Shown: positions 1 to 64,000, numbered from the stretch's first letter. The stretch is 64,000 nucleotides of DNA from Terriglobia bacterium (GCA_963666975.2 CAXVYR010000004.1:1824001-1888000), one strand, 5' to 3'. Made by a program: numbers and translations. Notes: generated by a model not told the origin, from the letters alone.

Positions 1-104
1 CGGCAGAACTTCCGCAAATCCCGCTCGTAGGCCTCCACGGTGTTTCCCGCCAGCCCCTTCTCTACACGGAGATAATTCAAAAATCCTGCAATTTGATTTT
101 GCAT
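1..104 (-). CDS. xerD: Site-specific tyrosine recombinase XerD, N-terminus only (runs off the window)
   Basis: Manual translation from ATG 104: MQNQIAGFLNYLRVEKGLAGNTVEAYERDLRKFC, matching the XerD/XerC N-terminal F-L-x-Y-L-x-x-E-K-G-L-x-x-N-T-x-x-A-Y-x-x-D-L pattern. Not in the ORF track. Confidence 0.85.
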   Translation of the reverse strand, partial: MQNQIAGFLNYLRVEKGLAGNTVEAYERDLRKFC

Positions 105-729
105 CTGCCGACCAGGGTGGCCTTAGTTAACCGGCTATTTCCTGTAATCAGTTGTATATAAAAAAGTTAACCTTTTACGCTAGACCCTGACAGGGGAGCT
201 GTTTCCGCCATTCGCCCCTTTCCCTGCAGACTGCAAGGACCCTGTCGAAACCGGCGAAGTCATTAAATCACGAAACCAGTTATAACCACTGAAACTCTTT
301 AATAAACTGATACATAAAGAGTTACTAAAACAGCAACCGCGACCAAAAAGATTGGCCAAGCTGCCAGATAGAGATTGGCTCTGCGGTCTGGAACAAGTTC
401 TGCACCCTTCGGTCTTTTGGTACACAAGGATAAAAAGTGCTTCCTAATCAGAATGTTAGCTACTCAACGCTATGTGCCGACCACACAACTGCATACTAGC
501 ACAGTCGCTGCCTGGTAGTAAACGGCACAGCCCTTCTGGCGATTGGTGATCCAAAAAGCACGCCGTCACGGCTGAAGTTTGTAGGGAATCGGCCTTACTT
601 AAAATCCAGCCTTGATTCAGACAGCGATTAACACAGCGAGCCGGGGGTGCTGTAAAATCCTGGTGAATCATTCGGCTCGAAACTACGGGATTCAGTCTCA
701 GCCGGGAAGGGTTTGTAGATGAAGTTTTC

Positions 730-771
730 AGGATGGAATCCAGGATGGAAACAAGGATGGAGTCAAGGATG
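730..771 (+). repeat. 12-bp tandem repeat (AGGATGGAWNCN) x3.5 at the lpxD start
   Basis: AGGATGGAATCC-AGGATGGAAACA-AGGATGGAGTCA-AGGATG gives in-frame ATGs at 733, 745, 757 and 769. Confidence 0.85.
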
Positions 772-1809
772 AGATTAATAGAAATTGCAGAGAAACTGGA
801 TTGTCTTTTGGAGGGGAAAGGGGAAATTGAAATTAAGGGGGTCGCCAGCCTGGAGCAGGCGAGGCCGGGCGATCTGACCTTCCTTTCCAATCCCAAATAC
901 ACGCCGCTGCTGAAGACGACGCAGGCAAGCGCTGTCCTGGTGAGGAAGGATTTCGGCTCGGTCCCGCTGCCGGCGCTGCGGTGTTCCGATCCCTATCTGC
1001 TGTTTGCCAAGGCGCTCGAATTTTTTTACACCCCGCCGCGCCCCTCTGTGGGAGTGCATTCCACGGCCGTCATAGCGCCTACCGCCCGGATCGGGGCCAA
1101 CGCCTCCATCGGCCCCTATGTGGTTGTGGAGGAGGCGGCCCAGATCGGCGCGAACGCGGTCTTGCAGAGCCACGTGGTGATCTATCGCGGGGCAAAGATC
1201 GGAGACGATTTTTACGCTCACAGCCATGCCGTGGTGCGCGAGTTCTGCCGCATCGGAAACCGTGTGACCCTGCAGAACGGAGCCGTCATCGGCGCCGACG
1301 GCTTCGGCTTCGCCAAGCAGAGCGACGGCAGCCACTACAAAATGGTGCAGTCGGGCGTCGCGGTGGTGGAGGACGACGTCGAGGTGCAGGCCCTCGCCTG
1401 CGTGGATCGCGCCACGGTGGGGGAGACGCGCGTCCGGCGCGGCGCGAAGATCGACAACATGGTCCAGGTGGGCCATGCCTCAACGGTCGGTGAAAATTCG
1501 ATTCTGTGCGCCCAGGCGGGACTGGCCGGCAGCACGCATCTCGGACGGAACGTGCTGCTCGCCGGGCAGGTCGGTGTCGCCGGTCATTTGACCCTGGGCG
1601 ACAACGTGATAGCCACCGCGCAGACGGGCATCCCCAGCGACGTGCCGCCCGACACCATGGTCTCGGGCTACCCGGCGATTGAAAACAAACAATGGCTGCG
1701 ATGCGCTGCCGTCTTCAGCAAGCTGCCGGAGTTGAATAAGACGGTGAGGGCCTTAAAAGAAAGCGTAGCGAAATTGCAAACGAAATTGCAAAAAGGGGAA
1801 GTGGGTTGA
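769..1809 (+). CDS. lpxD: UDP-3-O-(3-hydroxymyristoyl)glucosamine N-acyltransferase
   Basis: Hexapeptide repeats, GADGFGF, DRATVGET and KIDNMVQVGH motifs; start could be 733, 745, 757 or 769. Confidence 0.96.
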   Translation: MRLIEIAEKLDCLLEGKGEIEIKGVASLEQARPGDLTFLSNPKYTPLLKTTQASAVLVRKDFGSVPLPALRCSDPYLLFAKALEFFYTPPRPSVGVHSTAVIAPTARIGANASIGPYVVVEEAAQIGANAVLQSHVVIYRGAKIGDDFYAHSHAVVREFCRIGNRVTLQNGAVIGADGFGFAKQSDGSHYKMVQSGVAVVEDDVEVQALACVDRATVGETRVRRGAKIDNMVQVGHASTVGENSILCAQAGLAGSTHLGRNVLLAGQVGVAGHLTLGDNVIATAQTGIPSDVPPDTMVSGYPAIENKQWLRCAAVFSKLPELNKTVRALKESVAKLQTKLQKGEVG

Positions 1810-1885
1810 TTTCTTCTTTTTAGTTCCGGAGACCAGCGTGAGAACGCTATGTTGATGATTCGTCTTGCTTGGTTCTGCACCTTAG

Positions 1886-2015
1886 CAGCTTGTTGAAAAA
1901 AGGATTTTGAACGACGCTACGAACACGTAAATCGTTGTAACCCATTGATTCTTCGTTCGACGGCATTCCAGAAAAGTGGTTTTCGGGCAGGCGAAAATGA
2001 TTTTTCAACAAGCTG
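1886..2015. mobile_element. 130-bp MITE with perfect 15-bp terminal inverted repeats and TTAG target duplication
   Basis: CAGCTTGTTGAAAAA (1886-1900) / TTTTTCAACAAGCTG (2001-2015), with TTAG at 1882-1885 and 2016-2019. Confidence 0.85.
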
Positions 2016-2084
2016 TTAGGGCACGATCTTGTATGGTATTCGGCATAGGTGCCAGGCACGACAACCCTGTGGTTCAAGTTCCAT

Positions 2085-2643
2085 GGCGTGTTAACACTAT
2101 TGGAGGGCCTCGACGATCAGAGCGAAGTTGAGGAAAGCCAGAAAGACGACGTCGAGTTTATCGAAGCGCGAGAAGATGCGGCGGAAGCCTTTGAGTCTGC
2201 GGAAAAGCCTCTCGATCTCATTGCGCTTGCGGTACATGGCTTTATCGTACTGCCAGGGTTGCAGGCGATTGCTTCTGGGCGGAATCACCGGGATGAAGCC
2301 AAAGTCCAGAGCCAGTTGGAGAGTCTTGTTGTCCTCGTAGGCGCGGTCCATGATGAGATGCAACGGTGCGGGCAACGGCCCGATGCCGCCCAGAAGTTCG
2401 CGGCCTTGGACCAGCGATTCAGACGAGTGTAGATGGTGTGCCAGTTGCCAAAACGCTTCGGCAGTCCGCGCCACTTGCACCCCTGCTCGGTCACGTACAA
2501 CAACGCGTTGAGCACCTGCAGGTTGGAAAGGCTGACATGGCCTCGTTGGCGCGGAAGGCTGGGCTCGATACGAAGATACTGTGCCGCGGTGATTTCCATG
2601 AACCGAAGCATACCACTAAAATCCCAATTAGTGTTAACACGCC
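2085..2643 (-). mobile_element. IS5-family (IS427-like) element, internally deleted, transposase pseudogene
   Basis: Perfect 15-bp IRs GGCGTGTTAACACTA / TAGTGTTAACACGCC. N-terminal GCKWRGLPKRFGNWHTIYTRLNRWSK (ATG 2599) joins out of frame to C-terminal DRAYED...RNEIERLFRRLKGFRRIFSRFDK; only 559 bp long. Confidence 0.9.
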
Positions 2644-2844
2644 CTGGTTAGTCAATAGAAAAAAGCTCCTTCCGCATTCACATCTCCCTTCTTAAGAGCT
2701 GCCGTTGAAACCGCTTCAAAGGAAAAACCTGGCTTCGGCGGCTGGTTTTCAGATAAACTACTTCCTTTTTGCCATGTTGATGGATTGATGGGGTGCCGAT
2801 ATGTTCTGTTTGAATTGCTAATTTGTCGAAGGAAGAGAGGAAGA

Positions 2845-3081
2845 ATGGCGGAAGCTAAAATTACTGTCAGAAACAACGGTCCCCTGCGGATCGAGGGCGA
2901 ATTTACGATCTGCGATCAGGAGGGAAAGGCCTTCGGCCTGGGAGGCCGGACGATGATTTCCTTGTGCCGTTGCGGACTCTCGCAGAACAAGCCCTTCTGC
3001 GACGGGAGTCATAACAAGGCGGGTTTTCAGTCGGAGATAAAAGCCAGGGAACTTCCTCCTCCCGCTCCCAAGCCGGAGTAA
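2845..3081 (+). CDS. CDGSH iron-sulfur domain protein
   Basis: NGPL motif and CRCGLSQNKPFCDGSH [2Fe-2S] motif; purine-rich RBS before ATG 2845. Confidence 0.93.
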   Translation: MAEAKITVRNNGPLRIEGEFTICDQEGKAFGLGGRTMISLCRCGLSQNKPFCDGSHNKAGFQSEIKARELPPPAPKPE

Positions 3082-3094
3082 TTCTCTTTTCTTT

Positions 3095-3127
3095 CAAGTT
3101 GCTGGCAAGTTGCTGGCAAAATGCTGG
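3095..3127. repeat. 11-bp tandem repeat x3
   Basis: CAAGTTGCTGG-CAAGTTGCTGG-CAAAATGCTGG between convergent genes. Confidence 0.75.
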
Positions 3128-3163
3128 TTGGCCTCGATGCCGGATGTGGCAGGCAGGTTGTCA

Positions 3164-3538
3164 TTAGTTAGCTGAAGGACTGTGCCTTTCCTGGCAAGCT
3201 ACGCAGTACCGCGTCCAGGGAACAGCTTCCAGGCGTTTCTGGGCGACAGGCCTCCCGCAATCCATACAAGTCCCGTAACTTCTCCCGCGAAGCCGTACGA
3301 GGGCGTCCTCTATGTCCCGCAGGAGTGTGACGTTTAAGCTGTTCTTCTTCACCCAAACCCACGTTTCATGGCTTCGTTCTGCCAAATCCGCCGAGTCGTG
3401 AAGCTCCTCGTCGACACGCAGCAGAGCGTTACTCTCCGGAGTCATCATTTGAGCCTGCAGTTCCGTTAATTTCTCTTCGAGCACCCGGCGCAGGTATTTC
3501 GTAGTGTTGGATTTAGTTTTCTTGGTGCTGTTGATCAT
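3164..3538 (-). CDS. TraR/DksA family C4 zinc-finger transcription factor
   Basis: DSADLA (DxxDxA) coiled-coil tip and YGTCMDC...RLEAVPWTRYCVACQ. Confidence 0.92.
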   Translation of the reverse strand: MINSTKKTKSNTTKYLRRVLEEKLTELQAQMMTPESNALLRVDEELHDSADLAERSHETWVWVKKNSLNVTLLRDIEDALVRLRGRSYGTCMDCGRPVAQKRLEAVPWTRYCVACQERHSPSAN

Positions 3539-3836
3539 AACGTTTGACGCCTCAGTCCGCGCAGTAAGTTTACTCTGAATAGATTCCGCTGCCCCCAAAA
3601 CGATTCAGGAACCTGATTTGGTACATCATTTGGCTTATCTCGGTCCCTGCTGATTTAGAGGCAAACGGAGCCGGAAGGTTGCCCGTCCACGCAGAAGAAA
3701 AATCAGCAGCATCGGACAGCAGGCCTGTTGCCCGCGAACAAATCGCATCTGTTTTATTTTCAACAGCTTGACCGGAAAGGAAAGAGGCTGTAGAACAGCA
3801 GCGAGCGGCTCGGAATCAGCGCCGCGCGGGTGTCGC

Positions 3837-6320
3837 TTAGCGGGGCCTGGCCAGGACGATGTTGACCAGTTTATTGGGTACCACGATGGTTTTCAGCACC
3901 TCTTGGCCGTTGGTGATGTGGGCGATGCGAGGGTCCGCCAGAGCCAGGTCCTTCAGCTCGTCCTGGCTCAAACCTTCCTGCGCCCGAATCTTGCTGCGAA
4001 GGCGGCCATTGACTTGAACGATCACCTCCAACTCCTCTTCCTTGGCAAGAACCGGATCAAAAGAAGGCCACTCGACGGTGAGCAAATCTTCCGTGTGTCC
4101 CAACTCCTGCCAGAGTTCCTGGGCCAGATACGGAGCAAACGGCGACAGCAACTTGGCCAGCGTCTCCAAAGTCCCCCGCAGGATGGCGGGGGTAATTTTA
4201 CCCTCCAGGTTATACAAGAGGTTGACCAGCTCCATGGAGGCGGCGATGTCTGTATTGAAGTGCCAGCGGCCTTCGAAATCGGCCGTGACGCGCCGGATGG
4301 TCTGATGCAGCTTGCGCAGCAGGTTGCGGTCTTCGCCGGAAACATCGGCGGCAGCGGGTCTGGCGGATGGGACATTTCTTAACTCGCCCGCGTGCCGGTC
4401 CACTAAACGGTAAACGCGGGAAAGAAAACGGTAGATTCCCTCCACTCCCGCTTCGTTCCACTCCAAATCTTTTTCCGGGGGCGCGGCAAACAGGGAATAC
4501 AGGCGGGTGGTGTCGGAGCCGTAGCGTTCCACCATCTCATCCGGGTCCACCAGGTTCCCCTTGGATTTGGACATCTTGGCCCCGTCCTTGATGACCATGC
4601 CCTGAGTGAACAGCCTCGCGGCGGGCTCATCAATCTGTGTAAGACCCAAATCCCGCAACACCTTGGCAAAGAAGCGCGCGTAGATCAAATGCAGAATCGC
4701 GTGCTCCACCCCGCCGATGTACTGATCGATGGGAAACCAGTAATTGACCGCGGACGGTTCCACGGGCAACTCCGGATAGTCGGGATTGGTGTAGCGATAA
4801 AAATACCAGGAGGAGTCGACGAAGGTATCCATCGTGTCGGTCTCCCGCTCTGCCGGACCCTGGCAGCGGGGGCAGGTGGCGCGCAGGAAACCGGGGGCGT
4901 CCTTGAGCGGCGAGTGGCCGAGACCGGTGATCTCTACGTCTTCCGGCAGCAATACAGGCAACTCTTCATAGGGCACCGGAACGATTCCACACTTGGCGCA
5001 ATACAGCACGGGGATGGGAGTGCCCCAATAGCGTTGCCGCGAGACGCCCCAATCCTTGATCCGGTAGGTGGTCTCCACTCGTCCGAATTTCTTTTTGGCT
5101 GCGTGCCCGGCCATCTTCCGGATGGCCTCCTCGGAGGCCAGGCCGGTGAAAGGCCCGGAGTTCACCAGCACCCCGTAGTCGGTGAAAGCGGCATCCAATC
5201 TTTGCGCGCCGTGCGTGCTCACGGCGGGCCCCACAACGACCCGCACCGGCAAGCGGTATTTCGCGGCGAACTCAAAGTCGCGCTGGTCGTGGGCGGGCAC
5301 CGACATCACGGCGCCCGTGCCATACTCCATTAGAACAAAGTTGGCCACCCAGATCGGGACTTGCTCCCCGTTGAAAGGGTTGACGGCGAAGCGCCCTGTA
5401 AAGACGCCTTCTTTTTCCGTCTCCCCGGCGGCGGCGCCGGGCGGGCGGGCCTGGAGCCTGCCGATATTGCTCAAAATATTGGCGCTCCCTGCCACGCTCT
5501 CGAGCAGCTTGTTCACCAAAGGATGAGCGACCGCCACCAGCACGGCGGTGGCTCCGTAAATGGTGTCCAGCCGCGTGGTGAAAACGGAGATCGATTCCTT
5601 CAATCCGGCAACGGCAAACTGCACCTGGGCCCCGATCGACTTGCCGATCCAGTTGCGCTGCATGGTCAGCACGCGCTCGGGCCAGTTGGTGAGCTTCTCC
5701 ATGTCCTGGAGAAGCTGGTCGGCGTATTCAGTAATGCGGAAGAACCACTGCTCCAGCTCTTTCTGCTCGACGGGCGTCCCCTCGTGCCGCCAGCAGCACC
5801 CCTCCACGACTTGCTCGTTGGCCAGCACGGTCTGGCAGGCAGGACACCAGTTCACGCGGCTGTTTTTCCTGTAGGCCAGTCCCCGATCCAGCATCTTGAG
5901 GAAGAGCCACTGGTTCCACCGGTAATACTCGGGCTGGCAGGTGGACAACTCCTTGGACCAATCGTAGCTGAACCCAAACCGCTCGAACTGGCGCTTCATG
6001 GATGCAATGTTGTCGGAAGTCCATCGCCGGGGATGAATGCGATTTTTGATGGCCGCGTTTTCCGCCGGCAGCCCAAAGGAGTCCCAGCCCATGGGGTGCA
6101 GCACGTTGAAGCCGCGCATTCGCTTGTAGCGCGCCAGCGCATCACCAATGGAATAATTGCGCACATGTCCCATGTGCAGGGCGCCCGAAGGATAGGGAAG
6201 CATCTCCAGCACGTAGTATTTGGGGCGGGCAGTGTCCGCGGTGGCCACGCAGGCGGCTCGGTTCTTCCACTCCTCCTGCCACTTTTTTTCTATCGCTTGG
6301 AAATCGTAGCCGCTGGTCAC
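3837..6320 (-). CDS. leuS: Leucyl-tRNA synthetase
   Basis: YPSGALHMGH (HIGH), KMSKSKGN, editing-domain GTGAVMSVPAHDQRD, C-terminal VQVNGRLR; 827 aa. Confidence 0.99.
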   Translation of the reverse strand: MTSGYDFQAIEKKWQEEWKNRAACVATADTARPKYYVLEMLPYPSGALHMGHVRNYSIGDALARYKRMRGFNVLHPMGWDSFGLPAENAAIKNRIHPRRWTSDNIASMKRQFERFGFSYDWSKELSTCQPEYYRWNQWLFLKMLDRGLAYRKNSRVNWCPACQTVLANEQVVEGCCWRHEGTPVEQKELEQWFFRITEYADQLLQDMEKLTNWPERVLTMQRNWIGKSIGAQVQFAVAGLKESISVFTTRLDTIYGATAVLVAVAHPLVNKLLESVAGSANILSNIGRLQARPPGAAAGETEKEGVFTGRFAVNPFNGEQVPIWVANFVLMEYGTGAVMSVPAHDQRDFEFAAKYRLPVRVVVGPAVSTHGAQRLDAAFTDYGVLVNSGPFTGLASEEAIRKMAGHAAKKKFGRVETTYRIKDWGVSRQRYWGTPIPVLYCAKCGIVPVPYEELPVLLPEDVEITGLGHSPLKDAPGFLRATCPRCQGPAERETDTMDTFVDSSWYFYRYTNPDYPELPVEPSAVNYWFPIDQYIGGVEHAILHLIYARFFAKVLRDLGLTQIDEPAARLFTQGMVIKDGAKMSKSKGNLVDPDEMVERYGSDTTRLYSLFAAPPEKDLEWNEAGVEGIYRFLSRVYRLVDRHAGELRNVPSARPAAADVSGEDRNLLRKLHQTIRRVTADFEGRWHFNTDIAASMELVNLLYNLEGKITPAILRGTLETLAKLLSPFAPYLAQELWQELGHTEDLLTVEWPSFDPVLAKEEELEVIVQVNGRLRSKIRAQEGLSQDELKDLALADPRIAHITNGQEVLKTIVVPNKLVNIVLARPR

Positions 6321-7303
6321 CGCTTCACCTTTCTGCCGGGAGTCCCGGCCCGTCCTCGCCGGGCCTGAGCCGGAGCGGAACGTTCCGGGAATGCCTGTTG
6401 CGCTCCGCTGCTTCCGTTGCAGGGGCGGAGGGAGCGAATCACCTCCAGGTTACGCGCGTCGTCGCCGGGAGCTTCGAGCGGCGTTTCCAAAATGAATGCC
6501 TTTTCCCGCAAAGCCGGATGATTCACGATCCGGCGGAAACCGTCCAGGCCAATGCCGCCCCGGCCGATGTGCTCATGCCGGTCATGGCGCGAACCGAGCG
6601 GCGTGCGGGAATCGTTCGTGTGGACCACCTTGACCCGGTCGAGTCCCACGGTCTGCTCCAAGGAACCGACCATACTCGCCAGGCCTTCTGGCGAGGAGAG
6701 GTCCATGCCGGCCTGAAAACAATGCGCCGTGTCCAGACAGCAGCCGACCGGGAGGCCGTCGAGCAGCGCCAGCATATCCTGCAACTGGGAAAAGGACCCT
6801 CCCAAAGTGCTCCCCTGCCCGCATGTGTTTTCCAGCAGAATGGAGAGCGCGCCCAGCCGCTCGCCCTGCACCGCTTCCCGCAGGGAGGCCGTCATGTGCC
6901 GCATTCCCTCTTCCGCCGAAGCGTTCCGGGAGCTGCCGGGATGAAAGATCAGATACTCGGCGCCGATGGCCGCCGCCCGTCGGATTTCACCGCGAAAGGC
7001 CTCCAGGGACCGTTTGCGCAGGGCCTGGTCCGGGGATGCCATGTTGATCAGGTAGTTGGCGTGCACCGCCAGGGGGAAGAGATGATAGCGCTGCCGCAGG
7101 TCTCCGAGCGCGGCAATCTCCCGGGCTGTGGGCTCGCGGGCCTTCCACATTCGGGGACTGGAGGAAAAAATTTGAAAGGTGTTGCAACCCAGCAGGTGAG
7201 CTTTTTCGGCAGCCTGTTCCAGCGAACCGGCGATGGAGGTGTGGATGCCCGCACGCCACCCAGAAAACCCGTCCGACTCGTTTTCGTTCTTCACCTCATC
7301 CAA
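6317..7303 (-). CDS. nfo: Endonuclease IV (deoxyribonuclease IV)
   Basis: GIHTSIAG, HANYLIN, HPGS, LENTCGQG, CLDTAH, HTNDS and DRHEHIG zinc-ligand motifs; overlaps the leuS start. Confidence 0.95.
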   Translation of the reverse strand: MDEVKNENESDGFSGWRAGIHTSIAGSLEQAAEKAHLLGCNTFQIFSSSPRMWKAREPTAREIAALGDLRQRYHLFPLAVHANYLINMASPDQALRKRSLEAFRGEIRRAAAIGAEYLIFHPGSSRNASAEEGMRHMTASLREAVQGERLGALSILLENTCGQGSTLGGSFSQLQDMLALLDGLPVGCCLDTAHCFQAGMDLSSPEGLASMVGSLEQTVGLDRVKVVHTNDSRTPLGSRHDRHEHIGRGGIGLDGFRRIVNHPALREKAFILETPLEAPGDDARNLEVIRSLRPCNGSSGAQQAFPERSAPAQARRGRAGTPGRKVKR

Positions 7304-7642
7304 AGGAGTCCATCCCGAAGATTAAGTTCCGTTGCCGAACTATATTAACAAAGTGGTTCCGCAGCGGTCAACCGCTCGGTTGGCGCTCCGTGGGCGGCTG
7401 GAGCGCATGGAAGCGCCGCCGAGCGCGCAGCGGCAGCCTGCCGTTACTATATCTGGGTCCTGCATCGCCAAAATTCAAAGATGCCGCATCAAAGCTTTTG
7501 AACGGTTTTATTTCGATGTATCGTTGAAGCACTGGGAGGCACTGGGAGGCGCTGGCCATCAGGAACAATTCTGGAACAATGCCAGTTCTAATGATAGTTC
7601 TGTGGTGGCGCGCGCTGCCAGCACGTCGCCGAAGGAGGGCAC

Positions 7643-8437
7643 ATGCGGAGGGTGGTCCGAATCACAACGCTTTGGATTCTCTGTGGCGTCCTGGCGACTT
7701 CCGGGGTGGCGAAAGATCCCGGTGACTCCAAAAATATTTTGCTGTCTGTCGGAGACATCGCCATGGGGCAGATTGCCGACGGAGAAGGGTGGAGCACGAC
7801 CCTCACGTTCGTCAATCTCCAAGTTTTTTCGAGAACTTTCGATGTGATTTTTACCGGCGATGCCGGAACCCCGCTGGCGCTAAATTTCAAGAACATCGGC
7901 GCAACCTCCACGCTCAGCTTTTCCATCCCGGCTGGGGGAACACAGCAGGTGGAAACGACCGGAACAAGTTTTCCCGTGGTGCAAGGATGGGCTGCGATCA
8001 TTGCGATCGACGGCGATTCTACACCGATTGGAGGAATGGCTATTTTGCGCTCCTCCAGGTCCGGGCTTCCCGATTTTGAATCCGTCGTGCCGTTCAGCAA
8101 CGTTCTGGACACACATCAGGTCCTCTCCTTGGACCACCGCAATGGGTTGCTCACGGGGATAGCCTTGGCAAACCCGTCTTTTGCCTCCCCGATGACTATC
8201 TCTATAAATTTTTTCGACATCAACGGAGTATTCATCTCATCGGGCTCCATCACCCTGCAAGGGGGCCAGCACACGGCCTTTCTGCTGGATTCTCGCTTTC
8301 CCGAACTGGCTGACCGAGCCGGCATAGCGGAGTTCACCGGCGTCGATGCAGCACAAAGTGTCGGCCCGGTGATCCTGGGCTTGCGCTTTAATCCTTCCGG
8401 CCCTTTCACAACGCTTTTTCCGATGACCTTGCCCTGA
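7643..8437 (+). CDS. Secreted beta-rich hypothetical protein
   Basis: AAGGAGG RBS, signal peptide, motifs QIADGEGWSTTLTFVN, TGIALANP and GLRFNPSGPFTTL. Confidence 0.75.
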   Translation: MRRVVRITTLWILCGVLATSGVAKDPGDSKNILLSVGDIAMGQIADGEGWSTTLTFVNLQVFSRTFDVIFTGDAGTPLALNFKNIGATSTLSFSIPAGGTQQVETTGTSFPVVQGWAAIIAIDGDSTPIGGMAILRSSRSGLPDFESVVPFSNVLDTHQVLSLDHRNGLLTGIALANPSFASPMTISINFFDINGVFISSGSITLQGGQHTAFLLDSRFPELADRAGIAEFTGVDAAQSVGPVILGLRFNPSGPFTTLFPMTLP

Positions 8438-8482
8438 ACGGACAGGCATGAGTTGGGAAGCGGGCCCATCCGCCAAAGTGAG

Positions 8483-8543
8483 TTGACAGAAAAAAGGGGA
8501 TCGCCTACGCTGATAAGGAACACTTAGAACGAACGTTCGATAA
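8483..8543 (+). promoter_or_regulatory. Sigma70-like promoter plus palindromic TetR operator
   Basis: TTGACA (8483)-17 bp-TACGCT (8506), then GAACG-AA-CGTTC palindrome at 8527-8538 just before the tetR start. Confidence 0.65.
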
Positions 8544-8551
8544 ACATCCTC

Positions 8552-9244
8552 ATGGCACCCTCGACGCTGGCCCAGTCTCAATCCGCTCCTTCCCCGCCCA
8601 ATAAATATGACCGGCGGCTGGGAGAGATTCTCCATCATGCCAGCGCCGTCTTCTGCGACAAGGGTTTCGCGGCGGCCTCGATCCGCGATATCTCGCGGGT
8701 GAGCGGAACCAGCCTGGCAGGGCTGTACTATTATTTCAAAAGCAAAGACCACCTCCTTTTCCTAATACAGCAGGAAGCATTCCTGACCCTGATCCGCACG
8801 CTGGAGGAAAAACTCGCCGGGGTTTCTGACCCGGAGCAGGCGATCCGGATGTTTGTGGAGAATCATCTGGAACATTTCGTGGGCGACCCGAAGCGGGCGA
8901 AAGTTCTCTCGCATGAGTCCGACACCCTCAAGGGGCCGTATCAGTCCGAGATCGCCGCGCTGAAGAAAAAGTATTACCGCCAATGTCTGACGATCCTGGA
9001 GCAATTCCAGGCGGCCCGGCAACTGCGAGGCATCAACACCAGGCTGGCCATTCTGAGCTTGTTCGGGATGATGAACTGGATCTACACCTGGTACAACCCT
9101 CGTGTGGACGGCGACTGGAAAGAGGTCGCGGGCCAGATGTCCTCCACATTCCTGCGAGGAGTGCTGGGAGCCGACGGCAATTCCAAGCCTGCTCCGCAGC
9201 GGAAGCAGGGCGGGTCGCAGGGGGGCAGGCGCTCTTTTTCATAG
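8552..9244 (+). CDS. TetR/AcrR regulator, KstR2/PaaR-like
   Basis: HTH GFAAASIRDISRVSGTSLAGLYYYFKSKDHLL; C-terminal LFGMMNWIYTWY. Confidence 0.93.
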   Translation: MAPSTLAQSQSAPSPPNKYDRRLGEILHHASAVFCDKGFAAASIRDISRVSGTSLAGLYYYFKSKDHLLFLIQQEAFLTLIRTLEEKLAGVSDPEQAIRMFVENHLEHFVGDPKRAKVLSHESDTLKGPYQSEIAALKKKYYRQCLTILEQFQAARQLRGINTRLAILSLFGMMNWIYTWYNPRVDGDWKEVAGQMSSTFLRGVLGADGNSKPAPQRKQGGSQGGRRSFS

Positions 9245-9250
9245 GTCCTT

Positions 9251-10000
9251 ATGGAACCCTACACGCTATCGGAATTAATGGTGGTGGCCGCAGCGCGGGA
9301 GATCCACGATGGGGACATCGTTTTTGTCGGCATGCGGCTGCCGTTGCTGGCCTATGTGGTGGCCAAAAGCAGCCACGCCCCCCGCGCCGTGGGTGTCTTT
9401 GAAAACGGAGTGTTGCGCAGCACTCCCGCGCGGGAGCTGTTGTTTACCATGTCGGACTGCCCCAACATCACCGGCGCTCTGTCCTGCTTCAGCATGCTGG
9501 AGTGCATGGCTTTGCTGCAGCAAGGCCGCGTGAGCCTGGGATTCCTGGGGGCGGCGGAGGTGGACCGGCACGGGAACTTGAACTCCACCGAGGTCGGCAA
9601 CCACAAGGGGAGCATCGTGCGCCTGCCGGGAAGCGGCGGAGCTTCCGACATTGCCGCGCTCTCGCGTCGCTATGTCGCCCTGCTCAACCATGACAAAGCG
9701 CGCCTGCCGGAGAAGGTCCATTACATCACCAGCCCCGGTTACGGTCCCTGGCGGCAGAGCGGCAGACTCAAGCAAGGAGGCCCCGAGGCCGTCATCACCA
9801 CCAAAGCCGTGCTGCGCTTTTCGCCCGAAGGAGAAGCCTACCTCGACTCCTGCCATCCGGGGGGCACGGTAGAAGACGTTTTGGCCCATACCGGCTGGCC
9901 GCTGGCTGTTGCGCCGCGGGTGAAAAAAACGCCGGTGCCCAGCAAGCGGGAGATGCGAGTGATCCGCTCCTACGACCCGGAGCATTTTTGGACGAAATAG
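9251..10000 (+). CDS. Family I CoA-transferase beta subunit (GctB-like)
   Basis: VFVGMRLP, FENG (catalytic Glu position), GAAEVDRHGNLNST and RLPGSGGASD. Confidence 0.9.
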   Translation: MEPYTLSELMVVAAAREIHDGDIVFVGMRLPLLAYVVAKSSHAPRAVGVFENGVLRSTPARELLFTMSDCPNITGALSCFSMLECMALLQQGRVSLGFLGAAEVDRHGNLNSTEVGNHKGSIVRLPGSGGASDIAALSRRYVALLNHDKARLPEKVHYITSPGYGPWRQSGRLKQGGPEAVITTKAVLRFSPEGEAYLDSCHPGGTVEDVLAHTGWPLAVAPRVKKTPVPSKREMRVIRSYDPEHFWTK

Positions 10001-10041
10001 TCTCATATCCGAGCCGCGACCGTCAGGGAGCGGGTTCACTC

Positions 10042-10127
10042 AGTGACGAGTGACAAGTGATGAGTGGCAAGCAAGAACAGTGCTGCTACGAATGTTTCCC
10101 GTCACTGATCACTCAATACTGATCACT
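10042..10127. repeat. Heptamer tandem repeats (AGTGACG-type) followed by inverted heptamer copies
   Basis: AGTGACG-AGTGACA-AGTGATG-AGTGGCA (10042-10069), then complementary GTCACTG-ATCACTC-AATACTG-ATCACTT. Confidence 0.65.
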
Positions 10128-10182
10128 TTTTTGTCGATGGAGGCGGGCCATCGAATCGTTATTGGCCGATTAAGGAGGCACG

Positions 10183-10962
10183 ATGGCTGCACAAAACTAC
10201 CAAACGATTCAAGTGGACAGGCTGGGCCCGGTCTATTCGATTACATTAAACAAACCGCCTTTGAACATCATCGACCTGGCGATGATCGAGGAACTCTGCA
10301 CCGTCCTGCGGGAGGTGGAGAGCGAGCCGGATATCCAGGTGATTGTTTTTCGCGGCGCGGGCAAGAAGGGGTTTTCCGCCGGTGTCAGCATCCAAGACCA
10401 TACGCCGGACCGCGCCCCCAGCGTGATTCCCCGTTTTGACGACATCTTCCGCCTGCTGGCGAAGACCGACAAAGTGACCGTCGCGGCCGTGCACGGCATT
10501 TGTCTGGGGGGAGGCTGCGAGCTGGCGACCATGTGCGATCTGATCATTGCGGCCGAGACTGCCAAATTCGGACAGCCGGAGATCAAGCTGGGCCAGCCGC
10601 CGCCGGTCGGGCTGATCCTGATGCCGTATTTGATGGGATACCGCAAGGCCGCCGAGCTGCTGTTCACCGGCGCAAGTATCGGCGCGAGCGAAGCGCTGTC
10701 GCTGGGGCTGGTGAACCGCGTGGTGCCCGAGGAGCAGTTGTCGCAGGCGCTGGAGGACCTCCTGCGCGAGATTACGGCACAGAGCGGAGCCATCCTGCGG
10801 CATACCAAGAACATGTTGCGCCGGGCCGCCGGGCTCGATTTTGAGAAGGCCTTGCAGGAGAGCGAAGACTATTTTGTCCAGACGATTCTGAAAACCGAGG
10901 ACGCCAAGGAAGGGGTCTTCGCTTTTCTCGAAAAGCGCGCCCCGCAGTGGACTCATCGTTGA
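10183..10962 (+). CDS. Enoyl-CoA hydratase/isomerase (dienoyl-CoA hydratase Dch-like)
   Basis: FSAGVSI, VHGICLGGGCEL, FGQPEIKLG (both crotonase Glu present), EGVFAFLEKR; AAGGAGG RBS. Confidence 0.9.
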   Translation: MAAQNYQTIQVDRLGPVYSITLNKPPLNIIDLAMIEELCTVLREVESEPDIQVIVFRGAGKKGFSAGVSIQDHTPDRAPSVIPRFDDIFRLLAKTDKVTVAAVHGICLGGGCELATMCDLIIAAETAKFGQPEIKLGQPPPVGLILMPYLMGYRKAAELLFTGASIGASEALSLGLVNRVVPEEQLSQALEDLLREITAQSGAILRHTKNMLRRAAGLDFEKALQESEDYFVQTILKTEDAKEGVFAFLEKRAPQWTHR

Positions 10963-11013
10963 TATAGAGGTTGATATAGAAAGGCTGCTCTGTAGCTGGT
11001 CTAAAAAAAGCTG

Positions 11014-11952
11014 ATGCCGAAGAAAAGCAGCGCACAGGACGAAAAACTGTGTTCCCTGGAGGAGGCCATCCGCCGCCTGGTGCCGGATGGGTCAAGCGTC
11101 GCTATGGGTCTGCAACTGGAAAGCATGATTCCTTTTGCGGCAGGGCACGAGATCATCCGGCAGGGAAAGCGCGACCTCACCCTGGTTGGCCCCATCTCCG
11201 ATATTTTGTTCGACCAGATGATCGGAGCGGGCGCGGTCCGCAAGGTGGTGGCGGCCTGGGTAGGCAACGTGATGATGGGCTCGGCCTACAACTTCCGCCG
11301 GGCCGTGGAAGAAGGAGTTCCTCATCCGCTCGAGATGATCGACCACTCGAACTTCACCGTGGCGCTGGGGCTGCACGCCGCCGCCTTGGGCGTGCCGTTT
11401 CTGCCCACCTATACGGTCGGAGGCTCGGACCTGATCGGACGGAATCCCGACCTGGTGGAGTTTGAGGCTCCTTTCACGGGCGAGACCATGCGGGCCGTGC
11501 GCGCATTGCATCCCGACGTCGCCGTCATCCAGGCGCAACGGGCCGACAGGTATGGGAACACGCATTTGTGGGGAAACCTTGGCGTGGCCTCGGACGCGGC
11601 ACGAGCCGCGCGCCACGTGATTGTGGTCGCCGAGGAGATTGTTGATCCCAAGACGATTGCGAGCGATCCCAACCGGACCGTGATACCGGGCTTTCTGGTG
11701 GAGGTCGTGGCGGAGGTTCCCTTCGGGGCGCATCCGTCTCCCGTCCAGGGTTATTACAACCGCGACAACAACTACTACAGTGAGTACCACCGCCAGACCA
11801 AGACCGTTCCGGACTTTCAGTCCTGGCTTGAGCGCTGGGTTCGCGGCGTGAAGGATCGCCATGGCTACCTGGAGCACCTTGGCGCAGAACGGGTGGAAGG
11901 GCTGAAGGTGCGCAAGCGGGCGCTGGCGGCCCGGACCGATTTTGGGCACTAG
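11014..11952 (+). CDS. Family I CoA-transferase alpha subunit (GctA-like)
   Basis: PFAAGHEIIRQG, AAALGVPFLP, PDVAVIQAQRADRYGN and PFGAHPSP. Confidence 0.9.
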   Translation: MPKKSSAQDEKLCSLEEAIRRLVPDGSSVAMGLQLESMIPFAAGHEIIRQGKRDLTLVGPISDILFDQMIGAGAVRKVVAAWVGNVMMGSAYNFRRAVEEGVPHPLEMIDHSNFTVALGLHAAALGVPFLPTYTVGGSDLIGRNPDLVEFEAPFTGETMRAVRALHPDVAVIQAQRADRYGNTHLWGNLGVASDAARAARHVIVVAEEIVDPKTIASDPNRTVIPGFLVEVVAEVPFGAHPSPVQGYYNRDNNYYSEYHRQTKTVPDFQSWLERWVRGVKDRHGYLEHLGAERVEGLKVRKRALAARTDFGH

Positions 11953-12008
11953 CGGAGCCTGCCAGTTCAGCTTGCAAGGGATAGTCGGCGACTCCTATAC
12001 TGGTGTCA

Positions 12009-12307
12009 GTGAAGCTTCGTTTCTACCTCGATTCCGCAACGGGTCAGCCGCACATCTGGAATCACGATGTGGATGGGAAAGAGGTGAAGGAGGTCTTGAC
12101 GAATCCGGGAGAAGATCGTCCGGGGCAGGACGGCTCCCGCGTAGCAATTGGCCGGACGGCGAGCGGACGACACCTAAAAGACGATACCTAAAAGTCGTTT
12201 ACGTTCGCGACCAGAACCCGGGTAGTGTTTTCGTCATTACGGCCTACGAGCTTCGAGGTAAACCCCTTCTGGCCTATCGCAGGCGGCGAAGGAGAAAACG
12301 CCCATGA
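12009..12307 (+). pseudogene. BrnT/DUF4258-like toxin, frameshifted by a 14-bp tandem duplication
   Basis: PHIWNHDV..EV.EVL..PGEDRPG...GRTASGR, then YLKVVYVRD...VFVITAYEL in another frame; duplication GACGACACCTAAAA/GACGATACCTAAAA at 12166-12193. Confidence 0.8.
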
Positions 12308-12564
12308 AACGAAACCGATTCCCAACTGGCTGGAATGAAGCCAGGGTTCGAAGAGTATTGGAGCATTACGAGGAGCAAGCGGAGGAGGAGGCGGTGGCAG
12401 AAGACGAGGCCTCATTCCAGTTGCGCAGCCAGACCGTGATGGTGGTGCCCAAACGCTTGGTTCCGGAAATCACGCGATTGATAGAGAAACGGCGTTCCCG
12501 GCGTCCAGCACGCCCGGCCAGGCCGAACAACCGCTTGCAGCCGGCCGCCCGGAAGCAAAGCTGA
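12304..12564 (+). CDS. Putative antitoxin partner of the BrnT-like toxin
   Basis: ATGA overlap with the toxin stop; FPTGWNEARVRRVLEHYE...EAVAEDEA...VPKRLVPEI. Confidence 0.75.
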   Translation: MKRNRFPTGWNEARVRRVLEHYEEQAEEEAVAEDEASFQLRSQTVMVVPKRLVPEITRLIEKRRSRRPARPARPNNRLQPAARKQS

Positions 12565-12626
12565 GTAGCCACGACAGCCTGCCGGTGTTGGTTCCGCCGG
12601 AGAAGCCGATCCGTGAGAAGCGAAGG

Positions 12627-13178
12627 ATGAAACAAAGCAGGTCCAGGAAGAAGGTTCGTGAGCAGAAGAAGGCCCACATGACCCTGCGTGTGAACGGGGA
12701 GTTGGCGGAGGTCGCCTTCGCTCCGCACAAGACGCTGCTGGAAGTGCTGCGCGAGGACATGGGGCTCACCGGCACCAAGCACGGCTGCGAGCTGGGCGAG
12801 TGCGGAACCTGTGCCGTGTTGGTCAACGGCCAGCCGGTGCTCTCCTGCTTGGCGCTCACGGTGGCCCTGGAGGGGCATGAGATCACCACCATTGAGGGAA
12901 TGGCCCAGGGTCCCGATCTGCATCCTCTGCAAACGGCCTTTGCCGATCTCGGCGCGGCGCAGTGCGGGTATTGCACGCCGGGAATTTTGCTGACGGCCCA
13001 AGCGTTGCTCGAGCAGGTTCCACGGCCTTCCCTCGAGCAGATTCAGCAGGCCTTGGCCGGAAACCTGTGCCGTTGCACGGGCTACATTAAGATTTACGAA
13101 GCCGTGGAGTTGGCCGCCGCCCGCATGGCGGGCGAACCGGCCGAGCCTCGCAAGGAGAGCGTTTATGGCTGGGAATAA
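12627..13178 (+). CDS. 2x[2Fe-2S] small subunit of a xanthine-dehydrogenase-family enzyme (HcrC-like)
   Basis: GCELGECGTC and QCGYCTPG...NLCRCTGY; start 12627 or 12678. Confidence 0.93.
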   Translation: MKQSRSRKKVREQKKAHMTLRVNGELAEVAFAPHKTLLEVLREDMGLTGTKHGCELGECGTCAVLVNGQPVLSCLALTVALEGHEITTIEGMAQGPDLHPLQTAFADLGAAQCGYCTPGILLTAQALLEQVPRPSLEQIQQALAGNLCRCTGYIKIYEAVELAAARMAGEPAEPRKESVYGWE

Positions 13179-15606
13179 CGGAAGCAAAGCAAACGGTCTG
13201 AAGGTGGTCGGCAAGCCATGGAAAAAGGTGGACGCCGCCGAAAAGTGCACGGGGCAGACCAAATTTGCCGACGACATTTTTCTTCCGCGCATGCTCCACT
13301 GCAAGCTTCTGCGCAGCACGGTTCCTCACGCCCTCATTCAGAACATTGACGCCTCCCAGGCCGTGAAGTCCCCCGGCGTTAAGGCCGTGCTCCTGGGGAG
13401 GGATCTGCCGACCCTGTACGGCATCATGCCGGTGGCCCAGGATGAATACGCCTTGGCCGTTGACAAAGTCCGCATGGTGGGCGATCCCGTCGCCGCCGTT
13501 GCCGCCCTGGACGAAGATGCGGCCACCGAAGCCGTGGACCGGATCGATGTCGAGTATGAGCTTCTCCCCGCCATCGCCTCGATCCAGGAAGCTCTGGACA
13601 ACCCCGAACCGCGCATCCATGAATACGGCGAATACGGCAACGTCCATCGCAGAATCGCTTACGAGTTTGGCGACATGGAAGCGGGTTTTGCCGAGGCAGA
13701 CTTCATTCGGGAAGACACCTGTTTTTACGAAGGCAACACGCACCTGCCGCTGGAACAGCACGCCAGCGTGGCCCGGTTCAGCCATGACGGCAAGCTCACG
13801 CTATGGAGCTCTACGCAGAACCCGCACTATCTGCATCGCACCCTGGCCAAAGTGCTGGGCCTCGCCGCCAGCCATGTTCGCGTCATTGCCACTCCCTGCG
13901 GCGGAGGTTTCGGAGGCAAGTGCGACCCCTTTAACCACGATATTGTCGTCTCGAAACTGGCCATGATGACCGGCCGCCCGGTGAAGATTTGCCTCACGCG
14001 GGAAGAGGTCTTTTACTGCCACCGGGGACGGCATCCCGTCCTGATGCGCACCAAAACCGGCTTCAAGAAGGACGGCGCCATCACCGCCATGCATCACCGC
14101 ACCTTCGTAGACGGCGGCTCCTACGGCGGCCACGGCGTCGCCAGCACCTTCTACACCGGCGTCTTGCAGCCCACCACTTACAAGATTGGGCGGTACAAAT
14201 TCGACGGCGTGCGCGTCTTCACCAACAAGGCCCCTTGCGGTCCCAAGCGCGGCCACGGCACTCCGCAGCCCCGCTTCGCCCAGGAAGTCCAGATGGACAA
14301 GATCGCCGAGCAGTTGGGAATGGACCCGGCGGAGCTTCGGAAGCGCCATCTGGTGGAGCCGAATTCGATTACCGCCAACTGGCTGCGCATCGGCACCATA
14401 GGCCTGGGCAAGTGCATCGACAAGGTTCTGGAAGGCTCCGGCTGGAAGGATCGGTTCCGCAAGATGCCCCACGGAAAGGGACTGGGCCTCGCGTGCAGCG
14501 CCTACATGACCGGGGCCGGAACGGCCATCTACTGGAACAGCATGCCCCATTCCGGCGTGCAGTTGAAGCTCGACCGCAGCGGCCTCGTCGCCGTCTTTTG
14601 CGGCACCACGGAGATCGGCCAGGGGTCGGATTCGATGCTGGCTTATATCGTCGCCGAAGTGCTCGGCATCGATCCTTTTGACATCCGCGTAGTCACCTCC
14701 GACACCGACATCACTCCGGTAGACCTCGGCAGCTATTCGAGCCGCGTCACCCTCATGGCCGGCAATGCCGCCGTGCAGGCCGCCGAGCGCGCCAAGGATT
14801 ACCTGGCCCAGGCGGTCGCGGAGAAGCTGGAGGTTCCGGCCAGCCGTCTCGGCTTCGCGGAGCGCCGCGTCTACGATCTGGAGAGCCCGGACAAAGGCGT
14901 GAGCTTTATCGAGGCCGTGGAGCTTGCCGAGACGAAGTTCGGCACGCTGGGCACGACCGGCTCCTACAAGCCTCCGAAAGCGCCCGGCAAGTTCAAAGGC
15001 TCCGGCGTGGGGCCGTCCCCGGCCTACAGCTATTGCGCAGCGGTCGCCGAGGTGGACGTCAACCCGGAGACCGGATGGGTAAAGGTCAATCGCATCTGGA
15101 TGGCCCATGATGGAGGCCAGTCGATCAACCCCGTGCTGGTCATGGGCCAGGTGGAAGGCAGCATTTACATGGGCCTGGGAGAGGCTTTGATGGAGGAGAT
15201 GGTCTACCGGGGCAACCGCAACGTGGTCCACAAGTTCCCCTCCATGCTGGAGTACAAGAGTCCGACCACGCTTGAAATGTGCGACGTCGTCACCTATCTA
15301 CTCGAGGACCGCGAGCCGAACGGGCCGTTCGGGGCTAAGGAGGCCGGACAGGGGCCGTTGCTGCCGGTGCCGCCGGCGGTTGCTAACGCCGTCTATGACG
15401 CCGTGGGCGTGCGGATCGATGAGGTCCCCATCACGCCGGAAAAGGTGCTGAAGGCGATCCGTACAAAGGCCAAGGGCCAGGAAGGCCGCTACGGGCCTCT
15501 CACATTCCCGGAGTGTGAAATGCCCGCTCCCATTACCGTGCCCACGCCCCAGGAGGGCGGCGACGGCAAGGCCGTGGTTCGCGAGCCGGTGGTGGAGCAA
15601 AAGTAG
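13165..15606 (+). CDS. Molybdopterin large subunit, 4-hydroxybenzoyl-CoA reductase alpha-like
   Basis: GGGFGGK, RGHGTPQ, EIGQGS, GSYSSRVT and GQVEG motifs; context with an HcrB-type flavoprotein. Confidence 0.88.
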   Translation: MAGNNGSKANGLKVVGKPWKKVDAAEKCTGQTKFADDIFLPRMLHCKLLRSTVPHALIQNIDASQAVKSPGVKAVLLGRDLPTLYGIMPVAQDEYALAVDKVRMVGDPVAAVAALDEDAATEAVDRIDVEYELLPAIASIQEALDNPEPRIHEYGEYGNVHRRIAYEFGDMEAGFAEADFIREDTCFYEGNTHLPLEQHASVARFSHDGKLTLWSSTQNPHYLHRTLAKVLGLAASHVRVIATPCGGGFGGKCDPFNHDIVVSKLAMMTGRPVKICLTREEVFYCHRGRHPVLMRTKTGFKKDGAITAMHHRTFVDGGSYGGHGVASTFYTGVLQPTTYKIGRYKFDGVRVFTNKAPCGPKRGHGTPQPRFAQEVQMDKIAEQLGMDPAELRKRHLVEPNSITANWLRIGTIGLGKCIDKVLEGSGWKDRFRKMPHGKGLGLACSAYMTGAGTAIYWNSMPHSGVQLKLDRSGLVAVFCGTTEIGQGSDSMLAYIVAEVLGIDPFDIRVVTSDTDITPVDLGSYSSRVTLMAGNAAVQAAERAKDYLAQAVAEKLEVPASRLGFAERRVYDLESPDKGVSFIEAVELAETKFGTLGTTGSYKPPKAPGKFKGSGVGPSPAYSYCAAVAEVDVNPETGWVKVNRIWMAHDGGQSINPVLVMGQVEGSIYMGLGEALMEEMVYRGNRNVVHKFPSMLEYKSPTTLEMCDVVTYLLEDREPNGPFGAKEAGQGPLLPVPPAVANAVYDAVGVRIDEVPITPEKVLKAIRTKAKGQEGRYGPLTFPECEMPAPITVPTPQEGGDGKAVVREPVVEQK

Positions 15607-15633
15607 GGCAATTCATCAGAAAAGCAACTATCC

Positions 15634-16641
15634 ATGCTCAGACTTCCTAAATTTACCTACCTCCAGCCGAAGACGGTCTCTGAGGCCGTCCGCATGATGG
15701 CTGACGCCGGGCCGGAGGCGATGTTTGTGGCCGGAGGCACGGACCTCTATCCCAACATGAAGCGGCGGCAGCAGACCCCGCAGATCGTCATCGGCCTCGC
15801 GCAACTGGACCGGCTCCGCACCATCAAAGGAAAGCCGGCAGAGGGGATGGTTCTGGGGGCCGGAGCGACGTTGACCGAGGTTTCCGAGAACCGCCGTATT
15901 CGGCGCGCCTACCCGGTCCTGGCCAATGCCGCCGAGCTGATCTCCACCCCGCTGCTGCGCAATATGGGCAGCATTGGAGGGAACCTGCTGCTCGATACCC
16001 GCTGCAATTACTACAACCAGAACTACGAGTGGCGCAAGGCGATTCATTTCTGCATGAAAAAGGACGGGGAAATCTGCTGGGTGGCTCCTTCCAGCCCCCG
16101 CTGCTGGGCCGTCCAGTCGAGCGACTGCGCCCCGGTGATGGTGGCCATTGGCGCCAAGGTAAAGCTGGTTTCGCGCGAAGGCGATAGGCTGATTTCTGCG
16201 GCGGAGCTATACAACAACGACGGGATCGAACATCTGCGGAAACGTCCCGACGAATTGCTAACCGAGATTCACCTGCCGCCCACCAATGGCTGGCTGGCGA
16301 CTTACTGGAAACTGCGCCGTCGAGGCTCGTTTGACTTCCCGGTCCTGGGTGTTGCGTCCTGCCTGCGCCTGGCGGGCGACGGCACAGTGGAGGACGCCAA
16401 GATTATCCTGGGCGGGGTCGGCCCCTCACCCCTGGAGGCGGTAGCCGCCCAAAAGGCGATTGTCGGAAAAAAGTTGACTGAGCAAACCATTAGCGAGGCG
16501 GCGGCGGCGGCATATCCGGTAGCCAAGCCGCTCGACAACACGGACTTTGCCATGACCTGGCGGAAGGACATGGCACGGTATTACGTCTCCGGAACTTTGC
16601 GCGAACTGGCGGGCTTGTCGCCGAACGGTTCTGCAGGTTGA
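15634..16641 (+). CDS. FAD subunit with extra [4Fe-4S] insert, 4-hydroxybenzoyl-CoA reductase beta-like
   Basis: AGGTDLYPNMKR, RNMGSIGGNL, four-Cys insert TRC...FCMKKDGEIC...PRCWA typical of HcrB, and KLRRRGSFDFP. Confidence 0.9.
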   Translation: MLRLPKFTYLQPKTVSEAVRMMADAGPEAMFVAGGTDLYPNMKRRQQTPQIVIGLAQLDRLRTIKGKPAEGMVLGAGATLTEVSENRRIRRAYPVLANAAELISTPLLRNMGSIGGNLLLDTRCNYYNQNYEWRKAIHFCMKKDGEICWVAPSSPRCWAVQSSDCAPVMVAIGAKVKLVSREGDRLISAAELYNNDGIEHLRKRPDELLTEIHLPPTNGWLATYWKLRRRGSFDFPVLGVASCLRLAGDGTVEDAKIILGGVGPSPLEAVAAQKAIVGKKLTEQTISEAAAAAYPVAKPLDNTDFAMTWRKDMARYYVSGTLRELAGLSPNGSAG

Positions 16642-16699
16642 ATTTCCCCGCGCACAGATCGAAACGACTTCAAATTCAACTGCCATTTCCATACCTAAC

Positions 16700-17569
16700 A
16701 TGAGCACAAACAATCATCCAGTAATTGATGCGCACGCCCACATCTGCCCCATTCGCATGATCAAGCCGGGTCCCCTGGCCGAGTGGCACAAGACCTATGG
16801 CGACAAACTCGACAGCATTCGAGAGACTTTGGAGGATCCCAAGCTTTTGCTTCAGCACCTGGACCGCGAAGGGGTCGAGAAGGTGGTCTGCATCAACTAC
16901 ATCGCCCGCGACTTGTTCGGCTTCACCGATGAAGTCCACGACTATGTAGAAAATCTTTGCAAATACGCGCCGGATCGCCTGCTCCCCTGCGGGTCGGTGG
17001 ACCCGATCTATTCCACTGATTTGGCGCGGGACGCGGAAGACCTGATCTACCGGCGCAAAATGCGCCTGCTGAAAGTGCACGGACCTCATCAGGGATTTTC
17101 GCCTAATGCGTATCTGGACAGCATTCCGATGCTAGGCAAGGTCTATGCCATGGCCGAAGAGGCCGGGGTCCCCGTGATGTTCCACACCGGCACCTCCATC
17201 TTTCCCGGCGCCCGCAGCAAGTACGGCGACCCTATGACCATCGACGATATCGCCCTGGATTTCCCCAAGCTGAAGATCATCATGGCCCACGGTGGCCGTC
17301 CGTTGTGGATGGCGGAGGCATTTTTTCTGCTGCGCAGGCACACGAATGTCTACATGGACATCTCCGGCATTCCCCCGAAGCATCTGCTGCGCTATTTTCC
17401 GCGAATTGAAGAGGTTGCCGACAAGACCATGTTCGGGACCGACTGGCCTTCACCCGGCATCCCCGGCATGGCCGTCAACGCGGAACAAATCCGCCAGTTG
17501 CCCATCTCGGAGGAGGCCAAGCGCAAAATTCTCTACGACTCAGCGAACCGGTTGTTGTTTGCCGGCTGA
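16700..17569 (+). CDS. Amidohydrolase-2 family protein
   Basis: IDAHAH, LKVH, MFHTG, IIMAHGG and FGTDWP. Confidence 0.92.
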   Translation: MSTNNHPVIDAHAHICPIRMIKPGPLAEWHKTYGDKLDSIRETLEDPKLLLQHLDREGVEKVVCINYIARDLFGFTDEVHDYVENLCKYAPDRLLPCGSVDPIYSTDLARDAEDLIYRRKMRLLKVHGPHQGFSPNAYLDSIPMLGKVYAMAEEAGVPVMFHTGTSIFPGARSKYGDPMTIDDIALDFPKLKIIMAHGGRPLWMAEAFFLLRRHTNVYMDISGIPPKHLLRYFPRIEEVADKTMFGTDWPSPGIPGMAVNAEQIRQLPISEEAKRKILYDSANRLLFAG

Positions 17570-17710
17570 AATCAAGGTGGCTAAGTATGGGCCAGCAAAC
17601 CGGCTATCTCTATTGCTGCCATACCGTTCCGCAGCAGTAATTTCCCTTGACAGCTCCCATGCGTTGGGCTTACCATTACATTTCAATTTAATAGATTCAG
17701 TCCCCTGAAT

Positions 17711-17815
17711 CTTATCTAGAGTGGCTGAGGGAACAGGCCCGAAGAAGCCACGACAACCGGCGGTCCTCGTAAGCACCAGCCGGTGCCAATTCCTGCCCCG
17801 GAGGGGGCAGATGAG
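17711..17815 (+). ncRNA. SAM-I (S-box) riboswitch
   Basis: P1 CTTATC...GATGAG; AGAGTGGCTGAGGGAACAGGCCCGAAGAAGCCAC kink-turn P2; ACAACC; GGTGCCAATTCCTGC P3/P4. Confidence 0.93.
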
Positions 17816-17842
17816 GTTGGGGGAGGCGTTGCAGCAATTGAC

Positions 17843-17869
17843 ACCTCTTCCATGCGGAAGAGGTTTTTT
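17843..17869 (+). terminator. Intrinsic terminator of the riboswitch expression platform
   Basis: ACCTCTTCC-ATGC-GGAAGAGGT followed by T-tract; the 5' arm can alternatively pair with GAGGT at the P1 3' strand. Confidence 0.88.
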
Positions 17870-17886
17870 GTTTTTGGGAGGCGGTT

Positions 17887-19155
17887 TTGTTCGACGAAAC
17901 AGGGTCCTACGTAACTGGACTGAAGTGCAGGGAGTGCGGGGCCACTTATAAGGTCTCGCCGCGAGTGGTTTGCGACTGCCTGGCGCCGCTCGAGGTGGCC
18001 TATGACGTGGAGGCCTGGAAGAAGACAGTAACCCGCGAAAAGATCACCAGCCGCCCGCAGACGATGTGGCGCTACCGCGAGTTGCTGCCCCTGGACCGGG
18101 AGCCGACTTGCAGTTGGGCGGTGGGATTCACGCCGCTGGTCGAGGCCCCCAGGCTGGCCAAGGCGCTGGGGTGCGAGAAGATCTATCTCAAAAATGACGC
18201 GGTGAACTCCCCCTCGCTCTCCTTCAAGGACCGTGTGGTCGCCGTAGCGGTGAACAAGGCCATCGAGTTTGGTTTCAAGACGGTGGCCTGCGCCTCCACC
18301 GGCAACCTGGCGAATTCGTTGGCGGCCCAAGCGGCTGCCGCGGGCCTGGAAGCCTACGTTTTTATTCCGGACGATCTGGAGGAGGCCAAGATTCTGGGCT
18401 CGGCGGTCTATGGCGCCAAGCTCGTAAAGATTCGCGGCAACTACGATCAGGTCAACCGCCTCTGTTCCCAGATTGCCGGAGAGCATGGCTGGGGATTTGT
18501 GAATGTGAACCTGCGGGCCTTTTACGCCGAAGGCTCGAAAACGCTGGCCTACGAGGTGGCCGAGCAGTTGGGGTGGCGCATTCCCAAGGCCATCGTCATT
18601 CCCATTGCGGGTGGCTCGCTGATTACCCGCGTAGGAAAGGCTTTTCGGGAGCTGGCGGAGCTGGGGCTGGTGGAGCCTGCTCCGGTGAAGCTGTTTGGAG
18701 CGCAGGCCACGGGCTGTTCACCGGTAACCACCGCCGTGAAGCGCGGAGCGAAAGAGATCGAGCCGCAAAAGCCCTCCACCATCGCCCGGTCGCTTGCCAT
18801 CGGGAGTCCGGCGGACGGTTACTACGCCGCGGGCGCTATCCGAACCAGCGGCGGAGCCGGGGAGGACGTGACCGATCAGGAGATCGTCGAAGGGATGCGG
18901 CTGCTGGCCGAGACGGAAGGAATCTTCGGCGAGACGGCTGCGGGCGTGACGGTCTCCGTGACCCGGAAGCTGCTTCAGCAAGGGAAGCTCGACCGCGCCG
19001 AAGAAGTGGTCCTCGCCATCACCGGCAACGGGTTGAAGACGCTCGATGCGCTCCAGGAACATCTGGATCGCGGCGTCACCATCCGGCCCCGGTTGGAGGA
19101 GTTTGAAGCCCAGGTCCTCCGCGCGATGCGCTCATCGGGCGTGCCTGTTGGATGA
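17887..19155 (+). CDS. Threonine-synthase-like PLP enzyme (possibly a sulfur-carrier-dependent homocysteine synthase)
   Basis: N-terminal CREC..CDC Zn motif, SFKDR PLP lysine, ASTGNLANS, TGNGLK; GGGAGG RBS and TTG start. Confidence 0.88.
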   Translation: MFDETGSYVTGLKCRECGATYKVSPRVVCDCLAPLEVAYDVEAWKKTVTREKITSRPQTMWRYRELLPLDREPTCSWAVGFTPLVEAPRLAKALGCEKIYLKNDAVNSPSLSFKDRVVAVAVNKAIEFGFKTVACASTGNLANSLAAQAAAAGLEAYVFIPDDLEEAKILGSAVYGAKLVKIRGNYDQVNRLCSQIAGEHGWGFVNVNLRAFYAEGSKTLAYEVAEQLGWRIPKAIVIPIAGGSLITRVGKAFRELAELGLVEPAPVKLFGAQATGCSPVTTAVKRGAKEIEPQKPSTIARSLAIGSPADGYYAAGAIRTSGGAGEDVTDQEIVEGMRLLAETEGIFGETAAGVTVSVTRKLLQQGKLDRAEEVVLAITGNGLKTLDALQEHLDRGVTIRPRLEEFEAQVLRAMRSSGVPVG

Positions 19156-19219
19156 CGATGAGGACGAGGACGACGCCTGGCGGGCTTTGTAAGATCGAGC
19201 GAAGGAAAGGTCCACGATT

Positions 19220-19495
19220 ATGTCGATCCGAGTAAGAATTCCGGCGGCCATTGTGCGAGGCAAGGGGGGCAGTGAATCGGTAGAGCTTGCCGCCGCCGAC
19301 CTGAAGGAACTGCTGACGGCCCTCGAGGATCGCTACCCGGGAATGAAGAAGTCCATCTGCGACGAGTCCGGCAAGCTCAACCGCTTTGTGAACGTCTTCG
19401 TGAACGACGAGGACATCCGCTTTCTGGGCGGGGAAGGCTATCACTTCCAAGACGGCGACGAAGTCTTGCTGATTCCCTCCATCGCGGGCGGTTAG
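19220..19495 (+). CDS. MoaD/ThiS/CysO family sulfur-carrier protein
   Basis: Ubiquitin-like, FVNVFVNDEDIRFL, C-terminal SIAGG. Confidence 0.93.
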   Translation: MSIRVRIPAAIVRGKGGSESVELAAADLKELLTALEDRYPGMKKSICDESGKLNRFVNVFVNDEDIRFLGGEGYHFQDGDEVLLIPSIAGG

Positions 19496-19637
19496 CGGAA
19501 AGCAGAAGACAGAAGTCAGGAGTCGAGGAAGTCTGAATAAAAAACGGAGCAGGCCTTTCTCTTCGGCTGCTGTCTCCTGCCTTCTTTTTCTCCGTGCCCT
19601 CTGTGTCTCGGTGGCTAAATAAAAAAGAGAAATGAAT

Positions 19638-20579
19638 ATGGGACTGAAAATTGCCCTCCTGGGAACTGGCAATATCGGCTCGGCTCTGCTGGGGGGGATA
19701 CTGAAAAGCGGGCTGGCGCGGCCCCAGGACGTGGTTGTCACGGTGGCCGTCGAGGAGGAGGAGAAGCGGCAAGAGCTGGAGAAGCGGTGGAAGGTGCGCG
19801 CCCTGCCGGCCGCCAACCGCGCCGCCGCCGCCGGAAGGGACGTGGTTATTCTGGCGGTCAAACCACATATCCTTCCCAAAGTCCTGGAGGAAATCCGGGG
19901 AGTGCTGCGGGAGAACCAGGTGGTCATTTCCGTGGCCGCCGCCGTCCCTCTCCCTCTGATCGAATCCCTGATCGGCAAACGAGTCTGCCTGTTCCGCGCT
20001 ATGCCGAACATTCCCGTAGTAGTGGAAGAAGGGGCCACGGGGGTGGCCGGCAATCAGGCAACTACGGCGGAGCAGCGCCAGTTGGTGAAAAAGATATTCG
20101 GGACGCTCGGCGCGGTGGTGTTCGTCGAGGAGTGGCAACTGGACGCCGTGACGGCGCTTTCGGGCAGCGGACCTGCCTACGTCTACATGGTGATTGAGGC
20201 CCTGATCGACGGCGGGATCAAGATGGGGCTGTCGCATGATGTGGCCACCCGGCTGACGGAGCAAACGGTGCTCGGCGCTGCCAAGCTGGTCCGGGAAACC
20301 AAGCTCCATCCGGCTATCTTGCGCGACCAGGTCATCACGCCAGGAGGGGTGACGATCGCCGCCATCCATGAGCTGGAAAATCACGGCCTGCGCGCCATGT
20401 TGATCAGCGCCGTTGAGACGGCCACGGCGCGTTCCAAAGAAATCCGCGAGCAGATGGTGGAACGGTTTTCACCCGCGGCCGCCGCCAAAACTCCAACCGT
20501 ACCCGCTACAAAAAAACCCCGCAGCAAGAAGAAAAGCAAACCCAAGCCCGCAGCGAAGGCGAAGAAGCGCGGAAGGTAA
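19638..20579 (+). CDS. proC: Pyrroline-5-carboxylate reductase with Lys-rich tail
   Basis: GTGNIG, LAVKP, RAMPN, TALSGSGPAY and VITPGGVT. Confidence 0.96.
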   Translation: MGLKIALLGTGNIGSALLGGILKSGLARPQDVVVTVAVEEEEKRQELEKRWKVRALPAANRAAAAGRDVVILAVKPHILPKVLEEIRGVLRENQVVISVAAAVPLPLIESLIGKRVCLFRAMPNIPVVVEEGATGVAGNQATTAEQRQLVKKIFGTLGAVVFVEEWQLDAVTALSGSGPAYVYMVIEALIDGGIKMGLSHDVATRLTEQTVLGAAKLVRETKLHPAILRDQVITPGGVTIAAIHELENHGLRAMLISAVETATARSKEIREQMVERFSPAAAAKTPTVPATKKPRSKKKSKPKPAAKAKKRGR

Positions 20580-20706
20580 GTCCTTTGGCGATTGGGGGCC
20601 TGTAAAATGATCGGAAGCAGGGCCTGGCAGTTGCCAATTACTTCTAAATCGTTTTCGCAAATGATGTAGACCGCTCCGCCATCGGGACCAGGTATCCCCT
20701 TCGGCT

Positions 20707-20825
20707 GTCATCCTGAGCCCTTCGGCGTTGCTCAGGGTAAACGCCGCGAAGGATCTGCTTTTGTACGCGGGGATTGGTCCTTTCCCGGCGGAATAGCAGA
20801 TTCCTCGCGGAGCCTGCCCTGAGCG
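20707..20825. repeat. REP-like dispersed repeat (GTCATCCTGAG...CCCTTCGGC..GCTCAGGGTAAAC...GAAGGATCT)
   Basis: Similar copies at ~31026-31165 and ~53490-53560. Confidence 0.7.
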
Positions 20826-20830
20826 CAACC

Positions 20831-21082
20831 GTGAAGTCATACATTTTCAAAGTCGCCATCGAGGAGGACCAGTTTGAGGATGGGAAGCAGGCCTATCCCG
20901 CCCGCTGTCCCGCTCTCAAAGGTTGCCATACTTGGGGCCATACTTACGAAGAGGCGCTCACTCATATCCGCGAGGCAATTGAGCTATATGTAGAAGACCT
21001 TCAAGAGGCAGGGAGCCCATCCCCGTGGACCCGGACCAAGGTTGTCTGGAGTTGTCCACACCCTCGGTGGCAGTCAACGTAA
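20831..21082 (+). pseudogene. HicB-family antitoxin, apparently frameshifted near the C-terminus; no hicA nearby
   Basis: CPALKGCHTWGHTYEEALTHIREAIELYVE; adding one G at ~21011 restores EAGEPIPVDPDQG...SVAVNV. Confidence 0.75.
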
Positions 21083-21125
21083 CGCCCAGTCAGTTCCAGC
21101 AAGTTATTCTTTGAGCTGACTTGCA

Positions 21126-21560
21126 TGGACTATAACCCTAGTGGCGAATATCCCATCCGGTCTTGAGAGGCTATCTTGGGAACAGACCCCGTCCTTGCAA
21201 GAAAGCATATAGATGATGCTGTTCGTCGCGCCTCCCGGACTTTTGAGTTGCTCGAAAAGGAGTCCGCCGAGAACAGAAGCACATACGAAAGGTTCCACAA
21301 TAACTGGGCCATTTTTTCTGGAGGCACGGTCGCTCTGAGCATTACCTATTGGGGATACCTGAAAAGTCTGTCCATACCTGTCGCATCAGAGGCAGGGTTG
21401 CATTACCTACCTAGTTGTCCATTTTTTCTGGAGGCACGGTCGCTCTGAGCATTACCTATTGGGGCTGAAAAGTCTGTCCATACCTGTCGCATCAGAAGGG
21501 TTGCTTATTGCAAGCTGGGCAACTTTGTTGCTATGCCTAGGGCAAATTCATAGTTGCTGT
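21126..21560 (+). pseudogene. Degraded hypothetical membrane-protein gene containing a ~110-bp-period tandem duplication
   Basis: 21309-21390 is repeated at 21419-21496 with a 4-bp deletion (ATAC); stops and frameshifts are present. Confidence 0.55.
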
Positions 21561-21583
21561 ATAGCTACCCAGAACGCTCGTAA

Positions 21584-21714
21584 AGCCCCAGAGGGGCGCA
21601 AGAGTTTAGCCCACGGCGCCAGCCGTGGGTGGGAAAGGCCACGCCGGATCAGCCCCGGAAGGGGTGCCGAAAGGAGCGAGAGACAAGGGCCGGAGCGTCT
21701 TGCGCCCCTCTGGG
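21584..21714. repeat. REP-like GC-rich palindromic element
   Basis: CCCAGAGGGGCGCAAGA ... TCTTGCGCCCCTCTGGG inverted repeat enclosing a CCCACGGC-GCCA-GCCGTGGG hairpin. Confidence 0.7.
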
Positions 21715-21733
21715 AGGGAAACTCAAACGACGC

Positions 21734-22720
21734 TCAGCGGCCCCGGATTCCTGCGGCTGCGCAGGAGCTATGCGCGATCATCTGGCGAAATTCCGATAAC
21801 AAACGCGGGTCCCACCATCCCTTCCGAACTTCATTCTCCATCGTTTCCAAGGCCTCCTCTGATGAAAAGGCGCGCTTGTAGGGGCGCTCGGTAGTCAGGG
21901 CGTCGTAAACGTCGGCGACCTGCAACACCCGCGCCGTCAGAGGAATTCGATCCCCTTGCAGGCCGTCGGGGTAGCCCGAGCCGTCGAGCTTTTCATGGTG
22001 ATGCCGGATGATGGGCAGCACCTCTCGAAAGGACTTGAGCGGGGCGCAGATGCATTCGCCTATCACGGGATGCTTCTGCACAATCCGCCACTCCTCAGCC
22101 GTCAGCCGGCCCGGTTTGAGGAGGATGTAGTCAGGCACTGCCACCTTGCCTACATCATGAACAATGCCGGCGTGCCGCAAGGCGATGACTTCATTTTCCC
22201 GCAACCCAATGCGCTTCCCCAGCCGGGCCGAGTAGTCCGCCAGCCGCTCACAGTGGCCTTCCGTATAAGGGTCTTTGGCCTCAATGCTGCATGCCAGGGC
22301 AAACAGCACCGATTCCGCCTCCTCGAATTGGCCGGTGCGGGTCTTTCCGCTGAGCAGAGAATGAACCCGTGCAAGCAGTTCTGCCTGATCCACGGGCTTG
22401 TTCAAGAAGTCATCGGCGCCTGCTTCAATGCCTCGAATACGGTCTTCGACGGCCGAATGCGCAGTAAGCAACACGACCGGAGTCAGGCGGCTTTCCGGGT
22501 TGGACTTGAGCCGCTGGCAGACCTGGAAACCGCACAGACCGGGTATTTTCACATCCATCACAACCAGGTCGGGTTGGAGCCGCGGGAAACGTGCCAGGGC
22601 CTCCGGGCCATCCTGCGCCGTGACAACCTGATAGCCCTGTACGGTGAGTATTTCTTCCAAAAGGGCGCGGGAAATTGGTTCATCATCTACCACGAGAATG
22701 AGACTTGACATAGGAACCAT
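21734..22720 (-). CDS. Response regulator with HD-GYP c-di-GMP phosphodiesterase domain (RpfG-like)
   Basis: REC domain (VVDDEP, VMDV, FLNKP), KDPYTEGH, HDVGK, HHEKLDGSGYPDGL; GGAGGA RBS before ATG 22720. Confidence 0.95.
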   Translation of the reverse strand: MVPMSSLILVVDDEPISRALLEEILTVQGYQVVTAQDGPEALARFPRLQPDLVVMDVKIPGLCGFQVCQRLKSNPESRLTPVVLLTAHSAVEDRIRGIEAGADDFLNKPVDQAELLARVHSLLSGKTRTGQFEEAESVLFALACSIEAKDPYTEGHCERLADYSARLGKRIGLRENEVIALRHAGIVHDVGKVAVPDYILLKPGRLTAEEWRIVQKHPVIGECICAPLKSFREVLPIIRHHHEKLDGSGYPDGLQGDRIPLTARVLQVADVYDALTTERPYKRAFSSEEALETMENEVRKGWWDPRLLSEFRQMIAHSSCAAAGIRGR

Positions 22721-24171
22721 GTATCCTCCAATGGGGGCTGCCAATGAATGGGGGTGCTTCACCAGGGTCTCATTTGGGTCTCATTCTATTGGGCCTGTTT
22801 TTCTTTCCATGTATCTTCCGTACTCCCAATGTGCTGGCGTACTCCCGATGTGCTGGCCAGAGCAGCGCCAAGCGGAGATTGCCGGTCAATAAACAAGGCG
22901 CAATGCTCGCTGAACGAATGATTGCCGAATGATGCTCCGGATACCCTGCCCTCCTAGCTAGAATGGATAGAGTATCTGCGAAAGCTGACCTCTTCCCTAC
23001 GCTCTCCCCGTCAACGGCGAGGGCAACGGTTCGTAGCAAAGCGATCTTGAGCGCGCGGATTCTCCTGGCCTAGCTATATTCTTGTCTTCCCAGTTCTGGA
23101 CTCTCCGCGGACAGAATCAATTGAGTATGATTACCTGCGGTAATGAGCAAACTTGGAGCTTGTTTAATGACAACTTGATTAATCACTAAATAGCCAGGTA
23201 CTGTCGGAAAGATTAAAGATTAGCGTGCTGTAAGAAATTCGTGAACGGAAAATATATCCTGCTCTGCTTTCTAAGCAGCGCCGCCGTTCGCATTCAAACG
23301 CAGAACTTGGCTTGTATCAATGGAGTTACTTCCGACGCGTAACCCAAGTAAATTCAATAGATTGGGGTGGTGTCTTGAAAAAACGCTCGGTGGGAACGGA
23401 TCATGTGCCTGCGCGGCTGCCAAATTGCTAGGCAGAGGGGTCGTCGCCCAATCTGCTCTTTGTCCTGAGCAGACCAGTGCACTAAATGATTCAGCAGGGA
23501 GCAGGCCCATGAAACAGACGCGCTTGCTGCGGTTTCTGTGTCGGCGAGACAGACGGCTGTTTTCAGCCTCTTATCCAAACTGCCGGAGCAGGTCGCTTAC
23601 CTTGCCGGGCCCGGTCTCCTGGCTAACCTGTTGAACATGAACGATATGTTTGTTCAGCATGGGCCGCTCCACATCTTTATTGAACATGGCGGAAGACACC
23701 GAGTTGGATGTGTTGTCCGTCCGAGGCCAGCCGCAACGCTTCCATGTCTTCGTCCGGATTTTGTTCCACATAGGAGAGTCGTGACAACACCTTGGTAATC
23801 GCCACGTGTTTGGTGTTAAAGGAAGAACAAATGGTGAAGATTGCGGCGAAAGAAAAACCCCTGTGCCGTATTGGTCAGAACGTCGGCTTGGCTCGTTGCT
23901 TGCCGGAGATCACCCCAGGCGAGGGCCGTTTCCGGATGCCCCAGTTGTTCTGCTATCCGCCGCGCTTCTTGATCGCTGGGGCTGCTGGCTCAATTGTGGG
24001 TGTTTCCACCCAGAAGGCAATAGGCTCCTTCACGAAACCATATTCAGGGGCTCGGCAAGGGACATAAGCGAATGACAGGAAACAAGAAAGAATCTTCGTT
24101 CGCACTGCGCGATGTGGCAGCCTGCGTGCCATTCTCTCAAGCGAGGGGCATTAAGAAAGGAGAAGATAGCC

Positions 24172-25341
24172 ATGGAATACACGCCCTGTCTGTCCAATCA
24201 GCCCTATAGGCCCAGGCTGGTTTTCTGGGAACTGACCAAAGGCTGTAACCTGCGCTGCGTCCACTGCCGGGCGACAGCCACAGAGCTATCTTCCCCGGAT
24301 GATCTGAGCTACGAAGAGTCGGTTCAGATCATCGAGCAACTGGCCGAATATGCGCCTTTGATCCTGGTGTTGAGCGGAGGCGAGCCGCTTTTTCGGGGCG
24401 ACCTGTTCCGGCTGGCGCGCCGTGCCACCAAACGCGGAATTCGGGTGGCGCTGGGCACCAACGGAACGCTCATCACCGCCGACGTGGCCCGAAAGATAAA
24501 AGAAGCTGGCGTGCGCCGGGTCGCCATCAGCATAGATGGGGCCGACGCGGCCACCCACGATGCGTTCCGTGGAATTCCGGGCGCGTTCGACCGTGCGATT
24601 GAAGGGTTCCAGCACCTGAAGCGGCTGGGCATGTCGATGCAGATCAACACCTCGGTGGCCAAGCATAATGCGGCGCAGTTGCCGGAGACGCTTGAGCTGG
24701 CTCTCCGGCTGGGCGCCGATGCCTTTCACCTGTTCTTGCTGGTGCCGGTGGGTTGCGGCGTTCAGATCGCCGACAAGCAGATGGTCGAGTCCGAGCAGTA
24801 CGAACAGATTCTGAACTGGCTGTACGACCGGACTCTCGAAAACCGGATCGAGTTGAAGGCCACCTGCGCGCCGCATTTCTTCAGCGTTGTCAGGCAGCGG
24901 AGAGCCGAGGCCCGGCGGCGCGGAGAGCAACTGCCGGAACCGGCGGCGCACGGGCATGGCGGGCACCCCATCATGCGATGAACGCTATGACGAGGGGCTG
25001 CCTGGCCGGGACGGGCGTTTGTTTCCTCTCGCACAAAGGCGAAGTCTATCCCTGCGGCTACCTGCCGCTCGAAGCCGGCAACTTGCGCCGGCAAAGCTTC
25101 GCCGAGGTCTGGCAGAATTCTCCCCTGTTTGCGTCCCTGCGAGACGTAGACAACTTGAAGGGGAAATGCGGCGCCTGCGAGTTCCGCAATATCTGCGAAG
25201 GATGCCGCGCGCGCCTTCGGATCGACCGGAGATTATCTCGCCGAAGAACCGTTTTGTTTGTATACGCCGCGCGGCTACATGGCCGAGGGACAGCCGCAAA
25301 GCGAGCAGCAGGCCATTTCACCACAGGCTGCATTACCCTAG
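24172..25341 (+). pseudogene. Radical SAM/SPASM protein, AhbD/NirJ2-like heme b synthase, two frameshifts
   Basis: WELTKGCNLRCVHC, LSGGEP, ATCAPHF; SPASM part GCLAG..C..PCGY..KCGAC..CEGCRAR in a second frame; AFGSTGDYLAEEPFC...TAG (25341) in a third frame. Confidence 0.85.
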
Positions 25342-25351
25342 AGGAGGGATT

Positions 25352-25561
25352 ATGTTTCGTTTTACCGATCTTATTCAAAAGAACCGGACGGTTCGCGAGA
25401 TCGAACAGCAATACCCCCAGACCAAGGATATCTTCGAAGAGCTTTCCGTGCGCGAGAGCTGCCGCGATTGTTCCCTCGCTCAGGCAGCCGAGCGAAGGGG
25501 AATCAATCCGGAGGACTTGGCAGACCGCCTGAACACCGTTTTATTTGGCGCGAACAGCTAA
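25352..25561 (+). CDS. Small DUF542/DUF1858-like protein with CxxC
   Basis: GAGGAGG RBS; TVREIEQQYPQTKDIF...SCRDCSLAQAAERRGINPEDL. Confidence 0.75.
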   Translation: MFRFTDLIQKNRTVREIEQQYPQTKDIFEELSVRESCRDCSLAQAAERRGINPEDLADRLNTVLFGANS

Positions 25562-25727
25562 CGGGTGTTCCCGCCACCCCGTCCGTCCGCGATCTCTCGA
25601 GAACGATTACCTGCAAAAGAGATGCGCGCCGGAAACCGACGCCACCGGAAAAAGCAGAAGTCCTTGTCCGTAGCGTGGCGAAGCAGCCTATACTGGTAGG
25701 AACAGATCACGGGGAAGGACTTTAGGC

Positions 25728-25922
25728 TTGGTACGCTGGCTGCGAATTGGTACGGGAATGAGTTTTCTGGTCGTCGGGCTGCTGGGTTGGTTGCTGCCGA
25801 TTATTCCCGGCTGGGCGTTTATCATTCCCGGACTGGTGCTGTTGAGCCGGGAGTTTCACTGGGCCAAAAGAACCTTGCAGTGGCTCAGAAACCGCTTCCC
25901 GAAAAAAACCATGCAGGATTAA
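25728..25922 (+). CDS. PGPGW-like small membrane protein
   Basis: GWLLPIIPGWAFIIPGLVLLSREFHWA. Confidence 0.7.
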   Translation: MVRWLRIGTGMSFLVVGLLGWLLPIIPGWAFIIPGLVLLSREFHWAKRTLQWLRNRFPKKTMQD

Positions 25923-25924
25923 CG

Positions 25925-26294
25925 GTCCGGCGCCGACATGGGCGTCGCCTACCTGTTGCCGCGCATCGTGGGGACCGCGCGCGCCATGGAGTTGCTCTAT
26001 CTGGGAGAGCCCATTCGGGCCGATCGCGCCGAGCAGATCGGCCTAGTCACCCGCGTCGTCAAGGCGGAGGAGCTGGAACAGGAGTCCATGGCTCTGGCGC
26101 AGAAGCTGGCAGCGGGACCGACCTTCTCCATGGGCATGACCAAGGTGCAGATCTACAATGAGTGGACAATGGCTCTGCCGGCGGCTATCGAAGCCGAGGC
26201 GCAGGCCCAGGCGCTGTGCATGCTCACCGACAATTTCGACGAAGGCTACCGGGCATTCAAAGAAAGACGGCCGCCGCAGTTCCACGGAAAATAG
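25925..26294 (+). pseudogene. C-terminal fragment of an enoyl-CoA hydratase family gene
   Basis: Begins at GADMGVAYLLPRIVG...EAQAQALCM...EGYRAFKERRPP; the N-terminal half with the catalytic motifs is absent. Confidence 0.8.
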
Positions 26295-26367
26295 AATGTC
26301 GTGGAATAGACGCTGCCTCGGGAAGAGTTCTCCCGGCAAGACAAAGGCAAGGTCTAAGGAGGAATCG

Positions 26368-27144
26368 GTGCGGCTTGCGGGAAAAACCGCCATCGTAACC
26401 GGCGGAGGCAGGGGAATCGGCGAGGTCATTGCCCTGGCGCTGGCGGTGGAGGGCTGTGCGGTTGTCGTCGCCGGGCGGAGCGAGACTCATCTGGAAAGAG
26501 TCGCCGAAAAGATCCGGGAGAGCGGGCGGGAGTCGCTGGCCGTTCGCTGCGACGTCACCGACCCCGGCTCGGTCCAAGAACTGTTTGGAAAAGTAAAAGC
26601 GAAGTGGGAAAAGCTGGACGTTCTGGTCAACAATGCCGGACAGAGCCACAGCGATCTGCTCGCCCGCGTGAGTTTCGAGACATGGAACCAGATGCTCGCC
26701 ATCAATCTGACCGGCGCCTTCCTGTGCTGCCAGGCGGCGCTGCAATGGATGCTGCCGCGCAAATCCGGAAGGATCATCAACATTGCTTCGACCGCATCCA
26801 AGATTGGGATTCGCTATGCGGGGGCCTACGCGGCGGCTAAACACGGCGTGCTGGGCCTGACGCGCACCATGGCCCTGGAGACGGCGACTTCGGGTATCAC
26901 GGTCAACGCTGTTTGTCCCGGGTGGGTGAGTACGGATATGGCCGAGAAGGCTGTTACCACCATCAGCGGCAAGACCAAGGTCAGCGCGGAAAAGGCGCGG
27001 GAAATTCTTGCCAACGACAGTCCTCAGAAGCGCATTCTCGATCCGGAGGAGATCGCCTCTACCGTCGTGTTTCTGGCCTGCGAGCAGGCTCGGGGGATTA
27101 CCGGTCAGGGCATCGATGTCTGCGGCGGGCAGGTGATGTCGTAA
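26368..27144 (+). CDS. Short-chain dehydrogenase/reductase (3-hydroxyacyl-CoA/hydroxybutyrate dehydrogenase-like)
   Basis: AAGGAGG RBS, GTG start; TGGGRGIG, NNAG, YAAAK and NAVCPG. Confidence 0.93.
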   Translation: MRLAGKTAIVTGGGRGIGEVIALALAVEGCAVVVAGRSETHLERVAEKIRESGRESLAVRCDVTDPGSVQELFGKVKAKWEKLDVLVNNAGQSHSDLLARVSFETWNQMLAINLTGAFLCCQAALQWMLPRKSGRIINIASTASKIGIRYAGAYAAAKHGVLGLTRTMALETATSGITVNAVCPGWVSTDMAEKAVTTISGKTKVSAEKAREILANDSPQKRILDPEEIASTVVFLACEQARGITGQGIDVCGGQVMS

Positions 27145-27296
27145 CCAGAGCCGCGACCGCCAGGGAGCGGTCGAGCCTGCACTGCCTGTCACGAGCGAAG
27201 CCGAGGGATCCGCAAGCGGTCACAAACACTAGCGGGATATCAGAAGGCTTCTTTGTCCGCTCCCTTATGCGGCGCTGGGCCGTCCCCCAATTTACA

Positions 27297-27335
27297 AACC
27301 CACGGCAAATTGGAACTGCCAATTTGCCGTGGGTT
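27297..27335. repeat. Dispersed hairpin repeat (CCACGGCAAATT...AATTTGCCGTGG family)
   Basis: AACCCACGGCAAATTGG-AACTG-CCAATTTGCCGTGGGTT; related copies at ~31383-31417 and ~57574-57616. Confidence 0.75.
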
Positions 27336-27388
27336 ACAGCTTGCCTGGGACTATGTGGATGTGAGATACGTACCGGGGTGAGCGGACG

Positions 27389-27805
27389 TTAAGGCCTACT
27401 TCTGCCGCCTATCCCCTCCAGCTCACAAGTCATCAGCCAGTCACCTGTTCCGCTGATATGATTAATTTCAACGGTCACCTTTTGCCCAAACGCGGCAAAA
27501 TCGGGTGCGGTGCTGCCTTCAAAAGTCCCATCCGAGAGCACGACACCTACACTTTGGTTCTTACTGCCCCGTGAGACAAAGACGGGTTCTCCGACCCTTG
27601 TATTTTCACCGTCCTTCCCGCCGATTGTAACTCCTCCTGCTTGGTCCACCTCACAAATGTCAATGGTCAGCGAAGGACTAAAAAGGGTATCGCCCTGCGC
27701 GCGCAACTCATTTCGCCAACTGGGCCAGAGGAGCGCCAAAGAAACGCATAATACAGCAAATGCCATCATCAGCACTGCTTTCACCTTGTTACGGTTGTTG
27801 TTCAC
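27389..27805 (-). CDS. Exported hypothetical protein
   Basis: GGAGG RBS, basic plus hydrophobic N-terminus, overlaps the upstream ligase-like gene. Confidence 0.6.
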   Translation of the reverse strand: MNNNRNKVKAVLMMAFAVLCVSLALLWPSWRNELRAQGDTLFSPSLTIDICEVDQAGGVTIGGKDGENTRVGEPVFVSRGSKNQSVGVVLSDGTFEGSTAPDFAAFGQKVTVEINHISGTGDWLMTCELEGIGGRSRP

Positions 27806-28958
27806 ATGTCACCTCCAACGGTTGCTTATATGATGCCGGTTGAGCAATCACGCCTAAGAGCGAGAACAGAAGAATCACAACCCACTGGCGCAAAAAGCTA
27901 AGCTCGAATAAGGCCGCAAAACAGAAACCGATGAGCGCGGCCAGTGCACCTGCGCCCAAGATTCGAGCTTCGGGCAGTTCGGCGCGAATGAGCGTGAGGG
28001 CTTTGGAAAGCCCGGAAATAAGCAGGTATCCAAGAGCGGCCAAGCCGATGATTCCCTGCTCGGCGAGGGTCTCGAGATAAAGATTGTGCACCCATCGGGT
28101 ATTAATAAGGTCAATCGAGGTGTAATCGAAGGTATGCGTTCCCTGTCCCAATAAAGGGGCCTGAAGAAAATTCGCCCATGCCACCGACCAAATCGGAATT
28201 CGCGCATCCCAAAATCGGCTGGCTCCTGCATTCCAGATGAGACCGAACTTGGTCACAAGTGGAAAACCGAGGAATCCATCGATCAGCAGCGTAACAGCAA
28301 GGATCACAAGGCTAAATGGCAAAGCAAGCCGCGGCCGCAGCAACGCGGCAACGCAAGCCAAAGAACCGATCATCGTCAGGATTGCCACGCGGCTCTGAAT
28401 AACGCACACGGCGCAGACACTCAGGAGGATGGAAAGCACAGCCAAGGCTCTTACCGCCTTGCTGCCCTCACACCACAACAATGCCAGCGACAGGGGTGCG
28501 ACTACGGCAAGAAAAGCGGTATCATTCGGCACAACTAGGAGCGGGCTTCGCACATCCGATATCCAATTATCCCATCCATAGGGAACTACCCAGCCTTTCC
28601 TCCACGCAATCCGAACCACTTCAAACGCAATGCCAAGTCCAACCGCAGAAAAAGTTAGGTAGAGCAGACGTGTATGCCGAGTCCCATGAAAGTGCTCGGC
28701 AACTAAAAAGAAGAGAAGGACAGCGGGCAATAAAGGTGCGCTTAATCTCAGGCTTCTGCCCATGTCCTCCGACACCAGAATGGCCAGTCCTGTCACGAGC
28801 AAAAAAATGAGCACAGGAAAAAACAATGGCGAGCTGCCGGTGGGGTTGTTCCGGTAACTGATAACAGCAACCAAGCCGCCACTCACGGCAAGAACAACCA
28901 ATGGGATGTCCCGCTCAAACGGGACTGCAATGCCCGCAACATAGGCGCAAACTCCCAT
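27789..28958 (-). CDS. O-antigen ligase (Wzy_C) family membrane protein
   Basis: Many TM helices, QSRVA, RIPIW...PLLGQG, HNLYLETLAEQGIIG; start may lie slightly upstream. Confidence 0.88.
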   Translation of the reverse strand: MGVCAYVAGIAVPFERDIPLVVLAVSGGLVAVISYRNNPTGSSPLFFPVLIFLLVTGLAILVSEDMGRSLRLSAPLLPAVLLFFLVAEHFHGTRHTRLLYLTFSAVGLGIAFEVVRIAWRKGWVVPYGWDNWISDVRSPLLVVPNDTAFLAVVAPLSLALLWCEGSKAVRALAVLSILLSVCAVCVIQSRVAILTMIGSLACVAALLRPRLALPFSLVILAVTLLIDGFLGFPLVTKFGLIWNAGASRFWDARIPIWSVAWANFLQAPLLGQGTHTFDYTSIDLINTRWVHNLYLETLAEQGIIGLAALGYLLISGLSKALTLIRAELPEARILGAGALAALIGFCFAALFELSFLRQWVVILLFSLLGVIAQPASYKQPLEVTCEQQP

Positions 28959-29241
28959 CGGACCCAGTGCTAAGGCCCAATTCAGACGAGAAATGGAAAA
29001 CCTGGTATCCGGCAGCGTAGCTCACCCCTTTTCAGGGTCCGGCCAGTGTCAGCAATGTAACCGGAGTTTCTGAATTTCCTTGGGTCAATATCTTATGTCC
29101 CGCTACTTTCCTGATCAAGTACATTATCAGCAAAAGACCCTAGTACGTATGAGCATCCTGGAACCTTCAGGACTGCACATGGGTCGCTCCGTTGGCGGCG
29201 GTTTAATGATGAAAATGGCATAAATTACCGATTTGCCGTAG

Positions 29242-30174
29242 CTACCGGCAACCTTCCAGCGCCTTCAGCACTCCGCCTGCTAGTTCCCTCCGGTCCTCGG
29301 AAGATCGCATCACCGTCTGCGTCACCACCGCACGCATTTCCTTCTGCGCTATGATTTCCCTTTGCTGGGCGTCCTGCTCATCGAGGACAAAGACCTTCGC
29401 GAAGTCCCGGTACAACTCCGCCACCGCCGCCGCCGAAGCGCCGTAGCCGAGCGCCGCCATGTTGCGGGCTGCCGGTCCTTTTAATGCGCGGCCTCCGACG
29501 ATGGGGCTGATGGCGGCGACCGTCGCCGTGGTGTTTCGCAGAGCCTCCCGAATTCCCGGAACTGCCAGTATGGGACCGATGCTGAGGATTGGATTGCTGG
29601 GGGCCAGGATCACGGCGTCGGCGCGCGTGATCGATTCCAACACGCCCGGCGCGGGCTTGCTGGCGGCGGCGGCTGAAAAATCGGCTTCCCGCACCTCCGG
29701 CTGCTGTCGCAGCTTTACGAAATATTCCTGGAAGGAAAGCTCGCCTTGATCGGTTCGCAGGCGCGTTCCGGCGGGGGCGTCTGTCATCGGAATGATTCGG
29801 CAACGAACCCCGAACGCGCGGCGCAATTCCTCGGTGACCTCCGTGAGCGTCGCGCCCTGCCGGAGCCGCCGCGTGCGGCGCAGGTGCGTGGCCAGGTCGC
29901 GGTCGCCCAGACGAAACCAAGTCTGCTCGCCCATGCGTTCGAGCGCCGCCAGGCAATGGAACGTTTCGCCGGCGAGGCCCCATCCCTGGGTGCGGTCTAC
30001 AACGCCCGCCAGGGTGTAGAGCACGGTGTCAATGTCGGGCGAGACGTGGAGGCCGTGAAACTCGGCGTCATCGCCGGTGTTGGCGATGACGGTGATCTGC
30101 TCCGGGGGCATCACATCCGCCAACCCTTCCAGCAATTTCGCGGCTCCCACGCCGCCAGCCAGTACAGTGATCAT
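29242..30174 (-). CDS. cofD: 2-phospho-L-lactate transferase
   Basis: LAGGVGAAK, NTGDD, SPDIDTVLYTLAG, WFRLGDRDLATH, FQEYFV, PSNPILSIGPIL and KGPA. Confidence 0.96.
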   Translation of the reverse strand: MITVLAGGVGAAKLLEGLADVMPPEQITVIANTGDDAEFHGLHVSPDIDTVLYTLAGVVDRTQGWGLAGETFHCLAALERMGEQTWFRLGDRDLATHLRRTRRLRQGATLTEVTEELRRAFGVRCRIIPMTDAPAGTRLRTDQGELSFQEYFVKLRQQPEVREADFSAAAASKPAPGVLESITRADAVILAPSNPILSIGPILAVPGIREALRNTTATVAAISPIVGGRALKGPAARNMAALGYGASAAAVAELYRDFAKVFVLDEQDAQQREIIAQKEMRAVVTQTVMRSSEDRRELAGGVLKALEGCR

Positions 30175-30322
30175 ATCAAAGCCATTACTGGGACCAGGAG
30201 TCCATCCTCTGTAGACCTCTATCTCCTTTCATTGCAAGATGTCGACAGGAAGCCAGGAGTGCTGCGGTGGCTTTGTTTTAAAAAAAAACTTTTCCCCCAA
30301 CGCATTCTTGCTCACTCAAAAC

Positions 30323-30988
30323 TTACTCCCGGCTCCGGGTAGTATTAGCGGGTTCCGAGCCCCCTTCACCGCCACGTCCGGGGCGGCCGGCCCGGGCTCC
30401 CTGGAGACGTTGGAGTTCTTGCAGTGCACGGTAGAAACTCCGCTCCAGCCTGCCCTCGTAACGGGAGAGCTTCACAAAGCTATCTGCCCGCTCGCTGTCG
30501 CTGATAAAGGCGCGACCCAATGTAGAGCTCTCGGATTCTTGCAGAGCCCGCGCCTCGCGGACTTTGGAAACTGACTCCTCTTCGGAGCCCGGTTCCTCCC
30601 CGTGTAATTTCTGCAACTCCGGAACATCTCTCCATATATAGGCGTGCGAATTTCGGCTCGCAACAGTCTCGTAATAGTTCCAAACGAATAAGTCGGATTC
30701 GAGCCCGCCCAGCCGGCGAATTCTCCAGGCCAGGGCGATAAGGCGGTCGGCCAGCAGCAACTCCAGTTCTCCCACCGGCTTCAGCTCGGCGGAAAGCTGC
30801 TCCCGGAAATCGCGCCAATCGCTCTGTTTCTCTCCGGGCAACAGCAGTTGCCGGGAGTGCAGGCCATGCTTCCAGGCATTCCATCGGACGGCACTCTTGC
30901 CCGCAGGCGTTTTTGGCCCGGTGGAGCGGAGGGCGTTTCGCCGGTTGGCCTCTAGCCTTCGTTGGGAGATCAGTTTCGCGTCGCTCAT
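30323..30988 (-). CDS. Conserved hypothetical protein (ANRRNA..STGP family)
   Basis: SQRRLEANRRNALRSTGPKTPAGK..NAWKHGL...LSRYEGRLERSFYRALQELQRLQ; the ORF-track extension upstream is repeat DNA. Confidence 0.8.
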   Translation of the reverse strand: MSDAKLISQRRLEANRRNALRSTGPKTPAGKSAVRWNAWKHGLHSRQLLLPGEKQSDWRDFREQLSAELKPVGELELLLADRLIALAWRIRRLGGLESDLFVWNYYETVASRNSHAYIWRDVPELQKLHGEEPGSEEESVSKVREARALQESESSTLGRAFISDSERADSFVKLSRYEGRLERSFYRALQELQRLQGARAGRPGRGGEGGSEPANTTRSRE

Positions 30989-31211
30989 CGGCTTCCTCGC
31001 CCCCTTTTCGCTTTCCTTCCTCGCTGTCATCCCGAGCCGCTTCGCAGACATCCTGAGGAGCCCTTCGGCTGCGCTCAGGGTAAACTCTGCAACACGAAGG
31101 ATCTGCTTTCCCCGCTCAGAGCTTGCCCTGAGCTTGCCGAAGGGGCAGGCTCCGCGAGGGAGCTGCTTGATTGCCATCATATCCGAGCGCGAGGAAAAAT
31201 CGAAAAGAAGC

Positions 31212-31256
31212 TCGGAAGATTCGGAAGATTCGGGAGACTCGGTAGATTCGGTAGAA
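31212..31256. repeat. 9-bp tandem repeat x5 (TCGGAAGAT-like)
   Basis: TCGGAAGAT-TCGGAAGAT-TCGGGAGAC-TCGGTAGAT-TCGGTAGAA. Confidence 0.8.
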
Positions 31257-31475
31257 TAGGGACGCGGCATGAGATAATCACTCCATGACGTCTATCTATA
31301 GCATTTCTCGCCTTGTGTATATCGGGCAGTGGTAGCCACGACGAGCGCTTTACCTCGTCGTGGGTCGTTGCGGGCAAGGAAAAACCCACGGCGAAAAAAC
31401 AATTCGCCGTGGCTACCAAAGATTAGCCAGACTACACCAATTGGTGAAATGCTCTAAGAGCGGGAGAAAGGGCGA

Positions 31476-32987
31476 ATGCCGAAAGAAACCATTCACACGA
31501 TTCACAATGATGAGGCTACCCAAAACGACACTCTGAACCGCCTGCAGTACGCCAAAGCTTTCGCGCGGCTGGCGGAGACCTGCGATACGCCGTTAGTGAT
31601 TGGCCTGTATGGCGGCTGGGGTATTGGCAAAACCTCACTCATGAAGCAGATTGAAGGGCAGCTAGACCCCTCTAAAACACGCCCGGTTTGGTTTGACCCC
31701 TGGCAACACCAGTTTGACGAATCTCCTGCCCTGGCTTTGTTGCACACGCTGGTCGATACCTTCGATTTGCAGGAGGAGGGAAAGAAGCTTCTCACGGTAA
31801 TCGCCGGCGCATTCGGCTCCATGCTATTGAAGGCCACTACTACTCTGTCGCTAAGGGATGTGGACGAGCTGGGCAAGCGTTATGAGGAAGAACGCTTTCA
31901 GGCGCGGGAAGCCCGCGTGCGTTTACACCAGCACTACCAGGAGCTGATCGAAAAGGCGCAAGGCAACCCGCAACGTCGCCTCGTCTTTTTCGTCGATGAC
32001 CTGGACCGTTGCATGCCCCCCCAAACCCTCAGTTTGCTGGAGTCGTTGAAGCTATACCTGAATCTGCCGGAATGCGTGTATTTTCTGGGCGTTGATCGCG
32101 ACGCGCTGGAACGCAGTATTCGCTACCATTACAAGGAAGTTGAGGTGAGCCAGAGCAGCTACCTCGACAAAATCGTGCAGCTCCCCTTCACCATTCCTCT
32201 GATTGCTCCGGAATCCATGGATGAGTTTGTGAGTCCTTTGCTATCGGAAAGCCTGCAACCATGCCGGGAGCTACTGGTGATGGGGCTGGGGGATAATCCA
32301 AGACAGGTGAAGAGGTTTATCAACACCCTGACGTTGAACCACCAACTAGCCTCAGAGTTGCAGATCCCCGGCTATGACCCAAAGGTGCTAGCGGTCCTGT
32401 TGTTGATCCAGCAGCTTGACGTCGAACTCTACCGTGTCGTCGCCAGGCAACCAGAGCTTTTGGCAAAGTTGCAAGCCGGAAGCGAAGATGCCAAATCGCT
32501 CCGAGAAAAGCACATTGCAGGGAATGAACGATTGAAGGAGGCCCTCGGCTCCGTGGAAATACCGCAGCAGGCAGATGATCTAAAGCCCTACATCTACTTG
32601 ACCCAGGTAGCCCGAGTCAGGGAAGAAACTGAGCCAGGTGGGCGAGCAATCGATTTACCCGTAATCCTATCCGCGCACAAGCAGTGGCTGAAATCCAAGG
32701 GTCAGGAAGGCAGTCGAGCCAACCTGAGCAGGGCCAACCTGCTGCGCAAGGCCGACCTGATCTGGGCCGACCTGCGCGGGGCCAACCTGGCCGTGGCCGA
32801 CCTGAGCGAGGCCGACCTGCGCGACGCGTACGGCCTAACGGAAGTCCAGCTTGACAGCGCTAAAACCGACGAGAGGACCATCCTTCCCGACGGCTCCCAA
32901 GGCCCGTTTGAACGCGGTTCAGGGGCGCATCGAGCACCAACCGCCAAGCCACAGAAGCGTGGAAGGCCTACCCGCGCGGCTGACTGA
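31476..32987 (+). CDS. KAP-family P-loop NTPase with C-terminal pentapeptide repeats
   Basis: Walker A GGWGIGKT, Walker B FFVDDLDRC, YLDKIVQLPF, NPRQVKRFIN; tail RANLS-RANLL-KADLI-WADLR-GANLA-VADLS-EADLR. Confidence 0.92.
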   Translation: MPKETIHTIHNDEATQNDTLNRLQYAKAFARLAETCDTPLVIGLYGGWGIGKTSLMKQIEGQLDPSKTRPVWFDPWQHQFDESPALALLHTLVDTFDLQEEGKKLLTVIAGAFGSMLLKATTTLSLRDVDELGKRYEEERFQAREARVRLHQHYQELIEKAQGNPQRRLVFFVDDLDRCMPPQTLSLLESLKLYLNLPECVYFLGVDRDALERSIRYHYKEVEVSQSSYLDKIVQLPFTIPLIAPESMDEFVSPLLSESLQPCRELLVMGLGDNPRQVKRFINTLTLNHQLASELQIPGYDPKVLAVLLLIQQLDVELYRVVARQPELLAKLQAGSEDAKSLREKHIAGNERLKEALGSVEIPQQADDLKPYIYLTQVARVREETEPGGRAIDLPVILSAHKQWLKSKGQEGSRANLSRANLLRKADLIWADLRGANLAVADLSEADLRDAYGLTEVQLDSAKTDERTILPDGSQGPFERGSGAHRAPTAKPQKRGRPTRAAD

Positions 32988-33010
32988 GAGAGCAAAGAGC
33001 CAAGACGCGG

Positions 33011-33835
33011 CTACCGAAACAAGTCCTTCTCTTTGGGCCGAATCAGGTCGGCGGCTTTGCCCGGTCCCGGTGTCCAGGGGAAATGGCGGACAATCGCCGC
33101 AGGCCTCCCGGCAGTCTTCCCCATCACCAATTCTGCCGCTGCGGCCAGCTCATCGGCTGTGGCGATGACGGTGGCCGCGAGCGAATGCCCTTGCCTGTCC
33201 TGCTGGCCCCGGTAGTCATGCAGAGGCTGGAAACCGGCTACGCCGATGGCGACGTTGGTCAGGCCTTCGCGCCAAGGCCGCCCGAAGGTGTCAGAGATGA
33301 TCACGGCCAGCCGCTTCCCCGTGGCGCTGCCGAGTTCCTCCAGCAACCGGCGGGCGGAGGCGTCCGGGTCCGCTGGCAACAGTGACACCCAGCCCTCGGG
33401 GACATTTGAGGTATCGACCCCGGCATTGGCGCAGACCAGCCCTAGATGAGTCTCTACGATGATTACTCCGCCTTCCAATCGTCCGTCCTTGCGCCCTTCC
33501 ATACGAACGACGCGCCTGCTCTCCCGCAGGATCACCTCCAGATGCCGCGCGTCCTTTCCCAGTTTCTCCGCCAGCGAGAGGGCGGAGGCAGAAGGCTCCA
33601 CGCGGCTCAGTTCCACCATGCGTCCTTCGGCCTTGGAGACGACTTTCTGCGCCACCACCAGCACGTCGCCGTCTTGCAGTCCTGGTCCGTTTTGCTCGAT
33701 AGCCTGCGAAAGCAAAGCGGCCAGCGAGTCGCCGGAGGCAACTTCCGGCAGGTCGGAGATGGCGAAGATTTCCAGCTTGTCCGGTGGCAGCTTGTCGGGT
33801 GCCAGTTTGTCCGATGAGTGCGGCGTTTGAGGCAT
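33011..33835 (-). CDS. cofE: Coenzyme F420-0:L-glutamate ligase (single-domain CofE)
   Basis: QKVVSKAEGR, CANAGVDTSN, LPADPDASAR, SDTFGRPWREG and DELAAAAELVMGK. Confidence 0.95.
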   Translation of the reverse strand: MPQTPHSSDKLAPDKLPPDKLEIFAISDLPEVASGDSLAALLSQAIEQNGPGLQDGDVLVVAQKVVSKAEGRMVELSRVEPSASALSLAEKLGKDARHLEVILRESRRVVRMEGRKDGRLEGGVIIVETHLGLVCANAGVDTSNVPEGWVSLLPADPDASARRLLEELGSATGKRLAVIISDTFGRPWREGLTNVAIGVAGFQPLHDYRGQQDRQGHSLAATVIATADELAAAAELVMGKTAGRPAAIVRHFPWTPGPGKAADLIRPKEKDLFR

Positions 33836-34027
33836 TTGTCCTTGACAACCCTTGCGCCCCCAGACTACTTTCTCAAGCTGGCTGCTTCAAGGGGCTGCCG
33901 CCGGCAATTTTACATCTTCTCGGCTTAGCGCGCTCGCGCGAAATCAGTCTGCGCAGCAGTCGGCGAGAGTCCGCGGAAGAGCCATTTCCCCAAGTCGCGT
34001 GCCGAGCTTCCAAGTGGGTGCAATTCC

Positions 34028-34759
34028 GTGATCGCCGTATTGCTTCCTGTAAAAGAGTTTTCCTCATCGAAACAACGACTATCGGGCTTTCTCACGCCGC
34101 AGGAGCGCGCACTGCTGGCCCGCACGATGTTTGAAGACGTCTTTGCCGCCCTGCGCGAGGCGCAAGAGATGAAGCAAGGCCTGGACCGCTTGCTGGTGGT
34201 CTCCGCCGAGCCGTATGTTCTCTCGCGCTGCCGTCGGGAAGGCGTCGCGGTTCTCGAGGAGCGGGAGCAGCTCAGCCACAGCGACTCGGTGAAGCTGGCT
34301 ACCCAGTGGGCGGCTCGGTTGGGCGCGACTTCTTTGCTTTCGGTTCCGATTGACACTCCTGCCGTTACCCCGCGCGAGGTTTTGTCCCTGCTCCGCGCTC
34401 ATCGCAAGTTCCCGGTGGTAGTGGTTCCTTCGGCGGACGGCAGCGGCACCAACGCCCTGCTGCGGACCCCGCCCGACGTCATTGATCCCCGGTTCGGGCC
34501 GGGAAGCTGTAAACTCCATGTTCAGGCGGCGGAGGCCAAGGGACTGCTCTATTCGGTTTTCCACTCGATTGGCTCAATGAGCAACGGCCTAAAGAGTAAT
34601 GGCCTAAAGAGTAATGGCCTAAAGAGTAATGGATTGTTGAACGACATTGACACACCCGAGGACTTGGCCCGTTTCGTTTCCTTGCAAAGCTCTTGTCGCA
34701 CCACCGAGCTGGCCCGGCAATTTCTCCGGGCGGATCGCGAGAAGGCAACATGTCTGTAA
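34028..34759 (+). CDS. cofC: 2-phospho-L-lactate/PEP guanylyltransferase
   Basis: LLPVKEFSSSKQRLS, PIDTP, DGSGTNALL, FGPGS and DIDTPEDL. Confidence 0.94.
   Translation: MIAVLLPVKEFSSSKQRLSGFLTPQERALLARTMFEDVFAALREAQEMKQGLDRLLVVSAEPYVLSRCRREGVAVLEEREQLSHSDSVKLATQWAARLGATSLLSVPIDTPAVTPREVLSLLRAHRKFPVVVVPSADGSGTNALLRTPPDVIDPRFGPGSCKLHVQAAEAKGLLYSVFHSIGSMSNGLKSNGLKSNGLKSNGLLNDIDTPEDLARFVSLQSSCRTTELARQFLRADREKATCL
34580..34633 (+). repeat. 15-bp in-frame tandem repeat (SNGLK x3.5) inside cofC
   Basis: AGCAACGGCCTAAAG-AGTAATGGCCTAAAG-AGTAATGGCCTAAAG-AGTAATGGA. Confidence 0.9.
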
Positions 34760-36015
34760 CGGTTTCGAGCGGCGTTGCATTGTTAGAACGGGCTGTCGGT
34801 GAGATTCCCCTCAGCCGGGAAGAGGCCTTGTTGCTCTACACCTCGCATGAGGTAGAACTCGAACAACTGGCCGAGGCGGCGCGGCGGTTGCGCAGCGAGG
34901 GCAAGGGCGCGGCCATCACCTATTCGCCGAAAGTATTTCTTCCGCTCACCAACCTTTGCCGCGACCGTTGCCGCTACTGCACCTTTCGTCGTGACCCTAA
35001 CCAGGAAGGCGCGCACTGGATGGAACCGGAGGAGGTTCTGGCCATCGCGCGCGCCGGGGAATCGCTCGGCTGCAAGGAAGCCTTGCTGAGCCTCGGCGAC
35101 CGCCCCGAGGCCGCTTTCCCGGAGGCACGGCAGTGGCTCCGGCGGCGCGGCTTTCACCGGACGCTTGACTACGTGGCGGCCATCAGCGACCTTCTGCTGG
35201 AGCAGACAACGCTGTTTGTCCATACCAATCCGGGATTGATGTCTCGGGGCGACATCGCCCGCCTGAAGCAATCGAATGCCAGCCTGGGGCTGATGCTGGA
35301 GAGCACCTCCACGGCGTTGTTTGCCAGCGGAGGGGCGCACGAGGATGCCGTCGATAAATGGCCCGCCCGCCGTTTGCAAACCATCCGGGAGGCCGGAGAG
35401 GTGAAGATTCCCTTTACCACGGGGATCCTTGCAGGGATCGGGGAGTCCGCAGAGGACGTGATTGACTCGCTGCTCGCCATTCGAGAGATGCACCTTCGCT
35501 ACGGGCACATCCAGGAGGTCATCGTCCAGAACTTTGTGCCCAAGCCTGAGATTCCCATGGCAAGCTGGCCTGCTCCGCCGCCGCGCAGCTTTGCGAGGAT
35601 CGTGGCCATGGCCCGAATCCTGCTGGGCCCGCGGATGAACATCCAGGCCCCACCCAACCTGAGTCCGGGAGGCCTCGAGTTGCTGCTCGATTGCGGCCTC
35701 AACGACTGGGGCGGAATTTCTCCTTTGACGCTCGATCACATCAATCCGGAGGCTCCCTGGCCGGAGGTGGAAAAGCTGGCGGCGCTGGTCCGCGGCAAGG
35801 GGCTTCATCTGAGGGAACGGCTGGCGGTCTATCCGGAATATGTTGGGCGGCAGGAATTTTTCTCGCCGCGCGTTTGGCAACTCTTACAGGAGCGTACGGA
35901 CGCTGACGGCTATCCGGCCTCGTCCTCTTCATCTTCATCATCCTCCACCCTCCACCCAAACAATCCTCACGAAAGAAAGGCAAGACAATGGCTCTCAAGC
36001 GAAACGTGTCAATGA
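34750..36015 (+). CDS. cofG: FO synthase subunit CofG
   Basis: TYSPKVFLPLTNLCRDRCRYC, GCKEAL, HTNPG, PFTTGIL, QAPPNL and NDWGGISP. Confidence 0.95.
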   Translation: MSVTVSSGVALLERAVGEIPLSREEALLLYTSHEVELEQLAEAARRLRSEGKGAAITYSPKVFLPLTNLCRDRCRYCTFRRDPNQEGAHWMEPEEVLAIARAGESLGCKEALLSLGDRPEAAFPEARQWLRRRGFHRTLDYVAAISDLLLEQTTLFVHTNPGLMSRGDIARLKQSNASLGLMLESTSTALFASGGAHEDAVDKWPARRLQTIREAGEVKIPFTTGILAGIGESAEDVIDSLLAIREMHLRYGHIQEVIVQNFVPKPEIPMASWPAPPPRSFARIVAMARILLGPRMNIQAPPNLSPGGLELLLDCGLNDWGGISPLTLDHINPEAPWPEVEKLAALVRGKGLHLRERLAVYPEYVGRQEFFSPRVWQLLQERTDADGYPASSSSSSSSSTLHPNNPHERKARQWLSSETCQ

Positions 36016-37166
36016 AGCTGCGGGAAGCGGAATACGAAGATTTAGCCCCATCGCTCGCGGGGCCTCTGCGCGGGGCTTTGGAGGCGGCGCTGGAAGGGCG
36101 GGACCTCGACCGGGAACAGGGCAATCACGTAGCGGAGGCGCGCGGCCCGGAACTGGCAGCCGTGGCGGCGGTGGCAGACCGCCTGCGCCGCCAAACGGTG
36201 GGCGAAGACGTCAGTTATGTGGTGAACCGCAACATCAACTTCACCAACATCTGCGTCATCGGCTGCACCTTCTGCTGTTTTGGAAAGAGCGTCCACGCAC
36301 CCGACGCCTACTGGCATTCCCTCGATGCAGTGGCGGACAAAGCGGAGGAGGCATGGCAGTTGGGCGCGACCGAGGTGTGCATGCAGGGCGGGCTGCCGCC
36401 GGAGCTGGACGGAGATTACTACCGCCGGCTCCTGGAAGCCATCAAGCGCCGCGTGCCTGAGATGCATATTCACGCCTTTTCGCCCATGGAGGTGGTCTAC
36501 GGGGTGGAGAGAAGCGGGCTCCCGTTGCGCGACTATTTGAAGATGCTCCGGGAAGCAGGTCTCGGCAGCCTGCCGGGCACTGCGGCAGAGATTCTGGACG
36601 ACCGCGTGCGGTCCGTCATTTCCCGGATCAAGCTGACTCGCGACCAATGGGTGGAGGTCATCACGACCGCGCACGAGCTGGGCATCCCCACGACCTCCAC
36701 CATGATGTACGGGCATATCGAAGAGCCCGCCGACTGGGTCAACCACCTTTTGCTGTTGCGCTCCATGCAGAATCGCACCGGCGGATTCACCGAGTTTGTG
36801 CCGCTGGGTTTCATCCACGAGAAGACGCCGCTGTTCCGCACGGGGAACGCACGGCCCGGCAGCACGGTGGAGGAGGACGTGGCCGTGCATGCGCTGGCCC
36901 GCATCCTGCTGAACAACTCCATCCCCAACCTGCAAATTTCCTGGGTGAAGCTCGGATGGGAGGTTTCCCGGCTGTGCCTGCAAGCGGGCGCCAACGACTT
37001 CGGCGGAACGCTGATGGAGGAGAACATCTCCGGGGCGTCGGGCGAGATTGAGGCCAGTTCCGCAACAGCCGGGCAGTTGCAGTCGTTTATCCTGTCGGAG
37101 GGACGCTCGCCGGTGGAGCGCAGTACCGGCTACCGGGTCCTGAAGCGTTTTGAGGCGCTAGCGTGA
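36012..37166 (+). CDS. cofH: FO synthase subunit CofH
   Basis: VNRNINFTNICVIGCTFC, EVCMQGG, HAFSPME, PGTAAEILDD, GFTEFVPL and NDFGGTLMEENIS; adjacent to cofG (start 35988 or 36012). Confidence 0.93.
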   Translation: MKLREAEYEDLAPSLAGPLRGALEAALEGRDLDREQGNHVAEARGPELAAVAAVADRLRRQTVGEDVSYVVNRNINFTNICVIGCTFCCFGKSVHAPDAYWHSLDAVADKAEEAWQLGATEVCMQGGLPPELDGDYYRRLLEAIKRRVPEMHIHAFSPMEVVYGVERSGLPLRDYLKMLREAGLGSLPGTAAEILDDRVRSVISRIKLTRDQWVEVITTAHELGIPTTSTMMYGHIEEPADWVNHLLLLRSMQNRTGGFTEFVPLGFIHEKTPLFRTGNARPGSTVEEDVAVHALARILLNNSIPNLQISWVKLGWEVSRLCLQAGANDFGGTLMEENISGASGEIEASSATAGQLQSFILSEGRSPVERSTGYRVLKRFEALA

Positions 37167-37852
37167 GCACAGAAAAAGAAAAGATCGCCCTCATCGGAGG
37201 CACCGGCGACCTGGGATTCGGGCTGGCGTTGCGATGGGCGCGCGCCGGGGAGCAGATTCTGATTGGGTCCCGCGATGCCAAGAAAGCGAAGGATGCGGCC
37301 GAGCGAGTGAAGGCAGCGGTTGGTTCAAGCGTATCCGTTGCCGGGTTGGTGAACCCCGAGGCCGCCGCCCAGGCTTCCATCGTGGTGCTGACGGTCCCTT
37401 TCCCCGCGCAAGTGGGCATCCTCAAGAGCATTCGCGGCAGCCTGGAGGATTCGATCCTGATCGACACGACGGTCCCTTTGGCGGCAACTCTCGGCGGCAA
37501 GCTGACAAGGGTGCTGGGCGTCTGGCAGGGTTCCGCCGCCGAGCAAGCCCGCGAGTTGGCGCCCGCTGCTACGCCCGTGCTGGCCGCTTTCCACAACCTC
37601 TCGGGGCTTGCCTTGCAGGACCTGTCGGCGACGCTTGATTGCGACATCCTGATCTGCGGCGATGATGAGGCGGCCAAACAAAAGCTCTTTCCCCTGGTAA
37701 AATTGATTGCAGGGTTGCGGCCGGTCGATGCCGGCGGGCTGGAGATGGCCCGCATCGTGGAGGGGCTGACGGCGCTTTTGATCTCGGTGAACCGTCGAAA
37801 TCGCGTGTCTCACAGCGGACTCCGCATTACAGGGCTGGGCTCGGCGTCATAG
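37163..37852 (+). CDS. npdG: F420H2:NADP+ oxidoreductase (Fno)
   Basis: IGGTGDLGFGLALRWA, IGSR, DTTVPL, GSAAEQ and AFHNLS; overlaps the cofH stop. Confidence 0.93.
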   Translation: MSTEKEKIALIGGTGDLGFGLALRWARAGEQILIGSRDAKKAKDAAERVKAAVGSSVSVAGLVNPEAAAQASIVVLTVPFPAQVGILKSIRGSLEDSILIDTTVPLAATLGGKLTRVLGVWQGSAAEQARELAPAATPVLAAFHNLSGLALQDLSATLDCDILICGDDEAAKQKLFPLVKLIAGLRPVDAGGLEMARIVEGLTALLISVNRRNRVSHSGLRITGLGSAS

Positions 37853-37887
37853 GCTGTCGGCGGCTGTCGGCGCGGCGGGGAAACAAG

Positions 37888-38628
37888 ATGATGACAAGCA
37901 ACTGGATTCGGGTGTGGCTTGTGCTTGGCGTTCTCTGCGTCCTGGCAGGTTCGGCTTGCCGCGAGGAGAGCGACGAGAATTTCGAGACCGGCATGGCGGC
38001 ATACTCGCAAGGGGATTATGAAACGGCGCTGAACAAATGGCGTCCGCTGGCGGAACGGGGACATTCCAGCGCCCAGTCAAACCTCGGCGTGATGTACTAC
38101 CAGGGACTGGGAGTCCGTCGAAACTTCCCGGAAGCGCTGAAGTGGTATCGCATGGCGGCGGTGCAGGGACATGTCGACGCCCAATACAACCTGGGAGTCG
38201 CCTACACGGAGGGGCGGGCTGCCCGCCGCGATTACGAGGAAGCATTGCAATGGTACGAGATGTCGGCCGAGCAGGGATATGCCCCGGCACAGCTTGTTTT
38301 AGGGAATATGTATTCCAAGGCCCAGGGAGTGGAGCGGGATGCCGCCGAGGCGGCCAAGTGGTACCGGCAGGCTGCCGAGCAAGGAAATCTCACGGCGATT
38401 TTTTTGGCGGGTTCCTTGTACCTGAGCGGCGAGGGGGTCGAGCAAGACCTCGTGCAGGCTTACATGTGGTTCGCCATGGCCGCCGCGCTGGGTCCCCAGG
38501 GGGCTCAGGAGACCGCCAACAGAAACAAGGAATTGGTAGCCCAGCAAATGACCCCGGAGCAGATCGCAGAGGCCGAAGAGCTGGCGAAAAACTGGGAGCC
38601 GGTTAGGCCCATTGCTGGCGGGCAGTAA
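37888..38628 (+). CDS. Sel1-repeat lipoprotein-like protein
   Basis: Signal peptide/lipobox GSAC; repeated AQ.NLG..Y..G.GV..D..EA.KWY..AAEQG units. Confidence 0.9.
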   Translation: MMTSNWIRVWLVLGVLCVLAGSACREESDENFETGMAAYSQGDYETALNKWRPLAERGHSSAQSNLGVMYYQGLGVRRNFPEALKWYRMAAVQGHVDAQYNLGVAYTEGRAARRDYEEALQWYEMSAEQGYAPAQLVLGNMYSKAQGVERDAAEAAKWYRQAAEQGNLTAIFLAGSLYLSGEGVEQDLVQAYMWFAMAAALGPQGAQETANRNKELVAQQMTPEQIAEAEELAKNWEPVRPIAGGQ

Positions 38629-38673
38629 GCTCCGCAGGGCGGAGTTGGGTTCGTTAGGGTCTTTGACTGAATC

Positions 38674-38934
38674 TCATCGTCGGTACACCTCCCGGCGGTG
38701 CCCGATTCTGACTATAAGCACAACGAGACCCTCGTCTTGGATCTCGTAAATTACACGATAATCTCCGACCCGCAAGCGGTAGCGCCGTTCCTACCCCTCC
38801 AGCTTTTCTACACCCCTTGGCCGGGGCTGACTGGCGAGAGCGTCAATCTTGGAAGCGATCCGCTGTTGGAGGCCTTTGGCCAGCTTCGAGAACTCTCGGC
38901 TGGCTGAGGAGGCAAACTCAATTCGGTAGGGCAT
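38674..38934 (-). pseudogene. RelE/ParE-family toxin with in-frame TAG at codon 48
   Basis: Manual translation MPYRIEFASSASREFSKL...[28 protein letters not shown]...[10 protein letters not shown]; TAG at 38791-38793. Absent from the ORF track. Confidence 0.88.
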
Positions 38935-38944
38935 TCATCCAGCC

Positions 38945-39193
38945 CTAAGCAAGCCCAAGGTCCTTCTTCAATTTTTCCCAGGGAATCCGGTGCGGGTCTT
39001 TCAGAGCCTTTTCGGCAGCCTCATTATCCAGGCGGTCCTCGATCTTCCGCAAGAGTTCCAGGTCCTCCAAAGAGACCAGTGCGGCCACGTCCTTCCCGCT
39101 ACGACGCACGACAATGCGCTCTCCACGGCGCACGACTCGGTTGAGAACCGCAGCAAATTCATTGCGGATTTTACTGGTGTTCAGGCGGGTCAT
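38945..39193 (-). CDS. Phd/YefM-family antitoxin
   Basis: IRNEFAAVLNRV..GERIVVRRSGKDVAALVSLED...IPWEKLKKDLGL, directly upstream of relE. Confidence 0.9.
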   Translation of the reverse strand: MTRLNTSKIRNEFAAVLNRVVRRGERIVVRRSGKDVAALVSLEDLELLRKIEDRLDNEAAEKALKDPHRIPWEKLKKDLGLA

Positions 39194-39311
39194 GACGATG
39201 CTTGTAGGAAGCTCCTTTGACTATATTACTTCTGTTGCTGTCCACAGACAAGGGTCTCGATCTGCTAATCGAAGGGAGTCCGCAGCAGAAACCGCTGTCG
39301 CGTTCATCCAC

Positions 39312-40238
39312 CTAGTCCTTGAACAGTTGATGGGCAATGATCTCCTTTTGTATCTCCGAGGTGCCTTCATAGACGCGCAGGGCGCGGATTTCCCGGTAGA
39401 GCCGCTCGACCACGGTTCCTTTCAGCACGCCCGTGCCGCCGTGGATTTGCAGCGCCCGGTCGATCACCTTCTGGCCGGTTTCGGTGGCGAAGAGCTTGGC
39501 CATCGAAGAGGCCAGAACCAATGTCCGGTGCGGAGTTCGGGTTAGCGCCCGGTCGCCAGACGCAGCTTCCCGGCGAGCCTGGTCCAGGTTCCACGCTGCC
39601 TGAAAGACCAGCAGCCGGGCCGCTTCCAGCTCCGTAGCCATCTCGGCCAGCATGAAGCGGAGTCCTTGGAACTCGGAAAGCGTTTTTCCGAACTGCTTCC
39701 TTTTTTTGGCATACGCCGTAGCCTCCTCCAGCGCCCTCTCCGCCAGCCCCAGTGCGGCGGCCCCTACCGTGGTGCGAAACGATTCCAGCGTCTGCAGCAG
39801 TATGGAGTAACCTTCTCCCTCCAGCCCCAGCAGGTTTTCCGCCGGGACCCGGCAGCGTTCCAGTTGAAATTCGCCGATCGGGTGCGGCGCGATCAATTCA
39901 AGTTTCCGGGTCATGTTCAGACCGGGGCGGTCCTTCTCCACCACGATGGCGGAGATTCCTTTGCGGCCCTGGGCGGGATCGGTTTTGGCAAAGACGACGT
40001 AAAAGGCGGCGATGCCCGCGTTCGAGATGAACTTCTTTGTGTCCTCCAGGACGTACTCGTTTCCTTCGCGCCGCGCGCGGGTTTGGATGCCGGCGGCGTC
40101 GGAGCCCGCCTCCGGCTCGGTGAGGGCGAAGGCGGCGATGGCCTCCCCGCTGGCGACCTGCGGCAGGAACCGCTGTTTGATTTTCTCGCTGCCCGCCAGC
40201 GTGTGATGTTCTGGTTCAAAAAATGTCGTGTGGATCAT
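39312..40238 (-). pseudogene. Acyl-CoA dehydrogenase lacking most of the N-terminal helical domain
   Basis: MIHTTFFEPEHHTLA joins directly to GSEKIKQRFLP...FALTEPEAGSD; RKQFG and RVYEGTSEIQ are intact; only 308 aa. Confidence 0.75.
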
Positions 40239-40550
40239 GATTTACTGGTCCCATCTCCCGCCAATTCCCTTTCTTGATCTGCGATCTGTCGCTCTGGTTC
40301 CAATGCCGCACATTTTATATCCAGCGTTGGCGGGGAACATCTATTCTTGATGGTATTTTCAGCCGAAAAGCCTCTTTATGCCCTGGCAGGGCCGGCACAG
40401 GCGGCGGAGGGGTCCGCTTTTAGTTGACAGGACCGGGTGAGAGCTTTAAGTTGTTGACGATTCGAGCCGAAGTGATAGATACAGCCGGGCGTTGGCAGTT
40501 CCGGGAAAAGCTGCTGCGCATGCCGAGGAACCGATGTGGAGGAACCGATA

Positions 40551-41351
40551 ATGATGAACTCTGAGGAGATGTTAGAGTATGCCAGGAAGAGCTATTCGCA
40601 ACCTGCCGTGAAGGCAGTCCGGGAACCCTTTCCCCGGAAGCCAAAGGAGGTTCTTCCCCCCGGCGAATTTCTGGACTGCTTGATTGATGCGGCCTTCCGC
40701 AACAGTCCGAACCTGCTTCATCCGTTTGCCTCCCGCTTGGTAAATGGGAAGTGGGAAAAACTCCAATTGCAGGAGTGGGTGCGGCAGGACTATCAGCGCA
40801 TCGTGCTGATCATTCGCCGGCACGCTTTGATCGCGGGAAATTCCCCGGACTATGAAACCATCTGGGGCCTTCTGGCGCGTGTCAAAGCGGAAGCGGATGT
40901 CGATCCGGTGGGAGGAAACTTTTTTGCTCTTCCGAAGCTTTGGATCAAGTTCGGGATCGCATTGGGTCTCTCACGAGAGGATATTGTTAACTGTCAACCG
41001 CATACGCTGCTGAGCCTGCTCCATGAAGCTTTGCTGACGGAGGTTCGGTTTTCCAGCGCCATGCCGGTTCGGGAGGTCGTTGACGCCTGCATTAGCCCTG
41101 TTTTTTACCGGCTGTGGGGTGAGGCGCTGGAGGGTTCCTGCCAACTCCCCCATGACGCGCTGGACTATTTCTGGGCCAGGGCGTCAGACCACTGGGGGCA
41201 GGAAACCGGCCGGTCCATTCTGCTGCGCGGAGCCGAATCCGGGGAAGCGCAAGAAGTGTTGTGGAGGGAATACCAGAGCCAGGTGAAAATTGACCGGGAA
41301 TGGCACCGCTTGACGATCTTGCAGAGGCTTATGGATTCCGGCACGGCGTAG
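40551..41351 (+). CDS. Heme-oxygenase-like (PqqC/TenA/CADD-fold) protein with degenerate metal ligands
   Basis: GGAGG RBS; HPF..RL..G...QLQEWVRQDY, LWIKFGIALGLSREDI and ALDYF motifs. Confidence 0.7.
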   Translation: MMNSEEMLEYARKSYSQPAVKAVREPFPRKPKEVLPPGEFLDCLIDAAFRNSPNLLHPFASRLVNGKWEKLQLQEWVRQDYQRIVLIIRRHALIAGNSPDYETIWGLLARVKAEADVDPVGGNFFALPKLWIKFGIALGLSREDIVNCQPHTLLSLLHEALLTEVRFSSAMPVREVVDACISPVFYRLWGEALEGSCQLPHDALDYFWARASDHWGQETGRSILLRGAESGEAQEVLWREYQSQVKIDREWHRLTILQRLMDSGTA

Positions 41352-41390
41352 ATGCCTGCAAGCTGTTTCATAACCTGATTTCAGGAATTG

Positions 41391-41605
41391 TCAGGGCACG
41401 GTTTCAACTGCCGAACATGCAGTGCAATGAACACGGCTTCAGCCGCTGAGGTAAAAAGCGAACCTTCGATCTGCTCCCTTGGACAAGCCACCTCAGCCGC
41501 TAAGGCGCTTCTTAGCGATGAGTCGCAATGGCACCACCAAAGAATCTGTGCGAAAACTACGGCGAAGGCGAAGCAATCCGAGCCGCGCGCGTTAGCAAGC
41601 GGACC
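41391..41605. repeat. REP/MITE-like repeat (TCAGGGCACGG... GGCTTCAGCCGCTGAGG ... CCTCAGCCGCTAAGGC)
   Basis: Shares motifs with 53648-53795 and 61418-61490. Confidence 0.65.
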
Positions 41606-41630
41606 CTTACACCCGTTTTTCAATAAACGC

Positions 41631-42578
41631 TTACGGGCGTTTGCTTGTTTGGCTGGCTGTGTACCAAAGGCTGGCGAGCATTTCCGCGCCCGCCAGCATC
41701 CTTTCCGAGAGAAACTGCCTGGCTGTGGGCGTTCCGGCGCCGTTGAATGCGCCGCTTTTTTCCAGCTCATAGAGCCTGGGCACTTGCGTGAAGGAACCCC
41801 GCAGATAGGCGATGTAGTCCGAGAACGGGTCGCGCAAAATCCTGGCCCGAACGGTTTGCTCCCTCAGCACCGGCGCCTGTCCGCTGCGATTCAGAAAAGC
41901 ATCTTCCACCTTGGCGTGCACGCCCGGACCGGTGGAATAGCCGTTCGGATTGCCGCCCTCCCATCCGTTGAAGTGCTGCGTTGTGTGCAGAGGTTGCGAG
42001 CCGTCGGCGACGTAATGGCTCAGCCATCCCATATAAAACAAGATGGCCTGTTCGGCCGGCTCTAAGGGCCGCCCGGCGGCCTTTGCGGAACGGTACTGCC
42101 GCCATGCAATTTCCAGACGCCCGTAAATTTCCGCTGTGACGTAAGGCTGCAATCCCACCCGCTCCGGAAACAGTTCGCGTGCTTGGGAGATTTGGCCGCT
42201 TTGCTCCAGCTCCCGGCGGCGCGCGGAAAGCGCGCGGGCAAACTGGTAACGGTCCGGAGGAAAGGCAGAGAGAAAAGAGAGGCTCTCGAACTCAATAAAG
42301 TGGTCCGGAAAATTTGCCGGGCGCAGGGCGGGCTGGTCGCGGTCTCTCCAGCGGTCCGGCTCCTCGGAGAAAAAGGCAAGGACCGCTCCATTTCGCCGGA
42401 TAAAGGCAAGCTCGGGGGTGGAAGGCAGCGAGTTGACGGCCACGTGGGTTACCGTGCTGTGTCCGGCAGGACCCCATGCCATCGCCGGGCAAACCCAGGC
42501 CGGGACCTGCAACAGAGACAACAGCAGCAGAGAAACCAGCCGCTCTGTTCGACAAATCCATTTGGGGAAGGCTGCCAT
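41631..42578 (-). CDS. S1/P1 nuclease / Zn-dependent phospholipase C family, secreted
   Basis: Signal peptide then AWGPAGH, EPDRWR, PDHFIEFE, LSHYVADGSQPLHTT and VHAKVE. Confidence 0.88.
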   Translation of the reverse strand: MAAFPKWICRTERLVSLLLLSLLQVPAWVCPAMAWGPAGHSTVTHVAVNSLPSTPELAFIRRNGAVLAFFSEEPDRWRDRDQPALRPANFPDHFIEFESLSFLSAFPPDRYQFARALSARRRELEQSGQISQARELFPERVGLQPYVTAEIYGRLEIAWRQYRSAKAAGRPLEPAEQAILFYMGWLSHYVADGSQPLHTTQHFNGWEGGNPNGYSTGPGVHAKVEDAFLNRSGQAPVLREQTVRARILRDPFSDYIAYLRGSFTQVPRLYELEKSGAFNGAGTPTARQFLSERMLAGAEMLASLWYTASQTSKRP

Positions 42579-42728
42579 CCGGTCAAGAGTACCGGTAAAG
42601 AAGGCAAATCGGAAGCAATTGCGGGAGGGGATTGCTTGCCGGGCTAAGAGGGCCAGCCCTTCGCCACGGGTCGGAAATCGCCCATTGGTGTATTGACAGC
42701 ATATATACGATACGGATATCCTTAGCGA

Positions 42729-43010
42729 GTGGCAGAAGCCATTGAGTTTGACTGGGACGAGGAGAACGGGAAGCACCTCAAATCCCACCGTGTCTCGCCT
42801 CAGGAATTCGAGCAGGTGATAGCGAATGATCCGCTCGACCTGGAATACCAAGTCGAAAGCGGCGAGCAGCGCTACAAGTCTCTCGGAGTTACAGAAATGG
42901 GGCGCACACTGATCATAGTTTGGACCCTTCGAGAGGGCAAGGTGCGTGCTGTTACAGCCTACCCTGCCGGCAGGTCGTATGAGAAGCTCTATCGGAGTAT
43001 GAGGGGATGA
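42729..43010 (+). CDS. BrnT-family toxin
   Basis: FDWDEENGKHL..HRVS..EFEQV...GEQRY..LG.T..GRTL.IVWTLR..KVRAVTAY; TTGACA..TATCCT promoter at 42693-42722. Confidence 0.88.
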   Translation: MAEAIEFDWDEENGKHLKSHRVSPQEFEQVIANDPLDLEYQVESGEQRYKSLGVTEMGRTLIIVWTLREGKVRAVTAYPAGRSYEKLYRSMRG

Positions 43011-43327
43011 AAGACGCAAGAAAGAAGAGAATCGTTCCGGCGTTTCCGACCGAAGCTCAGGAAGCCGACTGGTGGTTCAAGAATCGGAAGAAGCTGGACA
43101 AGCACTTGGTGGAGACCGCGCGAGCCGGCGAACTGAAAGTGCTGGACCGGAAAACCTTGCTGAGGCGGGTCGCCCGCTCCAAGGCTTCCCGGGTAGTTTC
43201 CATTCGGCTGCCCGAATCCGATCTCGAAGCGGCACGGTTGCAGGCGGCCAAGAAGGGACTTCCTTACCAGACCTATATCAAATCACTCTTACATCAGGCG
43301 CTGGAACAACAGGCCAAGACGCGATGA
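43007..43327 (+). CDS. BrnA/CopG-like antitoxin
   Basis: VPAFPTEAQEADWW...VSIRLPESDLEAARLQAAKKGLPYQTYIKSLLH (RHH); ATGA overlap. Confidence 0.88.
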   Translation: MKDARKKRIVPAFPTEAQEADWWFKNRKKLDKHLVETARAGELKVLDRKTLLRRVARSKASRVVSIRLPESDLEAARLQAAKKGLPYQTYIKSLLHQALEQQAKTR

Positions 43328-43561
43328 CGTAGGGTATCCGCTGGCGCTGTAGACGACAGGCCTATATCCATCTCCGGCATAAAACGTCGCGGGCTTGGAT
43401 GGCTCCGATCACGGGACGGCTGGTGTGTCGGTTCACGAATCGAGCGGCGGACATTGACACTAGTTGCGAGGGCCGTCTTGGGGCGGTCGTAGGATGCAGT
43501 GTTCTTTTCAGTGCTGTGCCCCGTCAGGGCTTGTTGGACAGGTAGAGGGTAATAGTTAAGG

Positions 43562-43686
43562 TGATGTTTTTGGCTCATCGTAGAGACTGAAAGGAACGAA
43601 GATGAGACAAAAACAAGACGACAGGGGGGCGGTCGAGAAGGCCGTCCGGGAGATCAAACGCAGGACGCGGCGCAGGTTCAGCCCAG
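43562..43686 (+). mobile_element. IS3-family left-end remnant
   Basis: Starts 5'-TG; AAAGGA RBS then MRQKQDDRGAVEKAVREIKRRTRRRFSP (ATG 43602), an IS3 OrfA-type N-terminus, truncated. Confidence 0.7.
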
Positions 43687-44000
43687 CCAACTCTACAGGG
43701 AATTGGGCGTTAATCTGTAGTGGTGAGGTCCAAAACAGAGGGGCAGCCAACGCCGTTGACTAGAACGCTCGCTCCTGCCAACCGGGTAGGGAGCGGAAGC
43801 GTGATTGCAGGTTCTGTGGTGCCGTCGGTCAGAGAAGTCCCGAAGAGGGAAAACATTACACCCGGCGCGAGCACTCCCGGCTGGGCGAAACTGGCCGCAT
43901 TTACCACGCCCCCATCGTTGATCTGCGGCGTCTGCGCAGAAACCTCCGGCACGGCAAGGCTAAGGGAAAGAATTAATGCCAACAGTCTGAGTCGCAACAT
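43683..44000 (-). pseudogene. Secreted TIGR03437 (Soli_cterm)-like protein remnant, frameshifted and truncated
   Basis: Signal peptide, GVVNAASF..APG..FSLFG...LPTRLAGASVLVNG, then APLFWTSPLQINAQFP in another frame; ends at the IS3 remnant. Confidence 0.78.
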
Positions 44001-44400
44001 AGGAATCACCTATGACGAAAAGACCGCCTGATATGGGCATGAACTTTAGTCGATGGGAATTACTCTTTAGGAGGTCTATCCGTGTGGCATTGTACTCCTC
44101 TTGACGTGGTGATCGTTAAGGCAAAATATTGCCCTTGTATTCCTTTGAAATGCAATTGCGTTTGCTACCGCTTCAGCCGCCATCGCCTTTGCGGGTGGCA
44201 CCTCCGCGTTCGATTATGGGAAGGCGAGCTTCCAGACAAGAGACCAGCTAATTGGGAATGAGGTGCAAGGAGAGGATCATTCCCCCGGCTAAGAACAACA
44301 ACGCCACGCCGGAAGCGAAACCGTCGCGGCGTGTTTCTCAAGACGAGTCAGAAACACGCCGCCGGAAAATGCAACAGCCCATCGAAGAGAAGTCCGGGCC

Positions 44401-45033
44401 CTATACTCTGGATTTACTCTCGAACATCTGGGTCCCGAAGTGGTATTCCCTGTTCTCGCTCACCGCCTCTCGGACGTGGGAAAGCACAACGGCCATCTGC
44501 TCCGGCTGCAACTGTCGGAAATAGCCGGCTAATGTCTTCCAGAACGGGTCGCCGGAGGCATCCGAGGAGCCGTTGCCATTGCCGTTCCCCGGCAGCAGCG
44601 CCAGGATGGACACCCCCAAGGCGCCGGCAATGCGTTGCAGCATGGTGGGGCCCGGCAAGAGCCGAGCATTCTCAATCCGGGAAATGTAAGTGCGCGGAAC
44701 GCCCGCCCGCCCGGCCATCTCTTGCTGAGTTAAGTGTTGTTGCTCTCGGAGGTCTCTCAGCTTTCGGCCGATCGTCAGTTCGCGCGCGGTTTTGCCCCGC
44801 GGCAGCATGCCGTCGCGGTGGAGGCTGGTGTCGGAAGAAAGGGGAGCCGTGCCGTTCCCTTTCGCCCGGATCGCGCTGAGCCCTCCGTTTGGTTTGTCAT
44901 CCAACCGGGGCGGCGGCGGCAGGGACATCTCGCATCGCCGGCAAAGGTCCGAAAGCGTTCGGTACTGGACCAGATTGCAGCTATGGCAGCGCAGGACTTC
45001 GCGTGGACGAATATCAGTCGTAGCAGTGCTCAA
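44401..45033 (-). CDS. XRE-family HTH regulator with N-terminal zinc ribbon
   Basis: CHSC...CRRC; IGRKLRDLRE...LTQQEMAGRAGVPRTYISRIEN. Confidence 0.9.
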   Translation of the reverse strand: MSTATTDIRPREVLRCHSCNLVQYRTLSDLCRRCEMSLPPPPRLDDKPNGGLSAIRAKGNGTAPLSSDTSLHRDGMLPRGKTARELTIGRKLRDLREQQHLTQQEMAGRAGVPRTYISRIENARLLPGPTMLQRIAGALGVSILALLPGNGNGNGSSDASGDPFWKTLAGYFRQLQPEQMAVVLSHVREAVSENREYHFGTQMFESKSRV

Positions 45034-45973
45034 ATTGAAGTTGAGGAATCGCCACTAGGGGGTGGGTTCAACCGGCTTCGCACTGGAGAACGGTTATTGG
45101 CGACTCCTATTGTGGGTCAATTCTCCGGTGAGTCAAGTATAAATGTCGGAAATCTTCGAAAAAAACAGGGCAACTATCGTTGTGCGGGCGTTTCGCAGGC
45201 GTTGTGCGGGCGCTGCTCAGCGTCGCTCGCGGCAGAGGAAAGCGGTTCGGAGTGGCTCAGAGAGCCGATGAATAGCTGCGTTGGGGGCATTCCGCGTTTC
45301 TTTTTCGGTACGGGTCCGGTACGGTTCGGTCCGTTCGGAAGGCAGTGACGAATGCAGTGACTGAGGCAGTATCCGATATGGTTCTGAGCGGGCGTGCCAC
45401 GGACCGGCGGTTCGCAAAACCGTAACGGGATAACAGGCGGGGGGAATGTAGTTGCGTTTCCGAACCGGGACGGAGTCATTGTCGCGTTCTCTTTGTAGCA
45501 AGGTGAGCCGCCGCAGAGCAGGTAGCCATCTATAACGACGTCGGCTTTGTCAAAGCAAAGATGTAGGGCACCTCGTCGGGCGAGGTATTTGCTTATCAGA
45601 AATCTATTGCCGTCTCTGACCAAGACTCGCTTCCTGGCAATCGTGCGGTGGAGCGAACTCCACCAACCACCAACCATCTACGCGGTCTTGAACTGCAGAT
45701 CAAGATTGCTATTCCGAACTCCCTTCCCCGGAAGGGAGGCAGGGCACCCAATCCCGGCAATCATGTTCTATATTTCATATTTTCTGTCTTCTGAAAACTG
45801 TATTTATTTGGTAAAACGAGGCCAAAGGAATCCGCAAGATTAAATAACCGCTTTATCTTCTTCACATTGTAGGAGCGCAAGTTTTGGGGCGCAAATTGCT
45901 AAGGAGAACGTGGGCAGGCCAAATTGAAAAGGAATCAGATTTTCCCGTTTCTTTTGGTCGAATCTAGTCAGTC

Positions 45974-46002
45974 GGGGGCGCGGGGTCGCCCCCTTTTTAT
46001 TT
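45974..46002 (+). terminator. Intrinsic terminator with no obvious upstream plus-strand gene
   Basis: GGGGGCG-CGGGGT-CGCCCCC-TTTTTATTT. Confidence 0.65.
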
Positions 46003-46105
46003 CCCATTCCCGCGAAAACCTCTTCTTGCGCCTTGCAGCCCACTAAGTTAGTGTTGTGACCCTGTTGACGGGCACACTGCCGGTTTGCTGCCCGCTGGCG
46101 CAGGG

Positions 46106-47074
46106 ATGAAGAGCATGAGATACGTGACCTTCTCACTTCTAACAGGCTCACTGCAAAAGGACTCGCTGCCAAAGGACCCTGCACATCGCCTCGGCGTGTT
46201 GCGCGACGATCATCTGATGGACCTCCGCCTCCTGGTGGGTAGCCGCTGGGAAGGAGACTTTCCGAAGACTCTGCTCAAGCTGATTGCATCGGGACCGGAG
46301 AATTGGACCAGAATGGCGAAGCAGGTGGAGGAGGCGCTGTCGGGAAAGCCTGCGGCGGGGGCAGCGCATCCGCTGGCCGAGGTCCAACTCCACGCGCCCA
46401 TTCCCCGGCCATCCAAAAACGTCGTTTGCCTCGGCTTGAACTACGCCTCCCACATGGAGGAGACGGCGCGGGCACGGGGGCGGCAGGTGAAGATACCCGA
46501 GGTTCCGGTCTTTTTCACCAAATCGCCCACAGCCGTAAGCGGTCCTTCTGACCCGATTCCCTGGGACCCTGCGGTGACCGGGGAGGTGGATTATGAGGTG
46601 GAGCTGGGCGTGGTCATCGGCAAGACCGGCAAGAACATCCCCCGCGCCAAGGCCTACGAGCATGTCTTCGGCTATACGGTCATCAACGACACCTCGGCGC
46701 GAGACCTCCAGCAAAGGCATTACCAGTGGTTCAAGGGAAAAAGCCTGGACGGGTTTTGTCCGATGGGGCCCTGCCTGGTGACGGCCGATGAGTTCGGCGA
46801 CCCGCACGCAAAGCGAATCTCTCTGCGAGTGAACGGCGTCGTCAAGCAAAGCGCCAGCACCGCAGACATGATCTTTAACGTCCCCGCCATCCTGGAATTT
46901 CTCTCGCGCGGGATGACCCTGGAGGCGGGCGATATTATTTCCACAGGCACCCCGGAAGGCGTGGGCCTGGGCCGCACCCCCCCGGAGTACCTGCAGGACG
47001 GCGACTTGGTGGAATCGGAGGTGGAAGGGATTGGGGTGCTGCGCAACCGTGTGGCGGCCTTGCGGCAATCGTAA
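46106..47074 (+). CDS. Fumarylacetoacetate hydrolase family protein
   Basis: CLGLNYASH, PVFFTK, DYEVELGVVIG, NDTSARDLQ, KGKSLD and TGTPEGVG. Confidence 0.95.
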   Translation: MKSMRYVTFSLLTGSLQKDSLPKDPAHRLGVLRDDHLMDLRLLVGSRWEGDFPKTLLKLIASGPENWTRMAKQVEEALSGKPAAGAAHPLAEVQLHAPIPRPSKNVVCLGLNYASHMEETARARGRQVKIPEVPVFFTKSPTAVSGPSDPIPWDPAVTGEVDYEVELGVVIGKTGKNIPRAKAYEHVFGYTVINDTSARDLQQRHYQWFKGKSLDGFCPMGPCLVTADEFGDPHAKRISLRVNGVVKQSASTADMIFNVPAILEFLSRGMTLEAGDIISTGTPEGVGLGRTPPEYLQDGDLVESEVEGIGVLRNRVAALRQS

Positions 47075-47591
47075 TGAGGGCATTCGCCAACAGCGAGATA
47101 GAGACTCCGCCGGGCATGGTTTGCCCCATTCCATCGGCCTTGGAAGGCGTTGCGAGGCCGGGGGAAAGGCCCTCCGCTTACCGGAAATGCCTTTCCAACT
47201 TTAGCAAGGGATTAGCCTTTACATTTTGCCTGGCCATGGTCTATCATTATCCGCTTGGATAATTCCAATCTCCCTCTTTACTTTTGCTTGAGATGGTGGT
47301 AGAAAACGTTCCCGGGTTGCGTTTGGGCTGTTCGCAGAAGGACTATCCCCTGATGCGAAGGGTCGGAGTTGCTGTTCCCGGAGTCTTGCTTTGGGAACGA
47401 CGCCCGGGCGTTTGCCGAACATATGGGAGCAAGCTCGTGATTGGGCAGTTGAAGATTAAGCGAAGATTAATAAGATGCCCTGATGGTGGTCGTCTATTTG
47501 GAGAATTGGTCTTGTCGAAGGTAGAATCCCAGCGCCGGACGGCTAACAGGCCGTTTGGGCGCCCACTCCACCCAGGAGGTTGAGGCAAGAA

Positions 47592-48230
47592 ATGGCAAAA
47601 AAACAAAAAGATATGTATCTGGCGAAAGCAATTCTAGGCCTCGTGTTGCTGATGGTCACCGGGGTTGGCCTGTGGTATTGGTCGCTGTTGAGCGAGATGC
47701 GCCAAGCGGCCGACGATTACCGGCAGGGCGACACCGAGACCGCCTTGGGGCAGTACCAAAACGTGGAGCGTAAGGTCCGGGGAGTGGGCATGTTGCGGTT
47801 TATCCCCGCCAGAGACCGTCAAAACCTCATCCTCAATCAGGCCAGACTGCTCTACGACCTGGGCCGCTACGATGAAGCCGCCGAGCAGTTGGAGAAGGAA
47901 AACGAAATTGCCGGCCTGACCACCGACGGCAGGTTCTTCCTGTTGCGCGGCGAGATCTCTTTCCGCAAAGCGGTGTCCGATTACCAGCAGTCGGCGAGAA
48001 AGGATGCCAAGGTGCTGGAAGACGCCTTACGCTCGGCAGAGGATAATCTCCAGGACTCTTTGCGATTGGCCCCCGACGACTGGGATGGCAAGTTTAATTT
48101 TGAATTTATCGATTACGTCCGCCGGATGATGAACGAAAACCAGGACGAAGAGAAAATCAAAATCCTGATGGAGAATGTGCGGGTGAAGCAGACCCAGCCC
48201 AAGGCCCTTACGCCAGACCAGCAAAGCTAG
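47592..48230 (+). CDS. Membrane-anchored TPR protein, MxaK-like
   Basis: N-terminal TM, TPR-like helices, SLRLAPDDWDGKFNFE motif; first gene of the MoxR operon. Confidence 0.7.
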   Translation: MAKKQKDMYLAKAILGLVLLMVTGVGLWYWSLLSEMRQAADDYRQGDTETALGQYQNVERKVRGVGMLRFIPARDRQNLILNQARLLYDLGRYDEAAEQLEKENEIAGLTTDGRFFLLRGEISFRKAVSDYQQSARKDAKVLEDALRSAEDNLQDSLRLAPDDWDGKFNFEFIDYVRRMMNENQDEEKIKILMENVRVKQTQPKALTPDQQS

Positions 48231-48327
48231 TTCGCAAAAAAACGTAGCCTGTTTACCCGGAACTTTCCGGGGCAGGAAAGGAGCCTAGCCGTTCCCCCTT
48301 AGGGGGTTTTCGGAGCGATGATTTGTA

Positions 48328-49344
48328 ATGGAATTCGTTGAACCAAGGTATTTTTGGTTGTTGGTGGCGGTTCCCTTCCTCGTGATTTTGTGGGGAGTGG
48401 GATTGTGGCACCACCGGCGGATGCGTTCCCGGTTCGGCAACATCGATAATCTCAATGCCGTCTCCCGGATTTCCTGGTCCGGCCGGGGATGGTTTCGAGG
48501 CGCGCTGTTTACGGCCAGCATCATCGCGATGGTGCTGGGGCTGGCCTATCCCCGGATGGTGTACAGAGAGTTGCGTCCCGTCCCCACGCCTACCGACTTG
48601 GTATTCCTGCTGGACATCTCCCCCTCCATGTACGCGCGGGATATGGACCCCAGCCGCCTGGGACGAGCCGAAAAAATTATCCAGCAATTCATCCTGGCGA
48701 AGGAGCCGCAAGACCGCTACGGCCTGGTGGTGTATAACTGGAACAGCGTGGTGCTGTCCTACCTGACCAGCGATCCGCAAAGTATTCTGATCTATTTCGA
48801 TTATCTCAACCAGCAGGACGAGCCGGAGTTGGGCAGCAACATGGGGGCGGCGCTCACCAGCGGTCTGCGGGTCTTCGATATCGATGAGCAGGTCAATCCC
48901 GGCAACGCGGAAAAGCGCCGGCGCATTCTGGTGCTTCTTTCCGACGGGGACGACAACGCCGGGGAGTTGGCGGAGCCCCTGGCGGAGGTGGCGAAACAGG
49001 AAATCAAGGTCTACACCTTTGGGCTGGGCAGTTCCAACGGTTCTCAGGTGCCCGTGGTGATGTCGGGAGGCGTGCACGGCGAGATCATTAAATACGTCGT
49101 CCGGAGCGAAGGGACGCGTGTCATCAGCCGCGCGGAGGACCGCACGATGCGCGACATCGCGGAGCGAACCGGCGCGCGGTTTTATCGGGGTGAAAACACC
49201 ACGCAGGTGGAACAGGGCATCGACGAAATTTTGGTGAGCGGCAGGCCCGTGGCAGGCTATCAGGCAAATCCGATCCGCAGGGATCTCTACTTCTATTTTC
49301 TGTCGGCTGCCTTCGTATGTCTGGTTGTCGGCATTTTTCTGTAA
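48328..49344 (+). CDS. vWA domain membrane protein (BatB/MxaL-like)
   Basis: N-terminal F.EP..LL TM, MIDAS DISPS, PSRL, LLSDGD, C-terminal TM. Confidence 0.88.
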   Translation: MEFVEPRYFWLLVAVPFLVILWGVGLWHHRRMRSRFGNIDNLNAVSRISWSGRGWFRGALFTASIIAMVLGLAYPRMVYRELRPVPTPTDLVFLLDISPSMYARDMDPSRLGRAEKIIQQFILAKEPQDRYGLVVYNWNSVVLSYLTSDPQSILIYFDYLNQQDEPELGSNMGAALTSGLRVFDIDEQVNPGNAEKRRRILVLLSDGDDNAGELAEPLAEVAKQEIKVYTFGLGSSNGSQVPVVMSGGVHGEIIKYVVRSEGTRVISRAEDRTMRDIAERTGARFYRGENTTQVEQGIDEILVSGRPVAGYQANPIRRDLYFYFLSAAFVCLVVGIFL

Positions 49345-49380
49345 CGTCTTGTATGAGGCGGGCCTGAAGGAGGAGACGCA

Positions 49381-50397
49381 TTGCAGGCACAATTCCAAAC
49401 ACAGGAACAAGCTTGGGAGGTGATTCACCGGATCGAAGAGCAGGTCCAGAAGGTGATTATCGGCCAGGACGATCTCGTGCGGCGCATTCTGATCGGACTG
49501 TTCGGCCGCATCGCTTACTCCTTCCGGAAAGGAGGAGAAGAGAAGGCCGGCTCCGGCCATATTCTGCTGGAGGGAGTGCCCGGTCTGGCCAAGACCCTTC
49601 TGGTTTCCGCCATCGCCAACACGCTCACCGCCCGTTTTCAGCGCATTCAGTTCACTCCCGACATGCTGCCGGCTGACATCGTGGGCACCCGGATCTTTGA
49701 CGCCAGGTCGGCCGAGTTCCGCACCGAGAAGGGGCCGATCTTCGCTCACATCGTCCTGGCGGACGAAATCAACCGCGCTCCGCAAAAGACCCAGAGCGCG
49801 CTGCTGGAGGCCATGCAGGAGCGTCAGGTGACCATCGGTGAAAACACCTTCGCCCTGGAAGACCCCTTCTGGGTGCTGGCGACGCAGAACCCGGTGGAGC
49901 AGGAGGGCGTGTTTTCCCTGCCCGAGGCGCAGTTGGACCGCTTTGCGATGATGGTCCGCGTGAATTATCCTTCGGCCGAAAGCGAATTCCAGATCCTCCT
50001 GTCCCGCCTGGAAGATACGCAAATCGAGCCGGTGGCCGATCCGCGTGCCGTGGTGGCGATCCGGCAGCAGGTCAGTGCAGTCCATGTGGACGATAAAGTC
50101 CGGCGCTATATTGTCGCCCTGGGACAGGGCACCCGCAACACCCGTCCGGATTGCCTGCCCATCGTCAAGGAGATGGTGCAGCACGGAGCCTCTCCGCGCT
50201 CCTACCAGCACCTGATGGCCATGTCGAAGACGGTCGCCTTCTTCCGCGGGCGGGATTACATCCTGCCCGGAGACGTCAAGTTCATCGCCACCGATGTGCT
50301 GCACCACCGTCTCGTTCGCACGATTCGCGCCGAGGTGGAGAACGTCGGGACGGACGAAATCGTCGCGGAAGTCTTGCGCTACACCCCCATTCCCTGA
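49381..50397 (+). CDS. MoxR-family AAA+ ATPase (MxaR-like)
   Basis: EGVPGLAKT, RIQFTPDMLPAD, LADEINRAP, LATQNPVEQEG, AQLDRF and GASPR. Confidence 0.96.
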   Translation: MQAQFQTQEQAWEVIHRIEEQVQKVIIGQDDLVRRILIGLFGRIAYSFRKGGEEKAGSGHILLEGVPGLAKTLLVSAIANTLTARFQRIQFTPDMLPADIVGTRIFDARSAEFRTEKGPIFAHIVLADEINRAPQKTQSALLEAMQERQVTIGENTFALEDPFWVLATQNPVEQEGVFSLPEAQLDRFAMMVRVNYPSAESEFQILLSRLEDTQIEPVADPRAVVAIRQQVSAVHVDDKVRRYIVALGQGTRNTRPDCLPIVKEMVQHGASPRSYQHLMAMSKTVAFFRGRDYILPGDVKFIATDVLHHRLVRTIRAEVENVGTDEIVAEVLRYTPIP

Positions 50398-50409
50398 GGA
50401 GTCGGTTGC

Positions 50410-51300
50410 ATGCTGGCGCCGGAACTTGCTGAAGAGTTGCAATATATTGAAATCACCGCATCGCGGCGCATCCGCAGTTTGCGCTTCGGCCAAAGCCGCT
50501 CCCCGGTGCGCGGCTCCGGCTACGAATTTGAGAACCACCGCAAATACGTCGTCGGCGATGACTTGCGGAGAGTGGATTGGAACGTCTCGGCCCGGATGCA
50601 GGAACTCTATCTGAAACGCCACTTCGAGGAAAAAGAAGTGACGGTGTTTCTGATGGCCGATGTTTCCGGGTCCATGAAGTTTTCCACCGCTCTCTACTCC
50701 AAGCGGACCCGGATGTTGCAAATTGCGGCGACCCTGGGATTTTCGGCTGTCAGCGACAGTTGCAACTTCGGCTTTATGGCCTTCAGCGACAAGGTGGAGG
50801 CCTACGAACCTCCCCGCAAGGGGCGGGGGCACGTCTGGCGGACGATTGAGCGTCTCTATCATTTGAAGCCCGAGCGGACGGGAACGGCCTGGGAACCGGC
50901 GCTGCGTTTTTTGCGGAGCCGCCTGCGGCGCATGTCGATTGTTTTCCTGCTCTCGGATTTTATTACCCACCCGGAGTCGGCCCATCTGGGCCAGATGCCG
51001 GACTTGAAGGTGCTCGCGCAGAAGCACGATGTGGTCCCGATTGTGTTCCAGGACCAACTGGAAAGAAGCCTTCCGGCTGGCCGCGGTTTATTGCGTTTTC
51101 GTTCTGCGGAAGGCCGCCAAGAGATGCTTCTCAGCCTCTCTTCCACCCAGCGGAGAACCTTTGAAGCCTTGGTGGAGGAAAGGAAAGCCTCTTTGCGGGA
51201 TCTTTTTTATTCACTCGGAATGGAGTGCCTGTTCCTGCACATCGAAGAACCGTTTATGGATCCACTGATGGCGCTCTTTGCAAGGCGGAGGAAGATATGA
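50410..51300 (+). CDS. DUF58 protein (MxaS-like)
   Basis: GSGYEFENHRKYVVGDDLRRVDWNVSAR, DVSGSM and LLSDF. Confidence 0.93.
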   Translation: MLAPELAEELQYIEITASRRIRSLRFGQSRSPVRGSGYEFENHRKYVVGDDLRRVDWNVSARMQELYLKRHFEEKEVTVFLMADVSGSMKFSTALYSKRTRMLQIAATLGFSAVSDSCNFGFMAFSDKVEAYEPPRKGRGHVWRTIERLYHLKPERTGTAWEPALRFLRSRLRRMSIVFLLSDFITHPESAHLGQMPDLKVLAQKHDVVPIVFQDQLERSLPAGRGLLRFRSAEGRQEMLLSLSSTQRRTFEALVEERKASLRDLFYSLGMECLFLHIEEPFMDPLMALFARRRKI

Positions 51301-51398
51301 TTTGCCGGTCTCAAGTGGGGATGGAAAGTTGTTGTTCGGCGGAGGGCCCGGATTTGGAGAGCAAAGCAGTCCAGGGCCGGAAAGCTTGCTGGCGAGAC

Positions 51399-52397
51399 AT
51401 GCGGGCTCTTCTGCGCCTGGGACTCTTCGGGGGGATGCTGTTCGCCGCCCTCGCGATGGGACGTCTGCCGGGATGGGCGCAGGGTTCCTCCGACATGACT
51501 CCACCCCCGGAAGGGATGTCCGTTACCACGCAACTGGAGCAGACCGCCGTCTGGGTGGGCGACCAATTCCGTTATCAGATTCGCGTGGAACACTCTCCCA
51601 ACTTCGAATTCGTGATGGAGAACCTGAATAAGGACAACATCAACATGGATCCCTTCCAGGTCACGGCCGTTGACTGGCATACGGATTCGTTGAAGGACGG
51701 CAACACGCGGCTGTTTTTGGACATCACCCTGGTCAGTTTTGCCACCGGACAGGAAAGCGAGCAAATTCCGCAATACACCCTGTTTTATTTCCGGACTGAC
51801 CGCTCGACAATCGGCGCGGATGATGCGGCAGCCGAGAGTTTGACCGTGCCCGGTCCCATGGTCGGCATGCGAACCACGCTGCCCCCCGACCCCAGCGACA
51901 TTCGCGACGATATGGCGGTCACTAACTGGCCCGGCTCGCGCTGGGTTCTGGGTTACGCAGGATGGATCTGCCTGATGGTCCTGCTGGCCGGGGCGGGGTG
52001 GGAATCATGGCGCTATGCGCAAAGCCGGAAAATCAACAAGGGTCCGGATCGGCGGAAAGCGATGGAGGCCATCCGCTCTCGCTGGGTCCGCACAGTCCCA
52101 TCCGAGTTTTCCGACCCGCAGGTCGTGGCAGAGTTTTATGACAGTTCCTATCAAAACCTCAAGGAATACCTGACCTTCTATCTGGAAACCCCGGCCGAGG
52201 GTTTGACCGCCGACGAGTTGCAGGAAGAGATGCAGCGTCTGGGCACCGATGCTACTTTCGCTCAAAAAGTTGTTACGGTCCTGGGAGCCTGCGAAAATGT
52301 GCGTTACGCGCAAAATGGAGCGGGGCCCGGCGGCGAGGCGGTGCAGAGCACGGCGCAGGATATGAGGGAAATCCTAAGCTTTGGCGCAAAGCAGTAG
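51399..52397 (+). CDS. Exported/membrane BatD/MxaA-like protein
   Basis: Signal peptide, VWVGDQFRYQIRV Ig-like start, one TM, then helical LKEYL...LTADEL...VRYA; start 51297 or 51399. Confidence 0.72.
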   Translation: MRALLRLGLFGGMLFAALAMGRLPGWAQGSSDMTPPPEGMSVTTQLEQTAVWVGDQFRYQIRVEHSPNFEFVMENLNKDNINMDPFQVTAVDWHTDSLKDGNTRLFLDITLVSFATGQESEQIPQYTLFYFRTDRSTIGADDAAAESLTVPGPMVGMRTTLPPDPSDIRDDMAVTNWPGSRWVLGYAGWICLMVLLAGAGWESWRYAQSRKINKGPDRRKAMEAIRSRWVRTVPSEFSDPQVVAEFYDSSYQNLKEYLTFYLETPAEGLTADELQEEMQRLGTDATFAQKVVTVLGACENVRYAQNGAGPGGEAVQSTAQDMREILSFGAKQ

Positions 52398-52421
52398 GAA
52401 CCGGCGCAGTAGGAACAAACG

Positions 52422-53405
52422 ATGACCTTCCAGAACCTGCGGTGGCTTTATTTGGCGGTGCCGTTGCTCGTACTCCTGGTCGGGGTGCGCTTCTGGCGAA
52501 GGCATTACTGGGGCCATTCGCTGGTGGAATATGTGCGGGAGCGCATGGGCAGTCCGAATCCCTTACTTCGGCTGCCTACGCTGCTGGAAGCCCTGGCTAT
52601 GGGATTTCTGCTGGTGGCGCTTCTCGGCCCTGTCTATCCCTTCGTTTTGCAGAGCCTAGAGCGCGGCGGGCTGCAGATTTTATTCGTCCTGGATCTTTCC
52701 CAGAGCATGGAAGAAGGGCTTCGGACACCGGGGTCTCCCGCTCCCGCTCCCCCGCCGCCCGGTCCGGGAGGCGGCGCCGGAAGCAAGATGGCAGCCGTGA
52801 AAGCCAGCGCGGTTGAGTTTGTGCGCAAACGCCAGGGCGACGCCATCGGCTTGGCCGTGTTCTCCAACAATGCCTATCTGGTCACCCCGGCCACGTTCGA
52901 TCACGGCAGCCTTGAGCAGTACCTTCATATGGTGAACTCCCAGACTTTGGTGAATGAAGGTTTTACCGCTATCGGCGAGGGCCTGTACACAGCCAATCGC
53001 TATTTTGATTTCAATGAGCAGCAGGGCGGCCGGCGCAAAGGGCAGGTTGTCATCCTGTTCAGCGACGGGGATCAGAACTACGGCCGGGACCCGATGGAGC
53101 AAATCGAGAAGGCGCGAACGGAAGGCACTCACATCTATTTCATTGGCGTTGCCCTGGAACAGGGGGCGGCCCAGCAGATTGTCGATGGCGTCCTCTCGAC
53201 CGGGGGCAGGTATTTCGACGTTTCCAGCCCGCAGCACCTGGAAGATGCTTTTATAGAGATCGATCAACTGGAAAAAGGCCGATTCTTCACAAAACGATTG
53301 GTGGAGAATGAGCCAGCCTACTTTATCTTCGTTTTGCTGGCGTTGCTGGCGCTGGCTCTGCGGATGCTCCTCAACGGAATTCCTCACTTCGTGGAAATCA
53401 GCTGA
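52422..53405 (+). CDS. vWA domain membrane protein (BatA/MxaC-like)
   Basis: MIDAS DLSQS, SKMAAVK..FV.KR.GDAIGLAVFS, TAIGEG, LFSDGD and IDQLEK. Confidence 0.88.
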   Translation: MTFQNLRWLYLAVPLLVLLVGVRFWRRHYWGHSLVEYVRERMGSPNPLLRLPTLLEALAMGFLLVALLGPVYPFVLQSLERGGLQILFVLDLSQSMEEGLRTPGSPAPAPPPPGPGGGAGSKMAAVKASAVEFVRKRQGDAIGLAVFSNNAYLVTPATFDHGSLEQYLHMVNSQTLVNEGFTAIGEGLYTANRYFDFNEQQGGRRKGQVVILFSDGDQNYGRDPMEQIEKARTEGTHIYFIGVALEQGAAQQIVDGVLSTGGRYFDVSSPQHLEDAFIEIDQLEKGRFFTKRLVENEPAYFIFVLLALLALALRMLLNGIPHFVEIS

Positions 53406-53600
53406 TTTTCTTCCGGGGCTGCTCTTACTGGAGGCCCGGAAACCTGAATCGTCTCAATTGAAAAAGTATTCTCCGGAACCGCTTGCTGATCCCTCGGCAT
53501 CGCTCCCTTCGGCTATGCTCCCTTCGGCTTCGCTCAGGGCAGGCAGGGCAGGCGGGGCAGGCTGCGAGGGAGCGGGTAAATGGTATTTTTCAACAACCTG

Positions 53601-53830
53601 CTAGAGCATTTTTCAAATTGGTGTATAGAGGGAAACTGAGATCTGCGTCAGGGCACGGTTTTAACCGTGCCGAAAAAAGCAGGGGAGGCAGAGCGGCTTT
53701 AGCCGCTGAGGTTCATATGTTTCTATCGGGTCCCGTCAGGGGTTAAACCCCCTAATGGCTGGCCTCGTTGCGGCACGACTGAAGTCGTGCCTTGACGAAC
53801 CCCTATACATCAATCCGTAAAATGCTGTAG
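53601..53830. mobile_element. MITE-like element with imperfect terminal inverted repeats, next to a degenerate IS5-type MITE end
   Basis: CTAGAGCATTTTTCAAATTGGTGTATAG / CTATACATCAATCCGTAAAATGCTGTAG; preceded by TTTTTCAACAACCTGCTAG (53586-53604). Confidence 0.6.
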
Positions 53831-53891
53831 CGTTGCCGCAAGGTTTCAATGGCAGGAATCCGTCACAAGAAAATCAGAGGAGATACTCAAC

Positions 53892-54272
53892 ATGCTGTGC
53901 AAGCTGGAGCAGGTGATTGTCTGTTGCGCGGAGATGAAACGGTCGGTCGCCTTCTATCGGGACGTGCTCGGGTTTCCGGTGAAGCTCGAATCGCCCGAGT
54001 GGACCGAGTTCCACTGCGGCGGCGTGAAGCTGGCTTTGCGCCTTGCGGTGAGTTCGGAAAAGGAAGGACAGAATCGGCAGGAAGGTCCAGACCGGGCCGG
54101 GGAAGCGCGCCTGGGCTTTGAAGTGCTCGACATCGAAAAGTTTTTTCAGGAAAAAACACAGAGAGGCGCAGTGTTTTCTATTCTCCCCGCCACAACCGAT
54201 TCCGGGCGCAAGCGCGCGGTCTTGCTCGACCCGGACGGCTTGCCCATCTCGGTCACGGAAGAAATTCTCTAG
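53892..54272 (+). CDS. VOC/glyoxalase family protein
   Basis: RSVAFYRDVLGF, LGFEV.D and LDPDG..I; GAGGAG RBS. Confidence 0.88.
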   Translation: MLCKLEQVIVCCAEMKRSVAFYRDVLGFPVKLESPEWTEFHCGGVKLALRLAVSSEKEGQNRQEGPDRAGEARLGFEVLDIEKFFQEKTQRGAVFSILPATTDSGRKRAVLLDPDGLPISVTEEIL

Positions 54273-54310
54273 AAGTTCGGGCAAATCCGGAAACTCTTTT
54301 CCCTGCAGGA

Positions 54311-55339
54311 CTACTTCTCGGCCACAATCAGAGGGGAAGGGGCGGAGACTTCCAGCGTGGTGGTTTTCCGAAAGCCTGCCTTCCGGAGCCAGCCGCGATA
54401 CTCGCGCAAGGTAAATGTGTCGCCCTCGGCGGTGTGCAGGAGCATATTGGCGGCAAACAACAACGGCTGGAGGGGGCCCCGGCGGTCGTCGGCGGGAATC
54501 ATCTCCGCAATGAGGAGCTGTCCCCCGCGCCGCAGTGCGCGGAAACATTTGGCAAACAGCTTGCGGCTGGCGCGCGCCCCCACCGAGTGGCAGATGTGGC
54601 CCAGAAGGATCAGGTCGTAGCCGTTCCTCCCGAAGTCAGCCTCCTCCAAGTTCCCCGGCAAAAAACGATAACGCCGGAGGCAGCCGAAGCGGCGTGCATA
54701 GGCGCGAGCCACGCGCAGGACCGGCGGAGAATCAAGCGCTGTCACTTGGGCTTTTTTGTCTGCCATCGCAAATCCCATCGACCAAGCGGCTGAGCCGGCA
54801 GCCACGTCCAGGATGCGCAGGCCCCGCCGGGTTCTTCCCGCGCCCAGTTTTCGGGCCGCCTCTTGCGAAACAGGGAAGTTGACCGGGAAGAGGGCGCGGA
54901 CCAGCTCGGGAAAAAAGTTTTTTGACCGCTGCGCCATGTTCTCCGGCTGAATGGGACGCCCCGTGCGGACGCTGCGCGCAAGCAGCCGCCAGTCGGCAGC
55001 CAGCAGGTCCGTGTGCTTTGCCATTCCTCCGGCGTATTGGGCGCCGCTCCGGAGCAGGAAGCGCTCCATTTGCGGCAGCAGCCTGTATTTGTTCCGGGCC
55101 CGTCCGAGCAACTTCATGCCCACCAGGGCGTCGAGCAAAATTCGGATTCCCTTCGGCGAGCATCGTGTTGCGCTGGCGACCGAAGCCGCTGCCAGCGGTT
55201 GCCGGGCGAGCGGCTCAAACACACCCAGATCAAAAGCTGCCGAGAGCACGTTGCGGCGGCCAAAGGCCCACAGTTCGTCCCAAATTTGGGCAGCAGCCGT
55301 CCGGGCTGATGGTTTTGGAACTCGGGGGACACATTTCAT
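54311..55339 (-). CDS. SAM-dependent O-methyltransferase with dimerisation domain
   Basis: AAFDLGVF, LLDALVGMKLL, LDVAAGSA, YDLILLGHICH and GGQLLIAE. Confidence 0.9.
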   Translation of the reverse strand: MKCVPRVPKPSARTAAAQIWDELWAFGRRNVLSAAFDLGVFEPLARQPLAAASVASATRCSPKGIRILLDALVGMKLLGRARNKYRLLPQMERFLLRSGAQYAGGMAKHTDLLAADWRLLARSVRTGRPIQPENMAQRSKNFFPELVRALFPVNFPVSQEAARKLGAGRTRRGLRILDVAAGSAAWSMGFAMADKKAQVTALDSPPVLRVARAYARRFGCLRRYRFLPGNLEEADFGRNGYDLILLGHICHSVGARASRKLFAKCFRALRRGGQLLIAEMIPADDRRGPLQPLLFAANMLLHTAEGDTFTLREYRGWLRKAGFRKTTTLEVSAPSPLIVAEK

Positions 55340-55357
55340 CGCAGCAGACTCTGCAAT

Positions 55358-55384
55358 AAAAAAGCGGGTTCCGAAAAACCCGCT
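55358..55384 (-). terminator. Intrinsic terminator after the miaB-DUF151 operon
   Basis: Minus strand AGCGGGTT-TTTCGG-AACCCGCT-TTTTT. Confidence 0.6.
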
Positions 55385-55418
55385 GAAACTGAGAAAACTA
55401 CGGGAGGTCCCAGGCTGC

Positions 55419-55904
55419 TCACATCTTGTAGCGCCCCATATCTTCGTCGTTCAGATTCTCCAGCCACTTGCTCATTTCTTCGCTGCTCACTTTCTCGGAG
55501 GCCGAACTGGAGACTTTGGAGGACTTCAGCACCGATTCTTCCACATAAATGGGGCAGTCCAGCCGGAGCGCCAGAGCCAGAGCGTCGCTGGGGCGGGAGT
55601 CAATGCTGATGGCTTGCCCGTCTTGCTCCAGCCAGATCAGCGCGTAGAAGGTGTCTTCCCGGAGGTCGTTGACCACCACCTTATGCACGGCGGTGTTCAA
55701 TCCCAGCAGGAGATTTTTGATGAGGTCGTGCGTCATCGGGCGCGGCGTGGCGACCTTTTCAATCTCCAAGGCAATCGCGTTGGCCTCGTAAACCCCCACC
55801 CAAATCGGCAGGACGGCGTTCCCGTTCAGGTCCTTGAGAATCACGATGGGCATGTTCGTCGTGGGATCCATCATCAACCCGCGAATCTTCATTTCAATTT
55901 CCAT
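55419..55904 (-). CDS. Bifunctional nuclease family (DUF151)
   Basis: LPIWVG..EANAI, PRPMTHDL and DSRPSDALALA. Confidence 0.94.
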   Translation of the reverse strand: MEIEMKIRGLMMDPTTNMPIVILKDLNGNAVLPIWVGVYEANAIALEIEKVATPRPMTHDLIKNLLLGLNTAVHKVVVNDLREDTFYALIWLEQDGQAISIDSRPSDALALALRLDCPIYVEESVLKSSKVSSSASEKVSSEEMSKWLENLNDEDMGRYKM

Positions 55905-56079
55905 GACTTCACCTCAAAGCGGCAGACGTACCACCGGGATTCAAACCGTCCATTCTATAATCCCACTTTCCGTTTCCCGCCGCCACGAAAAAACAAATCG
56001 AGCAACTTTCAAGTTGACAACTGCTTTCAGGAGTGGGCTGTTTCTCCGGAACGGGGCTTCCAAACAAGCAAGCTGATTC

Positions 56080-57414
56080 TCACACAGCTTCGCCGACCAG
56101 GCTGTTCGGACCGCCTTTGCTGACACGGACGCTGCGGTACTCCCCGACGGCGACCCCACGCTCCAGGGAGGCGGGCACGGTGAAGTTCAGCACCATGTTC
56201 TGGGAGGTTCTGCCTTTCCATTGCTGGTTGTGACTATGATTGCCGCGGCTGTTCCGCCCCTCCACCAGAACTTCCTGCATCGTTCCCACCAGCGCTTCAT
56301 TCCTCTGCCACTGAATCTCCCGCTGCCGCTGCTGGAGCACGCGCAAACGGCGGCCTTTTTCCTCGTCGGGGATGGCGTCTTCCATGCGGAGGGCGGACGT
56401 GTTGGGGCGCGGAGAATACTGGAAGGAGAAAATGGAATCGTAGCCCACCTCGTCGAGCAGGCTCAGGGTCTCGGCGAAGTCCGCCTCGGTCTCCCCTGGA
56501 AAGCCCACAATAATGTCCGTGGTAATGCTGATCGGTCGCCGGGATGCGCGAATCCATCCGATTCGCTCCAAGTATTCCTGCCGCGTGTAGTCCCGCTGCA
56601 TGCGTTCGAGCACCTGGCTGGAGCCGGACTGTACGGGAAGGTGGATGTGGTCGCACAGCGCCGGATGGCTGTCGATGGCCTCCACGATCTCGCGGCGAAA
56701 ATCCAGGGGGTGGGAAGTAGTGAAGCGGACGCGGCGGATTCCGGGCACCTCGGCGACTTGGGACAAAAGCTCCGCGAAGGAGACCGCAGCCGGAGAAGGG
56801 TCGCGGTAGGAGTTGACGTTCTGGCCCAAAAGCTGAATTTCCGTGTAGCCGTCATCGGCCAGCCGCCGCGCTTCTGCCAGCACGCTCTCGATGGTGCGGC
56901 TGCGCTCCGGGCCGCGGGTAAAGGGAACCACGCAGTAGGCGCAGTGCTTGTCGCAGCCTTCGATGATGGTGATGTAGGCGCGGAAGGGATTGTCGCGCTT
57001 GGTGAACTCTGTATCGAAGGTCCGGTCGGTGTCGAGGCTCAGGCCCGTCACGCGGCGCTGGCCGGACTCCAGTTGCACCAGCAGCTCGGAGAAGCGCGAA
57101 TAGCTCGCCGAGCCCGCCACCAGGTTCACGTGAGGCGCGGATGCGAAAATCTTTTCCCCTTCTTGCTGGGCCACGCAGCCGATCACGCCAAACTGCTTGC
57201 CTTCGCCCCGGCCCCGCCGGAACTCGCCCAGCCGGGAGAAGACCTTTTGGGCGGCCTTCTCGCGGATGCTGCACGTGTTGTAAAGAACCAAGTCGGCATC
57301 ATCGGCGTTGTCCACCTGCCGGTAGCCGGAGTTCAGTAAGGTTCCGGCGACTTTTTCCGAGTCGTGCACGTTCATCTGGCAGCCGAAGGTTTCAATGTAA
57401 AAAGATTTTGGCAT
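56080..57414 (-). CDS. miaB: tRNA-i6A37 methylthiotransferase
   Basis: TFGCQMNVHDSE, NTCSIRE, GCDKHCAYCVVP, FTTSHP, DIIVGFPGET and TRAM domain. Confidence 0.97.
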   Translation of the reverse strand: MPKSFYIETFGCQMNVHDSEKVAGTLLNSGYRQVDNADDADLVLYNTCSIREKAAQKVFSRLGEFRRGRGEGKQFGVIGCVAQQEGEKIFASAPHVNLVAGSASYSRFSELLVQLESGQRRVTGLSLDTDRTFDTEFTKRDNPFRAYITIIEGCDKHCAYCVVPFTRGPERSRTIESVLAEARRLADDGYTEIQLLGQNVNSYRDPSPAAVSFAELLSQVAEVPGIRRVRFTTSHPLDFRREIVEAIDSHPALCDHIHLPVQSGSSQVLERMQRDYTRQEYLERIGWIRASRRPISITTDIIVGFPGETEADFAETLSLLDEVGYDSIFSFQYSPRPNTSALRMEDAIPDEEKGRRLRVLQQRQREIQWQRNEALVGTMQEVLVEGRNSRGNHSHNQQWKGRTSQNMVLNFTVPASLERGVAVGEYRSVRVSKGGPNSLVGEAV

Positions 57415-57683
57415 GGTCTAGTGTTCCGTGCTCAGTGTTCCCGCACCGCTTGGAGGGAATTTTCAAACTCCACCCGAGGAAATTATATCACCATTTTTGA
57501 GGAGGCCGTCTCGGGGCCAAAAATTGTGCAACGGGTTAGCTTGCTGGTGTCGGCATGTTCCCGGGAAAAAAGTGGTAGCCACGGCAAATTGGAACTGCCG
57601 ATTTAGCGTGGCTACCAGACGCCTGCGGCACGGATTGACTCGGCTTCCGGTGAGCTTTGGTCTGCACTATCACGGGAACCGCT

Positions 57684-59498
57684 CTAGTATCTGTAATCCA
57701 CCAGCAGTTGAGCCCGGTTAGATAAGCCCCCCCATTGCGGCAGCAGCAGCGGTTCCGGATTCCTCACCTGAACGGAATACGTGCCGGCCCGGACGATGAG
57801 GCTCGCGTCGATGGTCAGTTTCAATTCCGCTTTGCTCACGCGCTCGAACTGTATCGGCGCGCCATCGAAAAACACACGTGATTTGCTCGTAAAGCCGACT
57901 CCTTTGACTGTCAGGGTCAGCGTCGGGTCCCCCTCGGTGACCAGGGTAGGCGAGATGGATTCGATCCCCGGCGGCGGCTGCCCGAATGCCGTGGTCCGCA
58001 TCGACTCCGATTCTCTCTTGAGAGCCCGCACCCATGTGCCGCCTTCCAACAACGCGCCCTCAAAAGGAGTCTGAAACGACGGATGGTACCCCCGGTCGAT
58101 CACCTTGCCGTCCTGGATCACCCACTCGATCTGTTGCAGGTTGCCGATGTCCTGCAAGGGGTCGGCATTGACGATGACCACATCCGCCAGTTTCCCCGCC
58201 TCGATGGTTCCCAGATGGTCGAGCTGCCGGAACCCTTCGGCTATATTTCGTGTCGCCGCCTGGATCACCTGCATCGGGGTCAGGCCCGCTTCGATCAACA
58301 ATTCAAACTCGTGATGCAATCCGATGCCTGCCACGGCCCAGCCCAAGCCCGAAGTATCCGTTCCAGCCAATACTTTCCCGCCAGCCTGCGCGAACATTCC
58401 AATGAACCGCTGCATGTTCTGAAAACCTTTTTTTCGCATCTCCCGCTGCGCAGGCTCCATATCGTCAAACTCCGTGTAGTTTCCCATCCACTTCAGGCGG
58501 GTCCTCTCCGGAAAATAGGCGAGCCCCGGATCGTTCAGCAGGCGGTAATCCTGTACTTCCCACTCGTCGCGCTTTTCGTGAAAACCCCGCCCTTCGCAAA
58601 CCAGGTCGGGTTCCAAATAAACATTCCGCTCGATCAATAGCTGGATCATCTCCGCCGCCTTCGCTTCGTCCATATCCGAAAAAGGCGTTGGATTCAGGGA
58701 GTGCTCTTCGATGTAGCCCCACCCTTCCCACTGGGAAGGGTCTCTGGCAACCGAGATACTGATTCCCGCAGCGTGCTCCAGGATATCGGCCCCCGCCAGA
58801 ACCGCTTCCCTGGCGTACACCGTGGGGCCAATCGGCTGCGCCACCAAGGGCAAGCCCGCTCTGTGAGCCTCCTCGGCGGCTGCCTGATAGACCTCCACCG
58901 GCGGCCCCCGGTGCACCTTGATCATATCCGCCCCCGCCTCGGCAAACCTCCGGGTCACATCCCTTGCCTGCGCGGCCGTCCCGATCACCATGCGGGAAGA
59001 CAGCGTCATATCCTCGGCACTCCTGCCGCCCAGAGCGGCAATCCGGCCACCCGCCAGGCTTCCCACCGCCAGAAATAGCCTGGGTCCGGGGATCTTGCCC
59101 CGCGTAATCGCCTCCCGCCGGACCAGCCCTAATTCCCCGCCGCCGCCGATCTCAAAGACCGACGTGACGCCGTGGGTGAGGAGCAGCTCCGCCAAAAAAT
59201 CCTGGTAGTGAACATGCGCGTCCATCAAACCGGGGAGAATAAATTTCCCATCGGCTTGCAGCACCCTGGCGCCCGCGGGATATTGGGCTTGCCCCTTGCG
59301 GGACACGGTCTCGATCCGGTTGCCCCGGATGATAATCAGGGCATCTGCAACGGGCGCGCCGCCGTTGCCGTCAATCAAGGTGCCTCCCTCGATCACGAGA
59401 ACGGCCGGCTGCTCCTGCTGGGCAGCGGCGGGGACAGAATTAAACCAGGAAAAAAGGAAGCAAGAAATTACAAGCGAGTAACGGATGGGTCTGTTCAT
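57684..59498 (-). CDS. Secreted amidohydrolase with C-terminal IPT/TIG domain
   Basis: Signal peptide, PGLMDAHVH, IKVH, LEH, AGTD, GTIEAGKLAD; SISP...LTVKGVGF tail. Confidence 0.9.
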   Translation of the reverse strand: MNRPIRYSLVISCFLFSWFNSVPAAAQQEQPAVLVIEGGTLIDGNGGAPVADALIIIRGNRIETVSRKGQAQYPAGARVLQADGKFILPGLMDAHVHYQDFLAELLLTHGVTSVFEIGGGGELGLVRREAITRGKIPGPRLFLAVGSLAGGRIAALGGRSAEDMTLSSRMVIGTAAQARDVTRRFAEAGADMIKVHRGPPVEVYQAAAEEAHRAGLPLVAQPIGPTVYAREAVLAGADILEHAAGISISVARDPSQWEGWGYIEEHSLNPTPFSDMDEAKAAEMIQLLIERNVYLEPDLVCEGRGFHEKRDEWEVQDYRLLNDPGLAYFPERTRLKWMGNYTEFDDMEPAQREMRKKGFQNMQRFIGMFAQAGGKVLAGTDTSGLGWAVAGIGLHHEFELLIEAGLTPMQVIQAATRNIAEGFRQLDHLGTIEAGKLADVVIVNADPLQDIGNLQQIEWVIQDGKVIDRGYHPSFQTPFEGALLEGGTWVRALKRESESMRTTAFGQPPPGIESISPTLVTEGDPTLTLTVKGVGFTSKSRVFFDGAPIQFERVSKAELKLTIDASLIVRAGTYSVQVRNPEPLLLPQWGGLSNRAQLLVDYRY

Positions 59499-59649
59499 CG
59501 TGCCCCTCCTAGGTGTCCTTTATAAGGTGTTCCTGCCTGCCGGTGGTGAGGGTAGATTGTCATCACGCGTGAGCCTATCACTTATCCGTGCCGTCAGCCA
59601 ATAGCACAGGCCCGGCAAGGCCGGCCACAGCCAGTCCAGGCACGGCTGG

Positions 59650-59785
59650 AGAGTCTGTGTGAAAACTACCCTTGATAAGTTTGTATAATGTGCCTCAAGG
59701 AGACGCGATGAGATTTTTGACCTGCAACCCCGAGCAAGGCTATCTGCTGCCGCCCAGCGTGCACGAGGTACTGGGGGAGGAACAC
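59650..59785 (+). mobile_element. IS1182-family left-end remnant
   Basis: GAGTCTGTGTGAAAACT end, AAGGAG RBS, MRFLTCNPEQGYLLPPSVHEVLGEEH (ATG 59708), then loss of similarity. Confidence 0.7.
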
Positions 59786-59964
59786 GTCCCGCTGTGGCGG
59801 CATGGTGTGCATGGGGGAGTCTGGCGGTGTTGACCGGGCTGACCGCCTTGCTGATCTTGGCGAGAATATTCCGAATCGAGTTCTTTCGCGCCTAGCGGGG
59901 GCAGATTTTCTTTCGTGCAGTGACCCCGGAAGTTGCCTGAGCTGTCCTCCAAAAGAGCGCCTTC

Positions 59965-60627
59965 TTAATTACCGGCGAAGCAGTAGAACAATCCGTCGCC
60001 GCCTGAGCTTTGCAAGGCTTCCTGGCTGCAGCCTCTGGATGGGTGCGTCGAGTTCCACGACGTGCTGCCGCCGCCCTGGCGGTCGTGATGGCCGACCATG
60101 GCGCTGCCCGCATCGCTGCTGGTCCAATTCCGGCAGGTCCGGTCCTCGCTGCCCGCAATCGCCCTGCCGTGTGAATCGGAGCCCGTCAGGATATCGTGCC
60201 GGTTGGGGCTGTCTCCTCGGCCGTTGACTACCTCGCCTTTCTCGTTCAGCGCCGTGTCCTTGAAAAGATAGTTGCGGTCGCGTTCGATGTCCCCGTGCAG
60301 GTCGGCGACGTTTGGAGCGATGCGGACCCCCTTGGCGTTGTGCCACGGTCCCTGGCCGATGCGGTCGCGGGCATGGACGGCTGCCTGTCCGCCGGAAGCG
60401 CTGGTGCTGAGGTAGGCGCGCCATGTGCGATCGCCTGCCCCCGCTGCTGCGGCCAGCATCTGGCAGTGCCTGTCGGCTCCGGCCAAGCCGCCCAGATTGG
60501 CTCCATTGCCTGGCCCCGTGCTCGTGACGAAGAAGCTCATCGGGGCGTCTTGCGCAAGCACCCAGTACGAGCCCAGCACAGCCAGCAGGACCGCAGCAAC
60601 TACATATTGCATCTTACTCATATGCAT
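59965..60627 (-). CDS. Secreted endostatin/DUF1554-like protein
   Basis: Signal peptide; SFFVTS..G.GANLGGLAGADRHCQ..A...TWRAYLS, HDILTGS, TCRNWTS and GLFYCFA. Confidence 0.85.
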   Translation of the reverse strand: MHMSKMQYVVAAVLLAVLGSYWVLAQDAPMSFFVTSTGPGNGANLGGLAGADRHCQMLAAAAGAGDRTWRAYLSTSASGGQAAVHARDRIGQGPWHNAKGVRIAPNVADLHGDIERDRNYLFKDTALNEKGEVVNGRGDSPNRHDILTGSDSHGRAIAGSEDRTCRNWTSSDAGSAMVGHHDRQGGGSTSWNSTHPSRGCSQEALQSSGGDGLFYCFAGN

Positions 60628-60832
60628 GTCGGTTCTCCTTCACGATGTTGTTTTGATGATGACCGCCCATGTCGGTTCGCCTTCTGCCGGTGGCTAGGGT
60701 AATACAAAATCGCGAGCCACATGCAGGCTTGGGCCGCTCCGGCAGCGCAGGGACGCACAGCAATTCTCCAGCGCAGGGGCTACTACCGCCACGCCCCTGC
60801 AACGGACAGAATATTCCGCGCCCTGATTCAGG

Positions 60833-61270
60833 CTACGGCCGGATGGGTCCCTCTGCTGGCCGGTCGACTTTGTCCACTACCTTTTGATTTTCCTTCTTCC
60901 AGTCGCGAATCCCGCAAAACGGACCCGCCTTGTAGCCCGCCTTCAGGAATTTTGCAGCAGCGCGCTCCGCGCGCCCTCCACCCTGTCAGTAGAAAACAAG
61001 CTCGATATCTTTCGGGATATCCTTCATCCGCTTGTCGAGATCGGCCACGGGGATGTGGATGGCGCCAGCGATCGCGCCGTCCTGTTCCAGTTCCCAGTCT
61101 TCGCGAACATCGATCAGAAGGAATTTTTCGCCGCTATCCAGTTTTTCCTTCAGTTTGGATATGGCGATCCGCTCCGGCTTGCTGGTCTCCTTCTGCTGAG
61201 CTACCCCCAATGGGCTGGAGGTGATGAACAGCGCGAGCAGGGCGGATGCAATCGCAAATTTTCCTGCCAT
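60833..61270 (-). CDS. Exported rhodanese-domain protein, probable selenoprotein (UGA = Sec95)
   Basis: LIDVRE..E...G.I.GAIHIP...LVFY-TGA-QGGGRAERAA..F..AGY...GIRDWK; frame stays open 50 more codons to TAG 60833; hairpin right after the UGA. Confidence 0.85.
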
Positions 61271-61361
61271 TGTTGCCTCCCGAGTGTAGGAAATCGTTCT
61301 GGGGATCAAAAGTGCATTCTACGCAAATTGCCGATACAGAGCAATGGTTCGTGCCGAACGA

Positions 61362-61530
61362 TAGTGTCTCAGTTTGAAATCGGCAGGGCTAGATCGTTTT
61401 TACGAATTGTGTATCCCGTCAGGGCACGGTTCAGACACCCCAGCACGCTGACAGCGGCGCGCTGGGGGCCCCGTCAAACCGTGCCCTGACAAATCGTGTG
61501 TCGCTGTGCCTAACGGAAACTGACCCACTG
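61362..61530. mobile_element. MITE-like element with a long internal hairpin
   Basis: Ends AGTGTCTCAGTTT / AAACTGACCCACT; internal GTCAGGGCACGG (61418) / CCGTGCCCTGAC (61490). Confidence 0.6.
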
Positions 61531-61657
61531 CCTGATCCATCATCAATTGGACAGTTGCCGGCCCTATTTGGTTAAATGATGACCGGGGTATTCCTGTTCA
61601 GACTTTGCAGGATGCGCTTGCTGAGCGCAAGGGAGAACTCGCAATGGAGACCTATCG

Positions 61658-62293
61658 ATGAACGCTCAACCGCATGAATTTCCGCCTCGTGAGTTTTATC
61701 GCCTGCTGATCCATTCCGTAGCGCCACGGCCCATCGCCTGGGTCTCGACGATCAGCACAGAGGGCGTACATAATTTGGCGCCCTTCTCATTTTTCAACGC
61801 ACTCTGTGCCACGCCGCCTCTGCTGGGCTTTTGTCCGGGCATCCGATCACAGAAATCCCGGCAAGCGCTTGGATCCGGCGTAAAAGACACGTTGCGAAAC
61901 ATTCGCGAGACCGGCGAGTTCGTCGTCAACGTCGTACCGTTTCCGCTGGCTGAACCCATGAACCTGACGAGCGGGGAATATGAGGCTTCCGTTGACGAGT
62001 TTGAGGTGGCCGGATTGACGATGCGACCATCGCAGCACATCCAACCCGCCCACGTGGCCGAATCCCCCGTCAATTTTGAATGCAAAGTTTTCCAGATCCT
62101 CGATTTTGGGACCGACAATTCCGGTGGCAGCCTGGTGATCGGCGAAATTGTTTCGGTCCATTTGGAGCAGGAAGTATTGCGTGAGGGACGGATCGACGGA
62201 CAATTGCTGGATGTGATTGGCCGCATGGGCGGCGCCCAGTATTGCCGGACCACGGAACGGTTTAGCATGGCCCGGCCCGAGAGGAAACCATAA
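61658..62293 (+). CDS. Flavin reductase family (DIM6/NTAB) protein
   Basis: PRPIAWVST, NLAPFSFFN, KDTLRNI..TGEFVVN, ESPVNFEC and GRMGG. Confidence 0.93.
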   Translation: MNAQPHEFPPREFYRLLIHSVAPRPIAWVSTISTEGVHNLAPFSFFNALCATPPLLGFCPGIRSQKSRQALGSGVKDTLRNIRETGEFVVNVVPFPLAEPMNLTSGEYEASVDEFEVAGLTMRPSQHIQPAHVAESPVNFECKVFQILDFGTDNSGGSLVIGEIVSVHLEQEVLREGRIDGQLLDVIGRMGGAQYCRTTERFSMARPERKP

Positions 62294-62318
62294 CAGCAAC
62301 AGGGCGTCTGAGAGGAAT

Positions 62319-62408
62319 ATGCAACTGAAGGGCAAAGTCGCTCTCATCACAGGAGGCGGGAGAGGCATCGGCAAGGCGGTTGCTCTGGCTTACGCGCAGG
62401 TGAAATAA
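62319..62408 (+). pseudogene. SDR N-terminal fragment
   Basis: GAGG RBS; MQLKGKVALITGGGRGIGKAVALAYAQVK then stop, followed by repeat-like DNA. Confidence 0.75.
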
Positions 62409-62522
62409 CATCGGTTTGCCCGGTGTCTATAGCGCTTTCACAGTTCGTGTTTAGTCAGAGCCGCAAGCAAGCGGACCCATATACCAATTTTTCAACAACC
62501 TCCTACTGCAACGGCTTTCCTC

Positions 62523-62562
62523 AAAAGAAAGGGCCCTCCGAGGTCATCCCCCGAAGGGCCCT
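62523..62562 (-). terminator. Intrinsic terminator after the Vgb-like gene
   Basis: Minus strand AGGGCCCTTCGG...CGGAGGGCCCT-TTCTTTT. Confidence 0.65.
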
Positions 62563-62584
62563 GCTGAATTTCAGACTTTTCCTT

Positions 62585-64000
62585 CTATATTCCGTTTCCT
62601 TCCAACAGTTCAATATAACCCATGCGGTTGGAAGTATTCCCGGACCACCAGACGCGGTTTGGGTTGTTCTGGTCCACCTCAATCCGGCGATGATCCTCCT
62701 CGGCGTTCGCCAGGGGAAACTCGACCCATTCTTCGGTTCTGGGATTAAAGCGGGCGATTTTGTCCACGTGCTGCTGGGCAACCCAAATCAGATCATGCTG
62801 CAAGTCTACGCTCACCGCATAGGTGCCGCTATTCTCGGTTGGGGGTGTAAAGACCGACATTTTATTGGTCTTATAATCGATCTTCAGAATCTTGCCGGCG
62901 CCATGCAGGCCGAACCAGACGTTGCCTTCCGAGTCCGGTCCTCCCTTGCGCGGGACAGCGCCTTCCACGGGAATCTCGAACTCTTCAATATTGCCGGTAA
63001 CCGGATCAACGCGGGCCATCTTATCCATGGCGTTCAAAGCGAGCCAAACCCCTCCGTCGCCCGCAATGGCCATCCCGTAGGGGCTGGCGCTGCGTCCCGC
63101 CTTGACCCCGGAAGGAATTTCAAAGCCGGTGAACTCCCCGGTTTTGAGATTCAGCCGGATGGTCGTGTTATTGCCGATGGCGTTGAACCAGACGGTGCCA
63201 TTAGGGTGGTCCCGCATGGTGTTGCCGCCGGGCGCGCCGGTTCGCAGCTTGGTGGTCATCGTAAAGCTGGTAAACTCTTCTGTTTTCGTGTCGTATGCCA
63301 TCCACCGGCGGTTGGGGCCGTAATCGATAAACCACAGTTTGTTGTTGTCGCCGGCCCAAATGGCGTTCAGCTTCACGGTGCTGGATTCTCCCGGCGGGGT
63401 GGCAATCTCGGTGTAGGCCAGTGTTCTTGGATCCATGCGGCCCAGCAAGCCGGTCTTCCGCAAGCTGACCCAGCCGTTCCCGTCCGAGTCCACGGTCACT
63501 TCGTGAGGTTCCGTATCGTGAGTGGGGATTTCAAACTCCACGGCGATGTATTTAGTGGCCGCGCCCGTCAGCAGAGTCCTAGGCAGGCGGCTGTTGGGAT
63601 CCGGCTTCGCCCTTGCTGGCCCGCCTGATTCGCTCTCGCCGAAGTTCTTTACATCGTAGTCGAGCAGGACGGCTGCTTCCTGATCGGTCATGCTCATTCC
63701 AAGTTGTGATGAGCCCTTCATGAACATGCGCATGCCGTCGATGGTTTCTTTCCACTGTGCCCGGTCCACCCGGTGGCTCGCGACTTGATCGGGGTTGCGA
63801 TGGCAACCAACGCATTTTGTTTCAATGATGGTCTTGCCCGGCCCTTCCGGCAGGGGGATAGGCTCTGCCGCTCCTCCTCCTGCCTGGCCCGGTTGCCTTC
63901 CCGGCCACGCTGCCGGCAGCATCGGCGCCTGCGGAGCCGTGAGCGACAGGTTCACCGTCGCGGGTTGGCCGGCCTCCACATCTGCCGCAGCCGACCATTC
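62585..64000 (-). CDS. Cytochrome c plus Vgb-like beta-propeller protein (5' end outside the window)
   Basis: LPEGPGK..IETKCVGCH heme motif with downstream Met; repeated PH/PY-x-x-x-x-D-x-x-G-x-V-W blades. Confidence 0.85.
   Translation of the reverse strand, partial: EWSAAADVEAGQPATVNLSLTAPQAPMLPAAWPGRQPGQAGGGAAEPIPLPEGPGKTIIETKCVGCHRNPDQVASHRVDRAQWKETIDGMRMFMKGSSQLGMSMTDQEAAVLLDYDVKNFGESESGGPARAKPDPNSRLPRTLLTGAATKYIAVEFEIPTHDTEPHEVTVDSDGNGWVSLRKTGLLGRMDPRTLAYTEIATPPGESSTVKLNAIWAGDNNKLWFIDYGPNRRWMAYDTKTEEFTSFTMTTKLRTGAPGGNTMRDHPNGTVWFNAIGNNTTIRLNLKTGEFTGFEIPSGVKAGRSASPYGMAIAGDGGVWLALNAMDKMARVDPVTGNIEEFEIPVEGAVPRKGGPDSEGNVWFGLHGAGKILKIDYKTNKMSVFTPPTENSGTYAVSVDLQHDLIWVAQQHVDKIARFNPRTEEWVEFPLANAEEDHRRIEVDQNNPNRVWWSGNTSNRMGYIELLEGNGI

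Follow-up and report, generated by a model that had tools for sequence, protein, structure and literature searches.

A Putative Exported Rhodanese with a UGA-Encoded Selenocysteine at the Catalytic Position from a Terriglobia Bacterium

Gene Structure and Reading Frame

In the DNA of a Terriglobia bacterium, a rhodanese-like reading frame stops at a TGA where the catalytic cysteine (Cys) would be expected, and the question is whether this TGA is a true stop, a lesion, or a codon for selenocysteine (Sec, U). The locus lies in a stretch of 64,000 nucleotides (the window; GCA_963666975.2, CAXVYR010000004.1:1824001-1888000), and the initial annotation had described it as a hidden selenoprotein gene. 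The table-11 open reading frame (ORF) ended in ...IELVFY and was halted by the TGA at 60986-60988 on the minus strand. When TGA was translated as U, the frame extended from the ATG at 61268-61270 to the TAG at 60833-60835. The complete coding sequence at 60833-61270 (minus strand) thus comprised 145 codons and the TAG, with the UGA as codon 95, and the product was a protein of 145 amino acids. Both the halt at the TGA and the read-through of 145 amino acids to the TAG had been claimed initially, and they were confirmed at these coordinates. A putative Shine-Dalgarno-like GGGAGG (61276-61281, minus strand) was read from the sequence 5 nt upstream of the ATG, and a consensus scan of 60600-61650 for promoters and terminators returned 0 and 0 sites. 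For the RNA libraries, one metatranscriptome contig (237 nt, 0 differing letters) covered 60892-61128 and bridged the TGA, and it might derive from contaminating DNA; two other RNA-library contig sets covered only 60700-60846 and 60700-60815.

The best explanation of the locus is very probably that 60833-61270 (minus strand) is one intact gene for an exported single-domain rhodanese, with a UGA-encoded catalytic Sec, a hairpin serving as the Sec insertion element (SECIS), and a chemistry that involves a second cysteine, Cys119. The part of this explanation that concerns the gene and its recoding is nearly certain in our judgement. Selenium at residue 95 is a prediction that draws on the recoding signals, the machinery of the genome, and homology.

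Conservation of the UGA in Orthologs

A total of 140 orthologous loci, most of them from Acidobacteriota, were collected from genomes and metagenomes. At the codon aligned with the UGA, 136 of these loci had TGA, and the other 4, which represented two distinct Cys sequences, had TGC. The genome-search loci together with public genome contigs accounted for 58 TGA and 2 TGC of 60, and the metagenome contigs for 78 TGA and 2 TGC of 80. Because the orthologs are kin, such counts overstate their independence. Among 61 related genomes, the best 24 places (E ≤ 1.7e-14) contained one TGA in 23 cases and none in 1, and the TGA occupied the same alignment column in all 22 of the 22 stop-carrying loci. 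Furthermore, a phylum sample of 401 genomes yielded 12 genomes (13 places) matching at E ≤ 1e-25, and each place had one TGA. One genome (G106) provided a single row in the phylum-sample tally and one of the 46 rows of the codon table, and it was excluded from all other counts.

The orthologs occurred in many Acidobacteriota genomes and on contigs from soil, groundwater, marine, and sponge metagenomes. The record titles named metagenome-assembled genomes (MAGs) of Acidobacteriota, Terriglobia, and Solibacteraceae, and one MAG labelled Candidatus Binatia. The ortholog on the contig of that Candidatus Binatia MAG (L052) might reflect transfer or a binning error; the other named orthologs with at least 45% identity were all from Acidobacteriota. 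In addition, two genomes had two copies of the Sec-rhodanese with a TGA in each, namely G036 (C4:1056484-1056897 and C4:32462-32875) and G166 (C1:192315-192725 and C1:2970772-2971143).

Cys forms of the protein were also found. Among the best 120 matches in the protein database, 13 were full-length (137-151 aa), and all of them had Cys at the aligned position. When 32 Sec forms and 11 Cys forms were analysed by maximum likelihood, the Cys forms were nested among the Sec forms in the resulting tree, whose root was undetermined; 4 switches between Cys and Sec were needed, at least 2 of which were forced by well-supported branches. These Cys proteins and the 4 loci with TGC would be expected if the TGA here were a nonsense mutation, a pseudogene lesion, or a base-call error in a gene that normally carries TGC or TGT, and the initial annotation had named such codons in close relatives as grounds for refutation. 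As a rule, the relatives did not carry them, and the ortholog counts refuted such a reading: the TGA recurred in independent assemblies and metagenomes, and Cys was present only in a minority. Moreover, the conservation past the TGA was as high as before it, DNA and RNA-library contigs of other runs showed identical letters, and the conserved hairpin described below accompanied only the TGA forms. The probability of a mutation or sequencing error is therefore regarded as negligible.

Coding Sequence beyond the UGA

The mean pairwise identity of 42 indel-free Sec forms was 0.70 downstream of the UGA (codons +1 to +33) compared with 0.66 upstream of it (codons -45 to -1). For the same sequences, the entropies at codon positions 1, 2, and 3 were 0.57, 0.53, and 1.34 downstream (codons +10 to +33), and 0.69, 0.40, and 1.22 upstream (codons -45 to -1), respectively. 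R100, G112, C119, D123, W124, and K125, all located past the UGA, were invariant among the 43 aligned Sec and Cys members. The protein ended in a conserved C-terminal tail (residues 126-145, ...VDRPAEGPIRP; 60836-60895, minus strand) with the consensus DRPAxGPIxP, in which P138 was at least 90% conserved. Coding conservation 3' of the TGA was one of the points on which the initial annotation had proposed that the selenoprotein could fail, and the identity, the codon-position entropy, which was highest at the third position, and the invariant residues all indicated that it continues.

Rhodanese Domain and Active Site

The protein matched the Pfam family Rhodanese (PF00581) with 54.7 bits against a cut-off of 22.2. 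The matched domain covered residues 39-114 (60929-61156, minus strand), a match that crosses codon 95, and it was also recovered in the PDB alignment and the structural model. In a phmmer search against the PDB, U95 fell in the column of the catalytic Cys of rhodanese domains with solved structures, and the initial placement of the UGA at the rhodanese active-site Cys was thereby borne out. For the Shewanella persulfide reductase (3NT6/3NTD), the wild-type and mutant chains differed at the U95 column, and the titles of the entries named C531S. The UGA codon (60986-60988, minus strand) opened the active-site loop U95-Q-G-G-G-R100, a loop of six residues of the C-X4-R type, in which R100 was one of the residues invariant in the 43 aligned members. 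According to the rhodanese/Cdc25 rule, C-X4-R is the sulfurtransferase type and C-X5-R the phosphatase type.

The AlphaFold model, computed with the 43-row family alignment, had a mean pLDDT of 87.1, with values of 93-98 over residues 31-145, tail included. Residues 1-30 were of low confidence and contained a low-confidence helix at 6-17. In the model, the strand 90-95 terminates at residue 95, and the strand 114-120 has C119 close to its end. The top Foldseek matches were all rhodanese domains, which belonged to CoA-disulfide/persulfide reductases, persulfide dioxygenase fusions, and single-domain sulfurtransferases.

The model also bears on whether the UGA is a true stop, in which case a fragment of 94 amino acids would be made and the conservation past the UGA would have some other source. 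Gene callers do end the gene there, and about 106 of the best 120 database matches were 92-116 aa long with a query coverage of 44-65%. The NCBI records among these best 120 matches were 93-94 aa long and bore the names 'rhodanese-like domain-containing protein' or 'hypothetical protein', and all public records examined gave the gene as a fragment of this length. However, a product of 94 amino acids would stop just short of the catalytic residue 95 and would be devoid of the last helix-strand-helix of the modelled domain. The downstream part was in the same frame, displayed substitutions of the coding type, and aligned with the C-terminal half of the Cys-form homologs. The true-stop explanation is thus given a very small probability, and translation through the UGA is preferred.

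Hairpin Downstream of the UGA

The UGA was followed by 10 nt (CAGGGUGGAG, 60985-60976) and then by a SECIS-type hairpin (60959-60975, minus strand), which consisted of the stem strands GGCGCGC (60975-60969) and GCGCGCU (60965-60959) and the loop GGA (60968-60966). This hairpin, together with the FCG that contains the second Cys, was present as the initial annotation had claimed. A stem rule was defined as a contiguous stem of at least 7 bp, a loop of 3-8 nt with G in the first two positions, and a start 8-22 nt past the UGA. A stem of at least 7 bp was found by this rule in 100 of 106 distinct Sec-form sequences, and the identical geometry (10-nt spacer, 7 bp, 3-nt loop) in 94 of the 106. As controls, the rule was satisfied by 4.2% of 5000 synonymous resamples of this gene and by the sequence following 51 (5.2%) of 984 TGA codons that end long ORFs of this genome as ordinary stops.

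Over the 106 sequences, 97.4% of the 742 pair cells held standard pairs, compared with 14-71% when the 3' partner was slid. Pair 15-29 was G-C in 95 sequences and A-U in 7, and its change on the 3' side converts Ala to Val and is therefore not silent; pairs 17-27 and 14-30 alternated between G-C and G-U. The observed covariation score was reached by 0 of 500 shuffles. In the 46-row codon table, the synonymous entropies of codons +4, +5, and +6 (GGG, CGC, and GCG) were 0.43, 0.60, and 0.27 bits, respectively, compared with about 1.1-1.8 bits for most other four- and six-fold codons of the gene under the same phylogeny. The first letter of the loop was always G (GGA, GUC, GGC, or GGG).

The Cys forms did not have the hairpin, and their longest rule-type stems were 3 and 2 bp; this natural control consists of only two distinct Cys-form DNA sequences. 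They encoded the same or similar residues by other codons, one of them by GGC AGA GCC TCG CGA GCT. In two more divergent groups of Sec forms, different hairpins were observed a few nucleotides further downstream, namely GCUCC-N8-GGAGC in the clade L043-L047 and GCCGCG-N5-CGCGGC in the more distant clade L025-L028. Two members of the former clade (L046 and L047) had just 4 contiguous pairs by the stem rule. The hairpins of these divergent clades, as read from their sequences, fit a conservation of structure and not of sequence.

Folding energies did not discriminate the hairpin. The RNAfold energy of a 71-nt segment had a z-score of -0.65, and 48 of 200 dinucleotide shuffles folded as well, so it was not exceptional. 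When the 14 codons past the UGA of this gene were resampled synonymously, an equal or lower energy was obtained in 518 of 2000 trials; the corresponding values for eight Sec forms were 201-1264 of 2000, and the value for a Cys form was 1456 of 2000. In this GC-rich background, RNA that encodes G-G-G-R-A-x-R-A-A folds well whichever codons are used. The energy tests were therefore replaced by the geometric stem criterion with its genome and resampling controls. In an Rfam search at E up to 10, the region had no family match, and the only returns were three chance snoRNA-like matches on the opposite strand. The hairpin is moderately beyond chance in this single gene and far beyond chance across the orthologs. 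The SECIS-like element of the initial annotation proved to be conserved, covarying, and missing from the Cys forms.

For the fdhF SECIS of Escherichia coli, a minimal upper stem-loop of 17 nt, located about 11 nt past the UGA, is sufficient. The hairpin here is likewise 17 nt long, starts 10 nt past the UGA, lies in the coding region, and has G as the first letter of its loop. However, it is a predicted SECIS with a triloop (GGA, GUC, or GGC) where fdhF has GGUC, and the bulged U of fdhF is absent.

Selenocysteine Machinery of the Genome

The source genome (4 contigs, 98.9% complete) was searched for selA, selB, selC, and selD, on which the initial annotation had made its proposal depend, and the complete set was found. 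SelA scored 466 bits, the SelB-specific winged helix was detected within an ORF of 654 aa, and a tRNA-SeC gene with the anticodon tca represented selC. SelD scored 349.5 bits and was encoded outside the window (C4:1360322-1361257, plus strand; L003) with one in-frame TGA, ...TVKAAG-U-ASKLSPKVL. The U in ...AAG-U-ASKLSPKVL is at what we take to be the known Sec/Cys site of SelD. In addition, the model of the formate dehydrogenase alpha subunit (FdhA), TIGR01553, gave nothing over the cut-off and no match with a TGA in this genome, which indicates that the complete Sec machinery here is not kept for a classical FdhA client.

On this basis, the GC-rich hairpin of 17 nt, with its 7-bp stem and its G-led triloop, placed 10 nt past the UGA, would act as a bacterial SECIS. 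SelB with Sec-tRNA(Sec) would bind the hairpin and decode the UGA by means of the selA/selB/selC/selD set of the genome. The computed signals show recoding and not the chemistry of the residue, which leaves room for a UGA recoded to another residue, such as Cys inserted by a mis-charged tRNA(Sec) or the product of near-cognate read-through, with the hairpin only stimulating the read-through. The Cys/Sec switches on the tree also count for such recoding, since they imply that either residue is functionally tolerated. On the other hand, selA and selD are intact with scores far over the cut-offs, SelD itself has a UGA at its Sec/Cys site, and 984 long ORFs of the genome end in the ordinary way at TGA. 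Recoding to a residue other than Sec is accordingly given a small probability, and insertion of Sec at codon 95 is preferred.

Export, Second Cysteine, and Proposed Mechanism

The N-terminus resembled a signal peptide (residues 1-24, 61199-61270, minus strand), with MAGK, a hydrophobic core, and GVA/QQ; by the hydropathy rule, the best 12-residue Kyte-Doolittle window was 2.70, at residue 5. The rule demanded a short, basic N-terminal stretch, a hydrophobic core (12-residue hydropathy ≥ 1.8), and a small-residue site ahead of a Gln/Glu-rich linker. Such an N-terminus was predicted in 38 of the 43 aligned members, which agrees with the signal peptide proposed in the initial annotation. The remaining 5 comprised one member that was apparently truncated at its N-terminus and four short forms of the Solibacteraceae type (L024, L075, L076, and L078). 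These forms were 106-107 aa long and had neither the signal peptide nor the DRPAxGPIxP tail, and they kept the UGA, the same hairpin, and the second Cys. The short subfamily is presumably a cytoplasmic version, as it has no signal peptide.

The second Cys, Cys119 (FCG; 60914-60916, minus strand), is a candidate resolving residue. The initial annotation had pointed to this residue, and it turned out to be invariant in 43 of 43 aligned members. The second Cys was also retained in more distant Sec forms (VTA-U-NGGGRAARAA...SCG). In the rhodanese topology, the strands 90-95 and 114-120 are neighbours in the parallel sheet. Because these strands are adjacent, an intramolecular Se-S bond between U95 and C119 appears plausible in the model, with the proximity taken from strand adjacency only.

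The following chemistry is proposed. Sec-dependent export and cleavage of the signal peptide would yield a U95 selenolate in a loop of the C-X4-R sulfurtransferase type. U95 would take sulfane sulfur (or selenium) from donors of the persulfide, polysulfide, or thiosulfate type as a Se-S adduct. Cys119, invariant and located on the adjacent strand, would next relay this adduct or resolve it to a selenenylsulfide within the molecule, to be re-reduced by a thiol reductant of the periplasm. Uptake of periplasmic sulfane sulfur or selenium as a Se-S adduct is favoured because the nearest solved relatives handle persulfides. The Se-S chemistry with Cys119 is offered tentatively, as a real possibility. 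A more specific proposal is that U95 and Cys119 form a selenenylsulfide redox couple, so that the protein would reduce or carry persulfide, polysulfide, or selenium species in the periplasm, be recycled by thiols, and not be a simple sulfurtransferase; this is, on balance, unlikely. To our knowledge, such a catalytic mode has not been described for rhodaneses. If the redox couple were true, this rhodanese would also be, in this genome where no Sec-type formate dehydrogenase was found, one of a small number of clients that could explain why many Acidobacteriota retain the Sec machinery.

Comparison with Known Rhodaneses

Sec-containing rhodaneses have been catalogued before. In its tabulated entries, a 2026 review lists five Sec-containing rhodanese forms, of which forms 2 and 4 are UxxG (PMC13188914). 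The catalogued proteins trace to Zhang & Gladyshev 2005 (bSECISearch) and the Sargasso Sea selenoproteome (PMC1088965), as far as the available text of these sources goes. Within the same limits, a 2022 review and the Sargasso Sea paper (PMC1088965) describe the same kinds of Sec-rhodanese. The protein here, likened by motif and descriptions, shares with forms 2 and 4 the PF00581 domain, Sec at the catalytic Cys, and U-x-x-G (U-Q-G-G). The initial statement that Sec-containing rhodaneses exist thus agrees with the review entries, where U at this very position is already catalogued (PMC13188914). Since UxxG Sec-rhodaneses are on record, the gene is a further example of a known selenoprotein kind. 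According to the entries, forms 2 and 4 are known from comparative-genomic prediction only, and the Sec-rhodanese entries themselves make no mention of a signal peptide, the periplasm, or Acidobacteria (PMC13188914). The representative accessions of the review were absent among the NCBI accessions returned for clusters of this family.

The other catalogued forms are less similar. NF041203 (rhodanese_LYCAU, 'rhodanese-related (seleno)protein', form 3, CxU) is likewise small and single-domain and can carry Sec. However, its Sec is two residues past a retained Cys, whereas here Sec replaces the Cys itself (Y-U-Q-G), and the protein and the DNA scored 40.6 and 33.2 bits, respectively, against a cut-off of 115. 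NF045694 (TsoB, form 5), a rhodanese/DsbD fusion-like selenoprotein, shares a rhodanese domain with Sec, and its DsbD part would imply an extracytoplasmic thiol-redox context. From its partial description, TsoB is a fusion model of 572 positions with UxxxxU and two Sec, whereas the protein here has 145 aa, one Sec, and a single domain; the score was 23.3 bits against a cut-off of 805. No NCBIfam selenoprotein model attained its cut-off with this protein. COG2897 is presumably the two-domain SseA type and differs in this respect from the single-domain protein here. The Sargasso Sea Sec-rhodanese was filed under COG2897 in the available part of that paper (PMC1088965).

Compared with Cys-containing rhodaneses, the protein is distinguished by Sec and by its second Cys. 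E. coli PspE and the Wolinella polysulfide-sulfur transferase Sud are periplasmic single-domain Cys rhodaneses associated with sulfane-sulfur carriage or periplasmic thiol redox. They have in common with the protein here the signal peptide and one rhodanese domain; we know of no second conserved Cys in PspE and Sud. The PspE/GlpE models NF007627, TIGR02981, and NF001195 gave 19.6, 16.3, and 20.0 bits against cut-offs of 102, 126.3, and 102, respectively. The best sequence and fold matches in the PDB were 3NTA/3NT6, 3ICR, 8A56, and 5VE3, with an identity of 25-36% and an rmsd of 1.6-2.8 Å over about 100 residues. In these matches, the rhodanese domain has Cys and forms the C-terminal part of a large cytoplasmic flavoenzyme or fusion, whereas the protein here is free-standing, predicted to be exported, and equipped with a predicted Sec, one more Cys, and a conserved tail.

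In the part of a 2006 survey that covers Acidobacteria, only 3 selenoprotein families were counted, and no Acidobacteria Sec-rhodanese of this kind is described there. In the Geobacter ExtH/ExtKL system, as partially described, a non-Sec rhodanese-like protein is encoded beside a Sec cytochrome. Recognition of the family would correct the annotation of the truncated gene wherever it is present, and would enlarge the Acidobacteriota selenoproteome. Furthermore, the gene is a compact test case, with 145 aa, a 17-nt predicted SECIS, natural Cys variants, and a candidate resolving Cys, and it bears on why selenium replaces sulfur in an extracytoplasmic sulfur-transfer enzyme. The knowledge of Sec decoding is unchanged by the gene.

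Gene Neighbourhood

No conserved gene neighbour pointing to any pathway was found within 2.5 kb at 120 loci. When the neighbour ORFs of these loci were clustered, the largest cluster included 22 loci of one subclade, and none of the twelve largest clusters contained an ORF from the locus of this window. Accordingly, no operon partner emerged. Just 3' of the rhodanese gene, an ORF of 220 aa (59965-60627, minus strand) had a signal-peptide-like start and a sub-threshold match to DUF1554 (22 bits against 27.5), and it was not among the twelve most widespread neighbour clusters of the orthologous loci. Another ORF in the window (62585-63979, minus strand) encoded 464 aa, with a C-x-x-C-H motif (KCVGCH, haem c-like) and a Vgb_lyase/SGL beta-propeller (PF24684, 110.8 bits).
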